Position numbers and translations under genes: made by a program. From Lytechinus pictus (Eukaryota), in the NCBI RefSeq assembly GCF_037042905.1, contig NC_087258.1, forward strand, positions 11,532,001 to 11,596,000: 64,000 bases of DNA, in the 5' to 3' direction. The notes under the pieces were generated by a model. The model saw nothing but the letters and a program-made list of their open reading frames with translations. It did no database searches and was not told the DNA's origin. Below are positions 1 through 64,000 of this stretch, piece after piece; position 1 is the first letter of the stretch, and each line of letters begins with the position of its first letter.

Positions 1-247
1 AGCACCTTTGATATGCAGATCCAAAAAGTACATCGTGTTTTATGAAATTCGAAGAGTCGATTCATTGGTAAACGTTAAGACATTCTTTGGTAAATATTTC
101 TGTCGGTAACCAACTTACTTTGCAGCTTTACAAAATCATGACCATGATGCACACCAAGTCTTTTAGCTTTTTCTTTATAATTTTTTTTATATATTGTCTA
201 TTTTTTCAGCATTTGGGAAATCCTGTTTTTAAGATTGTACTGGTCGA

Positions 248-853
248 TCATTCAGGTAAATCCTCTTCAAAAGTGACATCACCAATATTATCAAAGGCAT
301 CGTCCTCCGATCGAGTAGGTTCCAAGGGAGCAGCTGATGCCCTTGACACTTTCTTCGCGACTCTCCCCGTACTACTTCTCTTGAAGGTCTGCCATCCTTG
401 TTCAAGGAGTTCATTTTGTTTGGCATCCTCCACTTCAATTTGGTGCCGTCGGCATAATAAATCCATCGCGACCAACACGAAGAAAGACACAACGAGGAAA
501 ATACCAACAAACAATGCCCCAACTGTTTCAGGCGATAAACTGGTTCTGAATGAAACACACTCTGAGCCCAACTCAATAGCGGCTGTGTAAGGTGTGACGC
601 AAGCTTGGAAGCGCGTGTTGTCTTTGAGTCCGGAGAGTTGAGTACTGGTGGTGTTCGCAGGGACCTCAAAAGGGACGCAGAGGCGACAGTCAACGCTGAT
701 CCGGAATGTCCGGAGTGTGGCGCCCTCAACGGCGATGTCCCACGAAAGAAGGGCAGAATTGTGGGTGATATCCGAAATGGAGACAGTCTGTGAAGCAGCT
801 CGGAGAGATGTCTCTATGATGATAAGAATAGAAATCCAGATGATCCTCGCCAT
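248..853 (-). CDS. Small type I membrane protein with a single fibronectin type III domain (FNDC/LRRN4CL-like architecture), 201 aa, single coding exon
   Basis: ATG at 853 in good context (aagATGG). Signal peptide MARIIWISILIIIETSLRA, FN3 motifs (VSISDITHNSALLSW...LSGLKDNTRFQACV...ECVSFRT), TM helix VGALFVGIFLVVSFFVLVAM, charged tail. Splice acceptor (ttcttcgtcttacAG) at 936-937 lies upstream of the ATG. Candidate 5'UTR donors GTGAGT at 3591 and 8795. Confidence 0.85.
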   Translation of the reverse strand: MARIIWISILIIIETSLRAASQTVSISDITHNSALLSWDIAVEGATLRTFRISVDCRLCVPFEVPANTTSTQLSGLKDNTRFQACVTPYTAAIELGSECVSFRTSLSPETVGALFVGIFLVVSFFVLVAMDLLCRRHQIEVEDAKQNELLEQGWQTFKRSSTGRVAKKVSRASAAPLEPTRSEDDAFDNIGDVTFEEDLPE

Positions 854-2529
854 CTTGCCGATAGATGTTCTTATCACGCTACAATGTGGAGATCATTTAT
901 GTTACTTGGAAGTTCACATGTCACGTTGACCAACCCTGTAAGACGAAGAAAAAAGTAATAACTAAATGAACAGTAAGAAGTCTTCTTTCCATGAGTAAAA
1001 ATACGTTTCCTCATTAATGTAACAGACCTTTTTGTCGTACACCTGATATCTATTTTACGAATTTAATATTTCCCTTTTATGTAATTTCATCCGAAGGCAC
1101 TTAAGAACGTCAGTACATGTAACCAAGGAGATATTACTCAAACTGATGAGGCCACTCTGAATGAATAAAACTGAAAACAATACATAACAAACGTCGAAGG
1201 CAATATTCCTTATTCCAATGCAAATCTGGCAAAAAGGTGATAGAAGGACAAGCTGGGGAGTGGGCTGGATACGGGGGTGGGTCTTGACTCTTGAATAAGA
1301 CGATTGATATGGCATAAGGCATTTTTATGAAACTGCGAAGGCTGAAATGTAAATGTTTGGCAATACTTAATACTTGCTATACATTTTTTTCAAGCACATC
1401 TTTCAAATTATTTTTACCAACTCATAAGTGAATATGCACTATATGAGCGTCATAGGATAAAGGCTATTAAAATACGTTTAATGAATCAATAATTATCATG
1501 AAGTTTTGATGTACATATAAAAAATCAATCACAAATTATTAATCAAATCAATTTGAATGATTTTTTTTCTAGGATGCACAGTGTATGTGCTTTGGATCCT
1601 GGGTGAAGTGCATTTCTATTTTCCTCCTTATCTTTGGATGAACTTCTATTATCACTCCACATTGAAGCGAATACCTGCATGACCAGTGTCGTGTCTTTGT
1701 TATGCCCCAAGTGCGAATCTTGGGGGTGGGGATATGATCGGTCTTGATCCCACCTCTTGGAACCTTTTATTTGTATTGCTTGTCAATATTTTCGGTTGAA
1801 AAGTGCCCCCTTTCGCTCACATAAATCCTGGATCCGCCCATGGAGTACCATTCCATGTAAAAAGTCGAGTGCCCCCTCCTTGTGAAGTCAAGTAATATAT
1901 AACACAAAGCGGTCATATACTCATAATCCCCTGATTCGATTGGCAGTTTTATTCGATCCTCAACGATACACAGCCACCCCCATAATTACCAAAGTTATTA
2001 ATAACCGCACAATTTCATTACGGCTCAGAAAGGAAACTTCAACAAGATCATTATCAAACGCCCAAGGGACTTCATGGGGTTCAAAAGCGGAAGTGATGTA
2101 TAACGTTATGACGTATGGAGCAAAGTATCCAACATACCAAACAAGGATGTAGCCTAATTTGCAGCAAATTCCACACTTTGTGGCAAAAATATAAAAAATT
2201 AGAATGATAAAGTATTCATGTCAGTCCCACAGTCAAACGAGAATCATAATGGTTCTTCTCTTGAGAAAAGTTTTGAAATAATCTTGCCTGTCAGAGAAAA
2301 AAGATCTAGTGACTAAATAAAAGTGACTACATAAAATCAAAGATGAAAATTCTGAATTGATTAGCTGTTTACCTGGATACGAAGCTATTCGTGAATCATT
2401 TAGTAAACCGAGACTGTACTGGTTGATTCTTACAATGCCATGTTTCTTGCTTGTATTTCATGTAATTTGATTAAAATCTATCATATTACAGAAATAATCT
2501 TTATGAGAAGGGTATTCATGCAGATTGAG

Positions 2530-2695
2530 GAATATGATAATAATAATGATAATAATGATAATGAATAATAACAATAATAATAAACAAAATAATAATGATG
2601 ATAATAATGATTATAATAATGATGATAATACTAATAATAGTAATAATAATACAAATTATAATAATAACAATAATGATAATAATGATTTACATTAT
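2530..2695. repeat. (AAT/GAT)n microsatellite, probably a retroposon tail
   Basis: Degenerate AAT run followed by tttatagcgct, resembling the SINE 3' end at 61811-61840. Confidence 0.8.
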
Positions 2696-2761
2696 TTTTA
2701 TAGCGCTTATCACAAAACATGTCTCTAAGCCAGCGCACACATGACATGTATGACTTTCGTA

Positions 2762-2956
2762 TACTGCAAAAACGCCGATGTTAATTCATGTCGTTCACAC
2801 CAGAGAAGCGTTGAAACAACACCGGTTAAGAATCAAACAGATATTGGTTTAACACTTATTGGTGTTGCCTAAATGCCAAATTGGTGTTAGCCTAACGCCA
2901 AACCGGTGCATAGATACCAGACTGGTGTCAAATTATCACCGGCGTTTTCGCAGTGT
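2762..2956. mobile_element. CACTG-terminated MITE (CMC/EnSpm-like termini)
   Basis: Inverted ends actgcaaaaacgccg ... cggcgttttcgcagtg with internal aacacc/ggtgtt motifs. Confidence 0.6.
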
Positions 2957-5889
2957 GTTATGACAATGATGAACAAAGAAAGCATGATAATGGCATGTGA
3001 AGAAAGTAAGCCAGAAATAAAGGAAAGGTGAGTTAAAAAAGATAGAATAAAGATAAAACAAAATGGAAAATCATGTTATCCCATGACTGAGACTGAATTA
3101 ACACAAAAAAGGAGAAGTCACATAGGTGGACATGTTGAAGAAATGAACAAGGAAGTTTAGATTTGGTGAATAATATGCTATGAATGCTATGGCGTTGATT
3201 GTAGATGCATGGATTCTTTACCAAATTGGGTTTCGCGATAATTAATGTATCTTCCCGTTTCATTTGTAATAATGCGAATAAATTTATGCTAATAAGCTGA
3301 GGCTTAATAGCTCTCGGATTTTCTACGGTGCCCAGAATTCTTAAAGCTTTATTTCTGATTTGTATATGTTGGAAATTGGGGGGGGGGGGGAATAAACCAA
3401 CATGATGATGAAATAAGTCACATATCCGGAAATAAAATCAATGGTTGGGCATTCCATCGGGCCTTCAAAATGTTATTTGAAATAAAACACCAAATAAAAC
3501 ATCTTTTCTTCTGAAGGAAAGTGCTAGTAATACCATTAAAAATCATTGATGATCATAATATACACCACACTGGCATCAATATGTAACTCACCCGTAGGGC
3601 TAGGCATGGGTCAATCCGAAAACATGGAAAAGCCGCCTTTGTATGCGGCGGCAAAGGTGTCCCTCAGTATCCAAAACTGCGCAACGACATGATAATTTCA
3701 ACTATTCAAGTTCAAAATGGATAATAACTACCAGATAATGACACGAAATCACACAGCAGAGGGTTCGCTTCCTCTAACATGTCTAAGCAGGCCTGTAAAT
3801 ATATCTACGTTAGCTGTCCTTTTCAATTCAACAGTGCAACCGAATCCAACAGATACGAAATATGGATTCGTATTATACAGACATGACAAAATCTCTTCTA
3901 GGCTTACATTACATGTGAGTATACAGTTTCGGGTTTCTACACAATACAGACAGAAAACCAACAAGAAAGGCAGAAAAAAGCAACAATACAGGCAAGATCT
4001 CAAGCAGAATGGTATCATATTATATGAGTGCTTCCTCCTCTGGCTCAGCATGCATGAAGCCGGGGTAGCGAAAGGATGGCATAGAGGGAACTAACCCCCC
4101 ATAGGCCTGTAATATTGGTACGTATCGACTGATGAGACTCACAAATGTCGATATTGAATAAATCAACCATTCGGAGATGAAAACTATATACTAGTAATCA
4201 ATGGATTTCCGCCAGGCCCGTGGAATCGACCACAGAAAAAGATCTAGATAGGCCTACATGTGAAAGATAGAAAGAATGAAAAAATAAGAGGGTCGTGAAG
4301 GAATGAGACTGAACGAAGAGAGAAAAAGAAAGAGAGAGAGAGGGAGGGGTGGAGAGAGAGAGAGAGAGAGAAAGCTTGGTAGAATGCTTACCAGGGAGTG
4401 GAGACAGTACAAGAATTTATGCGACTATGCTAGTATCTGATGACCGGGGTATATCGGATCTCACTTCTTCTTTCGGTTCTATTGTGATAACCAACTCACC
4501 CACTATTATGATACAATAAAAGGCCTATATTATTAATTTTCATCGCCGAGGTCATGACCTAAAAATATTGCTGGTCAGTCAATATCATAAACTGTAACTG
4601 GTTCTTAAGGAGTAAGGAGGATGTTATAAAGATTTAGTGCACTCCTTGTAAGCGACCACTGGATTGGTCAAATAATAAAAATTACCGACCAAAATAAAAA
4701 TCAACCAACAAACTTTGGAACCAATTGTTCTTTTTATTTTGTCTTTTTTTGTCGAAAAACATTCCAAACCAATCAACAATATGCCATTAAAATAATTTAG
4801 TTTTGATAGGTCTGGAGTCTGTTTCATTTGTGTAACTATAAGAGTTTAGATATCATCCAATAACTAATGATTATATCCTCGTTTGTTTCCAGTTACCCTT
4901 CCAGTGAAACTGGGCCTAATATTACAAGACACCCTTCATTATAAATCTTTAGGGTCAACTTGTTTCTGTTGACAAGGTTGATTTGCCGAAATAAAGAATA
5001 TAGATTTATTTTTCCCGGATGTGTATTTCGTTGGTTTTGATACTGTTCCATAATCCGTGACTTGCAGGAGAGAGGGTAGCATTACGGGGGGGGGGGGGGC
5101 GACCTCCACTGTGAGTATGATGATCTTTCAAGAATTGAAAAAGGAGAAAAGTAAAAATAAAGAGATGAAGATGAAAGAATAAAGAGTATCAGAACGAGAG
5201 GTATGGGTCATGTAAATATATACCCCTGCTTAATGGAGAAGATTTTAAATGACATCACCATGATTGATGTCATCTTACCCTATTAAATTACTCTGGCGCC
5301 GCCCCTAAGGTAGACTTTGCTCCAATGAGGTCAATCGCACTGTATGGTCATCTTATAGCTTTGTGAGTTATAGACCTGTCTTGATACATATACATTCTGA
5401 TAAGACAACTGAAAATATATTATAAAAATTTGAAGAAATTACGACGCTTCAATATATTTAGAGTCAGTATTGTTCCTATAGTGGTATGACTTTTGCAATA
5501 TGTATAGTTGAAAAATATGTTATCATTCTATTTGGAAAATATATATACATCTTAAAACTACAATATAAAATCGACACAGTACGGGTTAAAGAATCAGAAA
5601 ATGCTTGAAAAGTTATGATGCTTGTTGGCTTGGCTTTTACTGAACTTTTCGTGAGAAGTGCCCACTTCTGCTTTTGCTTCTTTTAAATACCCCCACCCCA
5701 ACCAAAAGAAAGTTTCTTAGAAATCTTGGACATAAATAAATTCCGTTTTAGGCCCATTCACTTTTTTTCTAGGTCTATATACCTCCAGTTATTGTCGACA
5801 ATCTTCTTCATGCATGTATATTCAAATAGCTACAGCACTGTCTATGACTTTTTCACAATCATGACAATGGAACCATAATATCTCCCCTT

Positions 5890-6003
5890 CAGGGGCGTCG
5901 ATCCATTTTTCAGATTGGGGGGGCAAAATCATGAATCAACTTACCAAAGGCGCTCGATCACACAAAACAAACAAACTCACCCACACACACACCCTTATAT
6001 GCC

Positions 6004-6042
<39 letters not shown>

Positions 6043-6809
6043 CCTCACACACACCCACACACATATATATATATATACAAATATGTATATGACTCATGAG
6101 ATAGAGACACATATCTCACCAACAAATTAATGCGAGCGCGAAGCGCGAGCTGAAATTTTTTGTATACTGATCTGATAACAGGAAAAAGGTGCCTGTTTAG
6201 GACTGTTTGTCATGAGGATACATATCTCACTACACAGATAATGCGAGTGCCGAGAGCCGGAGGTGAAATTTCTTTATATTCTGACCTGTAAGCTTGATAT
6301 TCTATGCATTTTTGGTACCAATGATTAAGATGGGTATCTAAAAAACAATAGATGCGAGCGCGAAGCGCGAGCTGAAAATTTTGATATTTTGATCAGAAAA
6401 AAATTGAGTTTAATGGACGTTTTTAATTAAGAACAAGATATATATCCAACAAAAGATTATTGCATATCGAACCGCGAGTTATTTTGAGGCTTAGAACTGA
6501 AAACGGGACATTCTATTCACCTATTAATCATGAAAAGTATGGGTTTTTGCTACAGAAATGATGCGAGCGCGAAGTGCGAGCTGAAAATTTTTATATTCCA
6601 ATCTGAAAAGCGGACATTTTGAGCATGATTTTAAATAAAGAACGAGTTGTGTATTTCGATCTCACTTGCTGATTTCTGTGTAACATTACAATCTTATTTT
6701 ATTTTTTACACATGCGGAATTATTGGGGGGGCAAAACGATATGTTTGCCCCCCAATATTTTCATTGGTGGGACGATCGCCCCCCTGCCCCCCCAGGATCG
6801 ACGCCTCTG
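5890..6809. mobile_element. Non-autonomous hAT-like element with internal ~110-bp repeats
   Basis: TIRs caggggcgtcgatcc / ggatcgacgcctctg; exact 8-bp TSD ctcccctt (5882-5889, 6810-6817); repeat ATGCGAGCGCGAAGCGCGAGCTG or a variant at 6130, 6241, 6352, 6561; (CA)/(TA) tract. Confidence 0.9.
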
Positions 6810-9207
6810 CTCCCCTTATATGTTCTTGTTCCATTTCTCCTCTCCACTACAGGTCATTAGGCATTTAACGATCATTATCCATACTCCCAATTCCATGATG
6901 ATGATGGTGATGATGGGTATTAACAATGTACACAATAATAGGTCGTGATCTCGTATCAACAAATGATTATGACTAGTTTATTTGACTGTAATTAATCATT
7001 TTTCAGTCGCCGGTAACTATTTACTATGTACATTTAAGGATATAACGATGGATTTAGTAGATAGATAGATAGATAGACGTAAATAGACAAGTATAGATAG
7101 ATAAATGATTTCATATTTCACTCTTTTCCTTTTCCTTTCTTTCTGTTTTTCAATTTTCTTCTTGATTGTGGAAGTTTGGAGAGGAGGCGGCGGCGGTGGG
7201 GGGGGGGTTGTCCCAAACGCCTCATCTTTATGTAAGAAATAGATATAGATAGATAAATATATGGATCGACAGATATAGATAAATAGATAGATAGATAGAA
7301 AAGGAGTGAGAGAGAGGTCGGGGAGAGAGAGAGAAGGGGGGAGTGAGAGAGAGGTCGTGGAGGGAGAGAAGGGGGTTTCTGATGGAGTTTATCAACAGTG
7401 CCGGTCATGGGCAGTTACACAAAACTTGACAACCATCACAAATTTGAACTTGCTGTTGCCTAGTTTGCCCCAGTGTTTCTTTCACTCTTGCTTCCTCTGA
7501 CATTTCGAAAGGAACTAAGACACATCCCTGGGGAACACCAACTTAAACCATAGAAAACATCAGACATGGGAAATTATGAATAAAGTGAATCGTTGATAAA
7601 ATATGCCTTAACAATTGCTTCCAGATGCAATCTAAAACTAAATTGTTAAATCAAAGATTGACTGTGTATACATTATTTTTCAAAATGTGAGATAAAAACC
7701 CTTTGTCTGGTGAAATCAACTTTAATGACGCCAAAGCCAACAATTATAGCCTTAACTTTAGCATTTTCATGGGTTTGATTTAACATTTTCAGAATTTGCA
7801 TGGTCACACCTTTATAGACACCTTTAAATTGCGATTTTAAATTTCAGTTTTAGATTTTAAATAATCATTTTCCTCTCTTTATACTGTACTAAATAAGCAT
7901 TACTTTCTCATCTTAACATGGTTTATCTCGACATATAAAAGTTGAATTTTTATCGGAAAATTAATAGTTTCTTTTCCGATTCCTTTGAATTTATCAAATT
8001 CTGGAAAGTACGCCAATAGTAATATGTATTGTGAATTTAACATCATGGAGCAAAAAAAAAACCAAGCATATAACCCCCAAACAACACAACCCAACCCCGC
8101 AAAGCCCCAATTAACTAGTCTATAACAAAAACACAATTAGGTTTATAAAAGAAAACAAGTCTCTTATGGAAACTCACTTGCAATGTTCTTTAATTTCAAG
8201 GGATATCTTGTTAGAGGACACAGTGTCAATGACTTAAAACAATTTTTATGGGATAAATAATGACTATATTCCGTTTGAAAAGAAATTACTTAATTGTTGA
8301 TAGAAACTGCTTATTAAGTGCCCCTCTGATTAATTATCCATTTAAATTTGAAAATACTGATTTTATATTAGCTTTGACTAATGCTCTATACTAGTACTAC
8401 ATGGAATGGCGTAGGAATGGTAAAAAGACATAAACGCTAAATAGAAAACTGCAAGAATATAACAACAACAACAACAACAATAATAATAACAATAATAATG
8501 ATAATAATAACAGTAATAATAATAACAATATCAATGGTGTTATCTTATGAAGCGCACACACCGTCCGAAGCCGCTCTTTACGCTATAGCCCATCAACAGT
8601 TCGTTTTTTTATACACACAAAAAGTCCATAAAAGGGAATACAGGAACCTTTTACTATTTTTTAAAGCCAATGTATACATCATATCAATACAAACGGTTTT
8701 TGATATTGTAGACATATAGACAGACAGGATCCCGTGAAAACAAAATGTCGAACCTACTTCTTGAAATAGCATACATTGTAAGTAAAAATACTCACCGCTA
8801 AATAGAAACGAATTCCGACCAGTGAACAGAGACCTGTATGGTCCCAAAATAGAATGAACTCCCAGCTTTAGGTGTAATTCAATAGAAAAAAGTGCAAAAA
8901 TCTCCAATTGTACACGCATCAGAGACGTCAAATTGTTATGCTAATTTTGAATAGCAAAAGGGAATGTTATTGACAATAGAGGCTTGGTATTGACAAGGTT
9001 TTGAATATCGAGCATGATCACATCCGATCTTTCCCGAGAGTGCAAGTAACACGGAAATAGTATGAGGGAGAGGAAAGAGAGAAAGAAGAAAAGGAAGTGA
9101 AAGAGGGAGAAATAAAGAAAGATCGACAGAAAGAGAGAGGAGGGAGGGAGAGACAAAAAGGGTAGAACTTGAGGGAGAGGAGAGGAGAAAGAGGGGGGAG
9201 ACGGAAG

Positions 9208-9354
9208 CAGGGGCTGCGGAAACGGGGGAGGGGGGCTGGGTGGGCTTCAGCCCCCACTTTTTTTTCCAAAAACCGTAGAAATAACCATCTGATTGTGATT
9301 TTTTTTTGCATTTTCACCCCCCCCCCTACTTTCAAAACCATTCCGCAGCCCCTT
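9208..9354. mobile_element. hAT-like G/C-run MITE
   Basis: TIRs caggggctgcggaa / ttccgcagcccct; degenerate TSD gacggaag / ataggaag. Confidence 0.7.
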
Positions 9355-10599
9355 ATAGGAAGGAGGGAAGTATAAGTCGATACTATTATCATTAATTGTG
9401 AAAGAAGATTATGACCATAATTACGAATCTAATATGTTGAGTTTATAATAAGGTTAACATGATGGATTGGGCAGGGGTGGTGTTAAGGGGGGGGGGGGGT
9501 CAGGGAAGACCCCCTTCTTTTATAAAAAAAAATGAAGAACAAACACCGGGAAAAAAGAGAGAGAGAAAAGGGAGAAAAAAGTTAAGAGTATAAAAGGCGA
9601 GGTATTGACTGCGTAACTCGATAATACCTCTATTGAGAATTCGATTAAGAAGAGAATCACATCACCCCTGCCCAATCCACTAAACAGAAAGGAAAAAACA
9701 TCCTGGTGCCGCCTTGGGCTATACGAACAGCCAATGAATATCGAGATTTATTTATCATTATTATTTTTTAATTTAGATCGTTCTTTGGGCCTAATGCTTC
9801 AGTGTTTGATAGGGCAAACCAGAGGGGAGAGGGGGTTGAAATTTTTATTATTAATTGAAAATTGAAAATTCAGTTTATAATTACATGATAAACGCTTACT
9901 ATACTTTTTCACTACGCAACTTTTTTTCTTTACTTTTCTATAAAGAAATGCCGAAAGAAAAAAAAATCATTCAATCAGAAATAAAATTAAAATAAATTAT
10001 GCTTTTATTGAAATAAAACTAATGCTGGTAATCAAGACAGTACAGTGGATACTTAAAACCAAATCTATAGTACTTTATCAGTAAATGGACGCCACTGATA
10101 TTAGCGGCTCTATAATTTCTGAAAAAAATAAAAACTCATTTGCAAACATATTGCATAACACATAAGGAAACAGTAAAGATAAAAGATACACATCTATTAT
10201 ATAATACAAATTGTTTCTATTGTTTCTTGATTTTAATTTCACAGCAAGGAACACTTTTGTTGCATTTTTAAAGTGTTATATTGTAATCGTACCTTCGCTT
10301 TTTTTTATTTTAAGTACGTGTACCTTATATTTCCACCTATTGTCGATCGCTTCATAGTGTGATATAAAAGGGAAAACCAGAGGGGATGTGGGAGGGGGGG
10401 GGGTTAAGTTTTGATAAATAAATTAAAATTGAAAACTAAAATTTATTTCTCTACAGAAATACTCTCACATGCACACAACAACAAACACGTCAATCTACGC
10501 AATCCGATGATCATACGTAGTACTTTACACCGATGTTGGATTTATGGTGTAAGTAAAATAAACCCATTAGTCGAACTTCATTGTTATTGTAACCTTTAA

Positions 10600-11202
10600 A
10601 GGACAAGTCCACCCCAACAAAAACTTGATTAGAATAAATAGAGAAAAATTCAACAAGCATAACACTGAAAATTTCATCAAAATCGGATGTAAAATAAGAA
10701 AGTTATGACATTTTAAAGTTTCGCTTCATTTCACAAAAGAGTTATATGCACATCCCGGTCGGTATGCAAATGAGGGAACTGATGACATCACTCACTCACT
10801 TTTTCTTTTGTATTTTATTATATGAATTATGAAATATTTAGATTTTTTAGTCATTGTCATGTGAAATGAAGTTTCATTCCTCCCTGAATACGTGGAATTT
10901 CATTATTTTAACATTTTGTGGTTCAGGCAAGGAGGTCCTAATCGTCAAATTCGTAAAAATTGTAATATTGTATAATTCAAACAATAAAAAACAAAAGAAA
11001 TAGTGAGTGAGTGACATCATCGACTCTCTAATTTGGATGTAACTGGCTCGTTCATATAACTATTTTGTTAAAAATAAGTGAAACTTTGAAATGTCAGAAC
11101 TTTCTTATTTTACATCCGATTTTGATGAAATTTTCAGCATTGTGCTTGTCTGATTTTTCTCTATTGATTCAAATCAACATTTTGTTGGAGTGGACTTGAC
11201 CT
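10600..11202. mobile_element. Kolobok-like non-autonomous element with long TIRs
   Basis: TTAA on both sides (10596-10599, 11203-11206); ends aggacaagtccacc / gtggacttgacct; inverted arms extend about 200 bp. Confidence 0.85.
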
Positions 11203-11852
11203 TTAAGGATATTATGATAAAATTACAGGGTGTAATTTTAACATCCGTGTGGGAGGTTCTTCGTTAACATCGACTGGTGTAATTATCAACACCCTTGTGT
11301 TGTCGCTGCAATTTACACCCTGAATAAAAAAAAAATGGGTATGGGTAGCCGAATAGTCGGGTGTACAACACCAATATCATCAGTCTGCTGCAGTGTCAAA
11401 TCAACACCGGAATGTGCCATGTGACCACTTTTCATCATCATCACATTATAGTTTATGCATCTGCTTTTGTCACTGATAATTCCTTTGATTTGTTGTTGTT
11501 GTTTTGTAATAGTATTTATGAAATTCATTAATGACACGCGTATAATGTTGATATAGATATTCTCTGTTAATACAGATCTGAAAAGTGTTTCATTATTTTT
11601 TTTTTCGTCTGGCAACTTTCATTGATTTTGATTGGCTGAGAAGCACAGTTCCTATAAAAACTGATAATACCACGGAGATATAATGTCTAATATTAATAAT
11701 ACTTCTTCAAGATAAAACGTAGTTTGTCGGATAAAACATCAAACTCTCATGAAATGCTTCACTTTCACAAAACATTTCCCAGAGGTCTCTAAAATAATGT
11801 TTTTCGAAAATGATGCAGTAACCTGGGCAGGATCAGAGAATGCTTCACTTCC

Positions 11853-12488
11853 TCAAGGTGTACGATCACCATGATCACCATCAACAGCTTTTAAGAAGTC
11901 GCGAACGCTCTCAGTCCTCTTTTTCTTCGACCAGTCTCTCATCTTCTTAGAATCCACCGTTTCATTCAATGTTTGTACCGGAAATACGACCTGGATTGCA
12001 AGTGAGATCCCGGCGACGAGGAGTATCCCTCCCGCACAGCCCAAGGCTGCGATGTTGGGCAGACTCCACGTCGCGAACCCCGTCGTGAACGCAACGCATT
12101 GATCCTTGGCCTGCGATACGACCACGGAATCTGAGTTGCACTCGTCGTCATCATCATCCCGGTCGAGGCGGACGACGTCCACACAAGCAAAGTATGACGT
12201 GTACGGCTGGATACCGGTAAATGTCTTCGAGGTTTCGTTCACAAACATGCAACCTGAACCGACATTGAAGTTGAGACTATACTGAAGTCTGATATAAGAT
12301 CGCAGTAAGTCTGTTTGGTTTTCGTTGTCGAGTTCAATGATGAGCCAGTTGAATGAAACACTCGTCGTTGTGATGTTATCCACGGTAAGATTAGTGATAC
12401 GGAGGGCGGACGATGAGGGCACTAGACTTAGTAGAACTGGGAGCCCGAGAAGCAGGGAGACAGAAGTCGGAGCCAAATAGTTTTCCAT
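11853..12488 (-). CDS. Second single-FN3 type I membrane protein, 211 aa, single coding exon
   Basis: ATG at 12488 (the ORF-track start at 12491 is GTG). Signal peptide ...LLLGLPVLLSLVPSSSA, FN3 (LTVDNITTTSVSFNW...FTGIQPYTSYFACV...QCVAFTT), TM IAALGCAGGILLVAGISLAIQVVF. Acceptor AG at 12502-12503 after a polypyrimidine tract; strong donor CAG|GTGAGT at 14719. Confidence 0.85.
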   Translation of the reverse strand: MENYLAPTSVSLLLGLPVLLSLVPSSSALRITNLTVDNITTTSVSFNWLIIELDNENQTDLLRSYIRLQYSLNFNVGSGCMFVNETSKTFTGIQPYTSYFACVDVVRLDRDDDDDECNSDSVVVSQAKDQCVAFTTGFATWSLPNIAALGCAGGILLVAGISLAIQVVFPVQTLNETVDSKKMRDWSKKKRTESVRDFLKAVDGDHGDRTP

Positions 12489-13836
12489 CACGATGAAAAG
12501 TCTATTCAGAAAGAAAACAAGAGAAAGAAGAAGAAAAATTATGATATTAAAAGTATTTCACGTGAGTTAGGAATAGTCATTATATTAAAAAAATCAATTG
12601 AAAATTTATGTTTATTTCAAACAGAAATATAATCGTAGGATAGATACATATAACGAATTTAAATAAATAGATATTAATTTCTCTTCATAAGTTAACACAA
12701 TAAATGTAAAAGCATCTGTGAAGATGTCGGTATTTAATTTCATCAGGCCATGAATTGAACAATGGCATTTATTACCTTTTTTGTTATGTTATATAATGAT
12801 TCAATTTATATTCTTTCTCATCTGTTGCACCAATTATTGTTAAACACCCATCTACCATAATTCAGTGCCATTAAATAATGAATACATGAGTCAGTGTTTG
12901 AAAATGCCAAACATGCATGTTAGACTTAATAAATCAGGCATAAAATTCCATAACTAGGCATTTACAGTAACGATCATCAACTGCGTATAATATGGCAATA
13001 ATTTTGAGGGGCTGATTTTTATTTTACATGGTGCAATTGAAAATTGGTGCACTTGAAAATTGGCGACCGAGCAAAGCGAACCGAATATCCAACAGTTTAA
13101 AAATTAATAATTATTTAGTAATTCTGGCCTGTGAACCCCCCCCATACAATTACCCAAACATAATATAACATTCGTTAAGTGTTGTTTAGCAACCCCTGCA
13201 ACCTTCTTGATCCCCTTTTTTATATTTTGTATTGTTGAATGTTTAGTTATGTACATGTATTTTCTTCCTTGTTTTGTATTTGAAAAAGTTGCAGAAACAA
13301 TAAAAGAAATGAAATGAAATGTGATTTTAATTCATATAATGCTGTTCTTATTGAATCGAATAACATACGTTATGGGGTTTTGTAATTTCATGTCAGATTC
13401 ACACTTTGAACCCTTCAACAATGTAAGTGTATGTTTTCACAGTGTGTTCACAAAATGGACTATATGAAGATGTGATTCCCATTGGTAAAAATGCTCAAAT
13501 TAAACAGTGTGAAGATATTTTCACATTGTGGACACATCGACAGAGTTAATGTTCATAGTGTTTTCACATGGTCGACTGTGTGATTCACACTGTTAAAATG
13601 CTCAAATTTGACCATGTGAATATGAGATCCGTGGTGTTCCACACTGTGAATACAATGTGGGACACTGTTATTTTCAGTAGGGATATACCATAACATGACA
13701 TTGTAAGGTAATAGCATTACATGACATAATATAACACAATAAAATACAATGCAACCCGACGCAGTACACTATCATAGAATATATTATAATATGCTCCATA
13801 TTATTATTATTATTAATAATATGGAGCTTTTACATA

Positions 13837-14001
13837 CAGTGTAAAAATGAAGTGCTAATTTAGCATTTTCAGTGCTTGTATAGTGACTGCACTACGAGTG
13901 CTGATCTTCTACTTTAAATTTGAACTAGAAAATCAGCACTCGTAGTGCAGTCAATATACAAGCACTGTAAGTGCTAAATTAGCACTTCATTTTTTACAGT
14001 A
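13837..14001. mobile_element. Near-perfect hairpin MITE (CACTG-type ends, TA flanks)
   Basis: gtaaaaatgaagtgctaatttagca...tgctaaattagcacttcatttttttac; the arms pair over about 78 nt. Confidence 0.85.
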
Positions 14002-14719
14002 TAGCGATTAGCTTCATACAATACAATTTCTAAGCGCTTTACAACTTAAATTGAAGTTGAATAAAACAAGATAAACACAGTAAAAGTAATTAGAAACAAA
14101 GTATATGATATTTGATTTATGTTATTGTATGGTATAACATAATTAACACAGCATAGTGTAACATATAATAAATCAAATGTCATAACACAAAATATCATGA
14201 CATAACAAACATAGCCTAAGTAGCATGATTTATCATAACATATCACAACAAAATAAAACATGACATTACATAACATAACAATGATAACATAACAAAACAT
14301 AACATAATCTTCCTTTACATATCCGTCAGTCCACCTCCTTCATATCCTTCATATCCCTCCTGAAAACACATCACTTAATATTCTAATTTATTAAGTATTA
14401 ATTGTAATTATTACCTTTTCTTGACTTAATATTTCTTATCATACGAAGTGTACATGTTCTTTTAGTTTTTAGCGCCTCTAAATATCCATTATTATTATAA
14501 TTATTGATTAATTAATTAATTTGTATCATGATTTTGTGTTAATTCTTATTTAAAGCGCTTAGAAACACTCTTTAAAACAGAATAAAAATGCAACATATTA
14601 TTATTATCATTTTTATAATAACTTAACATAATATAAATCAGATATTATTACACAAAGAAACATGAAATAACGTAATGTAACACAACATCACATAACTTTA
14701 ATGAGATTGAAGCACTCAC

Positions 14720-14900
14720 CTGACACTATGTTTTCCTTTATCTCTTGCTTATCAGCATGATAATGCAGTCAAACTCTCATTTGCTTTGATAGAGTTGAAA
14801 CCTTCAAACATACTTCAAAAAGTTATGTTTCCGGTAAAATTGAATCCCAACGAATTCATGCAGTCTCAAAGATTATTCCTCAAACTTCAATAAAAAATCT
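14720..14900 (-). other. Probable non-coding 5' exon of the 11853-12488 gene
   Basis: Consensus donor CAG|GTGAGT at 14714-14722 pairs with the acceptor at 12502. The upstream boundary is not determinable. Confidence 0.4.
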
Positions 14901-15574
14901 CGGTTAGATCTGGTTATAGCATCGCACATTTCTAGCACGGACCTGGTATAAAAACACGGATAACGTTTCAGTTCCGCGTGATCAGAACAAACATACCACC
15001 AGTATAGCACTGCCTATACCAGTCGAAACGCTCAAAATATCCGATCGCAGACATCGAAAAACATGTATATCTATTAACATTCATATTCATATAATATTAC
15101 AGCCACTGAGCGATCAATCGAGTCAAAGCCAGGGAAAGGCGGAGGTTGAATATAATTCTTCCATGGTTCAAGGACCATCAACAATAGTCTCTTCTGGTGT
15201 CTTGGTAACTAGTACGTGATTGGGTGTTGAATTAGAATTATGATCCTGGTTTTGTTTGCATCTTTTTTTTTCAAAGCGCCCAACGCAGAAAGCAGTAGGC
15301 CTAAAGCGATGTGAGAGGGGGGGGGGGGGGGGGAGGGGGTGAGGTAGGGGGGGGGGGGAGAAAGAAGCGAAATGGGCACCCTTATGTTTTGCAAATATAA
15401 AGTGTAACGAAACTTTATCTTTTTGCTGGGGTGTAGAAAATATGCACAATCGTATTGCTATTTCTAATTTTGCACACTGATTCTCATTGAGTTTTTTGTT
15501 CTATACGGTTGTAAACATCTCAAGTAATAATATCCCACAAAACCTCCAACCCCGAAAACCACCTCATCCCCCAG

Positions 15575-15740
15575 CCCGGGGGGGGGGGGGGGGGCTTCCA
15601 TTGACGAGTGGATACCAGGCGCGACCAAAGAAACGCGTAAAAAGGATCTCTTTTTCAAGATTGGGCACCTTACGTACGTAACGTAATAAGGGTGTCAATG
15701 GAAGAGGCCCGAAGAGGTCAATGGAAGTCGCCCCCCTGGG
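15575..15740. mobile_element. CCCGGGG-terminated MITE (short copy)
   Basis: cccggg(g)n-cttccattgac ... gtcaatggaagtcgcccccctggg; shares gagtggataccaggcg with the copy at 43258. Confidence 0.7.
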
Positions 15741-16861
15741 TCTCCCAGATATATACAAGATTAAAAAGGTGTTGATGTTGCAATGAACTCCCCTCTAAGA
15801 TCCGTATATATACGACTCATTTTAAATGGATGACATCGTTCGTTAAGAAACCCAGGCACATCTGATCACAATCCGTCTCCAAGCTTACCATTTTTGAGCA
15901 TCATAAATCGAGTTACTTCGGTAGATTTGATATCGATATCACTGGTAGGACTGCATCCTCGATGACAAATGATTGTGTGTGTGGACAATATTTACTTAAG
16001 GTAAACATAATTACTCCGAGCTGTAAAGATGAGTTGATGAGTAACAGCGTGGTTATGAACATGGTGAAGAAGGGCAGTTACATAGTGTGCGTATATAACG
16101 TGCGTATTTTGGGGTTTGCGTGGGTGTGTGGTGGTATGAGTTGTCTGTGTGTGTGTGTGTGTGTGTGTGGGTGTGTGTGCGCGTGAGGGTGTGTGTTAAA
16201 CATCTATAAAATGAGAAGGTAAAACATTACAAACAGTGTCAAGGTATCTATTTTCTGATTCACATCAAGTAGCAGTCGATGTATGCGGGTGTGTGTGTGT
16301 GAGTGGGGTGAGGTGACAGCAGATAGTGCGTATATATACATGGGTGATGAGGGTGTGACGATACCCAAGGCAAGATAAAACATGATTTGACTTAAAATGA
16401 AGGGGAACAAAATACGTTTGAAAGCAATCAATATGATTTGTATCTGTTTATGTCGCATTATACGGTCGTATCCAAGTTCTGCCTCAAAACAATTTTTGAA
16501 TTTATTGATTGTAAGATTTTATTTTTTTTGTTTCACGCCCTTCCAACAAAACAGGCATAACATGACAGGAAGAAAAAAAAATGCTTAGTAAGGCGGTAAT
16601 CGAAGAGATCTATATAGCATCAGAGAAGGTGGTACCAGATACAAGAGTCTTCAGGTTCGAACCACGTTGGGTTCTAATTTTATTTTATTTATTTTTTGCC
16701 CTGAAAGTTTTGCCAACATTGTTTATCTATCTACAATGGTGACTAGGTAAAATAAATTATATTTTCGAGCGCGTGATGTTAAGATGGATGAGCTTCAAGG
16801 GGAAGGATTTATTCGATATGATGAGGGAAGGAAAAGAATGAAGGAGAAGCAAGTGTATATA

Positions 16862-17059
16862 CATTCTTTAAAATGTTGAGCAACATATACTGTCCACACG
16901 ACAATATTGGTTAAAACTTTATCCAATTCTGGGTAGTTTTAAACCAATAATGTGTGCTTTGGGTGAAAACTACACAGTATTGGTTGAAAACTACCCAGAG
17001 TTTGATATTTCTTTTTAACCAATTGTGTGAACAGTATGTTTCCCAACATCTTAAGAGTG
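16862..17059. mobile_element. CACTCT-type MITE
   Basis: Inverted ends aaatgttgagcaacatatactgtccacac / gtgtgaacagtatgtttcccaacatcttaagagtg; second copy at 37262-37479. Confidence 0.7.
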
Positions 17060-18776
17060 TAGGCATGGAGCTATTGTGTAGGAGAGATAGAGAGGAAATA
17101 CATACAAACGCACACCCACACACGCCGCGCACACACACATTCTCCCTCCCATACACGTATACATCCAAGTATACACCCATGCACTAACACACGTACCCCA
17201 CCCACACACCCTTTAAATATGGGCGTATGCTTATTATCTGATTTTGCATTTGTATCTTGCAGACGTTAGCGACTGACTTCTTGCATGTTTGCAGTCTGTG
17301 CAAAAGAACCAATTGCCCCCCAATAAAAATGAACTCGCTGTGCTATGTGCTTGGAAAAGATGTATTAAAACAATGATAACTAACACACAACACGGTATTC
17401 AAGTACATCTTGTCTATCAAAATATTTCGTTAATGCGATTTACAATAATATCATGTTTAGGTATTTATCCACAAACCCTTCATGATGACCTATCCTATCA
17501 TGCCTTTTATGATTTTAATCTGTTTGGTAAAATAACCCCGATTTTAGAGGTTTTTAATGATTGAAATAAATCAGTTTGAATATTGAAAAATAGAATTGCA
17601 AAGTTCATTTATTTTCATTAAATGATTTTTGGTACATGATAGGCTTTCCAAAATACAGAAAATACTTATTGAATATAAAATACAATCTAATATCATTAAT
17701 ATTCAACCCTAACCGCGATAAGGTATTTTTTATTCTTTTTCATCATATTTGTTGTAAAAAGTACACTTACATATTTCATTTGAGGAAATTCATTTGATGC
17801 AGATAAGATACAATATTGATTCGTATAAGTACAAGATAGAAAAATGAACACTTTTTAAATTGACATAACGTAAAAATGTAATTTATTCGAATTGATAGAC
17901 AATGTAGATATCAACAAAATATATATGGGCTGAATGCAAGTTGCTTATTGTACGGATATATATATATCTATAAGATAATCAACACCAATAATCAGAACAG
18001 GATTAATACATATTATTAACTTCTACCAGCGGCCTCTGCACATAGTCGATTTGGATTTGGCGCTTTAAAAATGCTCTTTATTATTATTATTATTATTATA
18101 TTAATTGTTAATAAAAATGTACGCCATGAAAGGAAATAGTGAAATAATAAATGAGTCAGTGAATTTAATCGATACAAATGAATGTGACAAAAATACAAAA
18201 AAAGATGAATAGAGTTCTTGCACCTATACAAGATTATCGACTGACATGATTTTTGTTATTCCATTCAACATCCATTATATAGTACAACATAAAAACAATG
18301 ATAAAATATCCACCTTCATTATAATAATACAGAACAAATGATCAAAGAATTTTAACGCAGGAAGTCAAAAGAAGCCATTAATTTGTCAAAGCATCTCCCT
18401 TCATTACTACATAAAAGAATATGCCCATGAAAAAATACATGGTATACCTTGAAATCCACTACACGCTTCTACATTAAAAAAAAAAGAGTACAAATACATA
18501 TCTAAAAAATAAGTGCACAGCAGTGAGACACAACGAGGACGAAATTGTTTTATTTTTTTAGATATTGGCATGAATTAAATACTCCGATGGCATCATGATA
18601 TGGTTGCTGAAAGATTTAAATGCGAGATCCTGGCCTCCTATTGTTCAAATTTTACAACTGGTCATGACGTAAAGTAAAAGTTATAATGAGTATAATTATA
18701 TTTCAAGAGTAATATCATTAAAATCACTAAAATAACCATATCAACAGATAAGTATGTTTTTTTCATTAGGACATCT

Positions 18777-21700
18777 TCAAGGCCTTTTTACTGCACTTGT
18801 CACATAGGGTAACGGGCTCCTTGCAATTCCAAGCACAGTATCAAAAGAAAGGGCAGGTGAGCTGTCAGGTTTCTTGAAGGTGAATCGTTGCAGGAGACTG
18901 GTAAAAGCCAAGAATGTCTCCATTCTGGCTAGCTGCTCTCCGAGACACACACGACGACCTATAGGGGTTGATTTGGAAATTTTGAAAAAATAAATAAAAT
19001 AAAATACGAGACAGCTCAGCAATAGCTTTCAATGTGAAAATGGAGAATCATGAGAGGGTGGTCAAGATGGATGAGAATGATTTATATAATTGTACCTAGG
19101 ATAAACTGTTGAAGGGGCATACATCATCATGTACATAACTCTGTAAGATGGTTCCCAGCCTTCATTCAAACCTGTCCAACACACCCCCCTCCCCAGAAAT
19201 TGACCTGAAAATATTTCCAACCGATAAAAGATGATTGTTATTATGGCTTTTTTTTATTTACCAGAGTCCATTAAATATCCACCGCCCCAACAATATTTTT
19301 TTGATACATTATTGTGTTGATTTAATATATACTATAAGCTTTGACACACGTCTCTTTACTGCTGAGAAACAAGGCGTTAAAATTGAGGGATATACTTGAT
19401 ATATTTCTCGATCGATCTGGAAATTAGGTCTACGAGCAATGAAACTAGGATAAAATAACCGCCCTTTAACACCGTAAACAAAAAAAAATCTTAATTTGAA
19501 TGATGATTTCAGTGAAAGATAAGGCTAGTGACGAATTTTTAGCACGTTTGAAAGCAAACTAGAACATGATTAGAATCACGAACGCTAATCACAATCACGA
19601 ATTCTAATTCTACCCCGGAGGTGAATTTCAGTGTAAGTTTTACTCAAATTACGGTACGAATTTTGCGTGTGAAAGGCTTGACCTCCAAAAAATCTTTTGG
19701 GGGCGGAGCTTACGTGACCTTTTAAGCACTTCCGTAGATCATACAATTGTCATTTACTCATCGTAGTTTGTTTTTGCGATGCAGTGCTTTGATTGACAAG
19801 TCACCAAGGACAAATGCCGTCTTCGCTCGGGAATTCGAATTCAAATCACAGTTTTCGAGCGAGCGTGTGAAAGGTCTGATGATTCTAAAGACATTACAAC
19901 GATGATTCAAGATTCACGCGTGAAAAGGCCCCAAGTCTGTTTAACTTTTTTTTTATTTCAGACCCTCTTTTGATTGGTCTACTTATCCTTCTATCTAAGG
20001 TCTAATGGGCGTAGGGAATTCGAATCCAACAAAGATCTGACCGAAGTCATTAGGAAGACTTCTCCTGTCTTACCAGTGCTAAAGAAGATTAGTTCATCTC
20101 TCCTTATGAGCTCTCCATCTTCAGTCAAAAATCTTTCAGGTTGAAAGCTACCGGGTTCTTTCCAAAGTTCCTCGCTGTTCAGAACTTCAAAGATGTTAGA
20201 CACAACGATGGCGCCCTTCGGTATGGTATAGCCTCCTATAATTGTATCCGCAGCAGCTACATGAGGCACACCTAGTGGCGCCACCACAGCAAGTCGTTGG
20301 ACCTTCCAAATAAAATTGGGAAAGTATTTCATCCACAGCATTTACATAATTATGAGGGTTTTTTTTATTTTGGACTTAATTTACCCTCTTTTTATTGATC
20401 CCTTACCCCTCCTCAACAACAACAACAACAACCCAAATCGATGATGACAGCATATTTAGAAATATAAAAGATTCCATTTAGGTTCTACAGTCTCATCCCT
20501 TTACTCGATCTGGAAATAAACACTACAAAAGATCTACCTCTGATAAAACAGCCATTGTGTAGGGAAGATCTTTCATATCATCGAGTCTTGGGGTTCGTTG
20601 TCTGCCAACCACGTGATCCAGTTCATCTTGAACACGTGACTGGACCTTTGGATATGCCATCATGAATAAAATGCACCACCTCAGAGTAGTACTCGTTGTG
20701 TCAGACCCGGCGATGAAGAGATCATCGATGCAGCTGACTAAATTGAGTTTGCTGAATGACGAAATTGTATCCTGAAAAATAAGTTAAGGAACTTCTTAAT
20801 GATCGATCGAACAGAAACAATTTTATTATATTGTCACCACAATTAGAACAGGGAGTTGTGGGGAGACAACTCCCTGATTAGAACCATATTTTCATTCCCA
20901 TATATATGCACAGACACCGAAACCGCCCCACACACTCACCCATGTCAGAATCAACTGCCAAACGAATTAATTGATTATATTAAACCGTATCAAAATATCC
21001 CACCCTGTTTTTAATCGGGTTTGTATTTGGAAAAGACAAACGTAAAGATGTTCGCTGTTTGCATGTACTGCGATCTTAATACCTAGTCCCAACTGCCAAG
21101 ACTTGCACCACGATTCAAACAGCGTACTTAATAGTGGAGTAATCGTAGTGATCTTATCAGATCGTATCAGATCATATTAGACCAGGAGCCCGTAGCAGAA
21201 AGAGTTGCGATCAAACGCAACTAAACAAATCTTGCGTAACTGGATTTTCAGCCAATGAAGCACCCGTATTCGGGACTTGCGCTTGATATTTAGACTTGAG
21301 TTTAAACGCAACTCTTTCTGCAACAGGCCCCAGTTGTGACAATCGAATTGATCGTAGAAAAAAAATGAATGGTTCAAATATTTCCGCGATCAGTTACGAA
21401 AGGCAAATCGTTGCTTTTGTATACGATCGCGCGACAGTGGGAACGAGTCCGAGGTATTAATGATTCGGGGCCTATGAGAAATGCGAGAGGCATTCAATGG
21501 GCAAAAGTGGTGTTCTTAAAAGCCACCGCACACCGTACGACTGTTCGCGATCCGATTTTGGAACAAATTGCATTTTGCTCATTTTCTGAAAATGTGAATG
21601 GAACATATTATTTTATTTGAGGTTAAAATTAATTGAAGGAATATTAATATAACCAATTTGAAAGATTGCAAGCCTTTATTTTGAAGTAAAGGCCAAATTA

Positions 21701-24700
21701 GTTTCAAATCGTATACAATCGTACGACTGCTATGACGTCATTACGACTAGATATTAAATTCGCTTTTTTCTAAGAAGGATGATAGCATAGTCACAGATTT
21801 GAACATAGATATTCGTACGGTGATTTAGAACTTTACACAGTAAGATATTCCAAGTCTCAATCTTAGCATCAAATTCTACTACATTTTATTCTGAAATCGG
21901 GTCGCAGACCAATCGTAAGGTGTGCGGTCGGCTTGAGATGTAAAGAAAAACAAAATCAACGCAATATCTGCAGAAATACCCACCTTGGTACTCTCCAATT
22001 TATTAAGATACTGGTCGATGAAATCCCTTGGAGTTGCTCGGTCCCAACTCTTTTCATGAGAATCGATTTGAGAATCGACGAAGTCATTCAAAGCTCGGAT
22101 ATTGTCCGTCATTGTTTTAAAGATACCGAATGGTATCCGGGTCATACCCGGAATCGGAACAAACAAAGTCGATCCACCCCCTCCTGTCAATCTCACGTTC
22201 GTGTTTATCATATGCAAAAGCTACATGTAAAGAAACATGGGGGAAAGTGCTGTTAGTCCAGTCTCCGAACCCTTCTAACTACAGGTCAGGGCCCTGGGAA
22301 CTTCTTTGAGTGGGGGTTTCACTCTAAAATGAAGGTCATTTGGGTTATATTAATCAATTATTCACACCTTCCAGAAATCCAGGGGGGGGGGGGGTGCTGC
22401 CTATGTATATACACGCAGCACCTCCAGGGAAAATCTTCCCAGGGCCATGCTACAGGTGTAGGATGGCGTTAGGGTGGATAGACCCCCCCCCCCCATCGAC
22501 CCCATATCCTACCCACCTATCCACCCAACCACCTAGTAGGAAATTACGATATATCTGAATGTTTCATGTACATGAATATTCATGAGGCGTACTCTGAATA
22601 AATTAATCAACCATATCATATCGTCATTCCCACTGACCTCTCGCGTTGGGTGCACAAGTACTTACGAAACAATAATATTCGCTCCCCCGGGGTACTAATA
22701 TTTCCTGCACCAAAGATATGTCACTCAATCTAGCTAAGTAAACAGAACGCAGAATCTTGTCCTAAAATGGGGGCCTTTTAGATTGCTGTACTATAATAAG
22801 AATCGACAAAATAAATACAGATTTAGTACCCAAAACACATATTTATCCGCTATTTTTTCAGACGAGGGGGCAGTATTTAGTTCAGATCATTTTGATTTTA
22901 AGGCCAATTAACTAAAGGGATGAATATTAAAGGAGATCTATTTTAAGCTCACTTTCTTGAACTCGAGGTCGTCATATTTGTACTGCGTTCCGAAGATAAT
23001 AGTGCTGATGATGTTTGATATTGCTTGCATGAAGAGAGTATCAGGATCAAACTGAGCCCCTTTCTTTTCTTCGATGGCGGAATTCAGCTGAGACATCTCG
23101 GCTGAGACGGTATCTTCGTAGCTCTTCTTACCAACTCCTAGACTTCGAAATACAGAATGAATGAACTTGCGCTGCTCTTTCCAGTTTTCCCCTCGGGAAA
23201 AAGCAATACCTAAAGTGGATTTCAAACAGGAAGACTGATCACCATTGAAGAAGGGGGAAGTATGATGAGCACAGTTAAATAGTGTTTGTTGTTTTATAGT
23301 GGTGACGTTTTCACATGTTTTACCTGACTTCTAAGAAATATAGGCGCATAATCGTTCTTAAGCAACAAGTGCGCAGATAGTTGTATTATATTCCAAGGAA
23401 AAATGATTGATATTTCATAAAACAGAACCAGTGGTGTAAAAGAAGTAGATGATCCCGAACTTACGAGCTGAATCCCGAAAAGATTCAAGCACTGTATTTT
23501 TAAAATCATGAGCAATCTAATTTGACTAATATTTCAGTTGTCTTCACTTTCGATAACAATGTTACAAGAATTGTTAGATTATTAGTAATTAGATAAAAGT
23601 GAGAATAATTTAGGTTGTTCCAAGTTAATATTTTTTTATAATTGTCAATCGCTATCCTTGCTCGTAAAATCCATATTAAAAATTTATGGCAGTGACCACT
23701 CTTATTCCATCAGCTGATCAGCATGATGTTGGTTGTCGGTATGTCTTTAGAGCGAAGTGTCTGCTATTCTTGATTCCCCCTGAATCAGGGGCGGATCCAG
23801 GATTTTCCAAGGGGGGGGGGGCATATTTTCCGAAAGAAAATTTTGACAAGCCCCCCCCCCACCACAAATTAAGGATATTTCGTACCCGAAAAAATTTGAC
23901 AACCCAAAAAAAAGGTCTTCTATTTCAAAAGAGGGGGCACACCTCGTTTTGAAAGGCATTTTTACATTACAAATTTTAATTTTGCTTCTCAAAAAAAAAA
24001 GGGGGGGGGGCACGTGCCCCCTGTGTCCCCCCCCCCCTGGATCCGCGCCTGCCCTGAATGAACAGAAGAATTAGGCATTCATCATATTTGGGGGATGAAT
24101 GATTTTTTTTGTCGCCCGCTGTTAGAGACAGAAATGTTTGGGCGGCAAACAATGAGCTAAAATGAAGTCACATTCAGAAAAATAATGATCAAAGGTTATG
24201 TTTGTTTTTTTATATCTCAGGCTTATGATGCTTATGCATTTCTTTTTTGTAATAATACAAAACGTCTACAGTTTTCACAAGGGCGGAAATCTCACCGCAA
24301 AGGTAGGGGGACCAGGGGCTGGAAAATTTGACAAGCAAAAAAAAAAAAACAGAACAGAAAAAACCCCAAAAGGTTCTCACCCAAAATGTAAGGTCATTTC
24401 GTCCAAAATACATGTTTTATTTCGATTTTGAATGATGTATTTATCATAAAAGACCAAAAATAGTAGGGGGACATTTGATATTGTGTCCCCCCACTATTTT
24501 GGGTAGGGGGGACACGTCCCCCTGCCCCCCCCCCGGATTTCCGCCCATGGTTTTTCATTATCACTCGTATTGAATGTAGTATGTTTTGGAAAGGAAACAA
24601 ATGAAAGGTAATCTTTAAACCTTGGGTCTACAGGGTCTGGGCCTAGTCGGTTGGCAAATAATTACTTCTCAAATGAAAAAGAAAATTGTGGGGAACACGG

Positions 24701-25857
24701 GAAGATTTTGGAGGGTCAAAATCTTTCAGGCGGGTGTAGAGAGTTAGTAATTACAGTAACTCTGATTATGCTCATATATAGGATCAATTGCGTCGAAATC
24801 GTGCATTTTTTAAAATAACAACTTCAATAAATTTCAATACCGCAATTTTTCAATCCATTTAGTTCTTCAATCAGCCGGCTCCTAGGTCGATCCTGAAGAT
24901 CTGGATGACGGAAGGCTTCCATGATAATGGGGTAAGAGTTTAGGATGACGAAAGGCTTCGTACCAACGTAGAAGGACACGATCTCACCATACTTCTTAGA
25001 CCATGATGAAAAGAGAGTTAAAGGATTTGAACTAGCCCTACGATAAAAAAAAACGTTATCGGGTCACAGCAAAAGAATAGAAATTGCCATGTAGTTCCAT
25101 TGTCATTTTATCAAATGATACATCTTTGAAAAAACCGATTGTGACCTTTACCTACTGCAGATGGAGGAAAGAAAATGGAAACATTTTCAATAGGTGTATT
25201 AGAATGTATTGAAATGTCTCCCCCAATTAGCGCAGCTCATTTTTGCTCATAGCAAACACAAGGCGTAAAACGTTTTGGATTGATCAACCTGATTACACAT
25301 TGGAGTGAAAAAAATTGCAAATTTATTGTTACTATCATGAAATAAACAACTCCTGGGGCCCGTTTCATAAAGGACGTGCAACCGTTGTAACTTTGCCATT
25401 ATGCCAACTACCATGGTAACAGGGCTCAGCAGCCAATCATAATCAAGGTTTTCATGGTAGTTGCCATAATGGCAAAGTTACAACAGTTGTAAGTCTTTAC
25501 GAAACGGGCCCATGAATCTTGAAATAATAGACAATAGTCAAAGGGGCCAGAACATTACTACCAAAACGTTACATTTAAATGCTTCGTAAAGAAGAGTATG
25601 CCATTTTCCTATAGGAAGTTTCGTTTAGAAATCATCAAAGACCCGTGTAATACAGGTTCACCATGATATACTTGTGACGTCTGTTTCAGAACTACGTACC
25701 TGAAAAGCCGCCATGCATCGCACAGGAGACGTATTCCAGTAGGACCGGGAGGCATGTTCCTTGGTCGTGATATCAGATGTTTAACGAACCAAACGATTAG
25801 AAGACAAATTAGTCCAGAACTCAACCAAGAGCCCAGTTCTAGGTCTGTAATCGTCAT
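18777..25857 (-). CDS. CYP2: Cytochrome P450, CYP2 clan (CYP2J/2U-like), 7 coding exons, 497 aa
   Basis: Exons 25700-25857, 24841-25037, 22953-23209, 21984-22220, 20538-20771, 20074-20302, 18777-18958; all GT-AG, phases compatible, total 1494 nt. N-terminal anchor plus PPGP, WKEQRKF, PRDFID, I-helix AGSDTT, EVQR, PERF, heme motif FSTGRRVCLGE. Subfamily not determined. Confidence 0.95.
21081..21448. mobile_element. Degenerate Harbinger-like MITE in CYP intron
   Basis: Inverted ends ctagtcccaactg / cagtgggaacgag; internal cgatc/tcgta-rich motifs. Confidence 0.45.
21521..21933. mobile_element. Harbinger-like MITE in CYP intron
   Basis: TIRs agccaccgcacaccgtacga / tcgtaaggtgtgcggtcggct. Confidence 0.75.
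22287..22449. mobile_element. hAT-like MITE
   Basis: TIRs cagggccctgggaa / ttcccagggccatg; exact 8-bp TSD ctacaggt. Confidence 0.85.
23786..24051. mobile_element. hAT-like MITE (CAGGGGCGGATCC family)
   Basis: TIRs caggggcggatccag / ctggatccgcgcctg; exact 8-bp TSD ccctgaat; sibling at 33530. Confidence 0.9.
24278..24549. mobile_element. hAT-like MITE (CATGGGCGGAAATC family)
   Basis: TIRs caagggcggaaatc / gatttccgcccatg; degenerate TSD agttttca / gtttttca; very similar to 54008-54343. Confidence 0.85.
25356..25511. mobile_element. Palindromic MITE (GGGCCCGTTTCATAAAG family)
   Basis: gggcccgtttcataaag...ctttacgaaacgggccc with near-complete internal pairing (ttgtaactttgccattatg / cataatggcaaagttacaa). 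Confidence 0.85.
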
Positions 25858-26399
25858 GATGGAGCCTAATCAATCAGTGGCGATTTTAGAATTTTCCCCC
25901 ATATATCTCTTGGAGCTCGAAAGCAAACACTCAAAAGGAAAAGTTCATAATGAGGTAAATGTTAATATGAACAAATCGTTTATACGTGCATCAATGTGAG
26001 TACTTATCCTAGTACTTTTGAAAACGTTCCCAAAGTCCAAAGTGCTATCAATCATGTTGACGGTTTCATGATCATGATCATAAGCAGTATAACACATATG
26101 TTATTATCGAGCCAGACGGTCAAAGTCACAAGGTTAGAAAACAATTTCGTTCTCCGGCGTCATGGAATCTACGCAAAACCTGAATAAGGAAATGAGGAGA
26201 GACGAAAGAAAATGAAAAAGGAGGCGATGTTTGAGGGGAGGAAATAGAGAAATGAAAGATATTAAGAAGTTCTGAACAGCGAAAAGAAAGAAAATGAAAT
26301 GAAACAACAAGGAAGATAGACAATGACAGAAAACAAGACACACACACACAGCCACTTCTTACTCTCACACACACTCCCACACACATATCATGAGCTTCA

Positions 26400-26720
26400 T
26401 TATCATGGTTATCATCACCACAAAACCACCATCATCATTATCATCATCATAATCATTATCATCATCAGGCCTACCGAATTCGAAAGCCAACTCAGCCAAC
26501 CCGATATAGGACTATAAACGTCTTTTACATTATCTTAATGAGTGCAATCATCTTAAATCACCACCAACACCCAACATCTTCATCAACATCACCTTCATCG
26601 TCGTCGTCATCATCATCATCATCATTATCAACATCATCATCGTCAACATAATCATCTTCATCGTCATAACTGTCGTCATCATCATCGTCGTCGTCATCAT
26701 TTACATCATCATGATGATCT
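26400..26720. repeat. (CAT/CGT)n trinucleotide microsatellites
   Basis: Two degenerate CAT tracts between the CYP and tubulin genes. Confidence 0.85.
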
Positions 26721-27864
26721 CTACCACCATCGCAGGGCATCTAACCTTATATCACAACCCCAAAACATGGTCACAAGAATGCACGTCCATGATTCCAGAA
26801 AGTATTCCTCCCCAAGTAAACAACAAGACAAGACCAATGCAACTAAACACACAATAGTGTCTTGAACGAAAATGTATTGTTTATCAACAGTGTATGCTAC
26901 ACATTAAACGACACTTTGAAGAACAGACTATATGAATAAAATTAATATATTGCAGATTATATTTCGGCTATATTCAGTGCTAAAACACAGTTACACCCTG
27001 CAGTTTCTCATTTCTGTGCTACATGTTTTCATACTGTTTTGTAATAAAAGACTATTTGATATGTGCGTCCTCAGTATCATTACGCTTTAAATATCACTAT
27101 AATCTTGAAACTTTTCAACTCCCCTTCCACTTTGGTTTAGTACGTGTATCAATTAGAAACATTTCCTCTGTAAGAGGTAGTGCTATTCGTAAGAAGTGGC
27201 TTCAGGTGATTTCATATCTCGATATAAACATACAAGTATATTTGGTAGTAATTTAACTTCATGTTGAATGGAGGGAACATCATAATACAGTCACACCAAC
27301 GAAACTGACTCGTTATGTAGAATGGTATACTATCGGTCGGTTCAGAGACGCTTTCGCTGATGGGACTGTAGCATGAAATGGTTCTCACTGTACACATTTT
27401 TCGTCATTGAGCAGATATCAAACAAGGATATACAAATATATATATATATATATATATAGGCTATATATATATATATATATACATGTGTGTGTATGTGTGT
27501 GTCTATCGACGGCCATGAATACTACCTTTTTTTTCAAATGTTAACAACATCAAAGATTGTTCCCTTCCCTACACCCATCCCCAAGGTGCGCACTCAATCC
27601 AACGTGACTCGCAACTTCATGCATGTAACCAACCCTGCCTTGAAGCCAAAGTGTGGCAACGAGTGCGTCATCGTGATCTGTATCATAGAAGAACAACGAC
27701 CATTTATTTATAATACAAGGATAGTCAAGACTGGGTTTAAATCCCAGTACAAATAATTTTATGTGTCCGTAGTCAACCCCACTCCCGATTTATCCCTCGC
27801 AGTATCCGTTTTGTGACTTTAATTCTGGTACCGCCCCCAACTTTTAAAAATCGGGAGCCGCCTA

Positions 27865-33134
<5,270 letters not shown>

Positions 33135-33289
33135 ATTGATAGCTTTTTGATGAAAAAAAATAGCAAGATCTGAATAGATATTCGAATTATTGCAGGCACT
33201 ACAACCGGCCTCGTCTGAATGCAAAATATTGAGTAAGTGATATTATCTGAATCGTTGATCTTTTATCAATATCGGCGTTGTTTGCACTT

Positions 33290-33455
33290 TCCTAGCAGCG
33301 GTTTCCACGGATACCCCCAAGGGATCGACTAAAAATCGTTTAATCCAATTTCTGTTCTCGAATGAATAGTTCCTCTTTCGAAGCTGGCTCACTATAAGAA
33401 TGGCGCCGGGATATATTTCATAGGGGAGGTACATGACGATCTACACGTGACGTTA
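33290..33455 (-). promoter_or_regulatory. Probable beta-tubulin proximal promoter
   Basis: 170-320 nt upstream of the ATG: X-box-like GTTTCCACGGATAC (33301-33314), CCAAT (33345), AATGGCG (YY1-like, ~33400), CACGTGAC (~33445). Confidence 0.4.
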
Positions 33456-33529
33456 GTTTTCTAATTTGAATAACATGAATTATAGTGCTGTGACGGCATT
33501 ATGGTTTACAGTCCTCTTAAGGACTATAC

Positions 33530-33814
33530 CAGGCCGGGACGGATCCAGGATTTTCCAAAGGGGGGGGGGGGCACATTTTCCCGAGGAAAATTTTGACAGG
33601 CAAAAAAAAAAGGGGGGGTTCAAACAAAATAAGGACATTTTGTCCACGAAAAAAAAATCGATAAGCAAAAAAAAGGTCTTCACTTTAAAAAGGGGGAGCA
33701 TACTTGTGTTGTAACGGCATTTTTACATAACAAATTTGAAATGTGCCTCTCAAAGGGGGGGGGGGGGGGGCACGGGCCGGCTTTGCCCCCCCCCCCCCCC
33801 TGGATTCGACTGTG
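33530..33814. mobile_element. hAT-like MITE, sibling of 23786-24051
   Basis: Shares ggatccaggattttccaa(g)n-gca...gaaaattttgac and ggcatttttacat; degenerate ends. Confidence 0.75.
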
Positions 33815-35852
33815 GACTACATCATTTAACCTCCACTTTCACGCCTATTCATTTCACCTCTACATCTATCAAATTTGTTATTCCTTTTAAGACTTTCTAT
33901 AATTTTTCCACAAAAAATTGGTTTTCATTGACAATTATTCATCCGATTGGGTCAGAACAAATTAATTTGTCAGATGTACGTGTAGTGTCGAGGCGATCCC
34001 TGAATCATATTTCTGGTAGAATTATGAATGCCTGTATAGGCCCTATAGTTACATTTAATTACATTTATTTATTGACAGAAAAGGATCCACCTCAGGTTTA
34101 ATATGTGATCCGAGCCACGTACAATATCGTCAAAATGCTGCGCTGTTTTCTGTTTTTTGACACGGATGCGTATAAATATCAATCAAAAAGCAGATCAGTT
34201 TTATTGATGAGGTGATCCCTGTATCATATTTCGACAATATGTATTAAATGCCCGTATATATATATGGACTTAACCTTTTTGATAGAAATATACTTTGCGA
34301 ACCCCGTCACAATACCGTGCTGCTACTGTTTTCGACACGCATGCGTAGATATCAGTTGAAAACACAAAATGTCCATTGACCCGGCAATTTGTTTAACCCA
34401 GTCACCAGGGGTGATGGAATGAAGAGAGTACGTGAAAAGAAAATCTGTTTCGTTTGAAAATGAATAATAATTCTGCCCTTCAGAATAGAGTCACTGCACT
34501 TTTGTGTTTTTCGTTGCCATGACACCCAGGTATATTTGGATTTACAAAGCGAACTATCGATTGATATCCATTATCACAAATCATATATAAATACAAATGT
34601 ATATAAATGTATTCGTTTCTTTTAGTGGTCCTAACTAGCATGCTAACAGCTAAATGCTTATCTATGTGGGTATGCGCGTTCTTAGATTTCTTTTTTGTTA
34701 GGACAGGTATGCATAGATGTAATTTAGAAGTATAAGACGTACATGTATGACAAGAATGCGCCAATATGGAATACATTTTTTGAAGCGAGAATAATGTATT
34801 ATAAGGGAATGAAGGAACAATTAAACGAAGACGGCAAAATCAAGAATTCATAAGAAATGCAATTATGTGACATAACTTAGCAACATGTATAATTATTTTG
34901 CCACTTAACAAAAAGATAATTCTTAATGCGAAAACGACCTTTCTTATATAGTTAAAATCTAATATCATGCATTTCTCTGACATTTATAATGACTCTCACA
35001 GTAGTGAAAAGTACATCCCTTTTGTTGCCGTACTGTACATCATATTGATAAAATCATAAAGATTACAAACTTTCTTATTTGACATTAAAAATATTTCTTT
35101 CGGAATAGAAGTTTGGTTGCTAAGAAGCAATGGTGGTTTGGTGATAAAACTATCGGGAATATGATTCAGCATGCATTTATTGTCGTTAAATGCCACGCAG
35201 TTATTTCCTAAATCGCTGTATAATTATGTATTGCTTCTCATATTTTTGTTTAGTGCAATCGAGCATGCTGTGTGTGTACATGACTTTTGTGTATAATGTA
35301 TGAGAAGGTGCGGGTGTATAGGGTGGGATGTACAGTACATGTATGTGTGTATGTGCTGAGCGTGTGAGTGAGTCATGGGGAGGGTTTATGGTAGAGTGTG
35401 GGTGTGCGTATGTATGTGTTCGATCTCCGGCACGTCAGTTTTGTTCTTGAGCAATTTTTATATTTATATACAGTACTGTGTTTTTAACATACATAAATCA
35501 GAAATGGGTGAAGAGGCAATTTTTAGAGGGTCACAATATGGTGTAATGGAAAGAATTTCTAATTAGAAGGGGAAAAAAGTCGCGAACAAGCGAAATTTGT
35601 AACTTTTTAACGATCAAAATCTATTTTTTTGCATAATATTAAAAAATATCACCACATTTCACAAATTTCCCACTTTTTTCCCCTTTTCTTTTTTCTTAGT
35701 CCTTCTAGATTTTGGGTGCAATTACTGTGGCGATTTCACAGAAAAAAATATAATTGTTAATGGAATGAACTAAAATAAACCCTAATACAATTAGTAACCG
35801 CAACAATAATTGGTGGATAAATCGGATTTTCAGAACGCGCATCACAATGTGT

Positions 35853-36130
35853 GGGTGCGTCGTGGTTTAGTGGATCTGAATCTCGCATTTGACACAGAGG
35901 GTCGTGGGTTCGAATCCTAGCCATTGCGTGTTTTCCTTCAGCAACAAATTTATCCACACTGTGCTGCACTCGACCCAGGTGAGGTGAATGGGTACCCGGC
36001 AGGAGTAATTCCTCGCACGCACTGAGCGCCGGTGATGGTAGCTCGAGTTATGGCCGGGGTAATAATAGCACCGCTTTGTATCCTCAGGCAAAAAGCGCTT
36101 TATAAATCCAGCTATTATTATTATTATTAT
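35853..36130 (+). mobile_element. tRNA-derived SINE
   Basis: Pol III A box tggtttagtgg (35863-35873), B box ggttcgaatcc (35907-35917), central ctcgacccaggtg...aatgggtacc core, 3' aagcgctttataaa plus (TAT)n tail. Confidence 0.85.
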
Positions 36131-37261
36131 ATATCTTTTTCTCTCTGTGTGCCCCGGCCCCCCTCTCTCTCCTCCTCACCCTCCGTCTTTGCTACCATCT
36201 CTTTGCCTTTTCCACCCCCTCGAAGCCCCCACTCTCCTTTTCGGTCCCTCCAGCTAGCTATCCCCCCTCTCTCTGTCTCTCTCTCTCTCTGTTCCTGCAT
36301 ATCTTCATCGCCCCTTTCTTTTCAGTGGACTTAATTCTGATCTCAGGTTTTATATCTAAAGTTTTGGTTTAACTATGGATAGTGGGACAAGTATCTCTAA
36401 CAGTACAAGTTCCAATTTATCAGCTAATTTGATACTCGAAAAAATCATTCATAACTGAGTGGGAATAATTACTGAAATAGATTTCTTCATCATTAAAAAA
36501 AAAAGGAGGAACGAACCAAGTAGAGATAGGAAAAATAATGTAAATGCAATTTTGACTTTTTTTTGTCTTCCCATCATTTCAACAGAGATTAGACCGTGGC
36601 CTAACTTAAACTGGGATTCAGAATACGGGGCATAATCTCTAAACTCAATAAGCATGGAACATATATTAAATGATTAAATGGGAACAGAGTGGCAATTTTC
36701 AATTAGTGAACGATTAACAACGATTCGTGGTAGAAAATACAATACATTTTTAATCAAAAGAATCCAGTTTGATCAACAGGATCAAACTTGATCTAACATT
36801 TTGAAGATATTGTCACTCCTTGTTTCCTTTAACATGTTTAAATAGTTACATTGTAATATTTATATAGTAAATATGCCATCATTTTCCCTTCCTTAAAATT
36901 TTTCGTAAACACATTTTTATTTGAAGATAACATATTTGAAATGATATTTATGTACATTTAAATTTCATTTATACGTAAAATGTGCCCTTCCAGTTTAAAC
37001 ACATGCTGTCCATACATATATACTATAAGTAGGGATTTATATAACAAATGGGGTTCTGATTCGCATATGATAATGCCGAACATATCGCATCCAATTTGCA
37101 GAAAAACAATTCTTATACCATGCACAGCATCTTCATATATTTGAATATAGGATAAAAGAGCACTGTTGATTAAATATCTTGCTTACGGTGCCATGGACCT
37201 TATAGACCACTTGGCCACGGCATGAAGAGTTTTCAAAAATTTAATCAAAGAATATAGGCCT

Positions 37262-37479
37262 ACGCTCTTAAAATAGTTTGGCAAAACTTTTAACCAACCC
37301 TGGGCAACATACTGTCCACACAACTATTGGTTAAAATATGTTCAAATTGGGTAATAAAAACTAATAACTGGGTGATAAATTTGCTCAATTGGATAATACT
37401 TACCCAGAATATATAAAATTTTTACCAACATACATTACCCGACACAGTGGACAGTATGTTGCCCAACATTTCAAGTGTG
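37262..37479. mobile_element. CACTCT-type MITE, sibling of 16862-17059
   Basis: tgggcaacatactgtccac / gtggacagtatgttgccca inverted pair. Confidence 0.7.
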
Positions 37480-37708
37480 TAAATCCCTTGATATAAATAC
37501 ATATGCATAGAGATAACATTAAATGCATTTATTCATTCTCGCTTTCGATGAATGATTTGAATTTTCTTTAAAGCATTAACGAACCAGCAGCCCTGATAGC
37601 GCCACCTCACGTCCTCAACTACTCATACACCTGGCCAGCATCATGAAGCATTCCGAGCTGTTTAGTATTGTGATATAGGCCCACTTGAATGATAGAACAC
37701 TAATTCAC

Positions 37709-38061
37709 CATAGCCCTGCATGGGAGGCGGGGGTGCTGAATCACCCCTAAAAATTTCCTTGGGGGTGCTGCGTGTAATATTCTCCATAGGCAACACCCAG
37801 GTATTCAGGAAGATGTGTAAAAATTAAAAAATTTAACCAAAATGACCTCCATTTTGTATTGCAAACTTATTTTTGCTTTCCAAATTTCTCTGGATCAACA
37901 TGACCTCCATTTTGAAGTGAAAATCCTTTTTTTTTTTTTTTTTTGCTTTCCATATTTCTCTGGACCAATTTGACCTACATTTTGTAGTGAGAACCCTTTT
38001 TTTGGCTTTTCAAATTTACATCACCACCCCCAGTAAAAAAAAGATCGTTCCCAGTGCCCTG
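37709..38061. mobile_element. hAT-like MITE with three internal ~60-bp repeats
   Basis: Exact 8-bp TSD taattcac; right end ttcccagtgccctg; repeated tgacctccattttg. Confidence 0.8.
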
Positions 38062-38555
38062 TAATTCACCACTCAGTAAATTCATATCACACTAAATGTT
38101 ACCAAGTAGCAAAAGAAACCATATCAGTTTCTCTGTATGAATAAAACGATATGCTAATTGATTCTCTGTAGTACTACTGATGATTATCTCAAAATGTATA
38201 TTTTTACGACTAGTTATTTACAGCACACAGTCAATGAGAGACAACAAATTGTTGATCAGTTCGCTTCCCATTTAAAAACCCTTATTCTCATGTATCTGTG
38301 ACAAACGACCAATGGTCTGTCATTGGAAATATCAATAATGGCTATTGCCGTTCTGGGGTCGGTTTCACCGGTGTGATAGCGGGATAAATGGGAAGGTCAC
38401 CCTGGGGTAGAAGCAAATTAACGAGTATTTGGCGAATATGGCGAGTTAAGATCTTCAAATTTTGGACGTCGCATACGGTCATCAATCACACCTTGCATTC
38501 CATAAAATTTCTTCTCAGGAAGTATCAAAGAAGATTACTAGTGCATTAAAAACTA

Positions 38556-39713
38556 TTATACAACTCCCAAGAATGTTCTGTAATCTGATTGGTCCAAATC
38601 GGATCACATGATATTCAGCGAATTGCACTACTGCATCCCAAATGCACTATCCTGCACTCTGACGTCATACCAAAAGTACCATCCTGCACTCTGTGAGGTC
38701 AGAGTGCAGGATAGTGCGAGGTCTGGACTTATCTATAATTATGGAGAATTTAGATCAAATATAGCATTCGGGGCAATAACATGGGGCAGGAGGGGGTTGT
38801 ATAAAACAAACAATGTACGCATTCTTGTGCATAGAGGACCTAAATCAGTAAATAATGAACTCTGTGCTCGACTCGACAAATGGATATACCGCACTCAGTC
38901 CTGCGGACCTCGGTGTGGTATATTATACAAATAATGCACGTAAGCGCTGGCATGCAGGGCCAAATAATGAACGATGTGCGAGAAGAGCCAATGGATATAC
39001 CGCACAGAGGTCCGCAGGACCGAGTGCGGTTTATCCATTTGGCGAGTCGAGCACAGAGTTCATTATTTACGTTTACGTCCTCTATGCACAAGAGTGCCAG
39101 GGGCGGATCCAGCTTTTTATAAAGGGGGGGTTGGGGTGGTATGCATGGGAGCGTAGCGACCGAGTCCAAGCGAGCGGAGCGAGCGAGGGGGGAGGGTGTG
39201 GGAGGGGGGTGTCCCCCCTCCCACAGTAGGGAAAATTTTTGAAAATCTGTGTGTGAAAATGGCGTTTTCTTGCATCTAAAAAAGATAAGATTTTAAAAAA
39301 TGGTCCCCGGATTTTTTTTTTTGGGGGGGGAGGTTGCAACCCCCCCAACCCCCCTCTAGATCCGCTTCTAAGTGCGTGCATCGTTTGTTTTATACAACCC
39401 CCTCCTCTCCCATGTTACTGACTTGCCCCGAATGCTATTATTTGATCTAAATTCTAGATAATTCTAGATCATTCCAGACCTCGTACTATCCTGTACTCTG
39501 ACGTCAGAGTGCAGGATAGTACTTTTGGTATGACGTCAGAGTGCAGGATAGTGCATTTTGGATGCAATAGTGCAATTCGCTGAATATCATGTGATCCGAT
39601 TTGGACCAATCAGATTACAGAACATTCTTGGGAGTTGTATAACCATCGGCTATTCTCGCACATCGTTCATTATTTGGCCCTGCATGCACGCGCTTACGTG
39701 CATTATTTGTATA
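38556..39713. mobile_element. Composite inverted-repeat element with A-B-A'-B' organisation
   Basis: A 38556-38923, B 38924-38994, inverted A 38995-39642 (interrupted by a hAT MITE), inverted B 39643-39713 (4 mismatches in 71 nt versus B). Confidence 0.85.
39098..39370. mobile_element. hAT-like MITE nested in the inverted A arm
   Basis: caggggcggatccag ... ctagatccgcttcta; absent from the left arm; partial TSD agtgc. Confidence 0.8.
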
Positions 39714-40074
39714 CTAACAAGCACAGTTATTGTAAACGCTTCTATAAAAACATGTATAAATAATTTCGGTTATCGTGAAACATAAATTTTTTTTTTTAAT
39801 GTACATGGAATGGGAGGAGCTACTAGACTATGACCTCAAATATTTTAATTTCTAATTTCAACATGCATAACTCCGTTATTCTTCGTAGGATTTTTGTAAA
39901 ATATTCCTCATCAGTACATATCTCCATTTTTCTTAAAATCAATTTTACATCAAGGTATAACCTATCCTTTAGAGCAAAGGTTTGTTGTGCATTCCAACTG
40001 TTTCCTATTCGCGCCCTTTACAGGTTGTCTTTGATATCCCTTTGGAAATAGTCTGTCGATAGAACTGCATACAT

Positions 40075-43000
40075 TCACTGATCTTGCTCGAAAAACATGA
40101 ATTCCTGAAAGATAAACATAATTTGAAGAAACATATTTCTGTGATTTTTTTTTCCAACAGGGGAATGATAAATAAGTATAAAATTTGATAGGCCTACATG
40201 GGTTATTACCGTTAATCAGTGCATTTAGAAACTTGTCTATGTACCCATGATTGCATAATATTATTGTACATGCACTAATTATCACCATGATCATATTGGT
40301 AAACATCTTTACGCTGATTACACAAATACGGACATGAAACATAAAATTGTCCATAAATTATTCATTGCAGGGGGAAAATGAGATGTTCAATTTAAAGAAA
40401 TAAGTAATTACAGAATGACTAAATAATCAATGGGAATAGTAAAGAGGGAAAATATAGTATAGATATTACCAAAACTATCAATTCTTAAGTTGATCGATTT
40501 CAAGAGTTATAGATTTTGAAAAGAAAAAGGAAAGATGTTATACTCACAATTAGAAACAAAGCTCCCATGAGAGTTGCCTTTGCTTTTACATCAAGATCTG
40601 AAGGAACTGTTAAAATATTAAATTAATTGCTTAAGATTAGCTTAGTGAGTTTATTATAAAGTTATGGGCTACGATTTGTAAAATTTAAGAATGATAAAAT
40701 GTAATCATTGTAATCATGGTAATCAAATAAAAATGGCCACATGAGGCTGCCTTGAGAGACACCAGCATGCATGCTTATACCGGTAAAATTTCATCGTTTG
40801 TTATTTACGATTTTTTGTATGCCTTTGTGATGTGGCAATATTTGTGCCATATGTATAAGTACTTTTATTTCATGTATACAATTTCAAAATAGATAGACAA
40901 AACTACAAAAAAACGATAGAAGAGAATGAATACTTACACGTCATACCAAAGTGATCCGCTTTCGTGAAGCATTCCCTCAGCCAACCTGACCATTGCTTCT
41001 GTATGACACCTAGTTCACTACTCAGGTCGTTTGACATCACCTGTAGTAGGTAACCATGACAACAGAGAAAGAAAGATTTTTCTTAAAATCTTTAACATAT
41101 AAGTTATGAATGATAAATTAATTTGGTGTTGTCATATCAGTAGCCTTGAGGCTAAACAGACATGACGGAGAGAGAAGGGTCATTTTCCTGCACACTGCAC
41201 ATATTATAAGCCGGACTAGAAAGTGTAAGATGTGTATTTTTGTGATTTGAGCTATGAAAACGAAACACGATACGTGCATTTTATGACAGGTATAAGGGTA
41301 AGAAAAACGAGTTTCTGGAGTTACAATAAGTAAATATTTCTAACCTGTAAATTCGGCCATGTTTATGGGAATAAGTCTATTTTTCCACAAAATAGGTCTG
41401 TTTTTTCCGGCGACCTATGCTATTTTGATATGGGCATGTTGTTGTAAAGGGGTAATATTTAGAATATGTCTTTGGAAGGACTTACTTTAAATTCAACATC
41501 ACATCTGCAGCAAATGGTTTGACAGATACAGCACGGTCCTCTGATCTTCAGGATCGGGTTCATGTCGGCGTCCATCACATCCATATGAGGGTACCACCAG
41601 CTCTTACTACAGACCAAAGAATTGAGTCATCATTAAAGAATTCAGCTTAAGTTTGAAGTAATTACCAATATTTGCATTATCTGTATAGCTGCCTAATTGA
41701 AGTTAAGTAGTATCCTCAGATCCCAACAAGAATCTCGATGGCTATATGTAGTATGTAATAAACTTACGATTCTCTTGAAGTATATAGGTTAGTATTAGCA
41801 TGGACCTACTACTCTGACTAGTAGGGTCATGGTATTAGTCTTTAGGAGACGTGGCAACTCAGTCATAGAGCAGTGGTCACTCGGTGTGCTAGCTCTTACC
41901 CCTTGGCAAGGCACCAGTACTTGTTACCAGGTCTCTCGGATACGACCTAAAGCTTTAGATCCTTGATTGCATACAACAACTACAGGCTTATAAATGATTA
42001 TCAGCAATCAGGTAAACCAAATATAATATACACTGTTAGAAAAAACAAGATTTACAGAAGAAAAATTAAAAAACAACTTTTACAGAAAGAAATAACAAAA
42101 TCATTCTGTTACTTGTTATAACAAGAATGATTTTCCACAATTTTTCTACAACAGATCTGTTTTAAAAAGGGGAAATCAGTTTTATTGCAATTAATTTGGA
42201 AGGGTACATACACCAAATACAAATTTTCTGTTATTTTACACAAATGCATGTAAGCTTACACAGTACAGTAAGATTACAGGTGCTCTCGACTTTGTTTGGA
42301 GGGTTTTTTTTTTTTTTTTTTAAGTATAAATTTTCTAACAGTGTACCATCATCACATTTAGCAAATGGAATGTTACATGCAATATGACAGTACACTTATC
42401 CCCCATAGAGACCTTTTAACGTATCAATCCTAACGTTAGGGAGTATTCGCTCTTTAACGCACGACAGATTAAATAAATATACAAAATGTGTTGTCAAATG
42501 CCCTTCATGACAATGAAGAAACAATAAGTCTTATGTCGAAAATTGGTGAGTGATTACATCAGTTTTGTCCTGGTTTCTGGACAAACGACATATTTGCAAT
42601 TTTTCGTCTGCTCCGAAACTTAGGACGAAAATGTTGTAACTGTTCCGGTTCATCCATTTTCGACAAAGCCCGCTTGGCTGTTCATTGTCATGAAGGGCTT
42701 TTGACACTAGATCTTCGCTGTTCTTGAATCTGTCGTGCGCCGTGGAACTAAAGTTCCTTAATCATGTTAATGTTAAAGATTGATACGTTAAAAAAGTAGT
42801 GATTGGGATGAAGACCTTACAGCTGTTCATTGTCATTTGACGTGCATTTTTCAATATATTTACAGTGGTCTTGAATCCGTTCCCGTTGCATTTGCGAATA
42901 CTACCTTCACAGCAAAAACTGTGGTGTTACCTGGTGTACATAGAGGACCACACCAGCTATTTTACACCGTTGTTAAATAGACAGTCCCGACCTTTCGTTG

Positions 43001-46000
43001 GAAGAACGCGAACGCTTATTTACGACGTTAGTTGATTTTGGAAGAGACTTTTGGGTCCGTCGCCATGGCCTTAAAACTCTGTCCTGCAATGCAAATTGTG
43101 TGACATGAAATTTTTTTTCGTTTCGCATCTGGAACGGAAACATTCAATTTGCGTTTCGTGTGCAAAATTCTGGTTGCTACTATGGTAACAGCGATATATC
43201 CGATTTAGGACGACTTTTCAAATCCACATTTGGTTCCTCCCAGAGCTCGAGAGGCCGCCCGGGGGGGCCCACTTTCATTGAAGAGTGGATACCAGGCGTA
43301 ACAACGCGTAAAAAGGGAAAGAGTGGGTAAGTACGTTACGTATAGGCCTATGTAACGTTATAAAGGTGTCAAAAACGATGATTAAAATACTGAACTTAAA
43401 AAGGGATATATTTCCAATACTTGTAGGGTTTCACAAGCCAAATAATTGTTAAAAGATGCATTTTCATAATTTGGAAAAGACTTGCTTCCCTTGTTTAGGG
43501 TACTTTTCGAAACCCAATGGTCGTGCCTGGTATCCACTCATCAATGGAAGTGGTCCCCCCGGAATTTGAATCTAACCCCCCATTGCTGGGGAAAGTAAAA
43601 CATAATACCCTTTACATCGTGTGCTAGAGGCGTATCGTTTGTGTAGAAAGAAACAAAAGAAACCCGCATGTTCACACGTATTGCATACGCTGTGTACATA
43701 TCAACGCATGCAAAATGGGTTCGGAATGAGAGGTGATCTGACCCATGGAATCAATTGCCAGTCATCCACCAATAATCCACATTAAATGCAATATCGATTC
43801 GATGGACTGTAATGATCTATATCTAAGCCTTAATTTAGCAAGTTTTTCCTCACTCAATATGTACTCGATTTGTTTGAAAAAACCACTTTCTTATCCATGT
43901 CATATTCTATTTTAGGTCCTACATTTCGAATATCTCCAGCCATCAGTCGTAATACATGCATGTATGGCGCGCGGGTGTCGCGGGAAAGAATTTTGCACAC
44001 GAAAGGCAGATCTGTAGGGCCTGTAACCCCCCTGTAACACAAATCTTAGCATTGATTGTAGAGCAGTTTTCTACGTTTGATTCTATTGACTACAATGTAC
44101 AATCAATCTTAAAAATCAAGTGTATGATTAAGCGTCAACTTTTGTGTTAGGGGACCCTAATCAGCGTCCGTGAGGATTGCGAAAGGTGGCAAGTGTTAGT
44201 TTTACACCTATATGTGTTATTACAACACCTTTGGTTGTTACATTTACACTCTGTGGTGTCATGTTCAATCTCTGGGGTGTAATTTTAATACCTCAGAGTG
44301 TGGTCCTCTATTAACACCAACTGGTGTCAGTTTTAACACCACAGCTTTACAGTGTATAATTCATGAACTTACGTCTGCTTGGCATAACCGATGATGTTAC
44401 CCGGTGGGGCTTCTATCTGAATGAGGTAGGCACAGCACTCGGTATCGGCGCACCAGCAGCATCCAGCACAGCACTGAAATGGCCGAACAATCTTCATCAC
44501 CTCCTAGAGAGAACATGGAAAAGGATAAGGGGTTCATAATGAAGAATTCGGAAGAATTTAGAAAGAATTTGTAGCCCGGTATGACCAGAGGACCAGAGGT
44601 TAGGCGCCTACAGAATGGACGGAACATTGTGTGTAGGCCTATGTTGAAAGCTAAAACAAATTAAAGCATACCCCGAAAACAAAATTTTGTACGTTTATTC
44701 GTGATTAATTTCAAGGCGGACTCAGGACGTCATACAAGAAGACGGGGTGCAAGAATACACTCTTTCATTTTCAAAATTCTCTGACAGGAACGTTTTATCC
44801 CTTCAAAGGGGTGAAAACCTTTAAAAGGGTATTGTAATCTCGTAAGGGGTATTTTTCAGACAAGAGGGGACACAATGCAAAGTCTAGACTAAGGAAAGGG
44901 TTGTAAAACTCTGGCTTGAATTACCACCACCTAGATATTCCACTGATCATTATTTTGCTACAGTGACACCAGCAAACTGACTCCAAACCGATCGATGATA
45001 TGTCATTGGTAATAACGTAATAGCTTTGATCGGTATGGAGTCGTTTTCGTTGATGTGACTGCAGCTAACTCACCCGTTGTTCATTATCAATGACATGAAT
45101 ATCGAGACCCCTGCCTTGTCTACACCAGTAACGATGGCAACAGCTCGATTCTGGGAGGAAACAACAAATATAGTAAAGTTTTCAAAAATCTTAATAATAA
45201 AAGTACCTGCTATGAAAGATGAAAGAACTGTGTGTATATTTTTATAATGATTTCATACAATATAATTTTTTCAACAAAATGGATGAAGATCTGTTCAGCA
45301 TTTCAAAATGTCGCTCGCGGGAAAAAAACTTTTTTTTCAGTGGGATATTTTGATTTCATTAATATTGATCCTACTGGAAGAGCAACTGTCAGTAATTGAT
45401 CAAATTAATAATAATTGATCAATGAGAAAATTTGTGAAAACACAAGTTCATCTGCGTAGTGTTCCTTGTTGTTATGTTTGGTGGTTATTCATTTATCAAC
45501 ATGGATACACCGCGCTACATCATGGAAGTAAAATCCAATACAAAATCTCGGACCCTATTTTAATAACAAACGAAATATTATTTTATGGCAAATATTACTT
45601 GAGTCGGTCAGGTGCAATAGGTGTGTAAATGATAGTATAATATAGATATTTACAGCTCAATAGCACAAAGAATGACTGCGATTTTGATAAATACATTTTT
45701 TTTTTATATATGTATGGATTTGTGATTTAAGTATTAAAAACATATATTACGCGTGATGATTTACTTAAGACTCACCTTCGAAGGCATAAAATATTTGTTG
45801 ACCCAAAGAATTCTTGATGGTGTACTTATTCTTCATTTCAATATTTGTTACAGCTATAAAAAGAATATAAGATAAAACTGCTTTAGAAATATGGGTGGTT
45901 AGGGAAGATTTTAATCAGATCCAGAAAAATAGGTAGAANNNNNNNNNNNNNNNNNNNNNNNNNNNNNNNNNNNNNNNNNNNNNNNNNNNNNNNNNNNNNN

Positions 46001-49000
46001 NNNNNNNNNNNNNNNNNNNNNNNNNNNNNNNNNNNNNNNNNNNNNNNNNNNNNNNNNNNNNNNNNNNNNNNNNNNNNNNNNNNNNNNNNNNNNNNNNNNN
46101 NNNNNNNNNNNNNNNNNNNNNNNNNNNNNNNNNNNNNNNNNNNNNNNNNNNGGAAGGGGGAGAGAGAGAGGGGGCATACAGAAGGCTGGAGAGAAGGACA
46201 AGATAGTATGAGAACGCAAGGATTGAGAAGATGATAAATCAAGATATACGGACAAGGGAAAAGTAAAAAGATAAGACTAGAGAAGACGAAAGAGAGAGAG
46301 GGGAGGAAAAAAGAGAGAAAGAAAAGTAGAGAAAGGGGGAAAGTAAGAGAAAGATATTGAGAAAGAGAGGCAGAGAGAAAGGGAGGGGATGGAGGGAGGG
46401 GGGAGACACACACACAGAAAGAGAGAGAGTGTGTATGTCAGGCATGGATGAGAGGCACAGGGTACGAAAACTAAATTCGGCGCAAAATGACGCATTGCGT
46501 CATGACAATGCCGAAATCAGGGTGCCGAAGATTATCTACACTACCAATACGCCTGTGCAAAATTGCTGAAAAACATCTGCACCACATAACGACCGGAATA
46601 ATAATAGTTGCTGAGAATAATAACTATAAAAAGAGTTGCTGAGAAATAGTTCAGAAAAAGTTGTAAATTGATAAATTACATTCTTATAAGAAATAAACCA
46701 GATAACCGATCCAAGGACCTGGGGCCCGTAACACAAATGTTAGCGATTAATCGTTTGCTTGATCTTCACGATTGATTGTACATTGTAGTCTATGCAATCA
46801 ATCGTGAAAATCAAGCGTACGATTAATCGCTAACCTTTGAGTTAAGCCCCTTTCACAATTGACGTACGACCTGTTTACGACCACCTGCAACATTTTTTTC
46901 TTGTTGTTGCACGATCGATCCCTTGGTGTCTTGCGAGCACTCGCAGTCGTTGTAGACGATCGCACAAACTCGAGGTGGTCGGAGGTGATCGTGACTGGTC
47001 GCATCTGAACTTTGAACATGTTCAAAATCCAAACGCGATCAAATACGATTGATTCACTCGCAACAGGTCGTACCATCGGTCGGGCGACCATCGTGTTAGT
47101 GTTGTTCAACGTTGTACGACTTGGTGCAAGAGGTGGCACAACTAAGTATAGTCGCATTTAGTCGACTGGAGGTCGTACAACACTTGCACATGTGCTGGAG
47201 ACCTACAGAGACCAGTCTTGCGACTGGGTGCGATAATATAAGACTGTTGCAAGATCGATCGAAATTACGGCTTACAACATTCCACTACCGTTGCATTCGC
47301 TTGTATGCGACCGTTCAGCCCCTTTCACAATTGACGTCCGACCAGTTTACGACCGCCTGCAACAGTTTTTTCTAGTTGTTGCACGATCGATCTCTTGGTG
47401 TCTTGCGAGCACTCGCAGTCGTTGTAGACGGTCGCACGAACTCGAGGTGGTCGTGACTGGTCACATCTGAACTTTGAACATGTTCAAAATCCGAACGCGA
47501 TCAAATACGATCGATTCACTCGCATCAGGCCGTACCCGGGGTCGTACCATCGCTCGGGCGATCATCGTGCGAGTGTTGTTCAACGTTGTACGACTTGGTG
47601 CGAGAGGTGGCACAACTAAGTAGTCGCATTTACTTGACTGGAGGTCGTACAACACTTGCACATGTGAAAGCGACCTACATGTACTGAGACCTGTCTTGCG
47701 ACTGGTTGCGATAATAATATGGGCCATAAGACTGTTGCAAGACCGATCGCAACGGCTTACAACATTGCACTACCGTTTCATTCGCATGTATGCGACCGTT
47801 CCACTCGCAATCCCTCGTACAACACTCGCATGTGATCGCACGAGCACAATAAGAGCATATGCGACTTACTCGTGCAACGGGGTTTACTGGTTGTTTTTGT
47901 TGTACGACAGCTGTTGCAACTGTGAAAGCCTCTGTGCGATCTTATGAGATGACTAGCGATTGATGCCTGTTGCAGCCTGACGCACGACCAAAAGGTCGCA
48001 AATGGTCGTACGTCAATTGTGAAAGGGGCTTTACGGGAACCTGGTCACCAGATTTATGCCTTAGCAATCTGCTCTACCTAGTGAACTTAGTTGGAATCCG
48101 TCTATTGTCCAAGATTGTAAAGCCCAGCCCCCACTATCTGTTGCGATCCGAATTTAAAAGAAATTGTAATAACAATTGATATGAACATCCCAATCAGGTG
48201 GGTGTTTCATAAAGCTGTTCGTAAGATAAGAGCGACTTTAAGAACGACTGGTGATCCTTTCTTGTGGTAAATGGTATATTCATTGGCGATGGTTTAGCGC
48301 GTAAGAAAGGATCACCAGTCGTTCTTAAAGCCGCTCTTAACTTACGAACAGCTTTATGAAACGGCCCCCGGGAATATATTAGCGATTAGAGTTCAGAAAT
48401 TGAAATTCAGTCAAGTTCGAGCCTCCTTGTAGGAATAAAAATTCAATTTAATTCCAAATCGTAATGACGTCATCATCGGCTGCGACTCGAAGCCGATTTG
48501 GACTTTACTCCGATCAGAGAGCTTGTCGCAAAGTAAAATTATGAATCTACTATTCCTAACATTAGGCCGACCTTCAAATAACATATTATTTCTTCTTGGA
48601 ACTTTCATATTTCATGCAAAATGCGATAAAAAAAAAATTCGTCGTATCGGATCGCATAGTGTGCGATGGGCTTAAAAGCTTTTATTCCAGACTTTTCGCA
48701 TTTACTACGGGGAAACTCTCTACAACGCACCAATTCCTTTGAGAATGCAAGTCAAAAGTCAATGGAGAGCTGAAAGGCTTTTTGTCGAAAGTTGGTGGAC
48801 CGGGACAGCATCGGAATTTCTTGACTCTGTACAACGACATATTTGCAATTGTTCGTCCGGTGCAAATCTTCGGATGATCTGCTGTCCCAGTCCACCAACT
48901 TTCGACAAAAGCCTCTCGGCTCTCCATTGTGATTTCAATAGCATTTTCAAAGAAATCGATGCGTTGTAGAGTCACCTTCGAAGATCTCGACCATCTGGTG

Positions 49001-50013
49001 AATGAGGATCTGATCGATTTGGACGAGGTATTCGAGACCAGGAGGACATCCGGTGACCTGGCTTGGGTCAGGTTTGGTCATCCATTCCACCTTCTTACCC
49101 GGTTGCATCTCAATCTATGCAGGGCAACATAGATAAATTTGTTTATTGATGAATCGATTAATTGGTCAAATTGATGATGATAATAATATTCAGTTCTAGA
49201 GATGCGCATATCTCATACCATTAACGTTCTATGCGCTTCCACATTGAATTTGGATATTATGATATTACCCTCGCTTTAGCACGACAAGCCTTTAACAACG
49301 CACAAGGCCAGTTCCATAAAATAATCAACCTTTCTGTACGTCCAGCCCCTTTTTTCTCAAGTTTTACTTCACTTTATAAACTGACCAAGTCCTGGTCCTT
49401 TGAGAACATTACAGACTGTCGAAAGAACAAGAAATCAGAGAAAGAAAATTTCATGAAGGTCTCACTTACATGGGGTCGGACACACATATTTTATGGAATT
49501 GCACACGAGCATTTTATGAATAGGTACCCATTTATCTCATTCTGATTGAGTGCAGTACAATGTGGATCAATTTGACGATTAATTGCTGAGCTGCTTATTG
49601 ATTTTTTGATTGACGACGACGACGACGAAATCTTACTACTACTACAACAACAATAGATTGTTGCGTCCCCCCAAACACAAAAGATAATCTGCTCCGCCGC
49701 CAATGACTACTACTTCTACTTCTACTAAAAATGATAACTTCAATTAAATTAATAATATATATTGTCTGAGATAATCAGAAGACAACTATCCGATTATTGC
49801 TAATGTATGTTTATTAGGATTGTACTTTAGTCGATCCCTGATCCATTATAATTTACATTGCATATATTCCATGCAGATTAGGTAAATGAATCTGTATGGA
49901 ATTACGTAAACCTGTGTAAACAAATGTAAATTTATGTATACCTCCTTTTTGAAAAAAATAATGAATACATTGCCCTGTTTACTTACCGCGTCAAAGTTCG
50001 GTGAAGCGGCCAT
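40075..50013 (-). CDS. PLSCR: Phospholipid scramblase (PLSCR family), complete, 9 coding exons, 254 aa
   Basis: Exons 49987-50013, 48976-49114, 45776-45853, 45074-45150, 44373-44503, 41486-41606, 40938-41040, 40548-40606, 40075-40104; GT-AG, phases compatible, 765 nt. Motifs [66 protein letters not shown]. Upstream UTR intron 50036-50468. Confidence 0.93.
42031..42343. mobile_element. CACTG-type MITE
   Basis: ta|cactgttagaaaa ... ttttctaacagtg|ta. Confidence 0.8.
42406..42798. mobile_element. Palindromic MITE
   Basis: ttttaacgtatcaatc / gattgatacgttaaaa and cccttcatgacaatgaa / ttcattgtcatgaaggg inverted pairs. Confidence 0.7.
42908..44354. mobile_element. CAC-terminated MITE split by nested insertions
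   Basis: Ends cacagcaaaaactgtggtgtt / aacaccacagctttacagtg; tagaggaccaca / tgtggtcctcta; about 1.2 kb of foreign sequence (42980-44195) inside. Confidence 0.65.
43258..43562. mobile_element. CCCGGGG-terminated MITE (long copy)
   Basis: ccactttcattgaagagtggataccaggc / gcctggtatccactcatcaatggaagtgg. Confidence 0.8.
44957..45065. mobile_element. ~105-bp hairpin MITE, copy 2
   Basis: gctacagtgacac ... gtgactgcagc; ends at intron position +9 of the donor at 45073. Confidence 0.75.
45939..46151. other. Assembly gap (213 N) next to a GA-rich low-complexity tract
   Basis: Run of n. The flanking scramblase exons join in phase, so no coding exon is required in the gap. Confidence 0.99.
46720..48044. 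mobile_element. Palindromic MITE whose right TIR is split by a Harbinger-like insertion
   Basis: Left ggggcccgtaacacaaatgttagcgattaatcgt; right acgattaatcgctaacctttgagtta[insertion]cgggaacc. Confidence 0.8.
46845..48030. mobile_element. PIF/Harbinger-like non-autonomous element with duplicated left half
   Basis: 27-bp perfect TIR agcccctttcacaattgacgtacgacc; TTA TSD (46842-46844, 48031-48033); second left TIR at 47317. Confidence 0.9.
48121..48672. mobile_element. Harbinger-like MITE hosting a nested MITE
   Basis: TAA TSD; ends agcccagccccactat..tgcgatccga / tcggatcgcatagtgtgcgatgggct. Confidence 0.7.
48197..48369. mobile_element. Palindromic MITE (GTTTCATAAAG family)
   Basis: gtttcataaagctgttcgtaag...cttacgaacagctttatgaaac; arms of about 65 nt. 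Confidence 0.85.
48718..48971. mobile_element. Palindromic MITE abutting a splice donor
   Basis: TIR ctctacaacgca / tgcgttgtagag; ttttgtcgaaagttggtggac / gtccaccaactttcgacaaaa. Confidence 0.85.
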
Positions 50014-51852
50014 GTTTGAATAGGTCTTTACTTCTCTATAATGTCAGGGATATGAAAATATAAAAAAACAGTGTTACAATGGTACTACCAATTAAGACAT
50101 ATGAATTTGAAAAAAAAAATTATTAAACAATATACGTTCATATCAACAAAAGCCATAGCCGGAAGTATGGGGTTTGACACAATATGAAAGGTCTTTAAAA
50201 AATATTGATTTACTATCATGTATCGAAAAGGAAATAAAATGCTTCGAGAAAAATATCAAAATTCATGTCTCGTGATCAACCCGTGTAGATTATCGAATGA
50301 ATATAGACTTATGTTGTATATCTATTATCTCCAAAACACTCTGACTAATAGAAGTATTTATTACATGATACAGGATTTGCATTCCCAAAAATTCATGAGA
50401 ACGGCTAATTAGAATGGAATGGATTAAATGTTTTCGAAATGCTTGAAAAGATCAGTTTAGAAACTTACCTATTTATCGGCTTGTTTTCTGATGGGTTAGA
50501 CATATCCCGTTTAACTGTAAAGTCCTCAAATGACCAGGCGGACTTCACACTTGTTTCGTCGTCTTTTCTTGATACCTTTGTGTAATGTTGCGATTAGCCG
50601 AAGCTCGTTGATTAGTTATTGATTAAACTCATGACTAACTTAAAGGATAAAGTCCGGGAATTTCCTACTTGTTCTAGAGCCTCCTAATTATCGAATCTGG
50701 TTCCGTTTCATACAAGATTGCCCAATAATGATTTAAACTGTAAATAGCCATTCCATTAGCATAGTCACAACTAATTTGTCTAGTTTACAAATAAGACAAT
50801 GCCCATTTCGTCTAATATTCCTATAGTACAATACACCAACTTTGTTAAACACTTTCATATTGATGACATAAATTGACAAAATATCAGATGTTATTAATTG
50901 TGTGAAACATGGGGAAATGGAGAGCTATCGTCAATGTCAAAGCTAACTTCGGTCAAGCGCAGATTCGGAAGCGGGGTGTGTGTGGGGGGGGGGGGTACCG
51001 GGGTTACCCCCTCCACCTAGATCATGTTGTAAAGGATATGCTCTCTTTGAGCATGGCGGGTTGTGATAACCTGGCCTTCTTAAAGTCTTGTTATAATAAC
51101 AAATGCATACTGTCGGCCAATCAAATTGAATTATATCACTATCTTTAAACTTTCACTACAAATTAGTTATTACATCACGTTTTACGAAACGGCACCCTAG
51201 GATATATATTAAACTAAAATATGTGTCGCCCAAATGGAGGCCATGCCGAGGGATGAGTAGAGGCTATACATTATATGGGCTAAAGCATATCCCCTCTTTG
51301 CCATTCGTGTTTCTTACTTCCAATTAAATGCCCTATATGCCAAAGGATACGTGAACTTATAATGTGTTTGTATTAAAAAGATTACAATCAGAGACACGAT
51401 TAGGTAAACGATTAGGTAATAGTAATACTCATCATGCTCTCCTGATTAAACAAAGGATCGTATAATGTGTGAAGTGAACTGCAAACTCGAACTACTTCTA
51501 ACAATGGCAAAATGAATTTCTTAAAATTACTTCCGTTATTCTGGCTTAATTTATTCTCTGTTAAGAGGGTCTGAGTAAAAAAAAAGTCCATAAAGAACGA
51601 GAAAATCGTCCCGTTTGCTTAATTAGAGGCAAAGCTTTGCCATGTCAATGAAATCCATCGGTCAAGTAACCTATATCCGTGGAATTAAGTAGACAATTTT
51701 CAACGATGTTAAGATAGTCATGGGCATTCATGTCATTGATTGTTGATTTTTTTTCAAGAAATGCAGACAGATATCAAAGTCCTTGCTATCTCATACGAGT
51801 GGGTTTATGAAAAAATTACGTAATGAATGAACAACGTCAACTTCAAGGAATA

Positions 51853-54562
51853 AAGTCCAGGATAGGCCCCATAGAAAATTGACCAAACCTTGTTTTTTCA
51901 TATATACAATACTATTTTATGGTTTCTTGTCAATTCGAGGGTGCTGATTATGAATCTGAATGATGCCACTCGTGCATTTTCCGCAAATTGGCAAAATCCA
52001 ATATGGCCGCCAAATATATGCAAATTACCCATGAAAATCATAAAATTGCCAGCACATTGGTTATAAAATGTATGTATTTGTGTTGCAGGAGTGAAATACT
52101 CTCTGAAAAAACGATTTTTGACAAAAAATTATTTTCTAGATATTCAAAATGGCTGCCATAAACCCCATACATTATACATTATGTACAATGCGATTGGAGA
52201 AATTAATTTTCACAAGAGTAAGAACTATAAAATGCATGTAATTGTGATCACCGAGTAAAAACATGTTTTCTAGCGAAACATATCATTTCTTTTGTCATGC
52301 ATGAGATAAATGCTGTATTGTGAAATTCAAAATGGTCCCTATAGGCCCTAACAGTATTATCTACAATGTAAATGGGGACATGTTATTTTGTATGAATTTT
52401 ACTTGACTATGAATTCCATAAAATCCTGTTGTATGATAAACATTATTTGAAAACATGATTTTTTTTTTAATATAGCATTTCTTTTGCCATGTAAGTGATA
52501 AATACTGTATTTTGACATTCAAAATAGCTGATACAAGCCCTATAACTAATGCGTATAGGGAATCCACTTATTACATTATCATAAAATGCATGTAATCGTG
52601 ATGTATGAGTAAATATATTGTCTTAAACATGATTTCTAAATAAATGCATCACATATTGGTCATGAACTCGAGGTAATAAATGTTGTACTTTGAAACTCAA
52701 AATGGCTGCCATGGGTCGTAAAAGTATTATGTACATTGTAATTTGGGACATATAATTTTGACAGAATTTGGCTTTGCTTGACTATAAGTATTGCATATAA
52801 TTGTGATGTAAGAGTGAAATATTGTCTAAAACCATGGTTCCTAACGAGGTTTATCATATCTGGTGCATTTAAGGTGATAAATGCTGCATTCTGAAATGGA
52901 AAATGGCCGCCATGGGCCCTTATTGTATTATGTACAATGTGAATGAGGACAGATAATTTTCACAAAAGGGTATGTGGCGCCGCCATTTTGAATTTGGAAA
53001 TATAAGATTTATCACCTAAATTTTAGATGATATATTTTGTTAGTAATCATGTTTTCAGACAATATTTCACTCATACAACACCATTTAGTCAAGCAAAGCC
53101 CAAATCTGTTAAAATCATTTGTCCCCATTCCCATTGTACATAATACTTTTGGGGCCTGTAGCGGCCATTTTGACTTTCAAAATAGAGTATTTATCACCTA
53201 CTTGGCAAAAGAACTGATATATCTTGTTAGAAATTATGCTTTCAGACAATATTTTACTCATAGATCACAATTACGTGCATTTATGGTGCTCAATCGTGTG
53301 AAAATTTATTTCCTAGCTCGCATTGTACATAATACAATCAATGTCTATGGCGGCCATGATTTTGAAAGTAAAAATACAGTATTAAACACAAACTTTAAAC
53401 CTGAATGACATATTTCGTTAAACATCATGTTTTTTTTAGACAGTATCCCATTTATTCATCACAAATAAATGCATTTCAGTGCTCACTCTTGTGATTTCTT
53501 TGGTCCTCTTTATCATTGTACATAATACTGTTAGGGCCTTTGGCGGCCATTTTGAATATCAAAATACAGCATTTATCACATACATGGCATATTAAATAAT
53601 ATATTTCGTTAGCAGTTGTGTTTTTAGTCAGTATTCCACTCGTTTCTCTTGATAATATGCATTTTAGTGCTCACTCTTGCGATTTTTGTTGGCCCCTTTG
53701 CCATATAGTATTTGGGCCAGTGGCAGCTATTTTGAATATTAAATACAACAATTTTCCCATACATGACATCATAAATGATATATCATGTTAGCATTGATGA
53801 TTTTGATATATGACTTCGTCCATAGATCACAATTACTTGCAGTTTAGTGATCATTTTTGTGAAAAATTAATTTTCCCTATTCATATTGTACATAATAGGG
53901 TATACAGAGGTCTGTGGCGGCCATTTTGAATATCAAGAAATAAATATTTTGTCAAAAAATGTTTTTTTCAGAGAGTATTTTACTCCTGCAACACAATTTC
54001 ATACATTCATGGGCGGAAATCTGTCACCAAAGGTAGGGGGGACCATGCAGGGCCTAGAATAATTTGACAAGCAAAAAAAAAGAAAAAAGAAAAAAGGTTA
54101 TCACCCAAAATGTAAGGTCATTTTAACCCAAACAAAATTTGACAAGCCCCCCCCCAAAAAAAAAAAAGGGTTTTCACACAAAATGTAAGGTCATTTAGTC
54201 CAAAATAATGTATTATTTCGATTGTGAAGTGATGTATTTTTCTCCATCATAAAAGACCAAAAATAGTAGGGGGACATTTGATATTGTGTCCCCCTACTAT
54301 TTTTGGTAGGGGGGACACGTCCCCCCTGGGATTTCCGCCCATGCATACATTTTATAGCCAATTTGCTTGCAATTTTATGATTTTCATGGGTAATATGCAT
54401 CATTGGCGGTCATATTGGAATTTGCCAATTTGCGGAAAATGATCGAGGTTACACGAGTGGCATCATTCAGATTCGTAATCAGCACCCTCGAATTGACAAG
54501 AAACCATAAAAAAATATTGTATGTATGAAAAAACAAGGTTATGCCTCTTCTATCCTGGACTA
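51853..54562. mobile_element. 2.7-kb foldback-type non-autonomous element (Academ-like termini)
   Basis: Ends (a)agtccaggatag / ctatcctggacta; 3-bp TSD ata; terminal arms clearly alignable over >300 bp; ~185-bp subrepeats carrying aaaatggccgcc that switch orientation near 52950. Confidence 0.8.
54008..54343. mobile_element. hAT-like MITE nested in the right arm of the foldback element
   Basis: TIRs catgggcggaaatc / gatttccgcccatg; exact 8-bp TSD catacatt. Confidence 0.92.
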
Positions 54563-54672
54563 ATACGTTTGCGATTCAACAGTCAGGTGTGAATGCATTT
54601 CGTCACCAAATTAGATTTAGAAAAATCAGGCTTTGTGATTTAGATTATTAAGCGACAGAGGAATCACCAAAG

Positions 54673-55350
54673 GCACCACCATCATCATCATCATCACTAC
54701 CACCACTGCCATCACCATCATCATAATCGTCATCATCATTATCATCATCACTTCCACCACCACCTCCACCTCCTCCGCTATCACAATTACAATCACCATC
54801 ATCATCGTCATCGTCGTCATCATCATTATCATCATTATCATCATAATCATTATCATCATCACCACTATCACCACTGCCATTATCACCATCATCATCATCA
54901 CTTCCACCCCCACCTCCATCACAATCATCATCATCACCATCATTATCATCATCATCATCATCATCATCACTACCCCCACTGCCATCATCATTATAATCAT
55001 CATAATCGTCATCATCATTATCATCATCACTTCCACCACCACCTCCACTATCACAATTACAATCACCATCATCATTATCATCATCATCATTTCCACCACC
55101 ACCTCCATCACAATTATCATCATCATCACCTCATCATTATCATCATCATAAGCATCATCTCCACCAATACCATTATCATCTTTATTTTTATCATCACCAT
55201 CACCACTGCCATTATCACCATCATCATCATCACTTCCACCACCACCTCCATCACAATCATCATCATCACCGTCACCATCTTTATCATTACCTTCATCACT
55301 ATCACCACTACGATCATCACCATCATCACGGCTACCATTACCATCGTCCA
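54673..55350. repeat. Compound (CAT/CAC)n microsatellite with higher-order duplication
   Basis: Degenerate CAT array with recurrent cttccaccaccacctccatcacaat units. Confidence 0.9.
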
Positions 55351-56130
55351 TTCCCAGTCGTCAGTGTGGACTACATTTTACAGGAATCTAAGATCTCACT
55401 CACCCTTTTCATCATAAAATCAACACAATACACATCAATATCATAATTTGGTATTAATATACTATAAACATAATTTATTACAACTCTATGTTCACAGCCT
55501 CAAAATTACACAGCCAAGTGATGAATTTAACTTTTAAAGCATTAAAAACATTTGCAGTGCAAATAACACAAAATCGTGGAATATAGCAAAATGTCTAACA
55601 ACTGATCAAGGACATAATACTTTGACGAGGAATTTTGATGACAAAAAATGATCTGGCACCAGCTTTTTAGAGACACAAGGGCATAAGTTCATATCATCAC
55701 CCAATGACTTATTACCTTCTGGCCCTTTGATTTTTCTTGGATTACTTGAATCCTCATATCAAGTGCTAGTTGCATAAAACCTGTGTCAATCATAAGTTCG
55801 TTATGAGCAACTCTGATTGGCTGAAAGACAAGTTGGGTTTAATTTCCCCAAAGTTGCCTTCAAATTAATGTTTTGTGCAACCGACCTTTGATCACATGAA
55901 GTATAGCATTGTAAAACATACACAATTCAGTTTGCTACTGAAGAAAAACATTGCTAGGTAAAACAAAATATTTTCTTTTTATTTGAATTGAATTAAACAA
56001 GTAGAACATTAAATAAATGCTATAATATCACATTAGCTTATGTTTATTGTTTCATCTTAAAAACCTGTAAAATTGAAAATAGTAATACTGTCAACAATGA
56101 AAAAAAACAATGAAGCAATTTGAATGCAAT

Positions 56131-56443
56131 GGCCCGTATTCTGAAGTCGGGTTTAACTAAAACTCAGGTTTAAAGTTGTGGTTTAAGTATGGATAGCCAA
56201 TTGTAACATAAATCACTAACAGTAGAGATATCATACTTCAGCACATTAGGCTCTCAAATCATTCATAATTGTCTAGGAAGTATAAAAAGATTATTGTCTT
56301 CACCATCGATGAATCAGGAAACAGCACAGTAAACATACGAAAAATACAACTTAATAAAAAAAAATTGATGTTTTTGGCTTTCCATACTTAAGCCACAACT
56401 TTAATCCTGAGTTTAAGTTAAACCCGACTTCAGAATACGGGCC
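56131..56443. mobile_element. MITE with ~63-bp TIRs, downstream of the second scramblase stop codon
   Basis: ggcccgtattctgaagtcgggtttaac ... gttaaacccgacttcagaatacgggcc; AT flanks; end fragment of the same family near 36600-36630. Confidence 0.85.
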
Positions 56444-58006
56444 ATAGTCTACAATAAAATATGCACTTATGGTACATGTATATAGAGTATATCATTAACA
56501 AAATAAAAATCTAGATACAATTAATTTTTTTGTAAAGACATTTTTTTAGTGAATAAATACAAAATGTTTTGGTTTTGTCACGTTTGAGGCAGCTCAAGCT
56601 CTGAGGGTTAAGATTGTCTACAAACCATTGGCATTTTTTTTACTGCACTGTACAGTATGTAGTAAAAACAATAAGGTATAACATTATTATTCAAAAGAGT
56701 ATATAGACCAAAAGGTGTTTGAAAGCATAATTACAGCCTCTCATGAAAATAGGAAAAGACTCCTGAAGTGGTAAGGCACAACGTCCCAATAGCATTGACT
56801 TTTGAAGTAGTCATATATAATGGTATAGATATACCTACAGATATATCTCCATATCTTTTTCAGTACATATCCATGTCTTTTAATATGTGGTTTATCAACA
56901 TCTTCTCAATTATTCACTTCTATAGGATTGATTAACAAATAACTTGGTTCCGAATATCGATCTCTTCACATATCAGTAGAATGACTCATGAGAACTCAAA
57001 CAACTTGAACTCACATAATACAAAAACAGCCTCTGAGAAATCAGCAATAACTATCATGAAACCCCCACTCTTTAAAACAACACATTATATCATTGCACAG
57101 AATATATCATACTGCACGAGAATGAAATGTTCAGATTTTACATAAGAAACAATAATAGGCTGTTACTTTATTTCTTTCAATTATATCGTGTTAATGTATC
57201 TGGTAATTTGAAACAAAGTGCAGTAAGCAATATACAAATAAATATATACATATGTCAGTAATATTAGCATTTTCATACAGCTGTCCAAAAAAAATCATGT
57301 ACTCTGAATAGAGCGAGGGGTGGGGGAGGGGGGGGGGGGAGGGGTATTTGAGATGAAAACAAAGGGTTTATTTTTCATTTTACCTGAAAAGACTCAAATG
57401 AAAGACTCCCCTGATGCATTAATTGAATGGCAAACAATATTTGCATAACTGCAAAACAGTGAAAATGGTGAATATCACTACATGGTAATACTGTGCTTTG
57501 GGAATAGGAATGTCTAATTGTATAAGTAAGTTACCAAGGTATTTGAGACTACTATGGCAGAGGTTTGCCAGAATTGTTTACAAACACAAAATAATCAGCT
57601 AAATAGGGATACAACTCTTGTAATAGAAACATCTATAGTGAGACGATACATGTAAATTCACCCAATATCACTGTATAAATTAAAAAATATATATATCAAT
57701 GGTACGGATCTAATTGCAGCAACTATTGTCACATACAAAACAATTTTTTGAAATAGACTACTGATGGAACCTTAAACAGAAAATCACTGCTACAGTTTCA
57801 TGTTAACTAGTGAACTCATTAATTCGAAAAAATTGAATCGTGCCCAACTACAAAATTTGTCAATGTCATTGCAACACACTGTGAAAGATTATGTATCATT
57901 TTGAGGCAGTTTTGTGAAAGTTTTTGTGGTGAAATCTATTCCTATGCGTGATAACTGACCACCTCCTAACCACTGCTCCTGCAGACCTCAGACACAGCGA
58001 GACATC

Positions 58007-61000
58007 TTAGTTATTATTGTTCTTCTGCTGCTCGTATATCATGAATTCCTTTATTTGGGTAAAAGAATATAAAAAAAATACAAAGATCCATTTTATTCTT
58101 ATTTTCAGGGTAGTGAATAATGGGGCAAATCTGGGAGAAAAAATAGGAAATTCAGAGGGGAAAAAGGGAGAAAAAAATTATAGGCCCTCTTACATACTTT
58201 CTACTATTTTCAATATTATTGTTGTTTTCCGTGTAGGGGGTCCTTGAAATGGAAAGTCAACAAATGTCAAAATTCATTTGTATTACATTCGATGCATTAA
58301 CCCTAATAAGATAAATCCGCCGCGCAAAATTTGTGTACAAATCTAATGCAAATAGTGTTTTTAGCCATAATTCATGAATGCATCACTATTTTTCCTTTTA
58401 CTAATTAAAATCAATTAATTTCATCTGGTTTATGATAAAAATAAAGTCCCCCACAATTTTCATAGAAAAAAAGTCGAAAAACAAGAAAATACATAGATTT
58501 AGAAAACAAAATAATACATAAGAAAATAAATGTAATGTTGAATTTTTTTACTGTCAATTTGATCAGATTCCTATAATCAGTCTGTGAACCAAAAATTAAC
58601 ATTTTAGGGGCATTATTTAATTAGAGCAAATTTTACACATAACGTAGCATAACTAATTAGCAATGAGATTTTTCGCAGAATTTGATCTTATAGTTTTGGA
58701 GATAATGCCATGGGTAACGAGTGAGCCAATTTTTATTGAGATCACGTGATCAACAGCCGAGATCACAAGGGGGGACTGAATCAGCCCCCCCCCCTCCCCC
58801 ATCTTCTTAGGCATTGAAATAGCCCAGTCTTTTTAGGGTTAATTAAAGCAATAAATGAATGAATACTATCAATAAATTGCTATTTTCAATGTTCTTTTTA
58901 TGCAATGAAATGTTTGCAAGACTTTTGAACAAGATACTTAAAATACAAGTAATCTATAATCTACTCTTTCCTTGATATAACCACCCCCTCCCCCCCCCAA
59001 AAAAAAAAACACATACCACACATACCGCAAGAAGGGATTTAAAAGAAACTAAAAGAGAGAATCATTTGAGAAGGTGATGAAAACAAAAAAGAGAAAGGAA
59101 ATGTAAAAGAGCAGGAAATGAAGAAAGCAAAAAAGAGCAATATACAAAAAATAGCCAAGGGATGGGGGGATGGTTTATTTTTACTCACAATAAGAATATT
59201 TGTTGCCATCAAAGTTGCTTTGGCTTTCACATCTAGATCCTGAGGAACTGTAAAGAGAAAGGGGAATAAAGAGAGAAATAAATATAGCCTAGTTTTTCCC
59301 CTCGTTTATGCAGTGTCACATTTAAGGATTTTAGTGTGATTCTGCCCTCTCTTGGGCATTGTTTAACAACCAATTCATTCTGGTAGTACTGGTAATTATA
59401 CTAAGTTACATATCCTATCGGTTTATCATTGGTATGAATAAGCAAACACAATCTATCATTACTTGATAATTATACCACAATCCACATTGCAGTTTCTAAG
59501 AAGAAAAAAATCTATGACACAGGAAATAATGGTCTGTTGTTGAACTGCAGTAGAGAAATGTTATGGTGAAAATCATTAACAAGTGGAATGCCTCTGGCCG
59601 TCTCACCTGCATCACGCGATTCAATATAGCAGCAGTGCTGATTTTGAAAACTACTATAACTCGCACAAGATGTTCAGCGATACTTGGTTACTCGTATTTC
59701 CACGTTTTATGAACTAGACCAATACACTTATAGAGATATGATGGCAATTCAACAAATACCCCCAACGTGGCCAAAGTTCTTTGACCTTACATGACCTTTG
59801 ACCTTGATCATGTGACCTGAAACTCGCACAGGATGTTCAGTGATACTTGATTACTATTATGTCCAAGTTTTATGAACTAGACCAACACACTTTCAAATTT
59901 ATGGCTGTAATTCAACAAATACCCCAATTTGGCCAAAGTTCATTGACCCTAAATGACCTTTGACCTTGATCATGTGACCTGAAACTTGCACAGGATGTTC
60001 AGTAATATTTGATTACTATTATGTCCAAGTTTCATGAATCAGATCCATAAACTTTCAAAGTTATGATGGTAATTCAACAGATACCCCCAATTCGGCCAAA
60101 GTTCATTGACCCTAAATGACCTTTGACCTTGGTCATGTGATGTGAAACTCATGCAGGATGTTCAGTGATACTTGATTAACCTTATGTATAAGTTTCATGA
60201 ACTAGGTCCATATATTTTCTAAGTTATGATGACATTTCAAAAACTTAACCTTAGGTTAAGATTTTGATGTTGATTCCCCCAACATGGTCTAAGTTCATTG
60301 ACCCTAAATGACCTTTGACCTTGGTCATGTGACATGAAACTCAGGCAGGATAATCAGTAATACTTGATTAACCTTATGGCCAAGTTTCATGAACTAGGTC
60401 CATATACTTTCTAAGTTATGCTGTCATTTCAAAAACTTAACCTCAGGTTAAGATTTGGTGTTGACGCCGCCGTCGCCGCCGCTGCCGTCGCCGCCGCCGT
60501 CGCCGTCGGAAAAGCGGCGCCTATAGTCTCACTCTGCTATGCAGGTGAGACAAAAATACATGGGTAGTGTAAGACAAATTCGTCAACAACAAACAGTATC
60601 CCTGAATGTTCTAACAATGACTTAAATGAGTAGAGAAAAGGACAATCAAGAATAGATAGTAGAAAAAATAAGCATGCCTAGGTTGGGCAATCAAAACTCA
60701 TGAAAAAAAATGTTATTGAATCAATAGTCATGCCAAACTATGGAAAGCCAGCAACATCATTATCACAAACATGTACAAAATAAATAGCATGATTGCAATT
60801 TCACATGTTCAGAGAGGAATCAGATTTTATTTCACAATATCATGGAGAGGAGAAAGTTGAAATATTTCATTTGTCTTATAATGAAATACCAAAGAAACGG
60901 TGAGTGGGTGAAGTCATCGGTTCTGTCATTTGCATACAATGTAGTCCTACACAATATCCCTTTGGAAACAGACCTGCCAACCTCTGGGAATGAAAAAGTG

Positions 61001-63111
61001 TACTCTGTGATAAAAAAAGTGTATTTCATAATAAAATGCATGGCGCACTCCCTCATCGCGGCACTCAAGCTGCATGCAAGCTAAAATGCGCACTGCTCTT
61101 GCAGAAAAAAAATTAAAGATGTGTATATCTCACCCTGGTTTTAACAAAATGATTGAAAAAAAAAACAAGTTACCTGAAATTACATTGATCTAATAACCAT
61201 ATTTGTGTAAGTTTTATGAAATAGAGATGATTTTTCTCAATAAATTATGATTTTGTAAAAAAACGTACTAAATACGTCAAAAACGTAATGGTTGGCAGGT
61301 CTGTGGAAACAAAGATGAACAAACTAATTCAATGAGGCAATGATGCATTCACAAGTATAAAGTGGTGTGAAAAAGTTAGTGAACACCACCAGAAAATGAA
61401 CATATTTCAACTGTTCAATCTCTGCCATGTATTAGATACTTAATTGTGAAGTCAGGTGATATAATATTACATTCAATAAAGCTTGTTTTGTCTGGGTTTG
61501 CCAAACACTGTAGTGTTGTTGTCTACATTCAACACTCAGCATGGAGTGCATTTTCTGGGGATTCACTAACTTTTGAACACCACTGTACATCATATTCAGA
61601 AATAATTCAAATGGATTGTACGCATTCTAGATGTCGGTATTGATAACTTTCCATAGTTATGATTGAATGGATCAATCACAACACTTTGTAAGACTGGGCC
61701 CTGATGTTCTACGAGTTGTATTATCTTCAAATCAAAATCCAACTTAAGATTGATTTCAAACTGTGTTAGTAAGGTATAGGAAATTTAGCATATTTTGATC
61801 TAAGGCTTTGATAATAATATTCGCTTTTATATAGCGTTTAATACATTGCAACAAAATCTCTAAACACTTTCTCCGCTCCCTGGGGCGTAGTCCAACAAGA
61901 GATTCCAAACTCAATTCCTGGGCATACTACATTAGGCTTTGGCAGTGGTTTTCTTAAGGGTAGCCATTAACACCTGGGTGGAGAGTGGCAAAAGTGTGAT
62001 TGATGTGTAGCCATCCAATGGCACTGGGCTTCAACACGATTTGAACACACAACCCTCCGATTACAAGGCGAGAGTCAGAACCACTACACCACGACACTTC
62101 AACAGAATGATGATAATGAATACCTACATGTGATAGAGAAGTTGTCAGCCTTTGTAATACATTCTCTGAAGCATCCTCCCCACTGCTTGGTGATCTTCCC
62201 GACCTCACTCGTCAGGTCAGGGGTCATGACCTAGGTCAAGAATAGAAAATGAAACAACATCAACTTCAACGACAGAAACTAAGTTATGGGCCAATAAATT
62301 CAGGCAAGGAAATAGAGAAATTTTACTCAGGAATCTCACCCCATAGTCCGACTTGGTTGATACATCATATAAAACTTTTAAAGAAAATTTTGTTCTTAAA
62401 CTGGTTAAATTTAATGCAAATGTCTAATTATTCTTTGTGAATTTCGTTATTGAATTGGTCTGCTGGTCTGGAGGAAACTGCACTGGTCACCTTCATACAT
62501 ACATTTATACTAAGTAACCCCTACCTCCCCCCTCCCCCCAGTATCAGACCTAGTCATGGTTTTGAATTGATCCAAAGCCATGGGTGCATGCATTGATGCC
62601 CCCCTCAATGGACTTGGGGCTATGTTGTGCCCTTTTTAATTGTTCTTATTTGTGCTGTATTATGCTGTATTACAGAAATGTGCCATAATCAAAATGTGGC
62701 CTTGCCCTCAACCCCCCCCCCCAGGAAATGTTAAATGCCAGCGAAGTGATGGTACAACCAAATTGCAGGTGGCCCAGATTGGTAATAGACCAAGCAGCTT
62801 TAGCCATGATAGTGTTAGTCCAGATTGGACCTTGGTGTTTGGAAGAAGTTCCCTTTCCCATAGCTAACATAGAGGGCACATGTCTCCCAATCTCTAATCA
62901 GGGCCAATCCACTCATAAGATGAGTGGATTGGCACTTTGGGAAAGGGAACTTCCGAACACCAAGGTCCAATCTGGACTAAGATAGTGTCTGCCCCTTACC
63001 TTATAGTCGATGTCTTCCATGGTGCAGAAGAGACAGCATGGACCACGGATCTTCAGGATGGTTTCCTTCTCAGCGTTCTGCACATCGAGTTCAGGCATCC
63101 AGAAATATTGT
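58007..63111 (-). CDS. PLSCR: Second phospholipid scramblase, 3' partial (5' exons not seen in the window)
   Basis: Exons 63000-63111 (QYFWMPELDV...LKIRGPCC...DIDYK), 62128-62230 (VMTPDLTSEVGKITKQWGGC...KADNFSIT), 59189-59247 ([20 protein letters not shown]), 58007-58048 (EFMIYEQQKNNNN*). Intron positions and phases match the first copy. Confidence 0.92.
58301..58838. mobile_element. piggyBac-like MITE
   Basis: TTAA|ccctaataaga ... tctttttaggg|TTAA. Confidence 0.75.
59578..60556. mobile_element. Helentron/HINE (DINE-1/Tsp/pearl-like) element with tandem core repeats
   Basis: aacaag at one end, A-run at the other; 13-bp IR gtctcacctgcat (59600-59612) / atgcaggtgagac (60539-60551); stem-loop gtctcac...gtgagac; (GCC/GTC)n tract; about five 160-190-bp repeats with tgacctttgacc. 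Confidence 0.85.
60969..61303. mobile_element. hAT-like MITE
   Basis: Perfect 14-bp TIR cagacctgccaacc; flanking duplication tggaaa(ca). Confidence 0.8.
61360..61585. mobile_element. Tc1/mariner-like MITE
   Basis: TA flanks; agtggtgtgaaaaagttagtgaa / ttcactaacttttgaacaccactg. Confidence 0.8.
61811..62099 (-). mobile_element. tRNA-derived SINE
   Basis: On the minus strand: A box tggtgtagtgg, B-box-like gttcaaatc, core ctctccacccaggtgttaatggctacc, 3' cgctatataaaa plus (TAT)n. Confidence 0.8.
62816..62979. mobile_element. TAG...CTA palindromic MITE with 9-bp TSD (AcademH- or MuDR-like)
   Basis: tagtccagattggaccttggtgtt / aacaccaaggtccaatctggacta; flanks tgatagtgt / agatagtgt. Confidence 0.8.
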
Positions 63112-63592
63112 CTGCATGAAATCATTATGGTGGGGTGTCATGAATCAATCTGTCAGGGATTTTCACACACAAATCTGCTCTCAACCAATCAGATGTGAGG
63201 ATTTATGTAGCTTATAACAGTTCTAAGTAATAATCACTAATAATACTCGCCAGGGCAGTGTTTAATTAGTAGTAGTCATTTTTCTTTTCGTTTGAATACT
63301 AATCTCTGTAATATGAAATCCATGCATATAATTGGTTGAAAAAATATATAATAGAAAGCAATAAAAAGAATTTAACACTAATAGGAAGAAATATTGTCTT
63401 TACAACAAGAATGACTTTGAGATCTTGTGTTGTTTATTGCACCATTTTCAATGTGCTTCTAGGGTGGAATCTGCCCTATACAACCCCTTCCCCTCCCAAA
63501 TGTAGTTGGGGAGGGAGAAAGAGGAGGGGAAGTATGTAGTTGTATAATTACCAGTCACTACTATGGTAATATCAATGTATAAGGTGTCCCAG

Positions 63593-63703
63593 CAGTGGCG
63601 GACCGTGACCAGGAGACAATTGATTGGAGGGGCACTGTATTGTTTGTGAACAATGCTGTGCCCCTCCAATGCTTTGTCTCCTCCGGGTCACGGTCCGCCA
63701 TTG
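63593..63703. mobile_element. Short hairpin MITE
   Basis: cagtggcggaccgtgacc...ttggaggggcac / gtgcccctccaa...ggtcacggtccgccattg. Confidence 0.8.
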
Positions 63704-64000
63704 TGAAAAAACATAATGGTGAATTCATGTTTAAATCTAGTTTTCATTGCTGGTCTAAGCAACTCCTAACGAAAATGATATTAAGATCATTGAATTTGGT
63801 GAAGTAATAAAACAACAAATCAATCTTTTAGGATTTTTAAATCTACTTTTTTTTCTTTCTGGAACAACCAGAAGTGTACCACTATATTCTGTGTGCACCA
63901 GTAGTCACTGCTCCTATAGATGTACATATAGTATAAGTACTGAAAGATTGCAAGTTCCCTCCCAATTCCTCCTCCTCCACCACCACCACTTCAACTATTA

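What the first reader, a model, noticed from the sequence alone, without database searches (positions are those of the whole stretch)
38556..39713. A-B-A'-B' array of TATA-bounded modules, unlike an ordinary foldback element
Seen: a 368-bp module A and a 71-bp module B are followed by inverted A and then inverted B. A simple palindrome would read A-B-B'-A', so the second half is a circular permutation of the first. Both modules begin TATACAA and end GG(N)TATA, and all five junctions contain TATA. B is also a diverged short version of the distal part of A (aaataatgaac..tgtgc...aatgg), and A ends in a hairpin (tataccgcac...gtgtggtata). Established: Crypton tyrosine-recombinase transposons have short terminal direct repeats and are thought to move as circles. 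Inference: these could be non-autonomous cassettes that integrate at each other's palindromic TATA core in either orientation, building integron-like arrays. No recombinase is encoded in this window.
Basis: partly seen in the sequence, partly recalled or inferred. Interest (0 to 1): 0.72.

Follow-up and report, generated by a model that had tools for sequence, protein, structure and literature searches.

The report
Nested copies of a Crypton-type repeat
The odd A-B-A'-B' pattern is one copy of a common 434-base non-coding jumping element that landed, upside down, inside another copy of itself; this is an ordinary nested insertion, but the element belongs to the little-studied tyrosine-recombinase (Crypton) transposons.

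Summary
A (38556-38923), B (38924-38994), inverted A (38995-39642) and inverted B (39643-39713) are all there.

The modular, integron-like reading fails. The genome holds at least 400 copies of one fixed 434-bp unit, E, made of A followed by inverted B. All 42 distinct full-length copies read here have that layout. No solo A, solo B or other order was seen, and both novel junctions are unique to this locus. So the array is E1 (A...B') split between consensus bases 363 and 364 by an inverted E2 (38924-39642).

Five filled-versus-empty comparisons show no duplicated target bases. Insertions prefer TA|NTRT, which resembles the element's joined ends (TA|TTAT). E lands in other E copies far more often than chance allows.

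E shares its end words, a roughly 180-nt 3' hairpin and an internal inverted copy of its joined ends with two 2.3-2.4-kb elements. Their only gene is a tyrosine recombinase (DUF3504 plus Phage_integrase).

Verdict: an ordinary nest, and a new non-autonomous member of the known Crypton kind.

The parts
38556..38923 (+). E1, 5' part (consensus 1-363): the host copy's module A. It carries the 5' end TTATACAAC, 32-bp repeats with TGACGTCA palindromes, the internal inverted copy of the joined ends (about 38795-38822), the ascending hairpin arm and the apical hairpin.
   Evidence: Joined to 39643-39713, it aligns end to end with the family consensus at 96.3% identity, with no gap at the join.
38924..39642 (-). 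E2: a complete second copy of E in inverted orientation (B plus inverted A), inserted flush between consensus bases 363 and 364 of E1.
   Evidence: 97.2% to the consensus after removing the MITE. The flanks read GGTATAT|E2|CCATC, against GGTATATCCATTGG in canonical copies.
39098..39369 (.). Unrelated 272-bp TIR MITE inserted into E2, with a 5-6 bp target duplication (39092-39097 and 39370-39375).
   Evidence: The genome has at least 771 first-look candidates; the 39 other scored copies are 92-97% identical over bases 1-272.
39643..39713 (+). E1, 3' part (consensus 364-434): inverted B, the descending arm of the long hairpin, ending ...ATTTGTATA.
39714..39717 (+). 3' flank CTAA of E1, a near match to the preferred target word (C/A)-T-(A/G)-T.

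Best explanation
The locus holds two copies of one non-autonomous transposon family, here called E (434-bp consensus). E consists of A followed by the reverse complement of B.

E1 inserted first. E2 then inserted into E1 in the opposite orientation. It landed exactly between the apical hairpin and the descending arm of E1's long 3' hairpin (consensus 363|364) and duplicated no target bases. Reading across the nest gives A, then E2 (B then inverted A), then inverted B. A 272-bp MITE is also present inside E2.

- B resembles the distal part of A because the two are opposite arms of a roughly 180-nt hairpin.
- The TATA words are E's own termini (TTATAC...GTATA) plus the two feet of the apical hairpin.

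E is a relative of Crypton transposons, which encode only a tyrosine recombinase.

Inferred, not shown: E is excised as a circle whose joined ends (GTATA|TTAT) recombine with target sites that resemble them (TA|NTRT). End-like TATA sites inside resident copies are therefore hit often.
For: Fixed layout:
- All 42 distinct full-length copies read are A followed by inverted B (47 found before overlapping loci were merged).
- The few other loci with E sequence are truncated, deleted or nested copies. L015 keeps a shortened B'.
- First-look candidates number 454 for A and 392 for B.

The nest:
- E1 without E2 matches the consensus with no gap at the join, at 96.3%.
- E2 is 97.2% identical to the consensus.
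- E1 and E2 are 94% identical to each other, so they are independent copies.
- Both novel junctions are unique among scored matches.

Flush insertion:
- No variable target duplication appears in the 42 copies.
- Empty-site paralogs for L005, L039, L019 and L056, plus this nest, align across the insertion point without gap or duplication.

Target word:
- Position +2 is T in 38 of 42 copies (p = 8e-16).
- Positions +1 (C/A), +3 (A/G), +4 (T) and -2/-1 (TA) are also enriched.

Self-targeting:
- 4 of about 45 copies lie inside another E, against 0.016 expected (p = 2e-9).
- One more copy abuts the 3' end of a related element.

Crypton link:
- L087/L088/L089 are 2.34-kb elements with a 448-aa ORF.
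- L062/L063/L081 are 2.39-kb elements about 99% identical to one another, with a 475-aa ORF.
- Their copy boundaries fall at TTATA... and ...TTTGTATA.
- They share CTGYAATCTGATTGGTC near the 5' end and GTGCATYATTTGTATA at the 3' end.
- They share the long 3' hairpin and the internal inverted copy of the joined ends.
- The ORFs hit DUF3504 at 49.7 and 27.8 bits, and Phage_integrase at 27.8 and 26.3 bits. They contain NRGRE, HxLR and GH...Y motifs.
- The E hairpin folds at -52.9 kcal/mol, z = -9.2.
Against: - No recombinase-encoding element with ends identical to E was found. The two coding families share motifs and architecture, not high identity, so E's actual mobilising partner is unidentified.
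- Short-read contigs do not bridge the repeat, so the assembly of this locus was not independently confirmed.
- L002 has 8 unexplained extra bases at the same insertion site.
- L051 shows 4-5 extra bases relative to diverged (75-77% identical) empty paralogs.
- The circular intermediate and the recombinase's role are inferred from the family literature (PMC3212892), not observed here.
Confidence: 0.88

Rival explanations
1. One reading: A and B are independent non-autonomous cassettes. Each integrates at the palindromic TATA core of the other, in either orientation, and this builds integron-like arrays of variable order.
For: All junctions carry TATA. Elements of this family do insert at TATA sites of other copies in both orientations.
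Against: A and inverted B are always adjacent in one order and orientation, in 42 of 42 distinct full-length copies. Candidate counts for A and B are similar. No solo modules were seen. The A|B direct junction and the A'|B' junction occur only here. B is the pairing partner of the distal part of A within one hairpin.
Confidence: 0.03
2. E is a Helitron2/Helentron-type rolling-circle element. Such elements also insert without target duplication, start with T, and have a 5' end that pairs with a site just upstream of a 3' hairpin.
For: Insertion is flush. The 5' terminal 12 nt are complementary to a site immediately upstream of the 3' hairpin. That resembles the asymmetric terminal inverted repeats described for Helitron2 (PMC3627910).
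Against: Elements with the same end words and architecture, whose boundaries are defined by copies up to about 99% identical, are only 2.3-2.4 kb long. Their single long gene is a 448-475 aa tyrosine recombinase, with no Rep/helicase. There is no 5'-TC or CTRR-3'. The flanks are not A|T or T|T. The hairpin is about 180 nt and reaches the very 3' end.
Confidence: 0.04
3. A conventional foldback or TIR MITE (cut-and-paste DDE transposon), with the pattern produced by local rearrangement or inversion.
For: There are short palindromic termini (TATACAA and TTGTATA, 7 bp), extensive internal inverted repeats and a TA-rich target.
Against: No target duplication appears in 42 copies or in five empty-site comparisons. 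The TIRs are only 7 bp. E1 and E2 are independent family members, 94% identical to each other and 96-97% to the consensus, with no shared private changes. That argues against a local duplication followed by inversion.
Confidence: 0.03
4. An assembly artefact: a collapsed or chimeric join of repeat copies.
For: The region is made of high-copy repeats, and short-read contigs from four runs break at every element boundary and bridge nothing.
Against: The structure is exactly what a precise nested insertion predicts. Both halves of E1 are in register, E2 is full length, and the MITE has its own target duplication. The unique flanks are present at 100% identity in an independent run (X19). Similar nests occur at other loci.
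Confidence: 0.03

Closest known systems
Non-autonomous CryptonA/CryptonI elements (for example CryptonI-1N1_RPro and CryptonA-1N1_OL; Kojima and Jurka 2011, PMC3212892)
   Same: E is short and non-coding, and far more abundant than the recombinase-encoding relatives. It has no long terminal repeats and makes no target-site duplication. Related coding elements carry a single DUF3504-type tyrosine recombinase gene. Crypton-1_SP is already known from a sea urchin.
   Different: That paper reports no terminal repeats of any kind in animal Cryptons. Here the family has defined features: a 7-bp palindromic end word, a 4-nt microhomology between the element's start (TTAT) and the 3' flank (NTRT), a roughly 180-nt 3' hairpin, and an internal inverted copy of the joined ends. 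The exact autonomous partner of E was not found.
DIRS retrotransposons with an internal complementary region (ICR)
   Same: Both belong to tyrosine-recombinase elements. Both carry an internal segment complementary to the joined outer ends of the element (as described in PMC13465315).
   Different: E and its coding relatives have no reverse transcriptase, no long inverted terminal repeats, and are only 0.43-2.4 kb long. Here the internal copy is one arm of a hairpin that ends at the 3' terminus.
Integron attC cassettes and the CTX-phi folded attP site (from my own knowledge, not tested here)
   Same: In both, a tyrosine recombinase site could be formed by folding one strand into an imperfect hairpin with extra-helical bases. 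Insertion is flush, and homology is needed mainly on one side of the crossover.
   Different: Those are bacterial systems, and no evidence exists here for single-stranded intermediates. E is one unit, not an array of exchangeable cassettes.
Helitron2/Helentron non-autonomous elements (PMC3627910)
   Same: There is no target duplication, the 5' end pairs with a site just upstream of a 3' hairpin, and the element starts with T.
   Different: The relatives encode a tyrosine recombinase, not Rep/helicase. The hairpin is about ten times longer. The target is not a TT or AT dinucleotide.

Membership tests
Crypton (tyrosine-recombinase DNA transposons) | Autonomous members encode a tyrosine recombinase as their only transposition enzyme. 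| tested here: met
   Elements sharing E's end words and architecture carry one ORF of 448-475 aa. It hits DUF3504 (49.7 bits, above the cut-off) and Phage_integrase (27.8 bits, above the cut-off), and it contains HxLR and GH...Y motifs. This was met for relatives of E, not for an element with E's exact ends.
Crypton (tyrosine-recombinase DNA transposons) | No target-site duplication; at most short direct repeats or microhomology between the element end and the target. | tested here: met
   No variable duplication appears in 42 copies. Five empty-site comparisons are flush. The element starts TTAT, and the 3' flank is (C/A)T(A/G)T.
Crypton (tyrosine-recombinase DNA transposons) | No long terminal inverted or direct repeats. 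| tested here: met
   Only a 7-bp palindromic end word is present (TATACAA and TTGTATA).
Crypton (tyrosine-recombinase DNA transposons) | Moves through an excised circular intermediate. | not testable with these tools
   This needs junction-spanning reads or inverse PCR. The public contigs laid were uninformative.
Crypton (tyrosine-recombinase DNA transposons) | The non-autonomous element shares both termini with a coding master copy. | tested here: inconclusive
   The shared motifs are TTATA at the start, a 17-of-18 nt subterminal word and a 15-of-16 nt 3' end, plus the same architecture. Overall identity is low. No further genome letters could be fetched.
   42 of 42 distinct full-length copies have the fixed layout of A followed by inverted B. 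The junctions of this locus are unique.
Helitron / Helitron2 | A Rep/helicase-encoding master copy; 5'-TC (or T) and CTRR-3' ends; insertion into AT or TT. | tested here: not met
   The ends are TTATAC...GTATA. The flanks are mostly A at position -1 and C or A at +1. The coding relatives have only a recombinase. The genome was not searched for Rep/helicase.
TIR MITE / foldback (DDE cut-and-paste) | Terminal inverted repeats plus a fixed-length target-site duplication. | tested here: not met
   Searches show no duplication. The TIRs are only 7 bp.

The most novel reading that the evidence does not exclude
In this Crypton clade the recombination site may not be an ordinary duplex site. It may instead be a folded hairpin. 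When the ends are joined, the long 3' hairpin extends 11-13 bp across the junction by pairing with the internal inverted copy, and it leaves a small bulge (about 2 nt) exactly at the junction.

This holds in E and in two recombinase-encoding families. Each family has its own 5' end word and a co-varying internal word. A fourth family, L085, shows the same co-variation for its 3' end word only.

The element would then integrate like an integron cassette or CTX-phi: one strand is exchanged at a folded single-stranded site and the intermediate is resolved by replication. That would explain three observations:
- flush insertion;
- homology required only on the 3' side (NTRT);
- frequent hits on end-like sites of resident copies.
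Probability: 0.15. Interest if true: 0.8.

Novelty: new member of a known kind. Interest (0 to 1): 0.33.

Why it matters
The A-B-A'-B' puzzle itself dissolves into a routine nested insertion, so the integron-like idea should be dropped.

The family is still a useful natural data set for animal Cryptons, whose ends and integration chemistry are poorly defined. The standard survey (PMC3212892) found no terminal repeats in them. This report provides:
- exact ends;
- five empty-site comparisons showing flush insertion;
- a target word that resembles the joined ends;
- strong self-targeting;
- a junction-spanning hairpin that co-varies across families.

Together these give concrete, testable constraints on how a eukaryotic tyrosine-recombinase transposon chooses and joins its sites.

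Tried and rejected
- **Target duplication.** I searched for a variable duplication at all offsets and lengths from 2 to 9 and found nothing above the shuffled-pair expectation. An apparent CTGTA duplication at L005 is already present once in the empty paralog.
- **Fixed TA or TATA duplication (Tc1/mariner-like).** The nest's flanks rebuild the canonical E1 junction only if insertion was flush.
- **Helitron reading.** Rejected because the ends and the coding relatives do not fit.
- **Assembly check with public runs.** Only short Logan contigs were available. They break at the repeat boundaries, so the check is inconclusive.
- **Protein structure search of the recombinase ORF by sequence.** No meaningful hit.
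- **Pfam scan of eight neighbouring ORFs between 32 and 50 kb.** No domains were found, so the nest lies in non-coding DNA.
- **Scan's notes searched by sequence.** Blank.
- **Literature search for Crypton hairpin ends.** No description was found in the held library.

Full report
**1. The observation**

Reading 38200-40100 and scanning for repeats confirms the four blocks.
- A is 38556-38923 and B is 38924-38994.
- Inverted A is 38995-39642 and inverted B is 39643-39713.

Inverted A comes in two pieces, 38995-39097 and 39373-39642. They are separated by sequence unrelated to A. That insert is a 272-bp TIR MITE (39098-39369) with a 5-6 bp target duplication. It has at least 771 first-look candidates in the genome, and the 39 other scored copies are 92-97% identical.

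- TATA is present at every junction.
- B resembles the distal part of A.
- A ends in a hairpin.

**2. What the genome says about A and B**

The window is C14:11532001-11596000 of an 812-Mb assembly. Other notes of this scan name the species as the sea urchin Lytechinus pictus; I did not test that.

Searching the assembly gave 454 first-look candidates for A and 392 for B. I fetched 60 loci and mapped A and B on them. A is followed directly by the reverse complement of B almost everywhere.
- 47 full-length units were found, 42 of them distinct after overlapping loci were merged.
- The remaining loci are truncated, deleted or nested copies. L015 keeps a shortened B'.
- Nowhere else is A followed by B in direct orientation.

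The consensus of the 42 copies is 434 bp, and I call this unit E. Copies are 94-98% identical to it, with a median of 96.8%.

**3. The nest**

A (38556-38923) plus inverted B (39643-39713) aligns with the consensus end to end at 96.3% identity. There is no gap at the join.

The stretch 38924-39642, without the MITE, is a complete inverted E at 97.2% identity. The two copies are 94% identical to each other and share no private changes.

The array is therefore E1 interrupted between consensus bases 363 and 364 by E2.
- Canonical copies read GGTATATCCATTGG at this point.
- The window reads GGTATAT, then E2, then CCATC.
- No base is duplicated or lost.

80-nt probes across the A|B and A'|B' junctions match in full only at this locus. 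All other hits cover one half only. The fixed layout is A-B', and A-B-A'-B' is a single nesting event.

**4. Anatomy of E**

- The element runs from TTATACAAC to ATTTGTATA.
- Bases 1-240 hold 32-bp repeats with TGACGTCA palindromes.
- From about base 250 to the 3' end, E folds into one long imperfect hairpin. As DNA it folds at -52.9 kcal/mol, against -24.4 +/- 3.1 for shuffles (z = -9.2).
- B' is the descending arm of this hairpin and the distal part of A is the ascending arm. That is why B looks like a diverged copy of the end of A.
- The hairpin at the end of A is the apex.
- Just upstream of the ascending arm (consensus about 241-252) lies the complement of the element's first 12 bases. 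The internal site as a whole is therefore an inverted copy of the joined 3' and 5' ends.

**5. How it inserts**

No variable target duplication exists at any offset or length.

Joining the two flanks of each copy and searching my loci found empty-site paralogs for L005, L039, L019 and L056. In each case the joined flanks align across the insertion point without gap or duplication. With the window nest, that makes five flush events. L051 is ambiguous, with 4-5 extra bases against paralogs that are only 75-77% identical.

The flanks are not random.
- Position +2 is T in 38 of 42 copies (p = 8e-16).
- Position +1 is C or A, +3 is A or G, and +4 is T.
- Positions -2/-1 are TA in about 60% of copies.
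- There is an unexplained TA at -9/-8.

The preferred site TA|NTRT resembles the joined ends, TA|TTAT. The site hit in E1 fits on its 3' side: in E2's orientation it reads GG|ATATACC.

**6. Self-targeting**

Of about 45 distinct copies, four lie inside another E.
- This window: consensus 363|364, inverted.
- L002: the same site, direct orientation, with 8 unexplained extra bases.
- L056/L017: consensus about 289, inverted.
- L058: consensus about 320, inverted, with its right junction lost to a deletion.

About 0.016 nested copies would be expected by chance (p = 2e-9). Sampling by best score favours loci with two copies, but not by that factor.

In L020, E abuts the exact 3' end of a different, related element head to tail. 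It applies to whole elements, not to modules.

**7. The recombinase link**

A DUF3504 search of the genome gave 30 loci. Two families among them have copy boundaries that coincide with E-like ends.

| Family | Loci | Element length | ORF | Copy identity |
|---|---|---|---|---|
| First | L087/L088/L089 | 2.34 kb | 448 aa | 92-96% |
| Second | L062/L063/L081 | 2.39 kb | 475 aa | about 99% |

Both families share these features with E:
- a start TTATA;
- the subterminal word CTGYAATCTGATTGGTC (17 of 18 bases in the L062 family);
- an end GTGCATYATTTGTATA or GCGTTATTTGTATA;
- the long 3' hairpin;
- the internal inverted copy of their own joined ends.

The 5' end words differ between families: TATACAACTCCC, TATAAAATAGC and TATAGAATGGG. 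Each family's internal site carries the matching complement. When the ends are joined in silico, the hairpin extends 11-13 bp across the junction in all three families, with a 2-nt bulge or small internal loop at the junction. L085 shows the same 3' end and internal pairing with its own words.

The ORFs are 50% identical to each other. They hit DUF3504 (49.7 and 27.8 bits), the catalytic C-terminal part of Phage_integrase (27.8 and 26.3 bits) and, weakly, the QRICH1 N-terminal domain. This is the CryptonA pattern described in PMC3212892.

A protein search of the genome shows dozens of such recombinase copies, of which at least 15 have open frames of 440 aa or more.

I conclude that E is a non-autonomous relative of these Cryptons. 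Its exact master copy was not found, and I could fetch no further genome letters.

**8. Mechanism**

Shown:
- the nest;
- the fixed unit;
- flush insertion;
- the target word;
- self-targeting;
- the shared architecture with recombinase-encoding elements.

Inferred from the Crypton literature (Goodwin's model, as summarised in PMC3212892 and PMC13465315): the element is excised as a circle, and a tyrosine recombinase recombines the joined ends with a target of similar sequence.

One detail stands out. The left junction always carries the element's TTAT and the right junction carries the target's NTRT. This pattern fits a crossover at, or within a few bases of, a single phosphodiester. It fits less well with a 6-8 bp staggered overlap that would give mixed products.

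Combined with the junction-spanning hairpin, this leaves open a folded-site, single-strand-exchange mechanism of the integron attC or CTX-phi type. That comparison rests on my own knowledge. I rate it at about 15%.

**9. Comparison and novelty**

Non-autonomous Cryptons are a known kind (PMC3212892), and nested insertions are routine.
- The end structure resembles the internal complementary region of DIRS elements.
- It also resembles the asymmetric inverted repeat plus hairpin of Helitron2 (PMC3627910). The coding relatives exclude Helitron membership.
- I found no published description of these Crypton ends in the held library.
That note led me to look for it here.

**10. What could not be done**

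- Public runs are held only as short contigs that break at every repeat boundary, so the assembly of the locus is unconfirmed.
- Only about 60 copies of E were read.
- Neighbouring ORFs between 32 and 50 kb have no Pfam domains, so the nest lies in non-coding DNA.

Noticed in passing
window 39098-39369: A 272-bp TIR MITE with GCGGATCYAG-type ends and long G and C runs sits inside E2. Its 5-6 bp target duplication lies at 39092-39097 and 39370-39375. The genome has at least 771 first-look candidates, and the 39 other scored copies are 92-97% identical.
   Followed up: partly
L020:1856-1975 (minus strand), C3 near 61.79 Mb: A full E copy sits flush against the exact 3' end of a different, L087-like Crypton end (...GCATTATTTGTATA|TTATACAAC...). 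This is a head-to-tail join of two families.
   Followed up: partly
L062, L063, L081 (C2:69.35 Mb, C9:13.84 Mb, C2:13.16 Mb): A 2.39-kb Crypton whose copies are about 99% identical. Two copies have an intact 475-aa tyrosine-recombinase ORF, so the element was probably active recently.
   Followed up: partly
E consensus; L087:2937-3133; L062 (minus strand) 3090-3278; L085: Joining the ends extends the 3' hairpin 11-13 bp across the junction, with a bulge or small internal loop (about 2 nt) at the junction, in E, L087 and L062. The 5' end word and its internal complement co-vary between these three families. L085 shows only the matching 3' end and internal words.
   Followed up: yes
flanks of 42 E copies (L002-L053): There is an unexplained preference for TA at positions -9/-8 upstream of insertions (A at -8 in 33 of 42 copies).
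   Followed up: no
L002:1430-2254: E is inserted at the same consensus-363 site of an older copy, in direct orientation. There are 4 extra bases on each side (ATAT and CTAT), and what follows is a doubtful remnant of B'. This is unexplained.
   Followed up: partly
G000 C9:18158973-18175384: Five hits to the B part are spaced about 4.09 kb apart. This is a tandem array of a 4.09-kb unit that contains an E fragment.
   Followed up: no
L056:1143-1580: At this nested insertion the base at +2 is T, whereas every empty E copy printed for that site and the family consensus have G at that position. It may be a base changed by the insertion event or a private mutation.
   Followed up: no
G000 C10:17052592-17052640 and C6:2350019-2350066: In two further places the 5' end of E is followed by 9-10 bases that match the start of B'. 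They may be more nests at the same site. The DNA could not be fetched.
   Followed up: no
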